This document shows positions 1 to 64,000 of a stretch of 64,000 nucleotides of DNA, piece by piece. A program made the position numbers and the translations under genes. How positions within the stretch are numbered: position 1 is the stretch's first letter; every line of letters begins with the position of its first letter. Source of the stretch: Candidatus Heimdallarchaeota archaeon (GTDB taxonomy: Archaea > Asgardarchaeota > Heimdallarchaeia > Heimdallarchaeales > Heimdallarchaeaceae); NCBI GenBank assembly GCA_019057815.1, contig JAHLWR010000017.1, positions 1-64,000 on the forward strand. Reading direction: 5' to 3'. The notes under the pieces are model-generated. The model was given only the letters and a program-made list of their open reading frames with translations, did not search any database and was not told where the DNA came from.

Positions 1-152
1 TAATTTTGTCGGCACTCAGACCCTAAAATTTTTCGTTATTTCGGAAGTACTAATAATTATCCCGCAATTGTGACTGATAAGGAAAAAGCGCATTATTCAA
101 AGAAATGACAGTAATTCTAACCTGAAAATGGAAAAAAAATAAAAAGAAAAAA

Positions 153-1724
153 CTATTTTTTACGTGTTTTTTTGCGATATATTATTGGTAGTGCAATGAC
201 AAGTATAGCTGCAATGCTCACCCATGTTGAGAAAGGTGTACCTTTGATATCTATTTCTAACTCAATCTCGTAGAAAAGATGAGTTGATTGGTTAAGTTGA
301 TCAATGAAGGATATATGCAAAACATGAGTGCCTTCATCAAGGTTTTCTAACGATATAAAGTCCCAAAAAGCACTTTTACTTGTCAACACGTCAGGTTCAT
401 AATAACTGCCATTATCATCATATACACGGGCTTCCCTAAATTGGCTCCATTCTAGTATACCAATGGATAAAGACATACCATTAAGTATTTCAGTACCATT
501 CTCTAAAGTTGCATAATCCTCATCAGCTTCTGATTTATATCTTACTGCTTTGATTATTGGTGCATCATTGTCTTCTCTTTCCCAAAATGGTAATCCTGTA
601 TCTTCATCACCTAAATATGATGGTGTAACTTCAGATAAATTAACACCCATTACAAATTGAATGGTGGGTGATATATCGCATTGAGAAACTGGAATAAGTT
701 CTGGATGTCCAACTGCTTTATGACTAATTGCAAATTTTTGATTAACGACTTCTAAATGACCATAAGGCCAAGGATCTTCAGTGTGATCTCTTCTAAAGAA
801 ACCATGATCAGTACCTATAATAAAGAGAGTGTTATCCAATATACCCGCATCTTCTAAAGCATCTAAAACTATTCCTGTTGCATCATCACAATCTATTAGG
901 GCCTGTAGGTATTCAGGTGTAAGATTTCCATATTTATCTGCCTCTCCATATCCATGTCCAATATTATCAGGTTCTGTAAAATGCATACGGATATAGAATT
1001 CTTCATCGGAATTGCTTGCTATCCAATCTGCTGCTTTTTGCCCTAGATAGGTTGATTTGATTAAAGGGTTATAATAGAGTTCTTTTTCCTCATTATAGCC
1101 ATTCCAAGCAGCAGCCATGCTCTCTGCATCATTGGGGGTCCAGCTAAGATTTTCTGCTGCAAACCAATAATCTACATCTTCACCTATTTTTATTTTCTCA
1201 AAAATTGTATCAGTATAATTTCCTTGTTGAGCCATATACTCTTCATTAATCTGGTGAAAGCTCCAACAAAGAAACATTGCTGTTTTAACTTCATCTCCCC
1301 GAGCAGCTTTTATTCTCTCCATCGTTGTATAACCATCGGGAGCAGAAAGTTTTGGGCTACCTGGACCAAACATATTATAGTAAATTCCTGTAATATTTGG
1401 ACCGTATCCAGTTTCCATGCATGTTAAGCCTGGGTCTGTTGAAGTTTTATGATTAGTTATTCGCACTTCTTGAACATACCCACCTTCTAAAACACGGTTA
1501 ATGTTGGCTAAAGTTCCATTTTCTGTTAAAACATCAAACCAATGTGGTCTAACGCCATCCCAAGTAATAAAAACTACACGTTCAAAACTTGGTGGGTCGT
1601 TAGCAACTATCATCTCTGATGTTTCGTGATTAGCGTTTGTTCGAGATTCAACAAAAGATGGTTGCAGCGCAAAAGTGAGTAGAGTTATAATTAATATAGG
1701 GATAATACTTTTCTTCAGAAACAT
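153..1724 (-). CDS. Secreted alkaline phosphatase/phosphodiesterase-superfamily protein with C-terminal membrane anchor
   Basis: Signal peptide; ITWDG, TSTDPG (nucleophile Thr), EPDNIGH and GTDHG metal motifs; C-terminal TPF + TM helix + RKKTRKK. Confidence 0.8.
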   Translation of the reverse strand: MFLKKSIIPILIITLLTFALQPSFVESRTNANHETSEMIVANDPPSFERVVFITWDGVRPHWFDVLTENGTLANINRVLEGGYVQEVRITNHKTSTDPGLTCMETGYGPNITGIYYNMFGPGSPKLSAPDGYTTMERIKAARGDEVKTAMFLCWSFHQINEEYMAQQGNYTDTIFEKIKIGEDVDYWFAAENLSWTPNDAESMAAAWNGYNEEKELYYNPLIKSTYLGQKAADWIASNSDEEFYIRMHFTEPDNIGHGYGEADKYGNLTPEYLQALIDCDDATGIVLDALEDAGILDNTLFIIGTDHGFFRRDHTEDPWPYGHLEVVNQKFAISHKAVGHPELIPVSQCDISPTIQFVMGVNLSEVTPSYLGDEDTGLPFWEREDNDAPIIKAVRYKSEADEDYATLENGTEILNGMSLSIGILEWSQFREARVYDDNGSYYEPDVLTSKSAFWDFISLENLDEGTHVLHISFIDQLNQSTHLFYEIELEIDIKGTPFSTWVSIAAILVIALPIIYRKKTRKK

Positions 1725-1828
1725 ATCAATAACCTTTTAGCTAAATTAGCGTCAATGATTTAATTAATTTTATGGTATTTTTCATCAACAGAGACACAAA
1801 AAATTTATAGTTAAACCCTTTTACTTTT

Positions 1829-3361
1829 TTGATAACTAAATACTATCATAAAAAGGATGAAAAGAAAATGAAGTTAAAAAAATTAGTAATCGTTTTTACA
1901 CTTGCAGCACTAATGGTCATAGGTTCTGGAATTTTTATGAATACTACAGCCTATGATATTCCTAGTTCCGAAGAATCAGAACTACAAGATACAGTGCTTA
2001 CGATTGTAACACGACACGATATCGTTATAACAACAGAATTTGAAAAACAATTCCTTGCAACCCCAGAAGCTATAGCTTTGGGAATTACCGATATAGATTT
2101 TAGACAAGCAACAACTGATGAAGGATGGAAAACACTATTACAAGAACCATCTAGAGGCATAGATCTTGCTTGGGGTGGTGGTCCTTCGTTATTCAACACA
2201 ATGGAAAAATGGGGACTCCTCAAACATATAGATGATGTACCTCTAAGAGACTATATTAATAGCCAAGTTCCTGATACTCTAGGCGGCGCTGCTATGAAAT
2301 CCGTTGATGAAAGCGATAATTTAATATGGATAGCAAACGCTATTTCTTCCTTTGGTTTCACAGTTAACCATGACTTCTTAGACACGTATGGTCTTGATGT
2401 TCCTTACACTTGGCAAGAGCTTGCTGATCCTACTTACTATTTAGGTGGGGGAGTTAATGCTATTAGTATGGGAGATCCTCCATTAACAACCTCAAACACC
2501 CGTATTTATCAAATTATCTTACAAGCATTTGGGTGGGAGGAAGGGTGGTCTATTATGACAAGGATGGCAGCAAATGCAGGAATATATCCTGGTTCAGTAG
2601 ATACACGAGCTGCTACGGTAACTGGTGAAGTTGGAATCGCTATGACTATAGATTTCTATGGTGTTATTGCTAATCGTGAAAATCCAAGTTGTGAATATAT
2701 CGTTCCTGAAGGTCAATCGATAGTAAATGGTGACCCAATAGCTATGGGAATACATGTTGATGATGAGGATGCAGCTAAAGCTTTTCTAGAGTATTTATTT
2801 TCCCCAGAAGGTCAAGCTGTCTGGCTAACTGAAAGACTTGATCGTTTACCTGTAAATGTAGATGCTTTTAGTACTCCTTTTGGGCTAGATAAAACATATC
2901 TCTATGGGATATTCAACGCAACATTAGAAACTGAAGGTATTGACTTTAATGAGACCCTTGCTACACAAACACTAGACACAACTATATACTATTTTAAGAA
3001 AACTATTACCGACGAGCATAGTAAACTGCAAAAAGTATGGGGAGAGATGGTAACACAATTGACAGATGCTACAATAGACTTGACAACATATCAAAAATAT
3101 GTTGAAGATCTAGGAAAAGTTGGTATGACTCTAGAACAGGCAATTGAATGGAACGATCAGTATCAAGATGACGCTGATTTTGCCGCTTCAAAAGATTCAG
3201 AATGGAGAAACTTTGCAAAGAACAAATATAATGAACTGCATTATAACTTAACAGGTACCTATCTTTTCACAACTGATACACCTTTTCTATTTACTCCTGT
3301 GATTTTTTCAGTGTTATTTGTCGCTACAATAGTATATGTTGTTAGAAAGAAAAGGAAATAA
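1829..3361 (+). CDS. ABC transporter substrate-binding protein (Fe3+/thiamine-like family), C-terminally anchored; true start probably the downstream MKLKK
   Basis: DLAWGGG, P.TWQELADP and 'AAKAFLEYLFSPEGQ' motifs; adjacent permease; TPF-TM-RKKRK tail. Confidence 0.85.
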   Translation: MITKYYHKKDEKKMKLKKLVIVFTLAALMVIGSGIFMNTTAYDIPSSEESELQDTVLTIVTRHDIVITTEFEKQFLATPEAIALGITDIDFRQATTDEGWKTLLQEPSRGIDLAWGGGPSLFNTMEKWGLLKHIDDVPLRDYINSQVPDTLGGAAMKSVDESDNLIWIANAISSFGFTVNHDFLDTYGLDVPYTWQELADPTYYLGGGVNAISMGDPPLTTSNTRIYQIILQAFGWEEGWSIMTRMAANAGIYPGSVDTRAATVTGEVGIAMTIDFYGVIANRENPSCEYIVPEGQSIVNGDPIAMGIHVDDEDAAKAFLEYLFSPEGQAVWLTERLDRLPVNVDAFSTPFGLDKTYLYGIFNATLETEGIDFNETLATQTLDTTIYYFKKTITDEHSKLQKVWGEMVTQLTDATIDLTTYQKYVEDLGKVGMTLEQAIEWNDQYQDDADFAASKDSEWRNFAKNKYNELHYNLTGTYLFTTDTPFLFTPVIFSVLFVATIVYVVRKKRK

Positions 3362-3520
3362 TTCCTAACTTTTCTTTTTTTATTTTTACAAACAAAAGAT
3401 AATCCAAAGTTTGTTTCTATTCTTGTTAAAAAAAACTTAATCAATATTATCTTTCACAAAGTAGATTGAAAAATTTTTAAATGAAGGACATACACATTGT
3501 TTAAGCAAAGGTTATGATAT

Positions 3521-6388
3521 ATGGTCAACACTCATAAGAAAGATGCAGAAGATTCTGGAGAAAAAGCGCGTAAGAAGCGTTCTATAGTAGATTTTCTATA
3601 TGTTAAACTCTTGAAAGATCCCTCAACAAATGTTATAGTATCTTTAATTTCTTTTGTATTCATTGTTTGGATGGTGATACCTCTTTTACTTGTCCTATCC
3701 GGAGCAGTATATTATGATGGTGGTTTTTCAGGAGCAGCTGTAAACCAAGTGTTTACAGACGAAGTGTTTTTTAATTTAAAAGGAGATCCAAACACATATT
3801 TGTATGAGAAAAGCGAAGTTCCGCTTGGGGGACCAAGTGATTCAGTGGTTTATTCAAATGGAATTCTATATTCAGCTGAAAGAAGTGAAGGCATAGAAGT
3901 TTTAAATATTTCAATACCTGAAAATATTACGGAAATCTATCAATATTATGAGGATACTAGTGCTATTTCTGATCTGGCAACAGATGGCTCATATCTTTAT
4001 GCAGCAGCAGGACGAGACGGTTTAATAATTTTCAATATATCAAATCCTTCTGAAGATATGACTAAATTATCACAAGTTTCTATTGGAGTCAACCAAACAA
4101 CTTCATTCATAGAAATTAAAGATGGTTTAGCTTATGTTGGAAAAGATGAAGAAGCAATGTATATCATTGATATCACTGATGTTAACAATCCTATAATTCA
4201 ATCAAGCATTCCGTTTGAAACAAAAATTGAAAGTGTGGCAATAAAAGAAGATATAGCTTTTCTAGTAGGTTATTCTACCGGAATAGTAATGTATAACATC
4301 AGTAATCCAAGCAATCCTCAATATATAGGATCTTACACTGAAGATTCAAAATTGGATGGAACTATCAGGTCTAAAGATATCGAAATAAAAGATGATATTG
4401 CTTATGTTTGTTTGAAAAGTGATGGTTTTGCAGCATTTAATATAAGTGATATTACAAATATTTCTTTAGTTTCTTATATATCCAATGTCTATGGTTACAA
4501 TATAAAAATTCACGGAAATTATGCTTTTGTAGGCGTTGAAGACATAAATCTTAATGATGGATTAAGAATAATAAACATCGAAAATCCTCAAACAATGAAT
4601 GAAATATCTAATTACATTTCTCCACTACTCAAAACAAAAGAAGTTTGTTATGATCCTGATACTAACTTAATCTTTCTGGCAGAAGGAAGGTCTGGTGTTT
4701 ATATATTGGATGCTTCCAATATCGATTCTATTATTTTAGTTAATTCCTATAACGATACAAAAACAATTACTATTCATACATTCAGCGGAGTGAATAGAGG
4801 TGTTGTTTTAAATACTATTATTTTAGGAGTAGTTACAACCTTTTTCTCTATTATACTTGGTACAGCATTGGCTTTTGTTCTTGCAAGATATGAGTTTTTT
4901 GGAAAAAAACTATTCAGTCTACTTGCTCTTGCTCCTTTAATTGTACCCCCATTTATTTCAGGTATGGGATTCAGATTGTTGCTAGGACCAACTGGTTTCC
5001 TAAATAGTTTCGTACTAGAACCAATGTTTGGTGCGAAAATAATAATAAATGGTTTTATTGCAATCTGTTTTGTACAAGTATCACATTTCTATGCTTTAGT
5101 CTACTTGAATGCTTTCTCCTCTTTTCTCAATATAGATCCAAGCATGGAAGAATCAGCTGAAAACCTAGGTGCAAGTAGTTTCAAACTTTTCAGAACAGTT
5201 ACTCTTCCACTAGCAATGCCAGGTATTGGAGCTGGTTCAATATTGGTGTTAATTCTTTCCATGGAGGATGTAGGAACACCACTAGTTTTTGCAAATATGG
5301 CTGATGATATGGCAAAGAACTATTTGACGTATTATATCTTTGAAAATTTTCAAAAAGCAGGAAGTGTTGATATAACTCCAACAGTATTGGTATTAGGTGC
5401 TTTGCTTTTAGTTATAGCTCTAATTGGATTTTTCATGATTCGGAAATATGTTTCACTTAGGAAGTATTCTATGATATCTAAAGGAAGAGCCGGTGAATAC
5501 CGAATGTCCGAAGCTGGATGGAAAGGGCTTATAATCTATCCATTTTTAATCCTATTATTTTCAATCTCTCTCCTTGTTCACATTGGTATCTTTTTGATGT
5601 CCATAATGAAGACTCTAGGGTCTAAACATGCTTATAAGATAGAGTTTACGGCTGAATTCTATCGGAGTATATTCACTTCAGAAACCTACGAAATTGGTCT
5701 TTATATCAGAAATACTCTTCTTTACAGTTTCTTAGCAGCAATAGTAATCATTATTCTTGGTTCCTTAGCTGCATATGTAATGAGCCGGAAAGAATTCAAA
5801 GGGAAGAATCTCTTTGATGCTCTAGTAACAATCCCAATTGCTATTCCAGGAATGGTTTTAGCTATTGGCTATTATAGAACATTTAATTTTGGAGAAATTG
5901 CCAGAACAAATCCAAACTGGTTTACATTAGGACTGAAAGATGTTACCACAGCATTGCGTTTAGATCCTATTGTTGGGGGTGCTGTCGTGCTCTTAGTATT
6001 GGGTTACACTATTCGGAAATTCCCATTCACAGTAAGAGCAGCTTATGCAGGCTTACAACAGACAGATCCAGTGCTAGACGAATCATCATTCAATTTAGGG
6101 GCTGGAAAAGTAAAAACCTTTCTAAAAATTACCATACCTCTGATCTCACTTAATATTTTAGCAGGAGCTTTAGTTTCATTCGTTTTTTGTCTATCGGAAG
6201 TGTCAACAACTATCTTCTTGATTATGAATTTCAAATACGGCACAGTTACTTGGTTAATGGCATGGAACCCACTTCAGTTTCAACTATTCTGCGCTCTTGG
6301 TGTCGTCTTGATGGTTATACAAATTATGAGCTTGTTTATAACCAATATTATACTAGGTTCAAGAGCTGAAGCTATAACAGGAATTTAG
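3521..6388 (+). CDS. Fe3+-type ABC transporter fused double permease with inserted LVIVD-repeat domain
   Basis: Two EAA loops (EESAENLGAS, DESSFNLGAG); ~7-8 repeats such as 'YLYAAAGRDGLIIFNISNP' between TM1 and TM2. Confidence 0.85.
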   Translation: MVNTHKKDAEDSGEKARKKRSIVDFLYVKLLKDPSTNVIVSLISFVFIVWMVIPLLLVLSGAVYYDGGFSGAAVNQVFTDEVFFNLKGDPNTYLYEKSEVPLGGPSDSVVYSNGILYSAERSEGIEVLNISIPENITEIYQYYEDTSAISDLATDGSYLYAAAGRDGLIIFNISNPSEDMTKLSQVSIGVNQTTSFIEIKDGLAYVGKDEEAMYIIDITDVNNPIIQSSIPFETKIESVAIKEDIAFLVGYSTGIVMYNISNPSNPQYIGSYTEDSKLDGTIRSKDIEIKDDIAYVCLKSDGFAAFNISDITNISLVSYISNVYGYNIKIHGNYAFVGVEDINLNDGLRIINIENPQTMNEISNYISPLLKTKEVCYDPDTNLIFLAEGRSGVYILDASNIDSIILVNSYNDTKTITIHTFSGVNRGVVLNTIILGVVTTFFSIILGTALAFVLARYEFFGKKLFSLLALAPLIVPPFISGMGFRLLLGPTGFLNSFVLEPMFGAKIIINGFIAICFVQVSHFYALVYLNAFSSFLNIDPSMEESAENLGASSFKLFRTVTLPLAMPGIGAGSILVLILSMEDVGTPLVFANMADDMAKNYLTYYIFENFQKAGSVDITPTVLVLGALLLVIALIGFFMIRKYVSLRKYSMISKGRAGEYRMSEAGWKGLIIYPFLILLFSISLLVHIGIFLMSIMKTLGSKHAYKIEFTAEFYRSIFTSETYEIGLYIRNTLLYSFLAAIVIIILGSLAAYVMSRKEFKGKNLFDALVTIPIAIPGMVLAIGYYRTFNFGEIARTNPNWFTLGLKDVTTALRLDPIVGGAVVLLVLGYTIRKFPFTVRAAYAGLQQTDPVLDESSFNLGAGKVKTFLKITIPLISLNILAGALVSFVFCLSEVSTTIFLIMNFKYGTVTWLMAWNPLQFQLFCALGVVLMVIQIMSLFITNIILGSRAEAITGI

Positions 6389-6421
6389 TTTTTCCTTTTT
6401 CCTTTTTCCTTTTTCCTTTTT
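6389..6421. terminator. T-rich (CCTTTTT)n tract between convergent genes, likely terminator of the + strand operon
   Basis: tttttcctttttcctttttcctttttcctttt directly after the permease stop. Confidence 0.5.
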
Positions 6422-8046
6422 TACTGGAACAACACTTTTTTTTGCGTAAACCCTATTTTCTCATTAAATGCATCCTGAAAAGTAAATTCAATTACAGTTT
6501 CCCCCACAAAATTAGTCGCTGGAATTTCAACCATTTTTGGTTCACTTGAGTTTTCTTCAATTGTTAATGGAAACAAGTGATTGATATACACTCCTCCTTT
6601 AATAAAAGAAACTAATAATGCACCTGAAACGCTTTCCTTGTTTCTATTATACAAATAAACTGGGATAGTAGTGGGTTTTTGGCTAGGAATCTCTTCAGGG
6701 CAAGTTACTTGAATTTCAATCTGCTTGTTTTGTTTTTCAAGTTCGTATGTAGGAACAGAGTATTTCCACAAAAAAGTACTGAAAAATGAAGCTTGTGTGC
6801 TAGGTATGAAAGATTTTTTATTTAATAGTTCACTTATTTTATTACCATCTTTTTCACTGAAAATTTCCTTATAGGATCTAATTGTTACATTGTGTTTAGC
6901 AATTCGTTCATATCGATAACGTATCTCCTTTATTTGTGATTTGCCTAAACTATTCCCTTTCTGCAAAATAATGCAACTTGGGTCTTGCAGAAAATATCTT
7001 GTTTCTTGTTGCAATGTTGGGTCTACTGGAAACCATAAACCATTAGCAAAAAACTCTGCCTGAGCGTGGTATTCCCATTCATTTATCTCACTCATTTTAA
7101 AGCTAGTTGTTAATCTTGCAGGGATGTTGGAAGCTCTACATAAACTAACAAATAGAGAAGCAAATTCTGTACAGTCACCATATCTATTATCAATAGCGAA
7201 AGCTGCTCCAAAGTCTCCGTTCAATGGACGATAAGTTAGAAGTTTCTGTACTAGCTTTAAATATGCAAGAGCTCGTGAAATTGGTGGATATTCCATATAT
7301 TTACTTGCTAGTTGAATTATCTTTTTGTTATTGGATTCTATAAAGGGTTCAGATTTTGTGAATTGTGAAAAGACTTCTGGATAGTTTACTCTTATTTCTT
7401 CTTCCTTTTCTTCTGCTGCTAGAATGCGTGTCATATCAAAAGCAACAAGTCTAGAAAATATCAGCGCTCTGTAACCTATATTAATCTCTTCTTTAGGCTT
7501 TATTTGGGGAAAATAGAAGCATAACCATTTGTTACCTTCCTTATCAATTATAAGCTGTGAAGGTTTGTAATTACAATCAAGTTGTGTAATATGCTGAAGA
7601 GGCGAAATGTCGGGAGGGATCATGATTTCAATTTCAAAGTTGTTTAAAGGAGTTAGATTAGGATTTATGAAATTGACACCATAATACAATAACATGTAAT
7701 TTATCAATCGTTTTTCTGTTTTGATGAAAACTTGATTTCTAATAGATAAATCACCATCTATTTGGAAAATATACGCACCGGAATATAGGGAAGGTAATAT
7801 TGGAAATGAATACATTTTTCGGGGACCAGTGTCTGACAAATTAATATTTTCAGAATCAACAATAGTACCTATAGGAGAAATAACTAGAATATGAAGATCT
7901 AGATCACGGTTTTGGATGACAAATGGTGGTTCTTCGTCGCGATGAGCGAGGAGTATACTATCACCTACTTCAGCAACAGTGTCTGGAGTTAAAGGATGCG
8001 CATTTCCGTTTCTAACGTGATATAATTGGAGCAAGACAATCACCAA
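6421..8046 (-). CDS. Transglutaminase-like (Cys protease fold) domain protein
   Basis: GDCTEFASLFVSLCRASNIPAR, YHAQAE and W.PVDPT supply a Cys-His-Asp triad. Confidence 0.85.
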   Translation of the reverse strand: MVIVLLQLYHVRNGNAHPLTPDTVAEVGDSILLAHRDEEPPFVIQNRDLDLHILVISPIGTIVDSENINLSDTGPRKMYSFPILPSLYSGAYIFQIDGDLSIRNQVFIKTEKRLINYMLLYYGVNFINPNLTPLNNFEIEIMIPPDISPLQHITQLDCNYKPSQLIIDKEGNKWLCFYFPQIKPKEEINIGYRALIFSRLVAFDMTRILAAEEKEEEIRVNYPEVFSQFTKSEPFIESNNKKIIQLASKYMEYPPISRALAYLKLVQKLLTYRPLNGDFGAAFAIDNRYGDCTEFASLFVSLCRASNIPARLTTSFKMSEINEWEYHAQAEFFANGLWFPVDPTLQQETRYFLQDPSCIILQKGNSLGKSQIKEIRYRYERIAKHNVTIRSYKEIFSEKDGNKISELLNKKSFIPSTQASFFSTFLWKYSVPTYELEKQNKQIEIQVTCPEEIPSQKPTTIPVYLYNRNKESVSGALLVSFIKGGVYINHLFPLTIEENSSEPKMVEIPATNFVGETVIEFTFQDAFNEKIGFTQKKVLFQ

Positions 8047-8353
8047 AATACATTAGGAGTGTATATCAAAATCACAGTGATAGGATTGTAGTATACTCTA
8101 GCTAAATATTACCGAGGAATAATATAAAATTATGTACTATTTGTATAATCTTAAAGTAATTCTAAAATAAGAAAGTAGAAAGATAATAAGAAAAATATTC
8201 TTTTACTACATTTTTTGTTGTATTACTTCCCAAAAGTGACTAAAACCAATGGACTGGCTTTAATGTCGGGAATGCATTTATTTAGTGAATAAGGCAAAAA
8301 TTTAATTAAGGGCTAGTTCTACTTATAATTGCACTCAAATAGGGTGATAAAAT

Positions 8354-9346
8354 ATGAAAAAAAGTACACTAGGATTTGTATTTGTTTTAGCATTATTCTT
8401 AAGTGCTATTAGCAATCAAGTTGTTGCATATGATTCCGATATAACAGTTACAGGTGCAGATATTGCATTTGACATTTACCACGAAGGATATCATACAGCA
8501 GCCGCAGATTTAGATCCAATAATTGGAAACTTTACAGAAGCAGGTAATAATGCATTCTACATTAATGAAACATGGGAACTAGCAAGAACAGTAGATGCTC
8601 TATTCCTTACTGGAAGTCAATTAAACTTCACTAATGAACAAGCTGACATTAAAAAATGGTTAGAAGCTGGAGAAAAACTCATTTTCGCTTCATCTGATAG
8701 CGATTATGGTGGTTACACAGATTATGCACCTCTTAATGACCTATTAGATTATATAGGCGCACAGATAAGATTTGCATCTATTTCCGTCGAGGAACCTGAT
8801 TTATGTGATAGTTCAGCATATAGAGCTGCAGCAACCGTTTTCGGAGATTCTGAAATAGCTTTAACTCTAACAAAATTGATGTACGCTGGTTTTATTACAC
8901 ACGGGCCAACAGCAATTATTGGGTATGATGGAACTGATGTAGTAGATATCAGAACAGTAGATATGGATAACGTATCTGTTATTGTATCATACAGTGAAGA
9001 CGCATCCGCTATGGATAGTGATGTAAGTGAAACAATATTCGATTACTATGCAACAGTAGGCGGAGGATTTTATCCAGCAGTTGTATATGAATATCTTGTT
9101 GAATATGATAGTCATCTCATACTTGCATCTGAAGCAATATATTCGTACTATAAACAAATGTATAACGACAAAACAGAGAAAGGTGCCTATAATAGAGGAA
9201 TAACTTATGGAAGAATGTTTGTGAATAATATCATCAACCACTTCATAAAAGCTGATTCTGGAAAAGCACCATTCAACTTTGCATTTGCAATTATACCAAT
9301 TATTGGTCTTGGAGTTATCTACACAATTGTTCGTAGAAGAAAATAG
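8354..9346 (+). CDS. Surface protein with DUF4350/GIFT-like (GATase-like fold) domain and C-terminal anchor
   Basis: Signal peptide; IAFDIYH, DSDYGG, 'LNDLL'; APF-TM-RRRK tail; paralog of the next gene. Confidence 0.6.
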   Translation: MKKSTLGFVFVLALFLSAISNQVVAYDSDITVTGADIAFDIYHEGYHTAAADLDPIIGNFTEAGNNAFYINETWELARTVDALFLTGSQLNFTNEQADIKKWLEAGEKLIFASSDSDYGGYTDYAPLNDLLDYIGAQIRFASISVEEPDLCDSSAYRAAATVFGDSEIALTLTKLMYAGFITHGPTAIIGYDGTDVVDIRTVDMDNVSVIVSYSEDASAMDSDVSETIFDYYATVGGGFYPAVVYEYLVEYDSHLILASEAIYSYYKQMYNDKTEKGAYNRGITYGRMFVNNIINHFIKADSGKAPFNFAFAIIPIIGLGVIYTIVRRRK

Positions 9347-9415
9347 TCTTTTCTTTCTTTCTTTCTTTTTTTCTTTACTCAAAAAAGTTATATTCCATTT
9401 TAAATATATGTCCCT

Positions 9416-10402
9416 ATGAAAAAGTTTACCGGGTTTTTTGTCATATTGTTCATTATTTTGTTTTCCTTATCCTATTCACAAGGTCTAGTTACAGAAGAGA
9501 TTCATGTTACAAATGCAACAATTGGCATTGACATCTCCCACAATTCTATACATGAAGGTTATTTTGATGCTTTCATCGACAATTTCACTTCAGCTGGTAA
9601 CACTGTTGAAGAGATTATCGAAATTAGTAGTCTTAAAAAATATGATGTAATTCTTATTCCTGGTTCTACAACATCCTACTCTTCAGAAGAACTAGATGAA
9701 TATAAAAAGTGGTTTGAGAGAAAAAACAAACTTTTATTTGTTGCAGGAGATTCAGACTATGGTGGACTCTTTCAAGCTAATAAAACATTGAATCCTATCT
9801 TAGAACATTTGGGTTCTAGTCTTCGATTAGATGCTGGGGCTATTGGTGATCTTTATAATAATGATGGAACAGATTATCGAGTTATAGCAAATACACCCAA
9901 AAGCGGTCATGCAGGCTCTATAATTAATCAAGGCGTAGATCAAATCTTATTACATGGACCTACAAGTGTTTATGCAGTAATTGATGGTATTCCTATTGAT
10001 CTTCGAACAACATTACCTGAAAATGTTGAGGTTCTATTTAGTTATAGTAATGGATCTCAAATTTTAGACCAAGATATCAGTGAGTCTCTCAATGATTTCT
10101 ATTATTACAACACTTTGTTTTTGGGGGATTATCCTGCAATCGTTGCTGAAAACTTCACTACTTCAGTTATTATAGTTGCCGGAGAAGCTACATTTTCGGA
10201 TTATAAAAATATGTTTGGTGTTAGTGGTGAATATGGAACTGATCTAGATAATCGTCTTTTTATGATTAGACTTATGAATTACTACTTTGAAGATCTAAAT
10301 TCGTTCAAATCAGTCGATTTTCCTTTTGAAATAATTGTTTTTACAGTTGCAATAATTAGCATTCCAGTAATATTTAAAAAGAAGATAAAGGTGAAAAAAT
10401 GA
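9416..10402 (+). CDS. Surface protein with DUF4350/GIFT-like domain, tandem paralog, C-terminal anchor
   Basis: IGIDISH, DVILIP, GDSDYGG, HGPT shared with the upstream paralog; TM + KKK tail. Confidence 0.6.
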   Translation: MKKFTGFFVILFIILFSLSYSQGLVTEEIHVTNATIGIDISHNSIHEGYFDAFIDNFTSAGNTVEEIIEISSLKKYDVILIPGSTTSYSSEELDEYKKWFERKNKLLFVAGDSDYGGLFQANKTLNPILEHLGSSLRLDAGAIGDLYNNDGTDYRVIANTPKSGHAGSIINQGVDQILLHGPTSVYAVIDGIPIDLRTTLPENVEVLFSYSNGSQILDQDISESLNDFYYYNTLFLGDYPAIVAENFTTSVIIVAGEATFSDYKNMFGVSGEYGTDLDNRLFMIRLMNYYFEDLNSFKSVDFPFEIIVFTVAIISIPVIFKKKIKVKK

Positions 10403-10812
10403 CAATAATTTGGGGTTATAATCCCTCTACTGCTCTTTCTTCTTTTAAAAAAATAGGTGAGGATATAAAAGAAGCTAAACAAGTTTTTTCTGCTTTACTT
10501 TTTAGAGCGGGAATAAAAGGGGTTATAGTTTACATAGCTGATTTTACAGAAAATGTCAAAGTAAAAATGCAATTGATGGTTGATTCAAAAGAAGTACTCG
10601 AAATCCATTTTAGTCCTGAAAAGACAGGTGAACACCTTTTTGAATCAGATTCAATTTTCTATCCTAAAATTAAAATTGAGGTTGTTATTGCAGTGAAAAA
10701 TGGACGAGTAAACCTTCCACTTTCTTCGATAGGAAGTGGGATGGGGTTTCAGAAACTAGAAGATCAATTTGTCCCCACAAATCATCTTGGCCTAGGATTA
10801 GTTATTCCCTAA
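10399..10812 (+). CDS. Hypothetical protein
   Basis: ORF overlaps the previous stop (ATGA); SD-like aggtga upstream. Confidence 0.55.
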   Translation: MTIIWGYNPSTALSSFKKIGEDIKEAKQVFSALLFRAGIKGVIVYIADFTENVKVKMQLMVDSKEVLEIHFSPEKTGEHLFESDSIFYPKIKIEVVIAVKNGRVNLPLSSIGSGMGFQKLEDQFVPTNHLGLGLVIP

Positions 10813-10815
10813 AAT

Positions 10816-11316
10816 TTATTCAATTTTTCTTTCCATTGTTAACAAACGATCATTAAAACCCAGATTATGATAAAAATCTATAGCATCAGTATTGTTGACA
10901 TGGACATAAAGTGTTATATCAGTAGCTTTGAATTTTAACGCAATCTCATTTTGAAATTTATTTATTAGGGCTGTTCCTACTCCTTTTCTCCTGTGTTCTA
11001 TAAGAACTGCAATATCTGATATATGAGCAACAATTCTATGTATGAAAAAACCACTCAAATTCTTAATGTAACCATATAAAAATCCAATTAACTTATCTTT
11101 TTCTTTTGCTACATATACGACTTGTGATAAATCATTAAACGCATTGCGTAACATGGTTGTGAAATTTTCTTTTCCCTCGATATCTAGCTTAAAATTAGAA
11201 TCTATATTAGCATGCCATTCGATTATTTCAACCCATAATTTAACAATATCTTCTAAATCTTCCTCTTTCCCTTTCATAATTTCATAAGTTGGGTCATGTG
11301 ATGTGTTTTTTCCCAT
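10816..11316 (-). CDS. GNAT family N-acetyltransferase
   Basis: IAV..EHRRKGVGTAL acetyl-CoA motif; N..AIDFYHNLGF. Confidence 0.9.
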   Translation of the reverse strand: MGKNTSHDPTYEIMKGKEEDLEDIVKLWVEIIEWHANIDSNFKLDIEGKENFTTMLRNAFNDLSQVVYVAKEKDKLIGFLYGYIKNLSGFFIHRIVAHISDIAVLIEHRRKGVGTALINKFQNEIALKFKATDITLYVHVNNTDAIDFYHNLGFNDRLLTMERKIE

Positions 11317-11522
11317 AAGATACTTTTCCTCTTTATCTTTCTAACTGTATCGGTTTTTTGGATACTTTTAGAAGATACTTCATACATATTAATTGAACAA
11401 AAAAATACGTATTTGTTGCTCTCTAATGTTGTTAGGGTAAGTTTTTAATAGACGTTTTAATCAATAGTGTAAAGATTACATATTGCAAATACGTATTATA
11501 TTCTATCTTATGGTGAGACTAA

Positions 11523-12782
11523 ATGCTGATTTCTGATGCTCAAAAAAATAGCTCTAAGAAAAAATACTTTGAAAATATTCTCCTTTTTAGAAAGAAAAAA
11601 TCAATTACTGATTTGGATTTACGAAACAAACGAGTTCTCGTAAGAGTTGACTTCAATGTACCCTTAGATAAGTATGGTAGAATTACTGATGATAGAAGGA
11701 TACGTTTTACTTTACCAACCTTACATTATTTGCTAAATGAAAACTGTAAAATAATACTAGTTTCACACTTGGGGAGACCAGAAGGAAGAGTCGTAGATTC
11801 GCTTAGGTTAACACCTATCTATAAACGATTGAAAGAATTTTTTCCACTCAATAATATTCTCAAAGCTGAAGAATGTATTGGAAGAAAAGTCAAACAAATG
11901 GTTAAAGATCTTAAACCTAGGGATATTTTGTTACTTGAAAATCCCAGATTTTATCCTGAAGAAAAAGAAAATGATCCAGAATTTTCAAAGGAACTTGCTA
12001 GTCTAGCAGAAATTTATGTAACTGAAGCTTTTGCTACTGCACATCGGAAACATGCTTCAACATATGGTGTATGTAATTATTTCGATGAGAAGGGTTATGG
12101 TTTCTTGATGGAAAAGGAACTTAAATTTATGTCAATTATCATGGAGAAACCTAAACGTCCGTATACTGTTATCTTGGGAGGTAAAAAAGTATCAGATAAA
12201 CTTGATGTAATTAAATACCTCATAGGTCTTGCTGACAATATTATAATTGGTGGTGGAATGGCTTATACATTTTTATTGGCAAAAGGCTATAGGATAGGTA
12301 AATCTGTAAGAGATCTATCTAAACTAGATGAAGTTCGCGATTACTTGGAAGAATCACCTAACTTCAAAACTAATATTTATCTCCCTAGAGATGTTGTTGT
12401 CTGTGATGAATATTTATATCCCAAATTTGTAAAAGTTGTTCCTATTACAGATATTGGGGAGCAACATGTTGGAGTTGACATAGGTCCTGAAACGATTGAA
12501 GAATTTAAGAAAGTACTCGATAAATCTAAGCAAGTTGCTTGGAATGGACCATTAGGGATTTTTGAGAACAAGCAATTTGAGACTGGAACAAAGGAAATAG
12601 CTAGGTTTTTGATAGAAAAGAAAATATTCACGATAATCGGTGGAGGAGATTCTGCTGCTGCTTTTGAGAAATTTGGATTTCAAAATGAAGTTTCTTTTAT
12701 TTCAACTGGTGGTGGTGCTAGTCTATATATGATGCAAGGGACAGTTTTACCCGCAATAGAGTGTCTGAGCGATAAAGAATAG
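11523..12782 (+). CDS. pgk: Phosphoglycerate kinase
   Basis: RVDFNVP, SHLGRP, LLENPRF, GGGDS and ISTGGGASL motifs. Confidence 0.97.
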   Translation: MLISDAQKNSSKKKYFENILLFRKKKSITDLDLRNKRVLVRVDFNVPLDKYGRITDDRRIRFTLPTLHYLLNENCKIILVSHLGRPEGRVVDSLRLTPIYKRLKEFFPLNNILKAEECIGRKVKQMVKDLKPRDILLLENPRFYPEEKENDPEFSKELASLAEIYVTEAFATAHRKHASTYGVCNYFDEKGYGFLMEKELKFMSIIMEKPKRPYTVILGGKKVSDKLDVIKYLIGLADNIIIGGGMAYTFLLAKGYRIGKSVRDLSKLDEVRDYLEESPNFKTNIYLPRDVVVCDEYLYPKFVKVVPITDIGEQHVGVDIGPETIEEFKKVLDKSKQVAWNGPLGIFENKQFETGTKEIARFLIEKKIFTIIGGGDSAAAFEKFGFQNEVSFISTGGGASLYMMQGTVLPAIECLSDKE

Positions 12783-12804
12783 GGTTAAATTGAATTAGTT
12801 GTTC

Positions 12805-14385
12805 TTATATCAAAGATAAAAGCAAGAAGCTTATTAGTGAAATTATGCTTCCTCCAGCAATAGCTAAAAGGTTGACAACGTCATTTCTAATCCATTTAAA
12901 ACCTGAATAAAACTTTGTTTCATTTCCACAATGTTCCTTTTTTTCAGTGATTTTACTACATATGTTACATTTGTTCAATTTCTGAATGGTACAAGCAAAG
13001 ATGCTATCTAGATATGAACCAGCTATCCCACCAAGAATTATGGAAACGATAAAAACCCACGCTGCAGGTGGAAAAACAACATAATTGTCAACTTGACTTA
13101 CACCCCAACCTATTAGAGCTATTAAACTAGCTCCTAGAATTGAACCCAATGTTCCTAATAGTGATATAGCTCCAGGAGAACCTACTTTTACCTTAATCCA
13201 TGGTTTAATAGCTGAGCGTGGTTTATTTCTCGAAAGTGTTCCTATCTCAGTCCCTAAAGTGTCTCCTAGACTAGTTGCAATTGCTCCTCCAGCTAAAATT
13301 ATAAAAATAGGGTTTCTTATTAATATTGCAAGAAAAGCAAAAGTTGCAGGCAATAAGCTATTTACCATGGCTTGAACGCTATCTCTAGCTGTACCTCCCT
13401 TTTCAAATTCCTCTGATATATTTGATTTTTTATTTCTACCAATGAAAGTGAATAAACTTCCCAATACGAAGAATGACATATACATAGCACCCCACGACCA
13501 TGAAGCTAACCCTAATATGATTACACCAAAGTAAAACCCTGATATGGCTCCATCCCATGTCAAAGCTTTTAATGCTATACTTCCAAGCGCTAGAGTAGCT
13601 CCAATAATTAGACCTGCGATGACAGCACTAAGTGACAAGAACTGGTTAAGGTTTGATAAGTTCTCTTGAAAGATCGTGTATAAAACAAAAAGCGCTACAG
13701 CATTTACAGCAGGGATAGATATATTATCATAACCTTTTGGTGTTAAAGCTTCTACTATTGCTGTTAAAAATCCAGTTAAAAGACCAATGTAAATCGCGAC
13801 AACAAGCGTTTGTTTTAGAATTAAACAGCTGATTGATACAGCACCAAAAGTTGCAAAAGCTCCTGCCCAGCTCCCGAGTAATGTTTTTGTTCCTCCAAAA
13901 ATTGAGTAAGCTTTGTCGTGACCAAATTTTGAGCCTATAACAGCACTAATACCATCTCCCCAGACTAAAGGCATAAATGAACCAAGTAGAATAATATTAC
14001 GTTGATTATAAGGATCTGGATCAAAGAAGAGAGCGACTAAAATTGTCAAAGATATAGCATAAAACACAGTACCATAGGTATGACCCTCTTCCACCCCCTT
14101 TAATTTGAATTTCTCAATGGGTGATCCAGGACATGTAAAATAAGTAAAAAATATGAAAAATACCGGTCCAATTAACGCGAACCAAACATTGGAAAAAATG
14201 AAGGGCATTACTAAAGCAATGTTTCCCACACCTAGATGTACTATTTTTCTTGTTGTACTTCCAGAAACAAGATTTTTCCTTTTTAAAATCTCTGCTAATA
14301 CAAGAACTGCTAATACAAAAACAAATAAACCTGCAAGACCTACAATGTCTTTAATTGTGATTTCTGTTGGAAAGTTGAAATCCAT
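12805..14385 (-). CDS. Dolichol/phytol kinase-like (CTP-dependent) domain fused to DUF92/TMEM19 domain
   Basis: N-half: RKIVH, WGDG.SA..G, KT..GS, GYDN; C-half: RDSVQAMVN, GDTLGTEIG, GAISLLG, DSIF, ND.VN. Confidence 0.85.
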   Translation of the reverse strand: MDFNFPTEITIKDIVGLAGLFVFVLAVLVLAEILKRKNLVSGSTTRKIVHLGVGNIALVMPFIFSNVWFALIGPVFFIFFTYFTCPGSPIEKFKLKGVEEGHTYGTVFYAISLTILVALFFDPDPYNQRNIILLGSFMPLVWGDGISAVIGSKFGHDKAYSIFGGTKTLLGSWAGAFATFGAVSISCLILKQTLVVAIYIGLLTGFLTAIVEALTPKGYDNISIPAVNAVALFVLYTIFQENLSNLNQFLSLSAVIAGLIIGATLALGSIALKALTWDGAISGFYFGVIILGLASWSWGAMYMSFFVLGSLFTFIGRNKKSNISEEFEKGGTARDSVQAMVNSLLPATFAFLAILIRNPIFIILAGGAIATSLGDTLGTEIGTLSRNKPRSAIKPWIKVKVGSPGAISLLGTLGSILGASLIALIGWGVSQVDNYVVFPPAAWVFIVSIILGGIAGSYLDSIFACTIQKLNKCNICSKITEKKEHCGNETKFYSGFKWIRNDVVNLLAIAGGSIISLISFLLLSLI

Positions 14386-14489
14386 GAATTTTTCACCTTA
14401 ATTACTAATGCAATCCTTGATTGTTATTCCTATAGTTACTGGAAGCAGAGGAGAGGAATAATAAAAAGTTAACCTTCTTTATATATGTT

Positions 14490-15080
14490 TTATTTTTCAC
14501 TACTTTCTAAATCTGTTAGTTTATTTGGAAAATCACCCATCCCTTCACAATGTGGAAGATAATATTGGTCACAGTTAAGACATACTTCTCTGTTTCTTCT
14601 TTCTCTTGTCCTCATTAGCACTTTACGACTAACAAAATAAGTGACTAATGTAACAATGCACACGATAAGAGACCAAATACTCCAACCTTTAATCAATTCA
14701 GTAATTGAGAGAATTACAGTTACAATCGCACTAACCTGACCAATTCCTAATAAAAATCTAAAGAAATCTTTAATCTTTCGGGGAAGGTTGATAAATACTC
14801 CTAAAGGCGTAAAAAGGAAGAGAACCCATGTTGCGATGAAAGCTTCCCAAGATTTTATATCAAGAAATACCAGTATCAAAGGAACCAAAAAGGTTCCAAA
14901 TATTAACCCTAAATTTAAGTTCACACATCCTCTGCATAAATCATAAGTTTTTCCCTTAATCGTTAGATGATAAACATGTTCAGAGAAATATTGACATTGA
15001 GGGTGATGAGCTAAACGATACTTGTATAGCAACCATTTCTCTTTCCTTGGTATTTTTCTTTTATCTTTCAGTTGTTTCAC
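14490..15080 (-). CDS. DUF2085-like metal-binding membrane protein
   Basis: HHPQC...LCRGC followed by ~4 TM helices and a C-terminal CxxC. Confidence 0.55.
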   Translation of the reverse strand: MKQLKDKRKIPRKEKWLLYKYRLAHHPQCQYFSEHVYHLTIKGKTYDLCRGCVNLNLGLIFGTFLVPLILVFLDIKSWEAFIATWVLFLFTPLGVFINLPRKIKDFFRFLLGIGQVSAIVTVILSITELIKGWSIWSLIVCIVTLVTYFVSRKVLMRTRERRNREVCLNCDQYYLPHCEGMGDFPNKLTDLESSEK

Positions 15081-15225
15081 CTTATTAGTCTTTGGAATTT
15101 TTACAATGTTTATCTGCTAGTGAATGAATTTCTTTGAAAATCTTATTTTTGTTTGTTATGTTCAAAATTACTCTAATTAAGCATAACAGAAGTACTCTTC
15201 CTTTATGTGGAGTTAAAATATATTT

Positions 15226-16449
15226 TCAAGTACTATCCTTTACAATTATTTTGTAGGTTTTGATCAACTTTTTACCAACTACGCTATAATCGTAGTTTTT
15301 CAATGCATGTTTTTTAGTTTCAAAAGCAAACTGACGGCTTTCTTCTATATTTTTTAGTATTTTAACCACTATATCAACTAAAATGTCCTTTCTATTTAAT
15401 GGAAAAAGCCAACCACTTCCTGGTGGTAACATTTCATTCATTGGCGGTGCATCTCCCGTTATAACTGGAATTCCACTTGCCATTGCCTCCACAATCGGTG
15501 TTCCAAAACTGCCTTCCTCAGCTGGATAGAGGAGCAGATCACTGATGTTATACGCAATTAGAAGTTCTTCATCATTAACATAACCTGTTATTACTGTGGA
15601 CTCATCAATCTCATAGTCAACGATTTTTTCCTTAATTTTTGGTAAAAGTGGTCCATTTCCTATAATGAGAAACATGGTTTTAGGTTCTTCTGCGAGTATG
15701 TCAGGGAAGAAATCAACTACATCTAATTGTAATTTTCTAGGGATAAAGGGACCAAGTATTAGAACAGTAGGATTTCCTTTCTTCAAATAATATTTATCTC
15801 GGAATCCTTCAATATCTTCAATTTTTGGAATTTGAGAATAAATTTTGCAATTTAAAGGAGCAGGTATGATATAAACTTTTGATTTCAGAGTATCAGTAAT
15901 TTTTCCTGCTTTGTTTAATAACGAAAAAGAAGATGTTATAATAGCATCACAGTACCCAATTGTTTTTCTCAACAATTTTCTGTATCTGCGACGAACAAAT
16001 AATTTTGATTTTAGTGTTCCTGTAGTTACAGGGCCATGAGCTGACATTAGTAGAGGAATATTTAACCGATCTTTTTTCTTAGCTTGTGCAAAAGTAAAGA
16101 CTGATAATTCAATGGAATGAACAAGGTCGAAGGGATTTTCATGGTGGAGTTGTTCAAAAATTTTAAAAGCATCTTTTGAAAATTTTACATGATTTTTTGC
16201 AAACATATGTGTTTTAGTGCTATAAACACCTCTCGACGAAATCTTTGTAGGAACGTTGTAGAAATAAACATTCTCTTTCTCTAGAAGTTGATCATTTGAT
16301 GGTAGTTTTGAGGTAGTTACTACGTGGACTTCAATATTATAATTAGAAAGTGAATGTACAAGAGAATAAGCGTATCTTCTCAATCCCACCATTGGACCAG
16401 TGTAAGGAGGGCCTATTTCTAGTGTGGGAATGAACACAGAAAAGCTCAT
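15226..16449 (-). CDS. Glycosyltransferase family 4 (GT-B)
   Basis: 'FLIIGNGP', 'GSFGTPIVEAMASGIPVI'. Confidence 0.9.
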   Translation of the reverse strand: MSFSVFIPTLEIGPPYTGPMVGLRRYAYSLVHSLSNYNIEVHVVTTSKLPSNDQLLEKENVYFYNVPTKISSRGVYSTKTHMFAKNHVKFSKDAFKIFEQLHHENPFDLVHSIELSVFTFAQAKKKDRLNIPLLMSAHGPVTTGTLKSKLFVRRRYRKLLRKTIGYCDAIITSSFSLLNKAGKITDTLKSKVYIIPAPLNCKIYSQIPKIEDIEGFRDKYYLKKGNPTVLILGPFIPRKLQLDVVDFFPDILAEEPKTMFLIIGNGPLLPKIKEKIVDYEIDESTVITGYVNDEELLIAYNISDLLLYPAEEGSFGTPIVEAMASGIPVITGDAPPMNEMLPPGSGWLFPLNRKDILVDIVVKILKNIEESRQFAFETKKHALKNYDYSVVGKKLIKTYKIIVKDST

Positions 16450-16601
16450 ATGAAAATATTGATGTTCACTTCAAAAGCGTTGTGGTTATCATATCCACGT
16501 GATATTTTCAGAAAAGAGGAAAAAAAATCGTCAATATTATTTTCAATAATCTTTCTTGAGATACCGAAATAGACATTAAGCTGTAAAATGTAATTTTAAC
16601 C

Positions 16602-17381
16602 ATGTCAACAAGCAATCTAGAAGAAGAAATTCTAATCAGAGCTGAATTTGAAGGGTTATCTTCTGCAATTCTAAAAGAACTAAAAGAATCACTAGATGAC
16701 ATTAAAATTGAATTCATAACAGATTTACTTTCTAGTTATGTGAACCTAAATATTAATCCATTTGTTCTAGTTGATTTTCTTCCACATATTTGGAATAAAA
16801 ATAACTCAAGTGTTAGTTTACTTCTCTATATTAGTGGAATAGCTCATAAAGCGTTTTATCTCGCACGAGAATACCCTTTAGGTAAGGAACTACCTGTTTA
16901 TCTGAAAGAAGACATCTTGAAGATGTATGAGGGATTGCAAAATTTCGTAAAATCTTGTGGAATCGAAGTTAAAACAGAATTAGATGACAAAATAAGTGTT
17001 ATAATTTCCTTTAAAGAATTGATTCAAGAACTAAAAAAAACTTCTCGTTTTCCTCCTAGGTTGAATGAAATCTTGTGCATTATATCTCACCTTTTTCTAC
17101 AGTTCACTGAATTTAAGAACCAAAAAATAAGAACATTAGATGAATTAGTACTCTTTGTGTCTAGATGTCTGATTTTTTGGAAACTAAAGATCCTATCTGA
17201 TAAAGAACTAGAATTCTGCATGAAAGAATCAGTAACATTATACTCATCAAAGTTTGATTCCAATGAATTTGAAAAACTACTAAGTCTTGAGGTACAGAAT
17301 TACCAATTTTTGCAAATGGGAATAACTCATTCTGATATCAAGATTATAACAAATGTTTACAGTAAAAGTTCAGGATATTAA
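16602..17381 (+). CDS. Hypothetical helical protein
   Basis: 259-aa ORF, no recognisable motif. Confidence 0.55.
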   Translation: MSTSNLEEEILIRAEFEGLSSAILKELKESLDDIKIEFITDLLSSYVNLNINPFVLVDFLPHIWNKNNSSVSLLLYISGIAHKAFYLAREYPLGKELPVYLKEDILKMYEGLQNFVKSCGIEVKTELDDKISVIISFKELIQELKKTSRFPPRLNEILCIISHLFLQFTEFKNQKIRTLDELVLFVSRCLIFWKLKILSDKELEFCMKESVTLYSSKFDSNEFEKLLSLEVQNYQFLQMGITHSDIKIITNVYSKSSGY

Positions 17382-17498
17382 GTTTATGAGAAAATAAAAA
17401 CAACTATACCTTTTAGCTGGGTGAATGGTGTTCTTGGGACAACCCTCTTATCAACTCTTGTTTTAGTTCTAAGAAAACGAAAATAGACTTTTTTCTTT

Positions 17499-17963
17499 TT
17501 ATGTATAATTATTTAAAGTACTATTTACATTATTACATCGTTTTTCAATATAGGATTTGATATCATCTGGTATTTTGTCGCTTTTACAGAAATCATTAGA
17601 TAGATAACTTAAAAGATTTGGATTTTCCTGTTTTTTACTATAAATAAATTTGACAACATCACTTAAAACATCTTTGGGAAGAAACCGATTATCCAGCATA
17701 CTCTTTACATCTTTTATCTTCTGCATCACTGACATATTACTATCTAGCATTATTGCAGAATGCCATGCTTTTAACGATGAAACTGCAGTTTTATCTGTCC
17801 TCTTAACTCCAAACGCCATAGCAAATCTCCATTTCTTTACCTCTAAAGAAGAGTTGTCTTCAGCTATAGCTTTTCCCAAAGCAATAGCATTATAGGTTGT
17901 AGGTCTTTCACTAAATATATTTTGTAATTCTTTTAGTGAAGATTCTCGAACTTCATCTTCCAT
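17499..17963 (-). CDS. Hypothetical protein
   Basis: 154-aa ORF with GGGG SD-like sequence upstream. Confidence 0.6.
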   Translation of the reverse strand: MEDEVRESSLKELQNIFSERPTTYNAIALGKAIAEDNSSLEVKKWRFAMAFGVKRTDKTAVSSLKAWHSAIMLDSNMSVMQKIKDVKSMLDNRFLPKDVLSDVVKFIYSKKQENPNLLSYLSNDFCKSDKIPDDIKSYIEKRCNNVNSTLNNYT

Positions 17964-18251
17964 ATATAATCCCCATTATGCTGTTCACTGACACAAATAT
18001 AAATTGTGTGTTCCAATATATTCGAACATTAATTGTTATATTATTTCCTAAATGCTTTGACTCTTCGTCTAATATCAATGCAGCCTTCTAAAAAGGTACT
18101 TTACTTTAAAGATGATTTTCTTAACAATGTGTGTTGAAAAAAACACGATAATCTTACATCAACGTCATAATTTTTCTGTTCTATAATCTAAGTCTGTAAA
18201 TCATATATATTTTTATAAATCAGCCACATACTAGCAGTTTAGGCGTAGATA

Positions 18252-19178
18252 TTGAGCGAACCCATTAGTATAACTATAGAATATATGTGCAACTTATGCC
18301 AAAAAATAAGGTTAACTATTATACCTAAAGTTTTGCAACCAAAAATGAATTCTGCAGGATATGTTGAAATTATAGACGTTCATAATTGCAAGGATGACCA
18401 AATGAAAGCAAGCATTCTTTTTATTGACACTTCCTACACCGTTAGATCTCAAGTATTAGTTAACCCTATTGGAACGAAAAAAGAAAAGAAAAAGCCAGCT
18501 TTTGATTTAGGGATACCATCGCCAAAAGCTACAGCCTTACCAATACAAACAATAAATCCTATTAGAGAGCTTGATCAACCCTATTTAACAAAAATGATAA
18601 TTAATGATAATCTAAGGCAACACATCTATAAATATGAGGTTCTCAAAGAGGGAAAGAATCTTTCACGGAAATCCCCCCTTGGTTTTATAAAAATTAAAGC
18701 TACTTTTTCAACAAAAATATCGAATAACATCGTTCAACAATGGTTAGACAAAGTAGCTAAAATACTGGAGTCCATAACCATGTTTGACGAAGGGATGTTG
18801 AGTTATCTTTGTGATTATCTTACTGATAGAATCCACAAAAGACCTTCAAAACAAGAAATAACGGAATTAGAAGTGTTATTAAACTCAAGTTATACTTTCC
18901 CAAAAGCTACTTTGGATCAGAATGAAATTCTGAATCTTGGAGATGATTGGATTAATCTAATTAAGAATCTGAGTAAAGATGAGATGAAGATGTACAGTTT
19001 CATAACAAAAACCAGTTCAAACAATGTGAAAATGACAACTCTTGGTCTTTATATTGAAATCTTAGAAAAAATTAGTATGTCAATTACATTTTCTCAATTT
19101 ATGTCTGCAATGGCTAGTTTGCTACTAAACAAATATATCTCTCTTGAAAAAATAAGTTTTATAACAATAAAAGAGTAA
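18252..19178 (+). CDS. Hypothetical protein with N-terminal putative Zn site
   Basis: CNLC...DVHNC; TATA-like ttttataaa upstream. Confidence 0.6.
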   Translation: MSEPISITIEYMCNLCQKIRLTIIPKVLQPKMNSAGYVEIIDVHNCKDDQMKASILFIDTSYTVRSQVLVNPIGTKKEKKKPAFDLGIPSPKATALPIQTINPIRELDQPYLTKMIINDNLRQHIYKYEVLKEGKNLSRKSPLGFIKIKATFSTKISNNIVQQWLDKVAKILESITMFDEGMLSYLCDYLTDRIHKRPSKQEITELEVLLNSSYTFPKATLDQNEILNLGDDWINLIKNLSKDEMKMYSFITKTSSNNVKMTTLGLYIEILEKISMSITFSQFMSAMASLLLNKYISLEKISFITIKE

Positions 19179-19196
19179 AATGGTGCATATCTATAT

Positions 19197-20381
19197 CTAG
19201 TCCATGCTATATGTTCCGTAAAAAGCTAGAATAGAATAAATCGCCGCACCTTTCCATATAGTTTCTTCATCAACATCAAATTTAGGATGATGGTGAGGAT
19301 GAATTATGCCCTTTTCCTCATTATACAACCCTAAGGCAATGAAAACACCTTTTGTTCGTTCTTGATAAAATGAAAAATCTTCTCCTCCTAATGAAAGATT
19401 AACTTCCGCGACTGGTCCTATAGATTCCAGTATTTTCATTGCATTTTCTGTTGTTTGAGGATCGTTAACAGTTGGGGGGTAGTGAATTTTATCAAATTCA
19501 ACAGAACATTCGCATCTCCAAGCGCGACTGTATCCTTCAGCAATCTCTGTTATACGTTTGACTATATAATCTCTAACCTCATTATTAAAAGTCCTGAATG
19601 TTCCTTTCAATAAAGCCTCAGGAGGAATAATATTAAATGCATCACTTCCTTTGAAAACTGGTGATGTTATTACTACGTGTTCAATAGGATTTATTTCTCT
19701 GGAAACTATTTTCTGTATAGCATTATAAATGTCTACAAGAACAGATGTAGGATCAAAAGTTTGATGAGGACTTGCAGCATGACCTCCTTTACCTTTGATT
19801 GTTATTGTAAATTTATCAGAAGAAGCTAAAATTGGTCCTTTTCGGGAGCCAATTATCCCAGAAGGGAGTTCTTGCCAAACATGAAGACCAAAAATAGCGT
19901 CAACATCATCCAGATGACCATCTTCTATAATCTTAAGTGCTCCTCCACCTCCTTCTTCAGCAGGTTGGAAAATGAATTTAACTTTGCCAGTAAGGTTATC
20001 TCGATATTTCCTAATTATTCTAGCTGCAGTCAAAAGGGAAGCTGTATGAACATCATGTCCACAGGCATGCATTTTTCCTATGTTTTTGCTTTTATATGGA
20101 ACATCATTTTCTTCTGTTAAATTTAATGCGTCTATATCTGCTCTTAATGCTATTGTTTTCCCTTCTTTTTTCCCTTCTAAAATCGCAATAACGCCTGTTT
20201 TTGCAGATCTTTGAGTTTCATAGCCCATTGTTTTTAATTCATTCTCTATATATTGAGCTGTCTTTTCTTCTTCAAATCCTATTTCCGGATACATGTGAAT
20301 ATGTCTTCTTGCATCTATAAGATATGATTCTAATGATTTAGCTTCAGCAATAAGTTTATGTTTCAATTCCTCAAATTCCAT
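19197..20381 (-). CDS. M20D amidohydrolase/carboxypeptidase
   Basis: LRADIDAL, MHACGHD, FQPAEE, GGHAA, GGEDF, HHP.F motifs. Confidence 0.95.
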   Translation of the reverse strand: MEFEELKHKLIAEAKSLESYLIDARRHIHMYPEIGFEEEKTAQYIENELKTMGYETQRSAKTGVIAILEGKKEGKTIALRADIDALNLTEENDVPYKSKNIGKMHACGHDVHTASLLTAARIIRKYRDNLTGKVKFIFQPAEEGGGGALKIIEDGHLDDVDAIFGLHVWQELPSGIIGSRKGPILASSDKFTITIKGKGGHAASPHQTFDPTSVLVDIYNAIQKIVSREINPIEHVVITSPVFKGSDAFNIIPPEALLKGTFRTFNNEVRDYIVKRITEIAEGYSRAWRCECSVEFDKIHYPPTVNDPQTTENAMKILESIGPVAEVNLSLGGEDFSFYQERTKGVFIALGLYNEEKGIIHPHHHPKFDVDEETIWKGAAIYSILAFYGTYSMD

Positions 20382-20468
20382 GTTTGAAAGTTTTTTTACT
20401 GTTTTTTGTATCTTTCGATTGTTTTATGATTAGTTAATTGGATCTCATAGAATATTCGTTTCGTAAGG

Positions 20469-20485
20469 TTTGACAATATGTCAAA
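20469..20485. promoter_or_regulatory. 7-3-7 inverted repeat between divergent genes (candidate TF site)
   Basis: TTTGACA-ata-TGTCAAA. Confidence 0.4.
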
Positions 20486-20591
20486 AAAAGACCCAATCAT
20501 AATAACTTTGCTTGAAAAACGAAATTAGAGAAAAAGATAAACTCTAATCAGATAATCTTTTTATAGAACCTATAGTATATTATTAAGATGG

Positions 20592-27191
<6,600 letters not shown>

Positions 27192-27297
27192 TGAGATAAT
27201 AAGCATTGATATTATTACCACTGTTATCCTATGATTTTTCTTGTTTATTGACATTACAAATTATTAATAAAGACGTTTGTGGCTATTTGTTATAGAA

Positions 27298-29421
27298 ATG
27301 GCTGAACTACATGGCATCGTTAAAGGAATGGATTGTGCTTCTTGTCAGACTAAAATAGTTAAAAACTTAGAAAAAACTCTAGGTGTGAAATCTGTCAAAC
27401 TCAGCCTTGTATCAACAAAAATCAAAATCGAATATGATGAAACAAAACTTGATGACAAAGTGCTAAAGAAGAATATCAAAAAGATGGGGTATGAATATAA
27501 GGCTGATTATCAAAGAAGTGGTTTTTTTAATTTAAAGGAAAACAAGAAAATTATCTATGCCTTAATAGGAACTCTTTTTCTAACATTAACTTTATTCAGC
27601 AAGTTTACATCTTTTCCTGAATATTCTATCAAATTGATTCCCAATTTTCCCATACCTATTTTTCCACTTATTACCATTTTAATTGGAGGGGTTCCTGTCT
27701 TTGTACATGCTTTTGCGTCTATTAGAGCATTAACAATAGACATAGATCTTCTAATGGTAATTGCGATTTTTGGTGCAGCATTAATTGGAGAATGGGAAGA
27801 AGCTGCGGAGATTGTTATTTTATTTTCGGTAGCTGAACTAATTGAAGCTTATACCTTGGATAAAGCTCGGAATTCAATTAGAGAACTAATGGACTTAACT
27901 CCTCCAACAGCTATAAAGTTAATCAAAGGAAAAAAACACTCTGTGGTTCCTGTTGAAGATCTGATTGTAGGTGATAGAATCAGCGTAAAACCTGGGGGAA
28001 AAATACCAGTTGATGGTAAAATTGAGTGGGGATCATCAAATATAGATCAAAGTACAATAACTGGTGAATCCAAACCTTCAGAAAAACGTGTGGGGGATAA
28101 AGTATTTGCAGGGACAATAAATCTAGAAGGCTATCTCATTATCAGAGCAACAAGTATGTATAATGAGACTACATTATCAAGAATAATAAAATTAGTAGAG
28201 GACGCAGAGAGTAAGAAAGCGAAAGCTGAACAATTTGTACAAGTTTTTGCAAAGTATTATACTCCTATAATGGTTCTAGTTGCAATCTTAATCACTTTCA
28301 TTCCTGTTGTCATTTTTAGTCAAGATTTCAATGTGTGGATTTATCGAAGTTTAGTCACTTTAGTAGTAGCATGCCCTTGTGCTCTTGTTCTATCTACACC
28401 AATAACAGTCGTAACTGCAATAACTAGAGCCTCAAAAAGAGGTGCCTTAATTAAAGGAGGTCAGTATCTTGAAGCTCTTTCAAAAATATCGGTATTAGCT
28501 ATTGATAAAACGGGTACACTTACACTTGGAAAGTTGAAAGTCTATAAAGTTGAAGCATTAAATAAATTTCCAGAGGAAGAACTGTTAATAATATCAAAAA
28601 ACCTTGAAAAACATTCAGAACATCTGATAGCAAAAGCAATAGTGAACTATTGTGATGAGATGAATGTTAGAGATTTAGCTTTTGATGAAGTGCAAATTTT
28701 TGCGGGAAAGGGTATTAAAGGTGTTATAGGCGATGATCAATACTACATCGGTAATTCTACCCTAGCTTTGGAAGCTATACGAGACAATATACATCTAGAT
28801 TGCGATGAAACTGAAAGCGTTGTAAGTTATGTGATAAAAAATAAAAGAGTCGTAGGACATTTTCATCTGTCCGATGAATTGAGAAAGGAATCAAAAAGTG
28901 TTATTAATTACATAAAGAAAGCTGGAATTGATAACATCTATATGTTGACTGGGGATAATGCTGAAATAGCTTCAACAATAGCTAGAGATTTAAAAATCGA
29001 TTATCACGCTGAACTTCTACCTGAAAACAAGATTGAAATTGTAGAAAAATTAAGATCTGAACATGGTTCTATAGCTTTTATAGGAGATGGAATCAATGAT
29101 GCTCCTGCATTAGCTACAGCCGATGTTTCAATTGCCATGGCGCATTCTGATACAGCTGTTGCAATCGAGACTGCTGATATAGTGTTAGCCTCAAATGATT
29201 TAGGTGTTTTACCATATCTTTTTGTTCTTAGTACACAAACTCGGAATACGATTAAAATTAATATAGCAGTTTCACTGATAATAAAACTTGTTTTCTTTGT
29301 TTTAGTTTTCTTTGATATCACTCAACTTTGGATGGCTGTCTTATTTGGTGATATGGGCGCTTCTTTGTTAGTAATTCTAAATGCAATGAGAGTAGGGAGA
29401 CAAAAAATATTTTTAAGTTAA
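27298..29421 (+). CDS. Heavy-metal P1B-type ATPase (ZntA/CadA-like)
   Basis: N-terminal HMA GMDCASC, TGES, CPC, DKTGT, GDGINDAP; ATG at 27298 preferred over TTG at 27277. Confidence 0.95.
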   Translation: MAELHGIVKGMDCASCQTKIVKNLEKTLGVKSVKLSLVSTKIKIEYDETKLDDKVLKKNIKKMGYEYKADYQRSGFFNLKENKKIIYALIGTLFLTLTLFSKFTSFPEYSIKLIPNFPIPIFPLITILIGGVPVFVHAFASIRALTIDIDLLMVIAIFGAALIGEWEEAAEIVILFSVAELIEAYTLDKARNSIRELMDLTPPTAIKLIKGKKHSVVPVEDLIVGDRISVKPGGKIPVDGKIEWGSSNIDQSTITGESKPSEKRVGDKVFAGTINLEGYLIIRATSMYNETTLSRIIKLVEDAESKKAKAEQFVQVFAKYYTPIMVLVAILITFIPVVIFSQDFNVWIYRSLVTLVVACPCALVLSTPITVVTAITRASKRGALIKGGQYLEALSKISVLAIDKTGTLTLGKLKVYKVEALNKFPEEELLIISKNLEKHSEHLIAKAIVNYCDEMNVRDLAFDEVQIFAGKGIKGVIGDDQYYIGNSTLALEAIRDNIHLDCDETESVVSYVIKNKRVVGHFHLSDELRKESKSVINYIKKAGIDNIYMLTGDNAEIASTIARDLKIDYHAELLPENKIEIVEKLRSEHGSIAFIGDGINDAPALATADVSIAMAHSDTAVAIETADIVLASNDLGVLPYLFVLSTQTRNTIKINIAVSLIIKLVFFVLVFFDITQLWMAVLFGDMGASLLVILNAMRVGRQKIFLS

Positions 29422-29469
29422 AAGATTAAATTAATAAATTCCTCAAAATATAGAAGAATGTGAAGTGAA

Positions 29470-31329
29470 ATGAGCAAGACAGATAAATCTGTTTCAAAAA
29501 TAATGCTATATATATTCATCTTAGTGTTAGTAATTTCATCAATCTTTGCAGTAACGATGTTTGGACCCCGTCCTGACACAGAAAGAAGCTTGTTTACATT
29601 AACCTTGAGACATTATACTAGAGGCTATGAACCACTATATTACAGTGATTATGCCTTGACAATAGTTCAAGATCTTAGAGAGATAGGGATTGATGCAGAA
29701 GAAATAGCAATGGACTATGCAACATATCTAGAAACTGTTGTAAATGACAGAAACTTCGATTTAGCGATTTTAGAGGTAGAAGGTGAAACAGCTCCACATT
29801 TAGAACAATTATTTGGAGAAAAAGCGTCACTCAACTTGTTTAATTTTGTAAACAAACTTGACGATGGTTTACTTTCAAACCTTACAAAAGAAATATCCAT
29901 GGAACTAAATTATAATACTCGAATTTCTCTTTACCATGACTTACAAGCTCATATAATGAGTAATATTGTCCCCATGGTACCTTTGTTTACTCCAGTAAGA
30001 TCCTACGCTTTCTGGGATAATCTAATGGGTTTCTCAGCGGAGCTTGGACTATCCAACAGCCTGCCTTATATGTCTTTTTCAGGAATTCATGAAGGACAAG
30101 AATCTACTGATAATCTGAAAATTGGTGTTAGTAGATGGTTTACATTAAACCCAATAAGGAGCACATTGAATACTGAAAAACTGTTCCTTTCTTTAATTAT
30201 GGATAAATTGATTGCAGTTGATGCTGAAAGCAAAATTTCAAATAATGGATTAATAAATTATTGGGAATATTTGAATGATACAACATTACTCTTACGTTTA
30301 AGGCAAAATGTTATCTGGCAAAACGATGTTGATGAAATATTTACAGATGTACCATTTACATCAAATGATACTGCTTTCACATTAGAATTGTTGAGAGATG
30401 TTGCATCCAACCTTAATTACGGTATGTACAGCTGGATTAAAGGATATGAAGTTCTTAATTCTACTGATATAAAAATCTACATAGATGGAAACGCTACCAC
30501 AACTCAAAATGAACCATACGCATTTGCTCTAGAAGATTTATCTGTTTATCCCTTACCTGACCATTATTTAAATGTCAGCTCATCGGTAGCAGACGTAGTT
30601 CTATCCAGTGAATGGAGCAAATACAGTAGTAATCCGATTGGTACAGGTAAATATCAAGTAAACTTTGAAGAAGCAGTATCAGAATATTATCTTGAACTTG
30701 ATAAATTTATAAACTGGCACGAAACCGGTGTTTTACCAAGTACTCCTGTGAATTTACAATTCGATAAAATAATGGCAAATACTTATACTGACACCTACTC
30801 TTTAGGTCTTGATTTGGAAGCTGGAATAGTAATTGACTTTGGAGATTTTGGAAGAGATCCATCTTCTATTAAGAATACAATCTCAAGTGATAATATCTTA
30901 ACTGATTATGCAAAAGAGAATTCAATTATCTTCCTCGCTTTTAATTTAAACAACCCTAATTTTGGTGGGGAGTTAAATTATGAACCAAGCACTGATGAAG
31001 GAATGTCAAAAGCTCTTGCGATGAGAAAGGCAATTGCTAGTATTATTGATAAAGTAAAAATGAATGGAATTCTTCATAATTCAATTTACAATACTACTGA
31101 TTCTCCAGTATCTATGTATCACACAGATTACTATTATAGTGGAGTTCAAAAGTATCCATATAATATTCAATCCGCTGTGAATTACATAAATCTTGCTGGT
31201 CACAACGTTTCTTTACCTCAGACTACAAATACAACAGAGTCTCCTCTTACTTTTGCATGTTCTGTTATAGCCATTAGTTTTAGCTCTGCAGGAATTACGA
31301 TAATTATGCGGAAAAAGCGTAAATATTGA
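29470..31329 (+). CDS. Family-5 (OppA/DppA-like) substrate-binding protein, apparently circularly permuted, with N- and C-terminal hydrophobic segments
   Basis: LRLRQNVIW..PFTSND, PIGTGKY, FLAFN..MRKAIA, YPYN..A motifs, preceded by the normally C-terminal 'QDLREIGI..FD..R..LY..VP.VPL' block. Confidence 0.8.
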   Translation: MSKTDKSVSKIMLYIFILVLVISSIFAVTMFGPRPDTERSLFTLTLRHYTRGYEPLYYSDYALTIVQDLREIGIDAEEIAMDYATYLETVVNDRNFDLAILEVEGETAPHLEQLFGEKASLNLFNFVNKLDDGLLSNLTKEISMELNYNTRISLYHDLQAHIMSNIVPMVPLFTPVRSYAFWDNLMGFSAELGLSNSLPYMSFSGIHEGQESTDNLKIGVSRWFTLNPIRSTLNTEKLFLSLIMDKLIAVDAESKISNNGLINYWEYLNDTTLLLRLRQNVIWQNDVDEIFTDVPFTSNDTAFTLELLRDVASNLNYGMYSWIKGYEVLNSTDIKIYIDGNATTTQNEPYAFALEDLSVYPLPDHYLNVSSSVADVVLSSEWSKYSSNPIGTGKYQVNFEEAVSEYYLELDKFINWHETGVLPSTPVNLQFDKIMANTYTDTYSLGLDLEAGIVIDFGDFGRDPSSIKNTISSDNILTDYAKENSIIFLAFNLNNPNFGGELNYEPSTDEGMSKALAMRKAIASIIDKVKMNGILHNSIYNTTDSPVSMYHTDYYYSGVQKYPYNIQSAVNYINLAGHNVSLPQTTNTTESPLTFACSVIAISFSSAGITIIMRKKRKY

Positions 31330-31506
31330 GGTTAACTCGACGAATAAAATCGTAGAATTAAGGTATTTTTAATGATTCAAAGTAGAATAGAAGAAAGTAC
31401 AAAAATTGTAAGAGAAGAATCTTTTGAAAAACAAAGGAGAGTCATACGTAAAAGAGCCTTAAAATGAAAATGCATCGAAAATAATGGCTAATATAGGTTA
31501 GTAGTA

Positions 31507-31522
31507 GAAAAAAGTTTAAATA
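31507..31522 (+). promoter_or_regulatory. BRE + TATA box for the downstream ncRNA
   Basis: GAAAAAAG followed by TTTAAATA, ~24 nt before the predicted RNA 5' end (~31546). Confidence 0.6.
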
Positions 31523-31545
31523 GTTATCACGTGTAAGCTTTATTT

Positions 31546-31885
31546 GGTGGATAAAGGGATTCAAGAAATATTGAAGCAAGGAAATGTAAACTGAACAGAA
31601 GGCTGTGCGAAAGCAATCCGATACTCACTCTCCTTCCATGGAGCGTGAAGGAACTTGGTTGACATTTTAAATGGTTTGAACCCCTTTTAGGCTTTTGGAT
31701 AGACCTCCTAAAAGCCGTAATCCCCAGAACCAAACGAAAGTTTGGAACAGATTTCTAGTTCTAAACCAGAAATCTGTCAGAACCCCCAACCAAAAACTAG
31801 GTCAAGAGTGTCGTGTAAGAAAATCCCCTCTGTTCAGGCATTAATTCCTTGCAAAAAGCACTTTTTGTGGTTTCATTATCTGTAA
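31546..31885 (+). ncRNA. Unidentified structured RNA containing a canonical bulge-helix-bulge; predicted precursor of a 254-nt circular RNA (31590-31843)
   Basis: GCAAGGAA(31576-83)/UUCCUUGC(31845-52); central helix AUGU(31584-87)/GCAU(31838-41); 3-nt bulges AAA(31588-90) and UAA(31842-44); inner stem CUGAACAG/CUGUUCAG; several internal hairpins, two with GAAA tetraloops; promoter upstream and T-run at 31890-94. Confidence 0.75.
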
Positions 31886-31989
31886 TTAATTTTTCCGATA
31901 TTTCCTTCAAATATATTAACAAACTTGGAACTATAAGTTTTTAAAGCGGTTTACAACACAAAAAGTAGATATTAACTTAAGGTGATTGC

Positions 31990-32175
31990 ATGGGTCACGG
32001 ATCGCTTCAAAAGTCAGGAAAAGTTAGAAAACAAACCCCTAAAGTAACTGCCAAAGAGAGGCATAGTGCCATTCCTAGAAGAAGTCTTCGTAATAAATAT
32101 GTTAGAAGAGTTCAATTGGGCAAATATGCTGGTCAACCTTCAAGTATGGGTTCTAAACGCGTTAGAAGCAGATAA
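31990..32175 (+). CDS. rps30e: 30S ribosomal protein eS30
   Basis: HGSL.KSGKVRKQTPKV signature. Confidence 0.95.
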   Translation: MGHGSLQKSGKVRKQTPKVTAKERHSAIPRRSLRNKYVRRVQLGKYAGQPSSMGSKRVRSR

Positions 32176-32206
32176 TATTTTACCTATTCATTTTTCTGGT
32201 CATTAT

Positions 32207-33799
32207 ATGAATGACAGAGGTCAAGCTCTAATAGAGATTAAAAAACAGCTTATTGTACAAGGAATACAGTCATCAGAAGAGCTTGATAAAATCAAAAGGA
32301 AGATATCAAGAAAATATCATCTCAAAATCTATCCAAAGAACAGTGAGATTCTTTTCATCTGCAATGATAAGGAAAAAGAACAACTTCTACCTATTCTAAT
32401 GATAAGAAAAGTAAGAACACTTTCTGGAGTGGCTGTTGTTGCAGCAATGACTCGTCCATGGGAATGCCCTCATGGTAAATGCATTATGTGTCCAGGGGGA
32501 CCTGAAGAAGGCAAACCTCAGAGCTACACCGGTTATGAACCTACAGCAATGAGAGGAATAAGAAATAATTATGATCCTTATCTTCAAGTGCAAGATAGAG
32601 TTAAGCAACTGGAAGCTATAGGACATTCAACGGAAAAAGTTGATGTTATAGTAATGGGAGGAACCTTTACTCATCAACCATCAGATTACCAAGAGTGGTT
32701 TATTAAGAGACTATTTGATGGTCTTAATGAAGACGATGCAAGTTCTATACTTGAAGCTCATAAGAAAAATGAGACTACAACGCATCGTTGTGTGGGGTTA
32801 ACTGTGGAAACTCGCCCTGATCAGATTAATACTGAAACTATAGATAGTCTCTTGAACTACGGAGTTACTAGGTTAGAGATAGGCGTTCAAACTGTTTTTG
32901 ATGATGTTTTTGAGAAAATGAACAGGGGCCATGGTTCAAAAGAAGTGATAAACGCTTTCCAATTAATCAAGGATTCAGGTCTCAAAATAACAGCACATAT
33001 GATGCCAGGTTTACCTGGATCGAATTTAAAAAGAGATTTAGAAGCATTTTATACTCTGTTTAATGATGAAAAATATAAACCAGATGAGATTAAAATTTAT
33101 CCTACAATGGTTATACTTGGCACAAAACTATATGAAGATTACAAAAATGGGAGATATGAGCCTTTAACAAATGAGAATACTGCTTCATTAATATCAGAAA
33201 TTAAAAAACTTGTACCTCCTTATGTTAGAATAAAACGTGTACTGAGAGATATTCCAGCTCACCAAATCGCAGCTGGTCCAAATAAAAGTGATTTAAGACT
33301 TGATGCACAGCGAATTTTGCATCAAGAAGGGAAAAAATGTCGTTGTATACGTTGTAGAGAAATAGGGCATTATTTATACAAAGAAAAGGGTGATTTTGAT
33401 GCTTCTAGTATAGCTTATGTCCACAGAAGTTATGCTGCAAGTGGTGGTAGGGAACATTTCTTATCATTTGAAGAAGTTAAAAATGATGTTTTGATTGGTT
33501 TCTTAAGGTTAAGAGAACTGAGTCAAGATTTATTTAGACTTGAGTTTCAGCATGTTTCAACAATTCTAGTTAGAGAACTCCATATATATGGTGAATCACT
33601 TGCTATAAAATCGAAAGTAAAAGCAGACATTCAGTGGCAACATCGTGGATATGGTCGAGAGCTCCTTATAAAAGCAGAGGAAGTTGGGAAAGAAAAAGGA
33701 TACTCCAAGATAGCCGTTATATCAGGAATAGGTGCAAGAGAGTATTATCGGAAATTTGGTTATTCACTAGATGGATCTTATATGTCGAAGAAACTCTGA
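32207..33799 (+). CDS. elp3: Elp3 tRNA U34 acetyltransferase/carboxymethyl synthase (radical SAM + KAT)
   Basis: RTLSGV, CPHGKCIMCPGG, ETRPD, VRELH.YG, QHRGYG, ISGIG.REYY; start moved to ATG 32207. Confidence 0.97.
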   Translation: MNDRGQALIEIKKQLIVQGIQSSEELDKIKRKISRKYHLKIYPKNSEILFICNDKEKEQLLPILMIRKVRTLSGVAVVAAMTRPWECPHGKCIMCPGGPEEGKPQSYTGYEPTAMRGIRNNYDPYLQVQDRVKQLEAIGHSTEKVDVIVMGGTFTHQPSDYQEWFIKRLFDGLNEDDASSILEAHKKNETTTHRCVGLTVETRPDQINTETIDSLLNYGVTRLEIGVQTVFDDVFEKMNRGHGSKEVINAFQLIKDSGLKITAHMMPGLPGSNLKRDLEAFYTLFNDEKYKPDEIKIYPTMVILGTKLYEDYKNGRYEPLTNENTASLISEIKKLVPPYVRIKRVLRDIPAHQIAAGPNKSDLRLDAQRILHQEGKKCRCIRCREIGHYLYKEKGDFDASSIAYVHRSYAASGGREHFLSFEEVKNDVLIGFLRLRELSQDLFRLEFQHVSTILVRELHIYGESLAIKSKVKADIQWQHRGYGRELLIKAEEVGKEKGYSKIAVISGIGAREYYRKFGYSLDGSYMSKKL

Positions 33800-34071
33800 A
33801 AGGATAAACATGGTAAAGATTTAAGCGTTCTATTATCTTTGTTTGTTGTTTAAATCTTATATGTTTGTAGATAATGCTTCTATTAATGGACAAATATCAT
33901 TCTATTGGTATTTTTATTTCAAATTTACTACCATTTTTCCAAAAATTCAAAAGTAGGTTGCCTGCGATTTGTGATTCAATAAAAAACTAAGGTTCTAGAA
34001 TGTGACTGTACCTTAGAATTTATATTTGTTCAAATCATAAATTAATTAAGCGATTACATCAAGGTGACACT

Positions 34072-35070
34072 GTGTCCAAAAAGACGAGTCAGGAACTCTT
34101 AAAACTTGTTAGCCTTAAATTACGTCTTAACCATTTTCAAACAGTCAACCTTTCGTCTAGTAGTAAAGCTTGTTTTGATATTATAGCAAAGAAAGGAAAT
34201 CGCACAATTATTCTGAAAATAGAACCTTATGTTGATAATTTTAATAGAGAAAAATCGTATGAATTAAAGAGCATAGCGCAATTCCTAGAGGCTTCTCCTA
34301 TTATTGTTGGAACAAGAGGTCGGCGATTCAAAAATATAGATGAAGGACTAGTCCTTCTACGATACGGTATACCCGTTGTGAGCCCCGAAACTCTTGAATC
34401 TTTAATAGCTGAAGGGATACCACCAATCGTATATTGTAGCAGAGGTGGATATTTCGTGAATATTGATCGAAAACTTTTACGCAGAGCAAGAATGGAGAAG
34501 AACTATAGTTATACTGAGCTTGCTCATTTGGTTGGAGTAGCTAGAAGTACTGTTTACGAATATGAACACAATATAAATCCCCCTCCTGAAATAGCTGCTA
34601 GGTTGGAAAACGTTCTAAAAACCTCGATAGCTGAAGGGATTCCCATATTTGAAATAGAAATACAAAACGAAGAAAAACCAGAATCTTATCTGTCAGGTAA
34701 TCTATCACCGTTCAAAGAGGAAATAGCTTCTCTTTTAGAGAATTTGGGTGTAATTTCACAGTTTTGGACACATCAATCTCCTTTTGATGCATTCGGAGAA
34801 CATCAAAGTGACCAAGTTAAGAGTGGTTTGAATGTTCTAGTATGTGTAGATGATTCTCATCATAGCAATGTGATAAAAAGAATTAATACAACTGTCAACA
34901 TAGCATCGTTGGCAAAAAGAAGGGCTATAATGATAGTAGATGAAGAACAAGACAATCAGATTTCACAAAAAATGCCTACTTTCACGTTGGATGAACTACA
35001 ACAAATGCAAAGGGCATTTGAACTTGTAAAAAAATGGGCAAAAAAGCAAAAAGAATTGAAGTTTACATGA
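34072..35070 (+). CDS. Conserved archaeal Cro/XRE HTH transcriptional regulator with PD-(D/E)xK-like N domain
   Basis: CFDIIAKK..LK, RGGYFV.ID, 'LRRARME....ELAHLVGVARSTVYEYE'. Confidence 0.85.
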   Translation: MSKKTSQELLKLVSLKLRLNHFQTVNLSSSSKACFDIIAKKGNRTIILKIEPYVDNFNREKSYELKSIAQFLEASPIIVGTRGRRFKNIDEGLVLLRYGIPVVSPETLESLIAEGIPPIVYCSRGGYFVNIDRKLLRRARMEKNYSYTELAHLVGVARSTVYEYEHNINPPPEIAARLENVLKTSIAEGIPIFEIEIQNEEKPESYLSGNLSPFKEEIASLLENLGVISQFWTHQSPFDAFGEHQSDQVKSGLNVLVCVDDSHHSNVIKRINTTVNIASLAKRRAIMIVDEEQDNQISQKMPTFTLDELQQMQRAFELVKKWAKKQKELKFT

Positions 35071-35096
35071 GCTAGATTTGTTCTAGATTTTTGCCT

Positions 35097-35780
35097 CTAC
35101 TTTTGTCCAACTATCATAACATGATCTTTCTCAAAAGATTCAAGGTCAATTGTCTCTAAGATTGTTAATCCAAAAGATTTCAATTGTTCTTCAACTTCTT
35201 TGTAAATAAGCTTTGGTTCTTTTGTGACGTCAATACTCCTTGCCTTTACAGCTATGAAAAAGTATCCGTCTTTTTTGAGAAAAGCTTTGATGTTTGTATT
35301 CAGTATCTCTGCTTGAGTAGGTTGAGCCACATCTTCATAAAGGATATCAACCATAGGGACAGTAAAACTATAACCTTCTGGGAAGCGTGCATCAGCATGT
35401 ATTGGAATAATGTTTTTTCTTCTTTCTGCTATATTTATCAAGTCACTAACTGATCTTGAAGAAAATTCTACTGCATAAATTACACCATCTTCACCAATCA
35501 TATCTGAAACATGTGATACTGTTGTTCCTGAAGCTGCTCCAAGATATAAAATTGAACATCCTTTGGAAAATGGGTATGTTTTCATGTTATTACGTATCGC
35601 AGCAGCAAGTTTACTTTTAAAGGGGTCAAAAGTTCTGTATTCTTTTTCATCAATTTTAATTAGGCGTTCAGTATAGACTTGATATCCTGGATCTGCATTT
35701 AAAGTAGCTAAACGAACATTTCCATCTCTCAACGTGATCCAAAATAAATCGTTATGTTCATGGTTTTTTAATTCAAACAT
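35097..35780 (-). CDS. flpA: Fibrillarin (box C/D 2'-O-methyltransferase)
   Basis: SKLAAAI, LYLGAASGTTVSHVSD, YAVEFS, DVAQP.Q, KARSID. Confidence 0.97.
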   Translation of the reverse strand: MFELKNHEHNDLFWITLRDGNVRLATLNADPGYQVYTERLIKIDEKEYRTFDPFKSKLAAAIRNNMKTYPFSKGCSILYLGAASGTTVSHVSDMIGEDGVIYAVEFSSRSVSDLINIAERRKNIIPIHADARFPEGYSFTVPMVDILYEDVAQPTQAEILNTNIKAFLKKDGYFFIAVKARSIDVTKEPKLIYKEVEEQLKSFGLTILETIDLESFEKDHVMIVGQK

Positions 35781-35785
35781 TCTTA

Positions 35786-37147
35786 TCAATTACTCCTCTG
35801 CTTTTTCTTTGGCGATTCCGTTCTCTTTTTATTATATCTTGGTTTTCCTTTAGTGTATCTTGGTTTTCCTTTGCTGTATCTTGGTTTTCCTTTATCGTGC
35901 CCAGATCTAGGTTTGCTGTATCCAGATCTTGGTCTGCGGTCACTAGATGGTTTAAAATCATATTTGATAGGTTCTTTCTTGCCTTCAGGAGGATTTTCAT
36001 ATTTTTTCTGAATTTCTTCGATTTTGCGTTCTAAATCCTTGCGTAGTTGATCTCCAACAAATTCACCATGAAATGCGTCTACACGAGCTGCTATAGTCAA
36101 TCTCCCTGCAATAGCCCGAGCTATGTTTCCTCTCTGCCACCATGGACAACTGTGTAATTCAGGAATTTGATAAATGATTCCATGTTTAGGTGGTTTTGCA
36201 CCTGATTTTAAAGATCGGAAAAGAGCTTTTTCCGCTCCGAGAAGCTGAACTGTACTTGCTGGTAACATTGCCATTTCTCTTAACCCTCCTGCAAGTGCAA
36301 TCAAACGTGCAGATATTGATGATCCTGCAACTGCTTGCAGATTGGGCGCTACTCGCATTAATTCTCTTTCAATCCACGCTTCTAATCTCTCCCTCTCCTC
36401 ATACAAATCAAGATTTCTTGATGCGAATTGTCGAAGTGGAAGTAAATCTTCAAAAGAATAATCAGCTCCCATTGAACTTTTAGCTTTTTCTGCGATTTCA
36501 GCACTTTTTTGGGAACTAAAACCAAATTTCTGGAGTTTTTCTGCAGTAAAATCACTTCTCGAACCAATCTCTGTTATTATTTTACAGAGAGTAACATGAT
36601 TCTCAATAATCTTCAGAATTTCAGGAAAGTGAGTTCCATACCACTCTCGGATTCTTGAAACAAATAAGTTAGCAGTCTTGTCAATGTCATCCATCGATAA
36701 TATCGCATGAACTACCATTTTGTCTACACGTTGAGAACTGTGAGCAACTTTCTTTTTTGAAAGAATGATACCCACTTCTCGGACAAGTTCTACATACTCT
36801 CTTATATTAGAAATATAATTATCTTCAATCAAAATACCAGTAAGATTTTCTTTAAATTGAGTATAAACCTCTGATTCTAAATTTAATTCGCATTTTTTTC
36901 CAACTGAACGTCCAAAATGAAGAATATCGTTGCTATTAGTGATTATTTTTTCTATTTCAATTTCATTTAATAATCCTTGAAGCTCTTCAGAATTGTTGTA
37001 CAAAGTTAAATTGTGTATTTTTTGTGCTATTTCGTTAGCATTCTTCGGATAAAGTTTCTTAGCAATAAGATTATCATCAACATCATAAATGAAAAATCCA
37101 GTAATATCTGAAAATATCTTAACTGTCATAAGTCTCTCAGAACTCAT
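35786..37147 (-). CDS. nop5: Nop5 (Nop56/58) box C/D RNP protein with repetitive basic tail
   Basis: REWYGTHFPE, PASTVQLLGAEKALF, PKHGIIY, IAARVD. Confidence 0.97.
   Translation of the reverse strand: MSSERLMTVKIFSDITGFFIYDVDDNLIAKKLYPKNANEIAQKIHNLTLYNNSEELQGLLNEIEIEKIITNSNDILHFGRSVGKKCELNLESEVYTQFKENLTGILIEDNYISNIREYVELVREVGIILSKKKVAHSSQRVDKMVVHAILSMDDIDKTANLFVSRIREWYGTHFPEILKIIENHVTLCKIITEIGSRSDFTAEKLQKFGFSSQKSAEIAEKAKSSMGADYSFEDLLPLRQFASRNLDLYEERERLEAWIERELMRVAPNLQAVAGSSISARLIALAGGLREMAMLPASTVQLLGAEKALFRSLKSGAKPPKHGIIYQIPELHSCPWWQRGNIARAIAGRLTIAARVDAFHGEFVGDQLRKDLERKIEEIQKKYENPPEGKKEPIKYDFKPSSDRRPRSGYSKPRSGHDKGKPRYSKGKPRYTKGKPRYNKKRTESPKKKQRSN
35835..35935 (-). repeat. Imperfect 21-bp and 18-bp repeats encoding (KGKPRY)n/(KPRSG)n in the Nop5 tail
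   Basis: tatcttggttttccttt recurs three times at 21-bp spacing. Confidence 0.85.
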
Positions 37148-37197
37148 AAAAATAAAATGAAATAAAAAAGGTTTTGATTTTAATGTCTTTAAATATG

Positions 37198-37482
37198 TTA
37201 AACAAAAGACATTACAGTATACCTTTCTTTCTGTTGAGTGATGAGATTTTTTTGTCTTAAACTTAACTCAGGATTAATACCTATTAATAAAGATCGCATA
37301 TCTTCAAAATTAGCTCGATTAACTAAAAATGCTCTATCTAGTAATTGACGAACTGTGTACCTTATAGCTCTAGGATTTTTCAGCTTAAAAGTTTCAATAA
37401 TTTCCTTTTGGGTTAAAGCCCCATTTTCTTTAAGTAAATCAATAATCTCCAGCGAACCTTTTGGTAATTTTTCTCTCTTCAT
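37198..37482 (-). CDS. Small winged-helix (MarR/ArsR-like) protein
   Basis: 'IIDLLKENGALTQKEI...PRAIRYTVRQL...DMRS'; ATG at 37482 preferred. Confidence 0.75.
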   Translation of the reverse strand: MKREKLPKGSLEIIDLLKENGALTQKEIIETFKLKNPRAIRYTVRQLLDRAFLVNRANFEDMRSLLIGINPELSLRQKNLITQQKERYTVMSFV

Positions 37483-37566
37483 GATAATCACTGTTCTCGA
37501 GTGTGTGAGTATATTCCTCACATGTGTTATATTTGCACACACCTATATAAATCCTTCGAAAACACC

Positions 37567-37582
37567 GTGTAAGACCTTACAC
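37567..37582. promoter_or_regulatory. 7-2-7 palindrome upstream of the wHTH gene's TATA box
   Basis: GTGTAAG-ac-CTTACAC; TTTATATA on the minus strand at 37544-37551. Confidence 0.45.
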
Positions 37583-37617
37583 ACACGTATTTCAATAAAA
37601 AATGGGAAAAAGGTAGG

Positions 37618-40530
37618 TTAAAATAGGTTTTTTCTAAACCTAACTCTAATAATAGGAACAGCTATAAGGGTTGCAACAACCCCTACTAGAATCCAACCAG
37701 CTATCGCTTGGATCGTTGACAATTTATCCCATAGCTTCACATTGCAGAAAATATCTATTCTTCCATCGTGAGCTGTATGATTGTCCAATTTGAGTGGCAA
37801 AAAGACCACGTGCCACCCATAAATATTGAATTCTAGATTCGTTTCATAAAAGATGTATACTGAATCGTGAGCATTTCTAGTAAAAACGATCTGTTCAATT
37901 GTATTATCACCGTATAGCACTGTTCCAGTAAGATATTCTTCAATATATGGTAGATTGTTGTTTTTTGTTATTGTAACTCTTAAGTTAATTTGGCTTCGTA
38001 TGTATGTGTTCTCAGGGATGGTTTCTATACTAAAACTAGGTCGATGAGCTGAAATTAACCATTCGATGGTGTCATTAACTATTTGACTATTCTTTTTATC
38101 CATAAAGAATAATATGTCATATTCTTTTCCTAATCCTGTCCTATTTTCAAATATCTCAAACATATCCTTTACAAGTCCAAAATCTGTAAAAGGATATCCT
38201 GAACCAAAAGCTATAACTCTCCCTTCTCCTATTTCCGTTGAAACAACTGCTGGAAATTGTGTTGGACTGTCGATTATATTGAAGTAGGCCAAAATTTTGC
38301 TGTTAGGATTATTTTCAGGGTCTATAATATTAAGCGGTGTTCCCCAGAATAGAAATTTATCCTCTGTTAGTATTCCATTATTGAGATTGGTTATTGCTTC
38401 AACAGGTGCATAGTATACTCCTGAAGCTACTGATATATTAAAAACGCTTAGTATTTTATTACATGTATAATAATTGCTTTGTATTAGTGGGTCATAAGTC
38501 GTGCTATTTGCTTCGGAAAATCTAATGCTGTTTACAAGGAAAAGTAGAGACCCACCTCCTACTACAAAATTGTTTATTTCATTAATTTCATTGTCCGTAT
38601 AATTCAATTCAGGATCTGAAAGAATGAGAATATTGGTGTCCCCTGGAATGAGAATTTCACCTATGGTGTGAACATTAATATGAAATCCTCTATCTAATAA
38701 CCTTCTATAAAGATAAAGATGAGAACCATAGGGAGATGATGCTGAAAACCAACTATTTCGAGTGTCATTTTCGTGTGAAATGTCAAAGAGTACTGTACCT
38801 CCAAAATATCTTGTTGTTATATCGATTTCTATCTCACAACTACTGAAGTTTCCGTTAGTTAAGCATATAGAAGCGTTAATATTCCTCATTTGTGTGCCCA
38901 TTGGAATAGTGATATTAATAAATACATCATTCCATCCTTTTTCTACAGTAAGTGTTTGTGCAACTTCAACAAATTCAGAATCACCCATAATGTTCGTGGT
39001 TATATCCTGATTATTGGATGACATTAACTTAAAATTAAAGCTTTTCTCGTCTCCCTCTACACAAGAGTAGAAAAACAAATTTTCTTCGGAAATTCTACTA
39101 GGATTTGTAGTAAAAATTTCCTCATCTGCATTTTCTTGAAGGAATTTAAAAGCGTTATAGGGGTCAATCATACCCCTTCCTTGAGCTACAACTGGGTAAC
39201 CAAGATCATCTGCAGTTTCTAATATAGCTATTTCATATTTTTGACGATAATTTTCTACTTCTGGGAATGCATCTCTTAGAAGTGCTAAAATTCCGCTAAC
39301 TATAGGAGTAGAAACTGAAGTTCCCGAAACATATTTCCTACCTCCAGTTCTAGCATCACTACCCCCAATTCGACTTCCTGGAGCTATAATATCTATACCA
39401 ACAGAGAGATCACTAGTTGGACCACGAGCACTATACACAGCTAAATCCTTTATATTATCAGAGGCACCAACAGCTATAACATAGTCCCATAAAGCAGGAG
39501 CGCCAACAGAACCTCCAAGTGGTCCATAGTTACCCGCAGAAGCAACTACAAAAATGTCTTGCTCATATGCTGCACGCATTAATTCTTCGAGTGGATCCCC
39601 CATTTTTTCATAAGTTATAGAGGTTAAACTAGCAGATATTATGTCTGCTCCCATTTCAATTGATTTATCAAATCCATTGTATAACCATTCATCTTTACCA
39701 TAGTTTGTTTTATCAAGCACCTTAATATTCAGTAAATAAGCATCTGGTGCTATCCCATAGTGTTCAGTTTGTATAGTTTTTCCATCTTCAGTAAAATTCC
39801 CATTTCCAGCAAGAATGGAGGCAATATGAGTACCATGCCCAGAAGAATCTGAGATATCTTCACCTACAACTCCAGCATCCCAATGAAAAATAACCTTCGT
39901 TTCATTAGAGTTATACAATGTTTCTAAACCTGGAGCGTTTGAAACATTGATACCACTGTCAAGTACAGCTACAACAACATCTTTCCCATAGTATCCCAAA
40001 TCATGGATCTTATCTATTTCTAATACCTCGCGAATGTCTTTCAATTCTATAAATTTTGGTAACTCTGTATCTAGATTTTGGGGTATATAATATCCATATG
40101 TGCCTATAGGGTAAGTATATTTGATATCAAATCGATTTAATTCTAACTTTTCTATCATCGTATCAGAATAAGAGATGCTTATTGCTGGAATAGAATAATA
40201 GGCTTTATCGACTATAACACCTAAACTTTGAGCTAGATTTTGGAATATATTTCTATCTTCAAAATCGAAAAAAGATATTAGTACTCTGTTTTTATAACTG
40301 TAAAGTTGTTCTATTACAATCTTGAATTCTAGAGGTTTTCCCCAACGTTGTTCTAAAGCAGCATTATTATAGTTTGATTGAATTTGGTTGATCTCAGTCC
40401 TTAATTCTTGGTCAAAAAATGAGTTTGAATTTAATTCAACTTGAGAATATCCTTGCATTCCAGCAAACGCAAAAGATATTGTGGCAATAAACATGATTAG
40501 TAAGCTGATAGAAGATAGCTTGTTTTTCAT
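37618..40530 (-). CDS. Membrane-anchored S8 subtilase with GIFT/DUF4350-like C domain (site-1 protease-like)
   Basis: VLDSG, GHGTHIA, SAGN.GP, SGTSVSTP; QGRG; VLFDISH..LLDRGF domain; C-terminal TM. Confidence 0.9.
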   Translation of the reverse strand: MKNKLSSISLLIMFIATISFAFAGMQGYSQVELNSNSFFDQELRTEINQIQSNYNNAALEQRWGKPLEFKIVIEQLYSYKNRVLISFFDFEDRNIFQNLAQSLGVIVDKAYYSIPAISISYSDTMIEKLELNRFDIKYTYPIGTYGYYIPQNLDTELPKFIELKDIREVLEIDKIHDLGYYGKDVVVAVLDSGINVSNAPGLETLYNSNETKVIFHWDAGVVGEDISDSSGHGTHIASILAGNGNFTEDGKTIQTEHYGIAPDAYLLNIKVLDKTNYGKDEWLYNGFDKSIEMGADIISASLTSITYEKMGDPLEELMRAAYEQDIFVVASAGNYGPLGGSVGAPALWDYVIAVGASDNIKDLAVYSARGPTSDLSVGIDIIAPGSRIGGSDARTGGRKYVSGTSVSTPIVSGILALLRDAFPEVENYRQKYEIAILETADDLGYPVVAQGRGMIDPYNAFKFLQENADEEIFTTNPSRISEENLFFYSCVEGDEKSFNFKLMSSNNQDITTNIMGDSEFVEVAQTLTVEKGWNDVFINITIPMGTQMRNINASICLTNGNFSSCEIEIDITTRYFGGTVLFDISHENDTRNSWFSASSPYGSHLYLYRRLLDRGFHINVHTIGEILIPGDTNILILSDPELNYTDNEINEINNFVVGGGSLLFLVNSIRFSEANSTTYDPLIQSNYYTCNKILSVFNISVASGVYYAPVEAITNLNNGILTEDKFLFWGTPLNIIDPENNPNSKILAYFNIIDSPTQFPAVVSTEIGEGRVIAFGSGYPFTDFGLVKDMFEIFENRTGLGKEYDILFFMDKKNSQIVNDTIEWLISAHRPSFSIETIPENTYIRSQINLRVTITKNNNLPYIEEYLTGTVLYGDNTIEQIVFTRNAHDSVYIFYETNLEFNIYGWHVVFLPLKLDNHTAHDGRIDIFCNVKLWDKLSTIQAIAGWILVGVVATLIAVPIIRVRFRKNLF

Positions 40531-40691
40531 ACTTAATGGTAATATCTCTCTACTTTTAGATTTTTCCCTTAAAAAAACACTATTTTTTATCAGAAGATTA
40601 TTTTATTATTTTAATTCTTATAGAAAGATGACTTAAAAATGGAAATGCTTATATCTTGGACATGGAAGGATGATTTCAAGGTGGAAAAGAA

Positions 40692-41087
40692 ATGCCCTAT
40701 CAATGGTTAAAACGTTCAAGAAGAAAATTATCTGGTGGTTTGATTAAACAGTCTGCAAGCAAAAAGAAAAGGGATGTGGGACGATATCCAGCAGAAACAC
40801 AAATTGGTTCCCGTAGGTTAAAAGCAGTTAGAACAAGAGGGGGAAACACGAAATTTAGATTGCTTAAAGATGAGTTTGCTAATATTTTAGATCAATCAAC
40901 AGGAATTTCACAAAAAGTTAAGATTCTTGATGTTGTAGAAAACAAAGCTAACCGTGAATATGCTCGAAGACGTGTAATAACTAAAGGAAGTGTTATTGAT
41001 ACAGAACTTGGTAAGGCTCTAGTTACAAGTCGTCCAGGACAACATGGTATAATTGCAGGAATTCTAATTGATAAGAAGGAAGAGTAG
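40692..41087 (+). CDS. rps8e: 30S ribosomal protein eS8
   Basis: RTRGGNTK, ITKGSVI.TELG.A.VTSRPGQHG. Confidence 0.97.
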   Translation: MPYQWLKRSRRKLSGGLIKQSASKKKRDVGRYPAETQIGSRRLKAVRTRGGNTKFRLLKDEFANILDQSTGISQKVKILDVVENKANREYARRRVITKGSVIDTELGKALVTSRPGQHGIIAGILIDKKEE

Positions 41088-41129
41088 TATTTCTTCCAAA
41101 TATTTAATAAAATAAAAAAAGGAAGAATC

Positions 41130-41477
41130 ATGTTACGACGAAATCGTTATTTTGTTCTCTATCCAGAATACTTTGATAAGTCGATATCAAGAAAACAAGG
41201 GAGGAGGGTATCAAAGAACAAAGCTGTTGAAGATTGTGATCTAGCTAAAATTGTCTACGCATGCAAACATTTAGAATTAGATTACAAAATTGAGAAAGAT
41301 AAAAAATATTCTCGTAATAGGTGGAAAAGTGAAGGGAGAATTGTAATTAATCCTAATAATATTGATAATAAAACAGAATTAATTAGAAGAATTGCTAACA
41401 TCTCTCGGAGACTGAAGAAGGTAGAAAAACCCAAAACAGATAAGAAAAAGGGGATTAAACCCGTAAAAAGTAAATAA
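41130..41477 (+). CDS. srp19: Signal recognition particle protein SRP19
   Basis: LYPEYFD...SRKQGRRV....AV; GRIV; follows rps8e. Confidence 0.92.
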   Translation: MLRRNRYFVLYPEYFDKSISRKQGRRVSKNKAVEDCDLAKIVYACKHLELDYKIEKDKKYSRNRWKSEGRIVINPNNIDNKTELIRRIANISRRLKKVEKPKTDKKKGIKPVKSK

Positions 41478-41500
41478 CCTTTCTTTTGGAGATATTCACA

Positions 41501-41803
41501 ATGAACTCAAGAATTAAAAAATTGGGTACTATACTACATTTTAGTGATTTAGGTAATGCAATTGTAAAGAATCCGATCAAACTTCCTAAAATTGGAGCTA
41601 ATGTAGTTGATGAAAAAATGATACACATAGGAAATGTCAATGATATTTTCGGTCCTGTTGAAAATCCTTATGTTAGTATCAGAGTTAAAAAAGAAAATAA
41701 AGAAAATATTACCTCAGAGACTCAATTGTATGTTATAGAGAAACGAAAAAAAGTTAGAACTAAAAGATATAAAAATAAAAGAACTTATTCCTTAAAAGAT
41801 TAA
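41501..41803 (+). CDS. gar1: H/ACA RNP protein Gar1
   Basis: LG.ILH, PKIGA.VVD, IG.V.DIFGPVENPY. Confidence 0.9.
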   Translation: MNSRIKKLGTILHFSDLGNAIVKNPIKLPKIGANVVDEKMIHIGNVNDIFGPVENPYVSIRVKKENKENITSETQLYVIEKRKKVRTKRYKNKRTYSLKD

Positions 41804-41993
41804 TGTCGGTATTTTCTATCCTATTACCATAAAAATTCATCCTTTTAGAAGTGCTGTAAAGCGAGTAGAACGTGGAAACACCATTTTTAGAAATGTATCA
41901 ACACTTATATATTATCCAGATATAGTATTTATTGGAAGGTAAGCTACTAAAATAGCGTACAGATTCAAAGTCAGATTTACTGATTTATGAAGA

Positions 41994-42461
41994 GTGATTA
42001 TCATGATTCCTATTATGCGTATTAAGGTTGAGCAAAATTACAGTAGTGCTTTGGGCGAGGAAATAATTGAACTAATAGAATGTTCAAAAAATGGACAATT
42101 ATTATATAGAGAAGTATTAGATTTGTTAGGGGATCATGATTCGATTAAATTAAAAGTCGATGAACTCTTATTTACAAATAAAATCCTTAAAATTCCATTC
42201 GAAATGGGGGGAAACATCAAGGATTTTATATTAATAATTCCAAAAAAGGAAACAATAGGTTGGACAACTATGGTATGCCCGTGTTTCGTATGTCAACGCA
42301 TTGACGAATGTGCAGTAAATAATCCTGTTAATCCCGTTACGTGTAAATCATTTAATGAATGGTTAAAAGAGGAAGATAAGAGTTCTTCAATTAAAGATTT
42401 TGAATATGAAGTATTCGAAACAAATGAAGAAGATAAAAAAGTTGGTCAAATATATAAATAG
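41994..42461 (+). CDS. TFE-beta / RNA polymerase III C34 (RPC39)-like protein with Fe-S motif
   Basis: wHTH-like N part plus CPCFVCQRIDEC....VNPVTC..FNEWL; located after gar1. Confidence 0.75.
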   Translation: MIIMIPIMRIKVEQNYSSALGEEIIELIECSKNGQLLYREVLDLLGDHDSIKLKVDELLFTNKILKIPFEMGGNIKDFILIIPKKETIGWTTMVCPCFVCQRIDECAVNNPVNPVTCKSFNEWLKEEDKSSSIKDFEYEVFETNEEDKKVGQIYK

Positions 42462-42732
42462 AACCGACTTTTTTAAACTAGAGAGAGTTAGATTTTCTAA
42501 CTTCTTGTGAACTGTTCTTCCGCTCTTAGTGGAAATTGTCCGTTTTTCTTTATTATTATACCATTTTTTTATATTAATATCCAATAAAACATACTTAACA
42601 TGAGGGAAATAATATCTAAGGGCGCATGAAGCAGTACTCAAGGCTTTCAATAAAGAACTTGACAGACTTTGCAATACCTAAAAGATAAGAGTCATAAGTC
42701 TTATCAATTAATCTTCATTCAAAATATATAAC

Positions 42733-43368
42733 GTGGAAATTTTGAGTGAAGATTACTATTATTTTAAAGCACGAAGTAAAGGATATAGATCAAGAGCATC
42801 CTTTAAATTAGAACAGATAGACAAAAAATTCCATGTTTTTCATAAAGGAGCATTAGTAGTTGACCTTGGAGCTGCTCCTGGGGGTTGGTCTCAAGTTGCA
42901 GCTAGACGCGTGGGAGATGCAGGTAAGGTTATTGCTATCGATAAAGCTTATATTTCTTCTTTTAAGCAAAGTAATATTGAGATAGTCCAAAAAGATATTT
43001 TTGATGCAAAACTAGTTCAACTCATCAATAAAGAATATGGATTGGTTGATGTTTTACTCTCTGATTGCGCCCCTTCAGTTTCTGGTAATTGGAGTAGAGA
43101 TCATTTCACTCAAATAATGTTAGCTGATAGAGCACTTGATGTAGCAGAAAACTTGTTAAGAAACAACGGAGTACTTGTGTGCAAGTTGTTTCAAGGAAGT
43201 GAACTTCAGAAATTCATGAATCGTTTGAAGAGTTTTTTCGGAAAAACAAAATTATTTAAACCAGAAGCATCTAGAATTAAGAGTTCAGAAATTTATGCTA
43301 TTGGTTTGAATTTCAAAAAACCTTCGGATATAATAGAAAAAGAAGAAAATTCCCCTAACAAATTGTGA
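42733..43368 (+). CDS. rlmE: 23S rRNA U2552 2'-O-methyltransferase RlmE/FtsJ
   Basis: GYRSRASFKL, DLGAAPGGWSQ, LSD.AP, KP.ASR..SSE.Y. Confidence 0.96.
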   Translation: MEILSEDYYYFKARSKGYRSRASFKLEQIDKKFHVFHKGALVVDLGAAPGGWSQVAARRVGDAGKVIAIDKAYISSFKQSNIEIVQKDIFDAKLVQLINKEYGLVDVLLSDCAPSVSGNWSRDHFTQIMLADRALDVAENLLRNNGVLVCKLFQGSELQKFMNRLKSFFGKTKLFKPEASRIKSSEIYAIGLNFKKPSDIIEKEENSPNKL

Positions 43369-43386
43369 AACTGGTGTAATCTGACA

Positions 43387-44574
43387 ATGAATGAAGGTAC
43401 TTTAAAATTTATTAAAGTTAAAGAGGGAAAAACAACTTTTACTATACTAAAAGATGCTGATAGGATTTATGATTCAACTGTCTTCTATAACCCTGACATG
43501 ACTTTTAATCGAGATTTAACTCTTTTACAAATATTAACAATCTTGAAGACAAAGGATAATGATCTTGTTATCCTTGAACCACTAGCTGGTTGTGGTGTCA
43601 GAAGCTATCGTATCCTTACAGAACTACCGGAAAATCGTATTAAGAAAGTAGTAGCAGGTGATATTAATTCCAAAGCTATTGAACTTATTCAGAAAAATAT
43701 AGACGAGTTAAGGTTTTCGGAAAAATTATTTGCGAAAAAAAAAGATGCTTTAGAAACTATTTCAGAGTTTCTGGAACATCAGAATTATGTTGACATTATA
43801 GATTTAGATCCATTTGGTTCCCCAATTTCATTTATTGATTTGTCATTAAATGTTTTAAAAAAGTCAAATGGTTATCTTTTTGCAACATCAACAGATTTAC
43901 AAGTTCTTTGTGGTAAATTCAAAGATGCTTGCTTAAGACTGTATAATGCTAATTCAACTAGGAGTTTTTTGTGCCATGAGATAGCAGTTAGAATACTATT
44001 GTACAATATGATAATAAGCGCAGGGCGAATAGGGATAGGTATTAAACCATTGATTTCATATCAACATGAACACTTCATTAGAACACATGTACAAGTGGTG
44101 AAAGGACGGGAATATGCAAATAAACAGCACAAAGAAATTGGTTTTATATATTTGTGTAACAAGTGTTCTTATTTTGAAGTGAAAACTGTTACTGACATGT
44201 TGGGAAGAGAAAACTGTCCGAGCTGTAGGAACAAAATGGAAAAGACTGGTCCTATGTGGCTAGGACAGATTAACAACATTCAGAATATACAAAACATGTT
44301 AGTTAATTTAGAAGAATTAGATTTACCGAGTTCTAAAAAGATTTTAAAGCTACTTTCTGGTTTAGTAAAGGAAATAAACGATATTCCAATGTTTTATTAT
44401 ATACCCTTTTTAGTTAGAGAGCACATAAAAAATAAGGAAAGAGGAATACCAATTATTGAACTTGTTGAAAAACTAAACAAAAAGGGATTAAAATCTTCTA
44501 GAACTGTTTTCGATCCTCAAGGAATAAAGACAGAAGCAAACTATCAACAAATTGTAGATATATTAAATGAATGA
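43387..44574 (+). CDS. trm1: tRNA (guanine26-N2)-dimethyltransferase
   Basis: VFYNP.M.FNRD, G.GVR, IDLDPFGSP, TD...LCG, Zn ribbon, GPMWLG. Confidence 0.95.
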   Translation: MNEGTLKFIKVKEGKTTFTILKDADRIYDSTVFYNPDMTFNRDLTLLQILTILKTKDNDLVILEPLAGCGVRSYRILTELPENRIKKVVAGDINSKAIELIQKNIDELRFSEKLFAKKKDALETISEFLEHQNYVDIIDLDPFGSPISFIDLSLNVLKKSNGYLFATSTDLQVLCGKFKDACLRLYNANSTRSFLCHEIAVRILLYNMIISAGRIGIGIKPLISYQHEHFIRTHVQVVKGREYANKQHKEIGFIYLCNKCSYFEVKTVTDMLGRENCPSCRNKMEKTGPMWLGQINNIQNIQNMLVNLEELDLPSSKKILKLLSGLVKEINDIPMFYYIPFLVREHIKNKERGIPIIELVEKLNKKGLKSSRTVFDPQGIKTEANYQQIVDILNE

Positions 44575-44584
44575 TAAAAAATAG

Positions 44585-45271
44585 GTGATGCTTATTACTA
44601 ACGAGGTATATATCGCTGGAGTTGATGAAGCAGGAAGAGGACCAGTAATTGGCCCATTAGTTTTATGTGTATATATAATTCAAGATGATAAGGAAAATAA
44701 ACTTAAAGAGCTTGGGGTAAAAGATTCAAAAATTCTCTCCAAAAACACAAGAGAAAAAATATATGCTAAAATTATAGAACATGCTAATGATTATCAAACC
44801 ATTCATCTTTCTGCTGCAGATATAGATGAGATGCGAAAGAAAGCAACATTGAATCGTATAGAACAAAAAATGATGGTTAATACTATAAAAAAATCTTCTA
44901 TCAAACCTGATCAAATTTACATCGATGCTGCAGATGTAAACGAAAAAAGATATGGTCTAGAGTTCAAGAAGGAATTTCCTCAAGCTAAAATTGTTTCTAA
45001 ACATAAAGCTGATATGCTTTTTCCAGTTGTTTCTGCTGCATCAATAATTGCAAAAGTTGAGAGAGACAGAGAAATTTCAAAATTACACAAGAAGTATGGT
45101 GTTGATTTTGGTTCAGGATACCCATCAGACCCAAAAACTAAATCTTTTCTAGTAGACTATTATAAAGAAAAACAGAGTTTTCCACCAATTGTAAGAGAAT
45201 CGTGGGTAACAGCTAAAAAGATCAAAGAGAAGTATTCTCAAGCAAAGAAATTAGATGGTTACTTCCATTAA
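44585..45271 (+). CDS. rnhB: Ribonuclease HII
   Basis: GVDEAGRGPVIGP, DSK, SAASIIAKV.RD, GSGYPSDP. Confidence 0.97.
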   Translation: MMLITNEVYIAGVDEAGRGPVIGPLVLCVYIIQDDKENKLKELGVKDSKILSKNTREKIYAKIIEHANDYQTIHLSAADIDEMRKKATLNRIEQKMMVNTIKKSSIKPDQIYIDAADVNEKRYGLEFKKEFPQAKIVSKHKADMLFPVVSAASIIAKVERDREISKLHKKYGVDFGSGYPSDPKTKSFLVDYYKEKQSFPPIVRESWVTAKKIKEKYSQAKKLDGYFH

Positions 45272-45900
45272 GTTTCAACATCGATAAGTATCTCTCTTGT
45301 TTTCCTGTTTTTCAGAATAAAAGGTAAAATGAAACCAACTATTAAACCAACACCATGGGCAATGAAATTAACGTTTACACCAGCAGAAAGACTGAAAAAA
45401 ATAACTCCTGTTCCCAAATAAATCCAAATGGACTTGCGCTTTTCCTCCTCATATGAAAGTTTCAAATCTGCTCCTAGCAATCCGAAAATACCTCCACTAG
45501 CGCCACATGAAATCGTTTCTAGATTAAATATAGCTAAACTAAATAAATTGCCTATTAGAGCTGAAACTATGAAAATTAGTATATATTGCCAATTTAGGAA
45601 TCTTTCTTCGGCTCTTAACCCATAAATCAATAAAAAAAGACCGTTTGAAAGAAAATGCAGAATATTGACATGAACAAAAATGGCTGTTACAAGTTGATAA
45701 ACATGACCCTCTAACACTTTTTGATTATATTGTCCTACGATGGCCAAGAATTTACCGGAAATTTCTAATCCTTCCCCTTCTATTATGCTTAATATTGTCA
45801 ATATGACGTATGTTAAAAAAATAATAATCAACAGATTTCTAGTAGGTAAATTCGCTTTCCAGAAATTATCCGACGGAGAGCTACTCTCTGTTTCAGTCAC
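45268..45900 (-). CDS. Rhomboid intramembrane serine protease
   Basis: H...HFLSN, GASGG, AH.VG. Confidence 0.93.
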   Translation of the reverse strand: MTETESSSPSDNFWKANLPTRNLLIIIFLTYVILTILSIIEGEGLEISGKFLAIVGQYNQKVLEGHVYQLVTAIFVHVNILHFLSNGLFLLIYGLRAEERFLNWQYILIFIVSALIGNLFSLAIFNLETISCGASGGIFGLLGADLKLSYEEEKRKSIWIYLGTGVIFFSLSAGVNVNFIAHGVGLIVGFILPFILKNRKTREILIDVET

Positions 45901-46046
45901 AATTTCATTGACTGGAACCTCATTAAAAATGTTAGTATCAATTAAAAAGATAAGAAAGACTCTCTAGAACGTAGACTTTGGATGTTAAATTTATTACAAA
46001 TTAGTAAAACTTTTATGATATGGTTTTGGGTCGCTATTGAAAAGTA

Positions 46047-46538
46047 ATGAACCACAGTGGTACAATTATTGCTAAAATTAAAGATGATAATAAAATTGAA
46101 GTAGTAAGGGATATCTTTTTTGAATGTAATAATTGTGCACTTTGCTGTAAAATAAATGAAATTCCTGTTATCGAGAAAGATATTACTCGGATTCTAGATC
46201 ATGGTTATGAACTTGATCAATTTTTGAAAGAATTGAGTCCTGTTTTAATTAGAAGTCATCAAAAAAAGGATTCATTTATTAAAGCCTACTTTTTGAAAAA
46301 GAAACCATTTGTTAAAGAATGCGTTTTTCTTGATGAGGACGAGAAATGCAAAATTCACAAATATAAACCATTATCATGTAGTATATATCCTTTCGCTGTA
46401 AGAAAAGATGATGAAAGTCTCTTAGTAATTGTTCACCCGAAAAGCGTTTGTGCTTCTATAGATACGGATGTAAACAAAGAGAAGTCCAACACAAAAAAAA
46501 CAGTGGAAAATTTGCTCTCTTTTGAATTTCTAGAATAA
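46047..46538 (+). CDS. YkgJ/CxxCxxCC cysteine-cluster protein
   Basis: CNNCALCC, CVFL, CKIH..KP..C..YPF. Confidence 0.9.
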   Translation: MNHSGTIIAKIKDDNKIEVVRDIFFECNNCALCCKINEIPVIEKDITRILDHGYELDQFLKELSPVLIRSHQKKDSFIKAYFLKKKPFVKECVFLDEDEKCKIHKYKPLSCSIYPFAVRKDDESLLVIVHPKSVCASIDTDVNKEKSNTKKTVENLLSFEFLE

Positions 46539-46603
46539 TTTCCTTTTTAATACTTCTACGTATAACGGATAAGTTTATGATTACTATATACTGATTATCT
46601 ACC

Positions 46604-47971
46604 ATGAGTTTGTTTAAGACAAATTTCATGAAAGAAGTAGAAAAATTTCTTCAAAAACAAGGTTTCACAACAGAAATGTGTAATATTTATACTCGTGGAG
46701 TAGATTTTTTCGAGTCGTACAAACGAGTGATTCTTTGTGCCTATAAAGATGATTTACTCTTAAGTATCCGTGCTCGAAGTGGTGAAGCAAGTGACCCATT
46801 TAGAGGGTCAGATGATCAAATTGAAGCAAAACTTCAAGATCCTGCTCTTAAACTTTTAAGCTGTATTCGATCTTTAATAACTGGTACTGATCCTATTTAT
46901 TGCGAGAAGTTCAAAGATAAGATTGCTATTCCAATTATTATTATGGAAAAGTCTTCTAGAGGACATCCTCTCTATTATTACTATGATGGTGAAGCTAGAG
47001 AATCAAAAGCTTGGTATGTTAAGAAGAACGTTGTATATACTCCTTGGACGTGGATTAAAGAGTTTTGGAACACAGATTTTGAGCAATCACTGAAAGATCA
47101 AGGTTCTAAGGTTAAGGAACCAATTAAACAAGAAGCCCCAGCTAACGTATTGGAAACTGTGAAAGAAATTGAAGAAATCGTTGGCGCTAAAAGATTAGGA
47201 ATACTTAAAACTATTAATTTAGATAAACCTACTCTCCCTCCAATTGCCCTAAAATTTACTCAAACAGATCAAATGATGATATTTCTCATTGATGAGTTTG
47301 ATAGCGAAATTCACCCTAAATTGATGGATTTCGCAGTTTACTATTTCGGGCAAAAAATCGAGCGTTTTCCATCAAATGCCAATGCTATTTTCTTTAATAT
47401 TGATAGTACGAAGAAAAATGAATCCTTTGTAAGATCCGTTATACCTAATGAATCTGAATTTATTACTAAAAACTTCGATGACCCTACAGTTGTAGAAACA
47501 ACAATTAATGGTTTTAAACATTTAATTGACATTCTGGACATTAAAGAATTTCATTTTATACCAAAATTAAGCCCCATCTCTAGTATGGATATAAGAAATC
47601 TAGTGAAAGTATCATCTGCTTACGTCTTTGAAAAAGTATTTCTTGAAGCTAGGAAACAGTTGAAAAACTTTTTTGCAGAACAATGCCCATTCTGTGACCA
47701 ATCTTCAATTGTTCATAAATTATCAGATGATTTTGTAGATAAACTAAGTTTCAACTTTGAATTAACAAAGGAAAACTCATATGTTGTTTACTGCGATAAA
47801 AAGAAATTAGGATGTGGATTAGGCTTTATTGTTGTAAAGGACTATCTTCAAGGAGGAGTTCATGGATTCTATATCGGAGAAGATTATCAGTATCAACAAG
47901 AAGCTGAAATAGCTAGAAAAAAAATGGCGAAAGAAGGTTTTAGTATACACTCGTTTAAACACATCACTTAG
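46604..47971 (+). CDS. Hypothetical protein with C-terminal Cys motifs
   Basis: 455-aa ORF; CPFC and CDKKKLGCG. Confidence 0.65.
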   Translation: MSLFKTNFMKEVEKFLQKQGFTTEMCNIYTRGVDFFESYKRVILCAYKDDLLLSIRARSGEASDPFRGSDDQIEAKLQDPALKLLSCIRSLITGTDPIYCEKFKDKIAIPIIIMEKSSRGHPLYYYYDGEARESKAWYVKKNVVYTPWTWIKEFWNTDFEQSLKDQGSKVKEPIKQEAPANVLETVKEIEEIVGAKRLGILKTINLDKPTLPPIALKFTQTDQMMIFLIDEFDSEIHPKLMDFAVYYFGQKIERFPSNANAIFFNIDSTKKNESFVRSVIPNESEFITKNFDDPTVVETTINGFKHLIDILDIKEFHFIPKLSPISSMDIRNLVKVSSAYVFEKVFLEARKQLKNFFAEQCPFCDQSSIVHKLSDDFVDKLSFNFELTKENSYVVYCDKKKLGCGLGFIVVKDYLQGGVHGFYIGEDYQYQQEAEIARKKMAKEGFSIHSFKHIT

Positions 47972-47973
47972 TG

Positions 47974-48363
47974 CTACATAGAAGTAAACTTGAATCCATA
48001 TTTGATTAAACCTTCATGACCATCTCGTGCCAAAATGCGAAAAACCATTTTTACTTCCATACCTTTTCTTAAGTCCTTATAATCACAATCTATTATTTGT
48101 CCTGTAACTTTAATGCCATCATTTAATTCTATAATTCCTAAACAATAAGGAGCATTAAACGCCATTTCATCAGATGTCATGGACACATTTGTAAAGTATA
48201 AGATTTTTCCTGTTTCTGCTAACCTGTACTCTTCAACATCATTAGTTCCACAATATGGGCAATATTCACTTAGAGGGAAACTTCTTTTCCCACATTTTTT
48301 ACAACTAATCCCTAGAGCAAGATACTTTTGCCTTTTCTCTCTCCAAATTTTGGGTGGTTCCAT
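47974..48363 (-). CDS. DUF35 Zn-ribbon/OB-fold scaffold protein
   Basis: CKKCG...P...CPYCG, YGFKF; in an operon with thiolase and HMGCS. Confidence 0.93.
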   Translation of the reverse strand: MEPPKIWREKRQKYLALGISCKKCGKRSFPLSEYCPYCGTNDVEEYRLAETGKILYFTNVSMTSDEMAFNAPYCLGIIELNDGIKVTGQIIDCDYKDLRKGMEVKMVFRILARDGHEGLIKYGFKFTSM

Positions 48364-49553
48364 TATTGTTTCATCTCCTCTTGTCCAAAAATATTAACGT
48401 AAGCCAATACTCCTGTACCCATAATATTATGAGTTAATCCGTATTCTATTTCACTTACTTGCCTTTTATCAGCTCTTCCTCTTAATTGCTCTACAATTTC
48501 CACTATTTGAGCAATGCCAGTAGCTCCAAAAGGATCACCCCTAGCTTTTAAACCCCCGCTGGGATTAATACTTATTTTGTTGTTTAATTGTGTTAAACCA
48601 GCTTCAGTAGCATTTCCTCCCTCTCCTTTTTCAAAGAAACCAAGATCTTCTATTGCTAATATTTCAGAGATTGGAAAAGCATCATGTACTTCAGCTACAG
48701 CAATATCTGTGGGTTCTATACCCACTTTAGCAAATGCCTTTTTTGCTGCTGTAACAGTAGATTTTATTTGTGTTAAAGATTCTCGGTGGTGCAATGCTAA
48801 AACATCTGTACTATGTTCTGATGAAAGGATTGGAATTTTGTTTTTAATTTCGCTGTTCCTTTCCAAATATTCTTCAGATACAAGTATTAAAGCTGAACTT
48901 CCATCGCAATGTGTTGCTAAATCAAAACGACCAATGGGATCAGATATGCGTTTAGCACTTAAGAATCTATCCAAAGGAATTTCTCTTCTAAATTGGGCAT
49001 GGGGATTTTCTTTCCCATTTTTGTGATTTTTAACAGGAACAGAAGCTAATTGTTCCATAGTTGTATGGAATTCTCTCATATGAGCTTTTGTTATCAGAGC
49101 GTATAAGCTTGTTAAAGTCGCACCTATTTCATACTCCCATTGGTAATCTATAGTTGAACCTAATATTTTCTCAATTGTTCCGTTTTTTACAAAGTCACTT
49201 AATTTCTCACTTCCAATAACAGCTACACAATCATATATACCACTGGCTAAGCTTATGTATGCTTGATGAAATGCTGCTGCTCCACTTGCATTTCCCGCTT
49301 CAACTCGTGTATAAGGTATTGACATATTACATTCTCGTAAACATTTTGAGCTAAAAACTGAATGAGGTGATGAATTAGATGTCATAGAACCAAAATAAGC
49401 TGATTTTATTGAACTTCTATCTATTTTGGCGTCATTTATTGCTGCATTAAGAGCTTCAGTAGCTAGACTGGTTGAATCCCTATCATAAAACTCTCCAAAC
49501 TTTGTTAAACCAGTTCCAATAACAAACACATTTCTTCCATTCATTCTCATCAC
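48363..49553 (-). CDS. Acetoacetyl-CoA thiolase-like protein with substituted catalytic residues
   Basis: Thiolase fold motifs (VKNH.NG..NP.A, EVHDAF, NPSGGL) but VEAGNASG and ARGDP in place of ACASG and GHP. Confidence 0.88.
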   Translation of the reverse strand: MMRMNGRNVFVIGTGLTKFGEFYDRDSTSLATEALNAAINDAKIDRSSIKSAYFGSMTSNSSPHSVFSSKCLRECNMSIPYTRVEAGNASGAAAFHQAYISLASGIYDCVAVIGSEKLSDFVKNGTIEKILGSTIDYQWEYEIGATLTSLYALITKAHMREFHTTMEQLASVPVKNHKNGKENPHAQFRREIPLDRFLSAKRISDPIGRFDLATHCDGSSALILVSEEYLERNSEIKNKIPILSSEHSTDVLALHHRESLTQIKSTVTAAKKAFAKVGIEPTDIAVAEVHDAFPISEILAIEDLGFFEKGEGGNATEAGLTQLNNKISINPSGGLKARGDPFGATGIAQIVEIVEQLRGRADKRQVSEIEYGLTHNIMGTGVLAYVNIFGQEEMKQ

Positions 49554-50590
49554 TTTAACAATCCTTTGTATCTTGTATACAATCCATAATCAATATCTTT
49601 AGTTCGTTTGATGTAATATTCAATATCAAATGGATAAGACTGAAGTTTTTCAATCTTATCAGTTACTACGAAAGAGAAGGAATCACTTCCAGCTCCACTT
49701 CCATAAGAAGTCATAAGAATCCTTTCTCCTGAAGATGCTTTTTCTAAAATTCTGTTCAAACCTAGCATTGAGGATGCTGAATAGGTATTTCCTATATGGC
49801 GGCACACCAAACTTAATTCAACTTGCTCTTTTGTAAAACCTAACATTTTTGCTACAGAAAGTGGAAATTTTGTATTAGGTTGATGAAAAACAACATAATC
49901 ATAATCTGAAGGATTTGTTTGTAGTTGATTCATTATACCTTTTGTTGCATCTATACTATGTTGGAAATAAGCAGGTTTACCTGTAAATCTTTGACCGTGA
50001 GAAGGATAAGTTGCCCCTTCCCTTCTCCAAAAATCAGGTGTATCTGAAGTTACAGAATATGTTCCTTCTAGTTCTGCAATTATTCCTTCACTTCCGATTA
50101 ATATAGCTGCACTTCCAGCTCCTGCTGTGTATTCTAATGGGTCACTAGGTTTTGCTTGGCTATCATCTGAACCTATGGCTAGGCCATAGTTTATCATATC
50201 TGATTTAACTAAACCAAAACACATCTGCATACCTGCGGTGCCTGCTTTGCAAGCAAATTCTAAGTCTGCAGCCATAATTTCTTTTCCTGTAGGCAAAGCT
50301 TCTGATACTATTGTGGCAGTTGGTTTTACTGCGTAAGGATGAGACTCACTACCTACATAGATAGCTCCAATTAGTTTTGGTTCACCATCCCATAAATTAA
50401 CTGCATTGCGAGCAGATTCCACTGCCATAGTTACGACATCTTCATCTAAACCTAAAACAGATTTCTTTGGTACTTGTAACTGATTTTTGAGTTCAGTTGC
50501 ATCTTCTCCCCATATGTGGGCTATTTCTTCGACACTTATTCGATACTGTGGGATATATGATCCATAAGATACTATACCTACTTTGTTCAT
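49550..50590 (-). CDS. Hydroxymethylglutaryl-CoA synthase (archaeal type)
   Basis: VGSESHPYAVKP, EFACKAG, FHQPN, GNTYS, SYGSGAGSD. Confidence 0.95.
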   Translation of the reverse strand: MNKVGIVSYGSYIPQYRISVEEIAHIWGEDATELKNQLQVPKKSVLGLDEDVVTMAVESARNAVNLWDGEPKLIGAIYVGSESHPYAVKPTATIVSEALPTGKEIMAADLEFACKAGTAGMQMCFGLVKSDMINYGLAIGSDDSQAKPSDPLEYTAGAGSAAILIGSEGIIAELEGTYSVTSDTPDFWRREGATYPSHGQRFTGKPAYFQHSIDATKGIMNQLQTNPSDYDYVVFHQPNTKFPLSVAKMLGFTKEQVELSLVCRHIGNTYSASSMLGLNRILEKASSGERILMTSYGSGAGSDSFSFVVTDKIEKLQSYPFDIEYYIKRTKDIDYGLYTRYKGLLK

Positions 50591-50733
50591 ATCTAAACCC
50601 TAAGGAATTGTTAATTCAATTGATATAATAAACGTTTTTTAAAAACTATATAATACTCTGAAATATAGAATGTAAAAATGTAATTAATATTTTTTAAAGC
50701 AACATTTATGAATAACGATACAAAATCAATTGT

Positions 50734-53700
50734 ATGAAACGAAAATCAATAATTGGTATTTCCATATTAGGAGTACTTCTTGTACAAATGTGTTTCACAA
50801 CAGGAACAAATGTAGGAGCTACAACCGCAACTGTTCCAGGAGAAAATATTTTCATAGATTCAATGAGAAAATATGTTCTAAGTTTTGAAACAGAAGCTTC
50901 ATTCAATCAATATCTAGTTGAAAACCAACCAGATAGATTCTATCCTGAATTGAAAATGGTGATAGCTAAAGATTGGTTGAGCAATAGAGATGATTTGAAC
51001 TCTATTGAAGGAATAAACAAAGTATTTGACGTAACTAACACTAGATTCTACTTCTCTGAAAACACTGGGAATCAACCTGTTTTAATAGCTTCAACAAACG
51101 GTGTAAAGTTGACTATTGATAGTGCTGATATGCTAAATGTAACTGGTCTTTGGAGCGAAGGTTATGATGGTGATGGTGTTGTTATTTGTGATATAGACAC
51201 AGGTATCAATGAGGACCATGTAGACTTTGCTGGAAGAATTTTAGGAGACAGTAAGTCATTTGTAAGTCCGGAATTCGGTCATACTACGACAAATCTTTTA
51301 ATTGATGATATGCAATCACACGGTTCACACACTGCAGGCATAGCTGCTGGAGATGGCACTGGCAATCCTGAGTATATTGGTATGGCACCAGAAGCAAGTT
51401 TGCTAGTATTAAAGGTTTCAGACATAAACTCGATTCCTATGGAAGCAATTCTAGGTGCTCTTGATTATGCTCTTTCACTGGGATATGTCGATGTAATTAA
51501 CTTTAGTATAGGAGGATCAGATCAGGTAGGTCAAGATGTAGAAGAAGCACTTATGAAAATCTTAGTGCTTAGTGGAATTGTAATTGCCTGTTCAGCTGGA
51601 AATGAAGCCTCTGGTCCTGTAAGCTATTTCACAGCAGGTTCACCAGGAACTGCTCCTCAAGTCATTTCTGTAGCAGCTACTACATACGCTGGAACTAAAG
51701 CTTCCTTTAGTTCTATGGGCCCAAGCGCTGATGGTTTTGTCAAACCTGATTTAGTTGCACCAGGTGTAGGGATATGGAGTGTTGGAATCGCTGATAATAC
51801 AGATTATGTCTCAAAGGATGGTACATCAATGGCAGCGCCTCATATAACGGGAACCGCAGCTGTTTTAATTCAAGCTGTGAAAGATTTAGGAATCGATTTC
51901 GATGCTGGGTTAATTAAAACAGCGTTAATGAAGTCTTCAGAAATGAGAGGTGAATACTTAATATATGGTGCTGGACTTCCTGATGCTGGAAATGCATTCC
52001 ACATTATTGATGATGCTCCAGTCAATGCGACAGGATACCCTGTAATCTTATGGGCAATCCCAGAAATGCCGATTCAATGGTATGAAACCATACCTCAAGG
52101 TTTCCAAACAGAGATGTATGTTGAAAGTGTTTCTTCAACACCATATGAGGATTTGGCACCTGTAATTTCAGGTAATATTGCCACAATAATGTCTCTAAAT
52201 ACAACACCTGCAACTGAACCATGGACGAAAAATTACGCTTTACAATTTGACGTAGCCGACGATGCAACAGTTGGAGTTTATGAAGGTTACATTACTTTTG
52301 AAACATCTCAAAGTGTTTCTGTATCAACTTATGTCAAAGTAACTGTAACTGAAGGACATAGCAAAATCTACTATGCCAAACAACATTCAAATTGGAGAAT
52401 TGATAATTTCTTAGGTCAATACCTTTATGTAATTTCTGATTTACTGCAAAGAGGTTATGCTGTAAATGAATTCAAAACTGGAGAAATAACAGCTGGGGTT
52501 CTAGCTGATTACGATATGATTTGGTTTGCTGATCCCTTTAACAGAATATTTCCAGAATTAGAAACCAACCCAGATGTTATTGAAACCTATAATCCACTTA
52601 CAAATGCTGAAAAAACTGCAATTCAACAATTCGTTGACAATGGTGGTGGTCTTTACATAGATCTTCTAGGTCGAAGTTATGAGACAATAGAACACTTAGC
52701 AATAACCATATTATCGGGTAACAATATTACTATGGTTAATGAATTGATTGAGCCCTTCAATATCACTGTTCAGGCTGCTGCATACGATTTCAGTGCAGTT
52801 GCAACAGCTTCAGTCTCAGCAAGTCATAAAATAACTGATGGTGTAGCTAAGATTGACCACTGGGGTACAACATTATCGGTAGATGAAGGGGCATCGATTC
52901 TTACTAAATATTCTAATAAAGGTACGACCGCTGTCTTTGAAAATGAAAATGGTGGTCGTGTATGTGTTGCTACAACTAACTTCCACTTGGATACATCTGG
53001 TTACAAAGAGGAATACAACACTGGAACCAAAAACAAACTATTTTCTCTTAATACATTTGAGTGGTTAACTGCTAAAGAAAAAATTCAAGGATCTTATGTC
53101 AAAGATGAAACTGGTGTTACATTTGATTTAACGGTTTTACCATCTGATGTAGTACCTACAGGACTACTAACATTAACTGCTCCAAGTGGTACAACTGTTG
53201 AAGATGTAGTTCTTGATGATGTGGGTGTAGGCCTGTATCAATATCGTTTAGATTACACTTTAGAAGGAACCTACAAATTTGTTGTCTCAACTTCTGACGA
53301 TAAATATATTGTCTCCATCCTATATGATTTATCTCCACCAATTGTTTATGCACTTGGAGGATGGGTTAATAATACTGTACTAGAAGGTGCGAGGTTAGAT
53401 TTTGAAATCGTTGAAGACGTTACCTCTATTGCATCAATTCAAGTTACACTCAATGGAGATGGTGTTACAACATATGGAAGCGGGCAATTAATGACGTTCT
53501 TTATCTTCAAATCTAGTTTGATTGATGGTGAAGATAATGTTCTCATAGTAATTGTATTTGATATAGCAGGTAATCGAGTGGAATACAATTTCATTATACC
53601 GACAGTGGAACAAACAACGGAAACGACAACAGAAACGACAACAGAAACGACAACGGAAACGACAACAGAAACAACTTCCACTACTGATAAAGGGCCAATA

Positions 53701-53775
53701 TCTACTCTTGCTGCTATTATGAGTATTATCTCTTTAGTTGCAATAATATATGTCATCCGTCGAAAATCTCATTAA
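50734..53775 (+). CDS. Surface S8 subtilase with GIFT-like domain, Thr-rich linker and C-terminal anchor
   Basis: IDTG, HGSHTAG, SAGNE, GTSMAAP; (TTET)5 linker; GP-TM-RRK. Confidence 0.92.
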   Translation: MKRKSIIGISILGVLLVQMCFTTGTNVGATTATVPGENIFIDSMRKYVLSFETEASFNQYLVENQPDRFYPELKMVIAKDWLSNRDDLNSIEGINKVFDVTNTRFYFSENTGNQPVLIASTNGVKLTIDSADMLNVTGLWSEGYDGDGVVICDIDTGINEDHVDFAGRILGDSKSFVSPEFGHTTTNLLIDDMQSHGSHTAGIAAGDGTGNPEYIGMAPEASLLVLKVSDINSIPMEAILGALDYALSLGYVDVINFSIGGSDQVGQDVEEALMKILVLSGIVIACSAGNEASGPVSYFTAGSPGTAPQVISVAATTYAGTKASFSSMGPSADGFVKPDLVAPGVGIWSVGIADNTDYVSKDGTSMAAPHITGTAAVLIQAVKDLGIDFDAGLIKTALMKSSEMRGEYLIYGAGLPDAGNAFHIIDDAPVNATGYPVILWAIPEMPIQWYETIPQGFQTEMYVESVSSTPYEDLAPVISGNIATIMSLNTTPATEPWTKNYALQFDVADDATVGVYEGYITFETSQSVSVSTYVKVTVTEGHSKIYYAKQHSNWRIDNFLGQYLYVISDLLQRGYAVNEFKTGEITAGVLADYDMIWFADPFNRIFPELETNPDVIETYNPLTNAEKTAIQQFVDNGGGLYIDLLGRSYETIEHLAITILSGNNITMVNELIEPFNITVQAAAYDFSAVATASVSASHKITDGVAKIDHWGTTLSVDEGASILTKYSNKGTTAVFENENGGRVCVATTNFHLDTSGYKEEYNTGTKNKLFSLNTFEWLTAKEKIQGSYVKDETGVTFDLTVLPSDVVPTGLLTLTAPSGTTVEDVVLDDVGVGLYQYRLDYTLEGTYKFVVSTSDDKYIVSILYDLSPPIVYALGGWVNNTVLEGARLDFEIVEDVTSIASIQVTLNGDGVTTYGSGQLMTFFIFKSSLIDGEDNVLIVIVFDIAGNRVEYNFIIPTVEQTTETTTETTTETTTETTTETTSTTDKGPISTLAAIMSIISLVAIIYVIRRKSH
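53614..53673 (+). repeat. 12-bp tandem repeat x5 encoding TTET
   Basis: acaacRgaaacg x5. Confidence 0.95.
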
Positions 53776-53900
53776 TCCTTTTTTTTCTTTTTTCTTTGTT
53801 TTATTTTTCTTTTAACAGAATCTTTTTAACATCCTATTCCTTGATTTTTCAGAGAAGAATCATTTTAAAATCACGAAATTAGGGCTTCTACAGTGAAATA

Positions 53901-54566
53901 GTGGTAATTGTAATGAGATTTGCAAAGGAATCAAAAGAAATAATTATGTTCTTTATTTCTATAATGTTATTAAGCTTAGTAGCTATTATAGCAATTTCTC
54001 AATTTTACAATTTGTGGTGGATATATGTTCTCTTAGCTATTCCTATATTCTGTTCTATTTTTGTTATTTGGACTTTTAGAGATCCACAAAGAATACCCAA
54101 TTTATCACAAAATGGTATTTTAGCTCCAGCTGACGGGATTGTTACTGAGATAGTTGAAAAAGAAAAAGGTTTTTACTGTGTTATTCGTATGTCACCTTTT
54201 GATGTTCATATGACTAGAAGCCCAATAAGTGGAACTGTTAGAAGTGTGAAACGTCAGAAAGGAAAACATTGGCCTGCTTATTTTTCAAATTATGTAAAAA
54301 GAAATCAAAGAAATACCATCTTCATCGAAAATGTGGAAAAGAACATTTCAGCGGAAGTTATTCAGGTTTCAGGTATTTTTGCAAGAAGGACAATAGGATA
54401 TATCAAAGAGGGAGATGAGATTACGCAAGGGGACGTAATTGGTATCATAAGATTTGGTTCTATTACATCAGTAGAAATAAAAGGAGAAAATAGTTATAAA
54501 ATACTAATAAAGTCTAAAGAATCAGTTAGAGCTGGTTTATCAATAATAGCAATCAAAGATGGTTAG
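53901..54566 (+). CDS. psd: Phosphatidyl/archaetidylserine decarboxylase proenzyme
   Basis: FRDP.R, APADG, MSPFDVH..RSP, ARR, IRFGS cleavage motif. Confidence 0.92.
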   Translation: MVIVMRFAKESKEIIMFFISIMLLSLVAIIAISQFYNLWWIYVLLAIPIFCSIFVIWTFRDPQRIPNLSQNGILAPADGIVTEIVEKEKGFYCVIRMSPFDVHMTRSPISGTVRSVKRQKGKHWPAYFSNYVKRNQRNTIFIENVEKNISAEVIQVSGIFARRTIGYIKEGDEITQGDVIGIIRFGSITSVEIKGENSYKILIKSKESVRAGLSIIAIKDG

Positions 54567-55353
54567 TGATTTCATGGAATGGAGTGAAATATCTTTTTTA
54601 CAGAAACCTTGGATAAAGTATGGCGCTCTATTCTTAGCAAATCTAATGACACTTAGCAGTTTAGTTTTAGGAATTGTTGGTATTGTTTTGACTTTCAAAT
54701 CTTATGAAAACTATTCAATATATTTTGCTAAAATTCTAGCAGTCTGCTCGATTTTCGATTTTGCAGATGGAAAATTAGCTAGGATTGGTGGGAGCAAGAA
54801 AATAGCTGTCGACGTTGATACAATAAGTGATTCAATAGTTTTTGGTATTTTACCTGCAATATATTTAGGTTATTGGGTTTCTGATTGGAGTATTGTAGCA
54901 GGTGTTTTTACAGGTTTGATTTATGTTGGAGCAGTTTGGTTCAGGTTATACAGATTTAAAAAGAAAGATCCTATGTATGCTCCTTATTTTAGAGGATTAC
55001 CCAGTCCTTTTGCTGCAATGGTAATAGCTTGTCTTCTAATTTTTTCAGATACACCAGAATGGGGAGTATTAATAGCTACAATAATACTGGCTGGTTTTAT
55101 GATTTCAACAATTCCTTTTGCATCATTTAAAGGTGTGCCTTCGAAATTTGATTGGTTTTGGATAGTAGTTACGACATTAGTTTTCATTCTCTTTGCAGTA
55201 TTTCCTACAAGTTTGATGATATTCCCTGCATACAGTTTAGCAACGTTAATGATAATATATTTAGTAGCTGGACCAATATATGCTGAAAAACTCGACAAAA
55301 AGTATCAACAAGATAAAAAAATTAAAGAGAAAAAGGCTGTTCCAGAAGCATAA
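54559..55353 (+). CDS. pssA: CDP-alcohol phosphatidyltransferase (archaetidylserine synthase-like)
   Basis: D..DGKLAR, DT.SD...FG..PA, RL.RF, F.GLPSP; coupled to psd. Confidence 0.88.
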   Translation: MVSDFMEWSEISFLQKPWIKYGALFLANLMTLSSLVLGIVGIVLTFKSYENYSIYFAKILAVCSIFDFADGKLARIGGSKKIAVDVDTISDSIVFGILPAIYLGYWVSDWSIVAGVFTGLIYVGAVWFRLYRFKKKDPMYAPYFRGLPSPFAAMVIACLLIFSDTPEWGVLIATIILAGFMISTIPFASFKGVPSKFDWFWIVVTTLVFILFAVFPTSLMIFPAYSLATLMIIYLVAGPIYAEKLDKKYQQDKKIKEKKAVPEA

Positions 55354-55388
55354 AACAGTAAAAAAGATCTAAAGAGAATGAGTAAGTC

Positions 55389-56456
55389 TCATTTCTTCTT
55401 TAATTTTGTATTAGCGATCATTTCGAAGCCTAGAGCATTAGACATTACAGCGTTTTCAGGCACTAAAACTTCTTCAAATGATTTAACAATATTAGCGTCA
55501 AAGAATGCTTGTTTAAGATATTTACCAAAGGTGTAAGATCCTCCACCACACACAATAACTTTCTCAATCCATGCATCTGGAGGAAGATTGTTTAGTAATC
55601 TATTACTTTCATCTACAATAATATCTGCAATTGAAACTACAGCTTGATCTATCGCTGAACCAATGTCTAGAGCTTTTCCTCCGACAAGGACAGTTCTTTT
55701 CCCTTGTTCAATAGCTGTCATCAAATCAAATGGACGGATGATTTTACCAGCCTTTTCTTGAATTGCTCTTGAAAGAGCATTAGTTAGACTGTCTGTAGCT
55801 TCTTCAATAGAACCTGAAGCAGCTCTCATCATGCTACCTTTATACATACAAAGGATATCAGTTGTACCATGACCGATATCTACAATTATTGAATCGACAG
55901 CTGTTTTTACACCACTGCTTCGTAATGTATGCCAATATGTTCCATAGGGTTCAGGTGCTACTAAAACTTGTTCAACTAAAATTTTCATTTCTTTAACTTC
56001 ACCTGTTGCATCATTTTTAACTTTGATATCATGTGTTCCTTTAAGACCTTTACTGAGTGTTTTACTCTCTTCCACACCTGTTGCTATTGGTACACCCGTA
56101 GCAACAACAAATTGCTCATAATTGCTTTGCATTGTAAGACTTAGAATAGCTTTAAGTGCAAGCAAACTATTGTCGATAGACTTCATTTTGCCTTCAGAAG
56201 CCAGCGATTTTCTGATTTCACTTTGTAATCTCGCTAGTTCTCCAATATAGACATCTTGTCCTCTTGAGTCTTCAATAATCAAGTTATTGAGCAAACTCTT
56301 ATCCTGAACTAAACCTGCCCATCCTGGATTGGGTGTTCCTATAACAGATGGAATTTTATACTGTTGATCTCCACATACAACTTTAATTGTGGAGGTACCT
56401 AAATCAACACCTACTGCTCTAGTAATTTCTGCAACTGGCATTTTAATTTCACTCAC
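55389..56456 (-). CDS. ParM/StbA-type actin-like ATPase
   Basis: GVDLGTSTIK (phosphate 1), ATGVP, PEPYG, VDIGHGTTD (phosphate 2), CGGGS, NALGF. Confidence 0.9.
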   Translation of the reverse strand: MSEIKMPVAEITRAVGVDLGTSTIKVVCGDQQYKIPSVIGTPNPGWAGLVQDKSLLNNLIIEDSRGQDVYIGELARLQSEIRKSLASEGKMKSIDNSLLALKAILSLTMQSNYEQFVVATGVPIATGVEESKTLSKGLKGTHDIKVKNDATGEVKEMKILVEQVLVAPEPYGTYWHTLRSSGVKTAVDSIIVDIGHGTTDILCMYKGSMMRAASGSIEEATDSLTNALSRAIQEKAGKIIRPFDLMTAIEQGKRTVLVGGKALDIGSAIDQAVVSIADIIVDESNRLLNNLPPDAWIEKVIVCGGGSYTFGKYLKQAFFDANIVKSFEEVLVPENAVMSNALGFEMIANTKLKKK

Positions 56457-56611
56457 TTATGTTTTCAAGAAATTCTTATTTAAACTGTTTGTCCTCTTAG
56501 TTAGAAAAATATATACACTTCTTTTATACTTACAAACCAGCTTCCGTTTAATATGTTCTTTTAACGTACTTGAATCTCTAAATTGGATAAGACTATGAAA
56601 TAAATAGGTTT

Positions 56612-56630
56612 TTAGAGATTAAATCTCTAA
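56612..56630. promoter_or_regulatory. Perfect 9-1-9 inverted repeat between the actin-like gene and the divergent ORF
   Basis: TTAGAGATT-a-AATCTCTAA; an extra AATCTCTAA half-site at ~56573. Confidence 0.5.
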
Positions 56631-56739
56631 TTATAAATGGAAAATACTCCGACAAAAAGCAGTAAAATATATAAGTGTATATGATTTCTCTTTAAATGTA
56701 TATGTGAAATAATTTAGTAAACTAATAGGTGAACTTAGT

Positions 56740-57303
56740 TTGGGAACTCGAATTTTCGACATGGACGAGTTAGAAGTAAGGGCTCAAATTGACAAAGTTA
56801 TGAGAGCCACTGATAAGTTCTTTTTAATGGAAGATGGTAAGAGAGTTCGCCTAAATGAAGTTATAAGAGTTAAAGAGTTCACTGCTATGCTTGGTCTAAT
56901 TATTGCTTATAGTGCTGGAAGTTTTATGACAATTGATCGTTTAGATCTTGAAGGAATGTACCCTGTAAGACAAAAAAGAATTATCAATAGGCTTGATTGT
57001 TACAGTGGTCAAGTGAGCAGCTCTTTAATGCTTGAATTACTTCAGCTGAGAGATAAAACGAAGCTTAGTAAGTATGATTTGATTTCACATATACAAAATA
57101 AGTATTTCAAAAACAAACCTGTAGGTACCAGAGATATAACAGAATCTTTGAATCGTATGTTAAGAAAAACAATGAATGAATATTTCTTTTTTGAAAATAA
57201 GTATTTTAGAAGAGCACCATTTGAACTTAGAATGATTGAAGTTCCCGCAAGAATACCTTATGAAGTGGTAAAAATAAGCGTTGATAACGTTATTCAAATA
57301 TGA
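56740..57303 (+). CDS. Hypothetical basic protein
   Basis: 187-aa ORF with aggtga SD. Confidence 0.65.
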   Translation: MGTRIFDMDELEVRAQIDKVMRATDKFFLMEDGKRVRLNEVIRVKEFTAMLGLIIAYSAGSFMTIDRLDLEGMYPVRQKRIINRLDCYSGQVSSSLMLELLQLRDKTKLSKYDLISHIQNKYFKNKPVGTRDITESLNRMLRKTMNEYFFFENKYFRRAPFELRMIEVPARIPYEVVKISVDNVIQI

Positions 57304-57432
57304 AATGAGTTTGTTATTTAATCATTTTATTTTCATGTAAAATCTTTAAAATAAAGGAAAAATATCTAAGTTTATAATTTTTCAATATTTTCAAGCAAAA
57401 TGTTATTATTGTTATTGTTTAGCATGTTATCA

Positions 57433-57891
57433 ATGTCAGAGGATACTTGGAAATGCACTATTGAAGTCATCTCTTCAGAAACAGAAGTAAAACAAGTAGA
57501 GTTTGAATTTATTGATTATGATGCCATTGTGAAAAAATCTTTACTTCTCAAACCTAATTATTTTAATGAGCTTGTTCAAAAAGCTAACACCTATGAGAAT
57601 TATCACCTTTCAGGTGGACTAGTTAAAATAATTACTCCTGACGGAGAGGACTTTTCTACTCGCAATTTTTATGCTATTCTAGGCGCAGAAAAAAACAACC
57701 TGTTGTTTGGAATACTCATTGGAGAAGTTGATGAGAATCATTACAAAATGGTTGGCTTTCATCCTAAAGAATTACTATTGCAATTTAAAAACGATTCTAA
57801 AATTCTGAAATCTCTCCCCGTACTCTTACTCGAAAATGTAGATATGTGGCAACATGTTAGCATTATAGGACCTTCTGTCAAGCAGAACTAA
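57433..57891 (+). CDS. Hypothetical protein
   Basis: ORF 57400-57891; MSEDTW start chosen over the Leu-rich upstream extension. Confidence 0.55.
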   Translation: MSEDTWKCTIEVISSETEVKQVEFEFIDYDAIVKKSLLLKPNYFNELVQKANTYENYHLSGGLVKIITPDGEDFSTRNFYAILGAEKNNLLFGILIGEVDENHYKMVGFHPKELLLQFKNDSKILKSLPVLLLENVDMWQHVSIIGPSVKQN

Positions 57892-57912
57892 TTAATGAAG
57901 TAGATTTTCGAC

Positions 57913-58671
57913 TTACTTTATTTTTTGAACTAAATCGAGTCGCTGTTGAACTACTAATTGTGTCAATTTTTGGATTGGTCTAACAATTAACCATACTGAT
58001 TCTGGGCGGCTCTCTATTTTCAATCTCTCTTCTTCTAAGTGATTTTCTATCTTTGGGGAGTTTAAAAGTGAAAGAAGATCGTTACGAGCATTCAAACAGC
58101 TTCCTGTCATGACATGATCTGCACTCTTCTTTGAGTTAATTGCTCCTGCATCAATCATCAATTTTATTATATCTCTTTTATCACAACGCTCTTCGGAAAT
58201 TAAATCTGATTTATTAATGAATGCTATTACAGGAATTTTTTGACCGAATTTATCACCAATTTTCTCCTTTGCATCCTTTATTATTCTCTCATTAGCTTTA
58301 AAAGATGTTTTTTCATAACTCAGAAATAATAAGATAGCATCTGCACCTTTCATAACTATATCACTTTGAACTTTATGACGTTCTTCTCCCGGTGTTGTCC
58401 ATAATTGATAACGTAATCTGTCAAATCTTCTTCCCTTAAAAGAAGGCGTTTGGAAAACACCTTGATCAAAAAAGATTGTTCGACCAGATACATCTTGAAT
58501 TTTTGTTAAAGAAGAAACAATTGTTTCAGGATTTTCCATTCTTCTAAGTGCGTTAAACACAGTTAACATACTTGTTTTTCCAGCCATAGACGGTCCAAAA
58601 AGCACTATTTTGAAGGTTGGTTTTCCTTCGCGGTCTACTGTAAATATGTCAGAGAGTTCTAATTGGCTCAT
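57913..58671 (-). CDS. MglA-like small GTPase
   Basis: KIVLFGPSMAGKT (G1), RTIFFD (G2), WTTPGE (G3 variant), NKSD (G4). Confidence 0.88.
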   Translation of the reverse strand: MSQLELSDIFTVDREGKPTFKIVLFGPSMAGKTSMLTVFNALRRMENPETIVSSLTKIQDVSGRTIFFDQGVFQTPSFKGRRFDRLRYQLWTTPGEERHKVQSDIVMKGADAILLFLSYEKTSFKANERIIKDAKEKIGDKFGQKIPVIAFINKSDLISEERCDKRDIIKLMIDAGAINSKKSADHVMTGSCLNARNDLLSLLNSPKIENHLEEERLKIESRPESVWLIVRPIQKLTQLVVQQRLDLVQKIK

Positions 58672-58711
58672 ATATAAGATTAATCTGTTTTTAATATTAA
58701 AGTATTCCCAA

Positions 58712-60045
58712 GTGAACTACTCCTACCTTAAGGAAGGAGTTGCTTGATTCATAGAAAAGACTTGACCACTAACAATAGCAGAAGCGGTGATAGTGACCAG
58801 AGGTCTGTTCTCCACAAGTATAGAGGCACATCCCGTACCCCTCTTCAAAATATTTATCGAAGCGTTATAATCGCGGTCTAACTCTAAGTCACAATGAGGA
58901 CAGAAGTGTATTCTGGTTAAAAGGTTTTTCTTAACTATTCGCCCACATCTAGAACATTCTTGGGTAGTACCTTTGGGATGGACTTTAACTACTTCTTTAT
59001 CAGCATTGACAGCTTTATAAGATAAATAGTTGAAGAACTGTCCCCACGAGGCGTCTAAAATGTGACGATGGAGAGTGCGCGACCGCTTGTTCTTTTTATT
59101 ACCTTTCTGTGATAGTTCTTTAATATCCAAGTCTTCTACACAGATAAGGTCATAATTATCAACATAAAATCTGGAGACTTTATGCAAAAAATCTTTACGT
59201 TGATTAGTAATTTCCTCTAGAAGTTTAGCTAATTGTAACTTGGCTTTTAACCAGTTCTTTGAACCCTTCTTTTTACGAGAAAGGGTTCTATGAGTGACTT
59301 TGATTTTCTTTATTTGTTTGTCTATATTCTTAGGGTTCTCTACTCTTATCCCATCAGAGTCGACGATAAACGAAGAAATCCCTACATCTATTCCTACACT
59401 TTTATTGGTTTTAGGAAGAACTAGTGGAACGTTTTCTACTTGTATATTAGCAAACCATCTACCCGTTTGAGTGTGTTTGAGGATTATCCCTTTAATTTTG
59501 TTTTTCCTTACTCTATTATTTAGCCCTCTACAATTGATAGTTCCTATTTTAGAGAAAGTTATCTTGTTTTTATATTCGTCTATCTTGAACCCGCTCTGGT
59601 TATAATTGATAGTTTTGTACCATCCCTTTCCTTTGAACCTCAAGTGACCTATTTTACGTCCATTCTTTTTTAACTTTGATAGACTCTTGATATTTGTCCA
59701 TAGAGTGTGGTTGACCATCTGTAAAACTTTGGAATGTACTCCTTTCAATTCTGGCATAGAGTTGTTTTTTAACCCCACAATAAAAGATTGAGTTCTGTTT
59801 TGTGTGAGTTTTTCTCCCTTCTCTCGCGCTTTCTTACACTCTTCTAGTAGCTTATTATAGAGTTTTCTACAAATGTCCAACTGTTCAATGAGTGTTGCTT
59901 GTTGCTGTTTATTAGGGTACAGTTGCACTTTGTATGTTAACATTAGTTCACCCTCTTAGTTCTTTTTTTAGTATAAAAAGCTGAGTCTATACTGAAGTAA
60001 ACCATCTAGCATTCATCCCCTCCCTAAAGTAAGAGGACTTCCGCT
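58712..60045 (-). mobile_element. Non-autonomous IS200/IS605 (IS1341-like) element, tnpB only
   Basis: Left-end hairpin ~60016-60038 preceded by TTGAT (minus strand); right-end hairpin ACTCCTTCCTTAAGGTAGGAGT followed by AGTTCAC. Confidence 0.85.
58723..59943 (-). CDS. tnpB: TnpB RNA-guided endonuclease
   Basis: HTH N-terminus, GIDVG, VEDL, CxxC..CxxC, DRDYNA; RuvC D-E-D intact. Confidence 0.95.
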   Translation of the reverse strand: MLTYKVQLYPNKQQQATLIEQLDICRKLYNKLLEECKKAREKGEKLTQNRTQSFIVGLKNNSMPELKGVHSKVLQMVNHTLWTNIKSLSKLKKNGRKIGHLRFKGKGWYKTINYNQSGFKIDEYKNKITFSKIGTINCRGLNNRVRKNKIKGIILKHTQTGRWFANIQVENVPLVLPKTNKSVGIDVGISSFIVDSDGIRVENPKNIDKQIKKIKVTHRTLSRKKKGSKNWLKAKLQLAKLLEEITNQRKDFLHKVSRFYVDNYDLICVEDLDIKELSQKGNKKNKRSRTLHRHILDASWGQFFNYLSYKAVNADKEVVKVHPKGTTQECSRCGRIVKKNLLTRIHFCPHCDLELDRDYNASINILKRGTGCASILVENRPLVTITASAIVSGQVFSMNQATPSLR

Positions 60046-60091
60046 ATCAACAATTAAAGAAAAACGGAAAAATTAAAGAAAAAATCTAGAA

Positions 60092-62320
60092 CTATTTTTT
60101 GAGTTTTTGTCGGGTTAGTACAACTGATACTAATGCAATAATCGACAGGCTACCCAATAAATAATAACTAGAAACACGACTAGTCTCCGTAGTATAACCT
60201 TCTATAGTGAAATTGTCCGAATTAGGAGATCTAACTGTTCTTCCTGCATATTTGAAACTAATTGTTACATAATATTCACCAGTTAAGTAACCAGATAAAT
60301 CAGTTGTATTACTTTCCCAGAGATCCTCTGAAGATTTGTAAAATATGTCAAAGGTACCTTCAACACTATCCGTCATGGCATTAAACAGTATAAGCATTAC
60401 TTCTGCATTTTGAGTAAACGTGTCCCAACCATAAAGTTGACTGTAGGTTGCTGATACTTTTACTTGAATACTGGAAACTGAAATCATTGTTACTATCGGC
60501 TTAAAGACTTCAAGAGTATGTTGAATCGTTATAATACCTAGACTTTGAATCCCATACTGATAATCACCTGAAACAATTATTTTTACTATGAAATCTCCTT
60601 CAGGCAATTCTTGTAGGACTAAAAATCCATACCAATGATCTATTGAAGAGTAGTTTAGTGCATATCGTATATACTCTTCTTCAGTATCTGAAACTATCAG
60701 TACAACATAAACGTCTATATCACTTAAATCCGAAATTTCCGTACCATTCTCGTCTACAATGTATATACTTCCACATGTATAGGACCAGTTGCTAGTGATG
60801 TAATTGGAATCGAAATCAAGAATAAATAGTGGATGTCCAATATCTACAGAATAATCTAAATCTTCGGTATAACCCACTCCCCATTGGTCATTAAAAGCGA
60901 TGTTTGGTGTAGTTGTGCTTACAATGCTTGTTATTATATATGCTTCATCAATGGACGTTCCATTAACCATAATATCTATTATACCATCTTGAACTTCTTG
61001 TTTAACATGCCATCCATTAATGTCATGTACAGCTACAGAAATACCTATGGAGTGAATAATGGTTTCATTTAATTTAAACATAAGGTAGTTTGGAGGGGAA
61101 TTGAGTTTTAAAATATGGAATCCATAGAATCTATGCATAACACCTGTTGAATCATATGGGTACAAGGATGTTTCATCAAAAACAGCTATAGAAATATCTA
61201 GATTGATAAAACCATACAAACCATCATTAAAAGAGGGATCATCTATTGTTAATGCTACAACCCAATTCAGATAAATAGTGTTAAAATCTACCAAATGACC
61301 TGCTTGTTCTAGAGCATCTTCAACACCTAGTGCACTATCATCTGCTTCATCTACTAAATAATTGATAGTTTCATAACCATATTTTTCTGCTATATAAAAT
61401 ATGAACAGGTAAGCAGCACCGTAATCAATTCTAACATCTTTTCCACCATCACTTTCATAATTCCAATTTAAAAGGGCATTCTCTGGATTGTAAACAAAGT
61501 AATCTTCAACAAAATATGTTAAATTAGAAGCTGCTAAATGTCCTGTTATATAAGCTGCGAATTCTGCACAGCCTTCATCTATCCACCAATGCTCATCCTG
61601 ATCGTGATTATAATGTATTAGATGTTGGAATTCATGTGCTAGCACTCGCCAACCTTGTGTATATTCTACGTAAATCATCTCTCTTCTATTAGATTCTACT
61701 CCATTATGTTCATTAATCACATCAAAATATCCTGCAACATATCCTCCTAAAGAAGTTAGAAAAATAGTGATATGAGGGTCACCATCAATGTCTCCCAAAG
61801 AACCATCAACATCACCGAAGAAGAGAACTTCATTAGGATAAATGTTAATTTCGAATTCATCTCTCCAATCTTCAGCAAGGTCTTCAGTGATAGCTAATCC
61901 CTTTTCAGCTATTTTTGCATTAGAAACATAAACATATGAATTATTACCTATTGCTAAGAGTGTGGCTCTTACCTGAATTTTTTCATAAGGTAAAACAGTA
62001 AAGTCATCTATGATCCAGAAATCTACTTCTTCATATTTCTCAGAATCTAATTTTATTTCATCAATACTTAAATCAGAAATTGAAATTTCATCTTTTTGGT
62101 TCTCTTTTTGTTCATTGAATTGAGATTTCAGAATTTGAGTTGGATTGGTAGGATCTAGTTCAAATAACTTCTCAGAAGATAAACTTGGAGGGTTAAATTT
62201 TTGAGCAGATTCACTCATAGAGTTTATATCATCTGTGATTATGCTACCCCTTATTGCAAGGATTGGAATAAAACCAATTATCATTAGTGTGACTAATACT
62301 ATTCGAGTTTGGTATTTCAT
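60092..62320 (-). CDS. Surface zinc metalloprotease (M30/M6-like) with C-terminal anchor
   Basis: Signal peptide; DIDGDP, AGYF, LAHEFQHLIH, W.DEG.AE; TM + RQKLKK. Confidence 0.88.
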   Translation of the reverse strand: MKYQTRIVLVTLMIIGFIPILAIRGSIITDDINSMSESAQKFNPPSLSSEKLFELDPTNPTQILKSQFNEQKENQKDEISISDLSIDEIKLDSEKYEEVDFWIIDDFTVLPYEKIQVRATLLAIGNNSYVYVSNAKIAEKGLAITEDLAEDWRDEFEINIYPNEVLFFGDVDGSLGDIDGDPHITIFLTSLGGYVAGYFDVINEHNGVESNRREMIYVEYTQGWRVLAHEFQHLIHYNHDQDEHWWIDEGCAEFAAYITGHLAASNLTYFVEDYFVYNPENALLNWNYESDGGKDVRIDYGAAYLFIFYIAEKYGYETINYLVDEADDSALGVEDALEQAGHLVDFNTIYLNWVVALTIDDPSFNDGLYGFINLDISIAVFDETSLYPYDSTGVMHRFYGFHILKLNSPPNYLMFKLNETIIHSIGISVAVHDINGWHVKQEVQDGIIDIMVNGTSIDEAYIITSIVSTTTPNIAFNDQWGVGYTEDLDYSVDIGHPLFILDFDSNYITSNWSYTCGSIYIVDENGTEISDLSDIDVYVVLIVSDTEEEYIRYALNYSSIDHWYGFLVLQELPEGDFIVKIIVSGDYQYGIQSLGIITIQHTLEVFKPIVTMISVSSIQVKVSATYSQLYGWDTFTQNAEVMLILFNAMTDSVEGTFDIFYKSSEDLWESNTTDLSGYLTGEYYVTISFKYAGRTVRSPNSDNFTIEGYTTETSRVSSYYLLGSLSIIALVSVVLTRQKLKK

Positions 62321-62378
62321 ATAATTCCCCTATAAATATTTTTGACTATATAGGATTTTAAATGTATTTGAACTACCA

Positions 62379-63644
62379 CTACCTAAAGGCGGTGGATTCT
62401 TGTTTCTTCGACGATTGCTTTCTTATAGAAAGTCTTACACCATCTCCACAAGCGTAACTTCCCGTCGTCCCAACGGTAGGGATGATAATGATATTATTAG
62501 TTTGAAGGATTTTGAGTCCTTCTTTTAGAAGGTTTTTTGAAGCATTAACATCTCTTTCATGAACTGTTGAGCATTTTGCACATATCCATTCGCGCTCTGA
62601 TAGTTGGAGTTCTAAATTCTTCCAACCACAGTGAGAACATAATTTACTGGAAGGGAAAAACCGCTCCACTAATACAAGATGTCGCCCGTTTCGTTCTATT
62701 TTATGTCGCAAAGTTGATACGAATTGTGCCCAAGAAAAGTCTAAAGTAACGGATTTACTGATTCCTTTATTGAATTGTTGCATCCCTTTAATGTTTAAAC
62801 GTTCTAAAATGATTGCATCATATTCTTGAGCAAAACAAGTAGTTAATTTATGCAACCAATCATTTTTTCGGTTCGTGATTGTGTCATATTTTCGGGCTAA
62901 TCGAAGTTGAGATTTCTTACGATTCGATGAACCCTTCTTTTTTCGGGAAAGCCTGCGATGTAAGCGTTTAAGGCGGTTTTCTTCGTTTCGATAAAAACGG
63001 GGGTTGTTCAACTTTATTCTTTCGGAAATCAAAAAATGGGGTGCAGACATATCGAAAGCTTCAATTTTTGATAGTTTAATAACCTTTTTCTGAGAAATAT
63101 TTATGTCACATTCTACAAGTAACGAGATAAAGTATTTACCGCTCTTGGTTTTCGAGACAGTGACTTGTTTGATAGGTTCGGTGAAGATTCGTTCATTTCG
63201 ATACTTGATCCATGTGTTTATTTTAGGTAATTTTATCCGTTTTGTTTCAAAATCAATTTTGATGTTGTTATTGATGTTATATGTGGTATAACTCTGTTTA
63301 TTTTTTTGGGATTTGAAATTTGGGTATCCTATCTTTCGCGTGTTTTTCAACCCATCAAAGAATTTTTGAAAAGCGGTGTTCAGATTTCGAGTCACAGATT
63401 GAAGAGCTTTGCTATCTACCTCTTTTAAGAAAGGAAACAACGCTTTGTATTCTTTTTCCGTTTTGTATTTGTGCGTGTATAGTTTTTCCTTATCGTGTTT
63501 GAGCTTTTGATACACTCCTTTTCGTTCATTAAGTATCTGATTCCATAGAAAACGACAGCAACCAAATGTTTTTGCTAATTGTGCTTGTTGTTCTTGGTTA
63601 GGATATATGCGGAACTTATAAGCGTAATTAATCCTCACGTTCAA
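62379..63644 (-). CDS. tnpB: TnpB RNA-guided endonuclease
   Basis: AYKFRIYPN..Q, AFDMS, ILERL, PSSKLCSHCG, CAKC, RDVNA. Confidence 0.95.
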   Translation of the reverse strand: MNVRINYAYKFRIYPNQEQQAQLAKTFGCCRFLWNQILNERKGVYQKLKHDKEKLYTHKYKTEKEYKALFPFLKEVDSKALQSVTRNLNTAFQKFFDGLKNTRKIGYPNFKSQKNKQSYTTYNINNNIKIDFETKRIKLPKINTWIKYRNERIFTEPIKQVTVSKTKSGKYFISLLVECDINISQKKVIKLSKIEAFDMSAPHFLISERIKLNNPRFYRNEENRLKRLHRRLSRKKKGSSNRKKSQLRLARKYDTITNRKNDWLHKLTTCFAQEYDAIILERLNIKGMQQFNKGISKSVTLDFSWAQFVSTLRHKIERNGRHLVLVERFFPSSKLCSHCGWKNLELQLSEREWICAKCSTVHERDVNASKNLLKEGLKILQTNNIIIIPTVGTTGSYACGDGVRLSIRKQSSKKQESTAFR

Positions 63645-64000
63645 GTTTCCCCCGTTGAGTTTCTATATATTGATTAAGTCTATCAATAGAAACATTTCCC
63701 GTAGTAGCAATAAAATAGTTAGGACTCCAGAAATGGTCTCCCCATAATTTATTGCTCAAAAATTTCGCATACTTTTTCCTCAAAAACCGAGAGGTATGCC
63801 CTTTAATGGAATTAATATATTTTGGTATATCTAGATTTGGCTTAGCTGAGATTAATAAACGAGCATGTTCAATTCCACATTCAATTGCCAATACCTCAAC
63901 ATCAAAAGTTTGACTTAATTCTTTCACTTTATCTTTGAAATCTCCAATAATTCCAATATCATCTAAGAAAACCTTTTGTCGATATTTTACAACGAATATC
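63628..64000 (-). CDS. tnpA: Y1 transposase TnpA (5' end beyond the window; HUH motif altered)
   Basis: Frame continues to the edge as IFVVKYRQKVF; EHARLL, KG.TSR, LWGDHFWS..YF, YIETQ. Confidence 0.9.
   Translation of the reverse strand, partial: IFVVKYRQKVFLDDIGIIGDFKDKVKELSQTFDVEVLAIECGIEHARLLISAKPNLDIPKYINSIKGHTSRFLRKKYAKFLSNKLWGDHFWSPNYFIATTGNVSIDRLNQYIETQRGKLERED

Follow-up and report, generated by a model that had tools for sequence, protein, structure and literature searches.

An "empty" 650-bp intergenic gap in the window (the whole 64,000-nucleotide stretch of Candidatus Heimdallarchaeota DNA analyzed here) holds a stand-alone RNA gene on the + strand, and the RNA that it yields is recovered as a ring in assembled metatranscriptome contigs. 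We consider it very probable that this is a dedicated single-copy gene whose transcript is processed at a bulge-helix-bulge (BHB) motif and circularized, and that it represents a new RNA family found so far in one Heimdall-group family only. What is new here is the RNA family, the collinear stand-alone gene that serves solely to make the ring, and the occurrence and abundance of that ring in Heimdall-group Asgard archaea, while the route is the known archaeal BHB pathway. A first-pass annotation of the same DNA had proposed an undescribed class of noncoding RNA; this stands with regard to the family and falls with regard to the production route, since the action of EndA and RtcB on a BHB is familiar.

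The motif was found exactly as the first-pass annotation had drawn it, both in the sequence and in the minimum free energy (MFE) fold. An outer helix of 8 bp (GCAAGGAA paired with UUCCUUGC) leads into a central helix of exactly 4 bp (AUGU with GCAU, including one U-G pair), which is bordered by two 3-nt bulges on opposite strands and followed by an inner stem of CUGAACAGA.GG and CC.UCUGUUCAG, an arrangement of the hBHBh′ type. The unconstrained MFE fold of positions 31546 to 31885 includes the BHB as well as all six inner helices of the earlier reading at the coordinates given there, and its energy of -99.3 kcal/mol (z = -4.6) was equaled by none of 100 dinucleotide shuffles. The minus strand of the locus has a folding energy as good as that of the + strand. 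We favor the + strand since on the minus strand the family's recurring G-U pairs would become A-C, and since that strand lacks an ordered promoter and terminator. The BRE/TATA element recognized in the first-pass annotation is correct and conserved, with the AAAAAGTTTAAATAG box at the same spacing upstream in homologs from all genera. The T-run that it listed (31890 to 31894) is also present, but the nearer T5 at 31862 to 31866 is the likelier terminator, because in the homologs the trailer is the outer-helix strand alone and the T-run directly abuts it. In line with the earlier statement that the gap has no credible open reading frame (ORF), no ORF longer than 70 amino acids was found at the locus, and a 68-amino-acid antisense ORF had no Pfam match. 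The G+C content of the RNA is 43 to 49%, versus 33% for the genome. The gene is present in one copy; the sole weak model match elsewhere in the genome (C38:137162-137415, 17 bits) proved to be coding sequence. The features of the gene are listed in Table 1.

Table 1. Positions, in the window, of the circular RNA, its structural elements, and its flanking signals (g1 to g5, genera of the family)
Feature	Position	Strand	Remarks
BRE/TATA promoter, GAAAAAAG and TTTAAATA	31507-31522	+	Read in the sequence; kept in homologs
5′ leader	31546-31575	+	Putative start about 25 nt past TATA; no RNA contig cover (four metatranscriptomes)
BHB 5′ half	31576-31590	+	Outer helix 31576-31583, central helix 31584-31587, bulge AAA 31588-31590; predicted cut after 31589
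Excised, circularized RNA, 254 nt	31590-31843	+	Back-joints in X16, X19, and X5; 285-nt contigs; limits of contig cover
P1 5′ strand	31591-31602	+	Pairs with 31826-31837; 9 + 2 bp, described as a 12-bp hairpin after ligation
P1a hairpin, UGC-GAAA-GCA	31606-31615	+	In g1, g2, and g5; absent from g3 and g4
P2 5′ strand, CGAUACUC	31619-31626	+	Pairs with GAGUGUCG, 31806-31813
P3 variable hairpin, CUCC/GGAG	31630-31643	+	Missing in one g3 subgroup
P4 5′ strand, UUGGUUG	31655-31661	+	Pairs with CAACCAA, 31787-31793
Single-stranded U-tract and GGUUUGAACCCC, first GAACC motif	31663-31684	+	Invariant block
P5 hairpin	31690-31716	+	Stem covaries; GACCUCCUAA at 31702-31711 in loop and 3′ strand
CCCCAGAACC, P6, P7, and CAGAACCCCC	31722-31787	+	CCCCAGAACC 31722-31731, P6 31730-31745, P7 31747-31777, CAGAACCCCC 31778-31787
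J2/1 linker, UGUAAGAAAAUC	31814-31825	+	Family consensus GAGNNAGAAU; AGAA invariant
BHB 3′ half	31838-31852	+	Central helix GCAU 31838-31841, bulge UAA 31842-31844, outer helix 31845-31852; predicted cut after 31843
T-runs (archaeal terminator signals)	31862-31894	+	T5 at 31862-31866 and at 31890-31894

Evidence for the circle comes from four RNA runs of four studies, which we compared with positions 31480 to 31920 as assembled contigs, a form of data that is strandless and carries no ratio of ring to linear RNA. The stretch is present in DNA metagenomes from marine sediment and cold seeps, in which the runs contain the collinear genomic form of the locus, and partly in six metatranscriptomes. 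In four metatranscriptomes, RNA contig cover is confined to 31589 to 31842, and no contig of the four RNA runs touches the promoter, the leader, or the trailer. A contig in each of two runs (X16 and X19) returns from 31842 to 31589. The position of this back-joint is ambiguous by 2 nt and therefore includes 31843 to 31590, the joint expected if each bulge is cut behind its second nucleotide. A third run (X5) contains the identical back-joint with one variant letter. The joined string is the predicted junction GGCATTAACTGAAC (GGCATTA|ACTGAAC), which the first-pass annotation had proposed to look for as a back-spliced junction and which is thus present in RNA contigs from three studies. The same contigs, with a cycle of 254 or 255 nt, bear out the cuts that it had placed at 31589/31590 and 31843/31844. 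Furthermore, the X19 and X5 contigs are 285 nt long, that is, a 255-nt cycle plus 30 (k - 1), a length that marks a closed path in the assembly graph. Both bear an AA insertion and a 1-nt deletion that are those of the sister species (L004), and the depth of the X19 contig is 438. Since three studies share the exact predicted junction and contig cover is free of flanks, a circular RNA is by far the best reading. In these contigs we thus see the RNA excised at the bulges in vivo and its ends ligated, which yields a ring of 254 or 255 nt. Ligated to each other, leader and trailer would read GGAAATGTAAATTCCTTG, the predicted ligated-exon string. The circle appears to be the stable product, because the leader and trailer have no RNA contig cover, which we take as consistent with this reading and not as proof of their absence.

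The main alternative to a ring that is the end product is a ring that is a maturation intermediate, reopened by a second cut, so that the working RNA would be linear and circularly permuted with P1 as a capped hairpin. Archaeal 16S rRNA, and 23S rRNA in Pyrococcus, pass as a rule through circular intermediates that are reopened (PMC7758197, PMC12918454), the same genome has permuted 5S rRNA genes, and the contig of one run (X17) begins exactly at 31590 and is unclosed. However, two of the contigs are complete cycles, one of them at high depth, and every 31-mer of the ring is therefore present, including any would-be opening site, which argues against an intermediate as the only fate. Gene order also yields a sensible closed multibranch fold without permutation, and no second conserved processing motif was seen. 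We therefore regard a reopened intermediate as unlikely.

Homologs occur in all five genera searched (g1 to g5) of one family, whose members are labeled Candidatus Heimdallarchaeota and include complete Heimdallarchaeum genomes. With blastn, the sister species gave a match at 94% identity, and a second genus gave matches in 18 of 19 genomes; a sequence-only model (R1) recovered full-length copies in 27 of the 30 family genomes and in every one of the five genera. Neither search returned a homolog that held up in 17 other genomes of the order, and one weak match outside the family (G033) appeared unrelated. Similarly, the exact pattern GACCTCCTAA-N6-22-CCCCAGAA is present in 22 of the 30 family genomes and absent from the 369 other genomes examined in the phylum. 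True matches to this pattern in the named collection belong to "Candidatus Heimdallarchaeota" metagenome-assembled genomes (MAGs) and to the complete genomes of Heimdallarchaeum aukensis and H. endolithica. Matches in Hadesarchaea and Desulfurococcaceae are due to chance, as both fail the model, and bacterial matches were judged to be chance from the random-match expectation for an 18-base pattern. A search for homologs upstream of rps30e, suggested in the first-pass annotation, was productive: three genera, and part of a fourth, keep the RNA gene there, in the order SBP - RNA - S30e - Elp3. The DNA upstream of S30e in five genomes from three other families contained neither a BHB nor a family motif.

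We counted covariation on 24 sequences, with 500 shuffles as a control. The central helix is 100% paired and two of its four pairs have changed on both sides, with variants across the family of CUGC/GCAG, CUAC/GUAG, and GUGU/GCAC. P1 is 99.2% paired, with 6 of 10 pairs changed on both sides; variants of this inner stem include CUGGACAG/CUGUCCAG, CUGAACAAGAAG/CUUCUUGUUCAG, and CCAGAUAGGAAG/CUUCCUAUCUGG, and a further explicit compensatory variant is CCAGAUAG/CUAUCUGG. P2 is 93.8% paired (4 of 8 pairs changed on both sides). None of the 500 shuffles reached the observed values, and slid registers dropped to 35 to 56% paired. A genome-wide scan for BHB motifs returned 328 matches, almost all of which we consider to be noise since the genome is AT rich. 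The motif described here is beyond chance, because compensatory changes in five genera, the conservation that the first-pass annotation had asked about, coincide with a predicted ring that is seen in RNA.

The core of the gene is far more conserved than its flanks, which bears on whether the core might be an intron-like by-product, with the ligated leader and trailer as the true product, or the locus a regulatory leader of S30e-Elp3. Such a reading would be in keeping with the S30e-Elp3 synteny retained in several genera. It is nevertheless highly improbable, given that the core is abundant whereas leader and trailer have no RNA contig, that a trailer made up of one helix strand and a T-run is what the homologs have kept, and that in many g3 genomes other genes lie between the RNA gene and S30e. 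We accordingly treat the excised core as the product.

The genome encodes RtcB as well as two genes of the tRNA_int_endo (EndA) type, of 203 and 214 amino acids. The BHB of genus g3 is relaxed, with an additional one or two unpaired A residues opposite the 3′ bulge, and cleavage there therefore depends on an enzyme of broad specificity. Asgard EndA is of the broad-specificity (αβ)2 type with an L1 insert (PMC5829648), and the relaxed BHB of g3 fits such an enzyme. We propose that (αβ)2 EndA would cut after the second nucleotide of each bulge, that RtcB would then close the ring by joining the 2′,3′-cyclic phosphate to the 5′-OH, and that the leader and trailer would be degraded.

We asked whether the RNA belongs to any known family. 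Rfam 15 gave no match over the whole window at the gathering threshold, which covers the search of the linear core that had been suggested earlier, and local mode at E ≤ 10 on the locus and two diverged homologs returned only noise in which no family recurs. ARAGORN found no tRNA in the window, and the flanks of the BHB are a leader and a T-run with no cloverleaf exons. SRP RNA (RF01857) had no match at the locus, and a full-length SRP RNA is located at G000:C43:220804-221110 (90.5 bits). RNase P/MRP RNA (RF00373 and relatives) had no match at the locus or in the two diverged homologs, and RNase P RNA is encoded at G000:C42:2095-2419 (149.5 bits). By eye, no G-rich strand is able to pair with GAAAUCCCC in the way of the P4 pseudoknot of CR-I and CR-V. 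The 16S and 23S rRNAs are encoded on C23. For 5S rRNA, there are two separate permuted genes, at G000:C39:47709-47866 and C43:238930-239087, and blastn found no similarity between them and the locus. Rotation of the C39 copy produces 120 nt that adopt the canonical three-way fold, and RF00001 misses both genes because they are circularly permuted. Wu et al. stated that 5S rRNA "could not be predicted" in Heimdallarchaeum (PMC8813620). A box C/D small RNA was rejected, as the ring has no UGAUGA/C box and the CUGA that opens P1 is lost in g4. The longest complements to pre-16S and pre-23S rRNA are no longer than those of shuffled sequences, and a guide function on rRNA is unlikely. Full-text literature searches returned no report of this RNA. 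Since Rfam is empty here and the known RNAs are encoded elsewhere, we conclude that the host is neither tRNA nor rRNA, as had been claimed from the sequence, nor any other known RNA.

It is conceivable, if quite improbable, that the models missed a diverged or rearranged known RNA, such as an RNase P/MRP-like paralog, an rRNA fragment acting in trans, or a guide RNA. Rfam does miss or under-score the permuted 5S genes of this group, and high abundance is typical of housekeeping RNAs. By eye only, GAAAUCCCC resembles CR-I of P/MRP RNA and GAACC resembles loop C of 5S rRNA. On the other hand, local Rfam matches amount to noise, RNase P, SRP, 16S, 23S, and 5S RNAs all exist at full length elsewhere in the genome, a C box is lacking, complementarity to rRNA is at chance level, and confinement to one family is unlike a universal RNA. 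A new family thus remains our preferred reading.

In gene order, without permutation, the ring adopts a closed multibranch fold. The ligation junction forms a 7-nt loop, GCAUUAA (family consensus GYANAAA), that closes P1 into a hairpin, and the multiloop carries, besides P5, from one to three hairpins that vary (P6, P7, and lineage-specific inserts). P4 is invariant in g1 and g3 and, by eye, register-shifted but paired in g2, g4, and g5; support for this helix is modest. The C-rich GAACC motifs that flank P6 and P7 are conserved, while the intervening hairpins are variable in number and length. Outside helices, the best-conserved letters are GGUKRAAC-CCCC followed by the U-tract, together with UGACCUCCUAA (P5 loop and 3′ strand), ACCCCAGAAC, UCUGYCAGAACCCC, and GAGNNAGAAU. 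We take GACCUCCUAA to be read as sequence, because it is unchanged even though genera differ in the strand to which its 3′ part pairs. Within it lies ACCUCCUA, the same 8 nt in which the 16S rRNA of this genome ends at its 3′ side, a match that was noticed post hoc; CCUCC is partly paired when the window's own sequence is folded. GAACC occurs three to four times, versus 0.2 to 0.4 expected (P ≤ 0.006), in four of the five genera, and genus g4 has a single exact GAACC. A short motif repeated in unpaired regions, a hallmark of titrating RNAs, is thereby found in four genera, with one copy in g4.

CsrB/RsmZ-type small RNAs and eukaryotic circular RNA sponges titrate their partners by means of repeated single-stranded motifs. 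The RNA described here resembles them in architecture only, with motif copies in the linkers between hairpins, abundance, and a stable ring; it shows no homology to them, and its motif, unlike that of CsrB/RsmZ, is GAACC and not GGA, which makes the likeness a lead and not a membership. We tentatively favor a function as a decoy or ribonucleoprotein (RNP) scaffold, a possibility suggested by sequence features, because unpaired motif copies between hairpins, an invariant loop, abundance, and a nuclease-proof ring resemble titrating or scaffold RNAs. The ring itself would be the working form, with circularity conferring exonuclease resistance, and would act as a multivalent platform displaying three to four single-stranded (A/U)GAACC motifs, C-rich linkers, the U-tract, and the invariant loop GACCUCCUAA. 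Its target for binding or titration may be a G-rich RNA of the Shine-Dalgarno type or else a protein that recognizes C-rich sequences of this kind or the 3′ tail of 16S rRNA. A more specific scenario, which we regard as speculative and rather doubtful, is that the ring is an abundant, lineage-specific regulator of the translation apparatus. It would be a circular decoy with a copy of the 16S 3′ end (anti-Shine-Dalgarno/D-site) and several GAACC sites like that of 5S loop C, and it would titrate Shine-Dalgarno mRNAs or a ribosome biogenesis or ribosomal protein. In the same scenario, the roughly 55-nt gene end would in g3 have been recruited as a 3′ element of surface cassettes or as a recombination site. 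If true, this recruitment would tie the ring to the control or exchange of surface-protein genes.

In archaea, BHB processing is the source of tRNA introns and rRNA intermediates in circular form and, in Thermoproteus, of a circular SRP RNA. This SRP RNA, permuted and circular in Thermoproteus tenax and T. uzoniensis, was reportedly described by Plagens and colleagues in eLife in 2015. As with Thermoproteus SRP RNA, a dedicated noncoding RNA gene, a BHB, and the tRNA-splicing machinery here lead to a stable circular RNA. Whereas SRP RNA is a universal family with a permuted gene in that case, the present gene is collinear and belongs to no known family, and SRP RNA is encoded separately. The Haloferax tRNA-Trp intron is a stable circular intron that contains a box C/D guide, and Danan et al. 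are said to have published in 2012 a catalog of circular RNAs in Sulfolobus. Circular tRNA introns are similar to the present ring in that BHB excision and ligation give a ring that can be functional, but they are excised from a host tRNA or rRNA, while here only a short leader and a terminator flank the ring, and no host gene is present. Archaeal circular pre-16S and pre-23S rRNAs and circular or permuted mature 23S rRNA have also been described (PMC12918454, PMC7758197, bioRxiv 10.64898/2026.03.23.713588). In these, too, a BHB lies in the processing stem of leader and trailer and the excised RNA is circularized, and such rRNA has been seen in Asgard metatranscriptomes. They are mostly intermediates, unlike the 254-nt nonribosomal RNA described here, which is made from its own promoter. 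Closest in organism are the permuted 5S rRNAs of the Heimdall group, likewise small stable RNAs with a BHB-like flank and bulges of the AAA/UAA type, for which a circle is predicted. Their halves are swapped, while the present RNA is dissimilar to them and unpermuted. Together, the ring and the permuted 5S genes of the same organisms suggest that circularization of the splicing type is a general means by which this lineage builds stable RNAs.

The ring thus comes from a gene with no other product and no known family, in close archaeal relatives of eukaryotes. The RNA lends itself to direct tests, as its junction is known, Heimdallarchaeum is available in enrichment cultures and as complete genomes (PMC8813620), and the invariant motifs offer targets for mutation and pull-down. 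For annotators, an "empty" 650-bp gap gains a new gene model.

A separate observation concerns genus g3, in which the last ~55 nt of the RNA gene are repeated one to six times downstream. The repeated segment comprises the P2 3′ strand, J2/1, the P1 3′ strand, and the 3′ BHB half and extends to the T-run; copies are ~90 to 100% alike, and each lies within about 20 nt behind an ORF. These ORFs, of about 220 amino acids, are diverged paralogs (26 to 47% identity) with no Pfam family. An origin of the repeats from an integrase or virus was rejected, as the cassettes have no integrase domain and no IMG/VR match, and so was circularization of the cassettes, since no 5′ BHB half precedes them, bar one 15-mer. 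The repeats may be attachment sites of serial insertion, may belong to an integron-like array of cassettes, or may act as a common 3′ element and compete with the ring for some factor. A weak Atlas lead connects the cassette ORFs to archaeal surface proteins, and NosD-like beta-helix proteins are encoded nearby.

The terminal ~55 nt of the circular-RNA gene, comprising the 3' BHB half (3' strand of the central helix, bulge, and outer helix) and the T-run, recur as direct copies downstream of the homologous gene in L058, a ~17-kb locus of genome G012 (G012:C1:620300-637200); such copies are also present in G021, G042, G022, G009, G015, and G020. Downstream of the circular-RNA gene, successive ORFs are each followed by one such copy. 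The ORFs, each about 220 aa long, are paralogues that have diverged from one another; they may encode surface proteins and are adjoined by NosD-like genes. The repeats that follow them are nearly identical to one another. The series looks like a cassette array or a set of serial att sites; a search for an integrase at these arrays found none. Between the circular-RNA gene and the first 3'-end repeat of L058 lies an exact copy of the 5' BHB half. Given its 15-nt length within 17 kb, this copy is not attributable to chance.

Coordinates of features in L058, the source genome (G000), and the window
Feature	Location	Strand	Remark
Exact 15-nt copy of 5' BHB half, CTGCAAACTGAACAG	L058:1487-1501		Inside NosD-like ORF on opposite strand
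Direct copies of last ~55 nt of circular-RNA gene	L058:3153-3201, 3948-3995, 6271-6323, 7076-7121, 7784-7878, 16605-16652		
Circularly permuted 5S rRNA gene	G000:C39:47709-47866	-	Outside window
Circularly permuted 5S rRNA gene	G000:C43:238930-239087	+	Outside window
16S rRNA	G000:C23:18421-19894	-	3' end = L084
RtcB	G000:C38:129362-132214	-	Single 1015-aa open frame
S30e	window 31990-32175		
HTH protein	window 34072-35070		
Fibrillarin and Nop5 gene pair	window 35097-37147	-	

In both 5S rRNA genes of the source genome, the 3' half precedes the 5' half and a short loop closes helix I; RF00001 gives no match to either gene. The sequences on either side of the C39 copy pair into an outer helix of 10 bp and a UCAG/CUGA central helix, leaving UAA/AAA bulges. 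Once rotated, this copy is 120 nt long and shows the canonical 5S fold. The 16S and 23S rRNA genes are unlinked and divergently oriented. At its 3' end, the 16S rRNA carries an extra hairpin of about 30 nt (AAAUACAU...AUGUAUCGCAAG), inserted after CCUGCGG of helix 45 and before UGGAUCACCUCCU, and CACCUCCUU occurs in the 16S 5' leader as well. The Pfam match of RtcB falls in two pieces (positions 1 to 50 and 49 to 426) separated by about 500 aa; an intein is the most likely identity of this intervening segment.

Beyond the circular-RNA gene, the window encodes S30e, Elp3, and an HTH protein. The longest Elp3 ORF begins at a GTG at 32066 and overlaps S30e; since homologues align only from residue ~41 to 48 of this ORF, the real start is probably near 32190 to 32210. 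As a matter of position only, the circular-RNA gene is followed at a distance of 3 kb by the fibrillarin/Nop5 pair, whose products form the core of the box C/D RNP.
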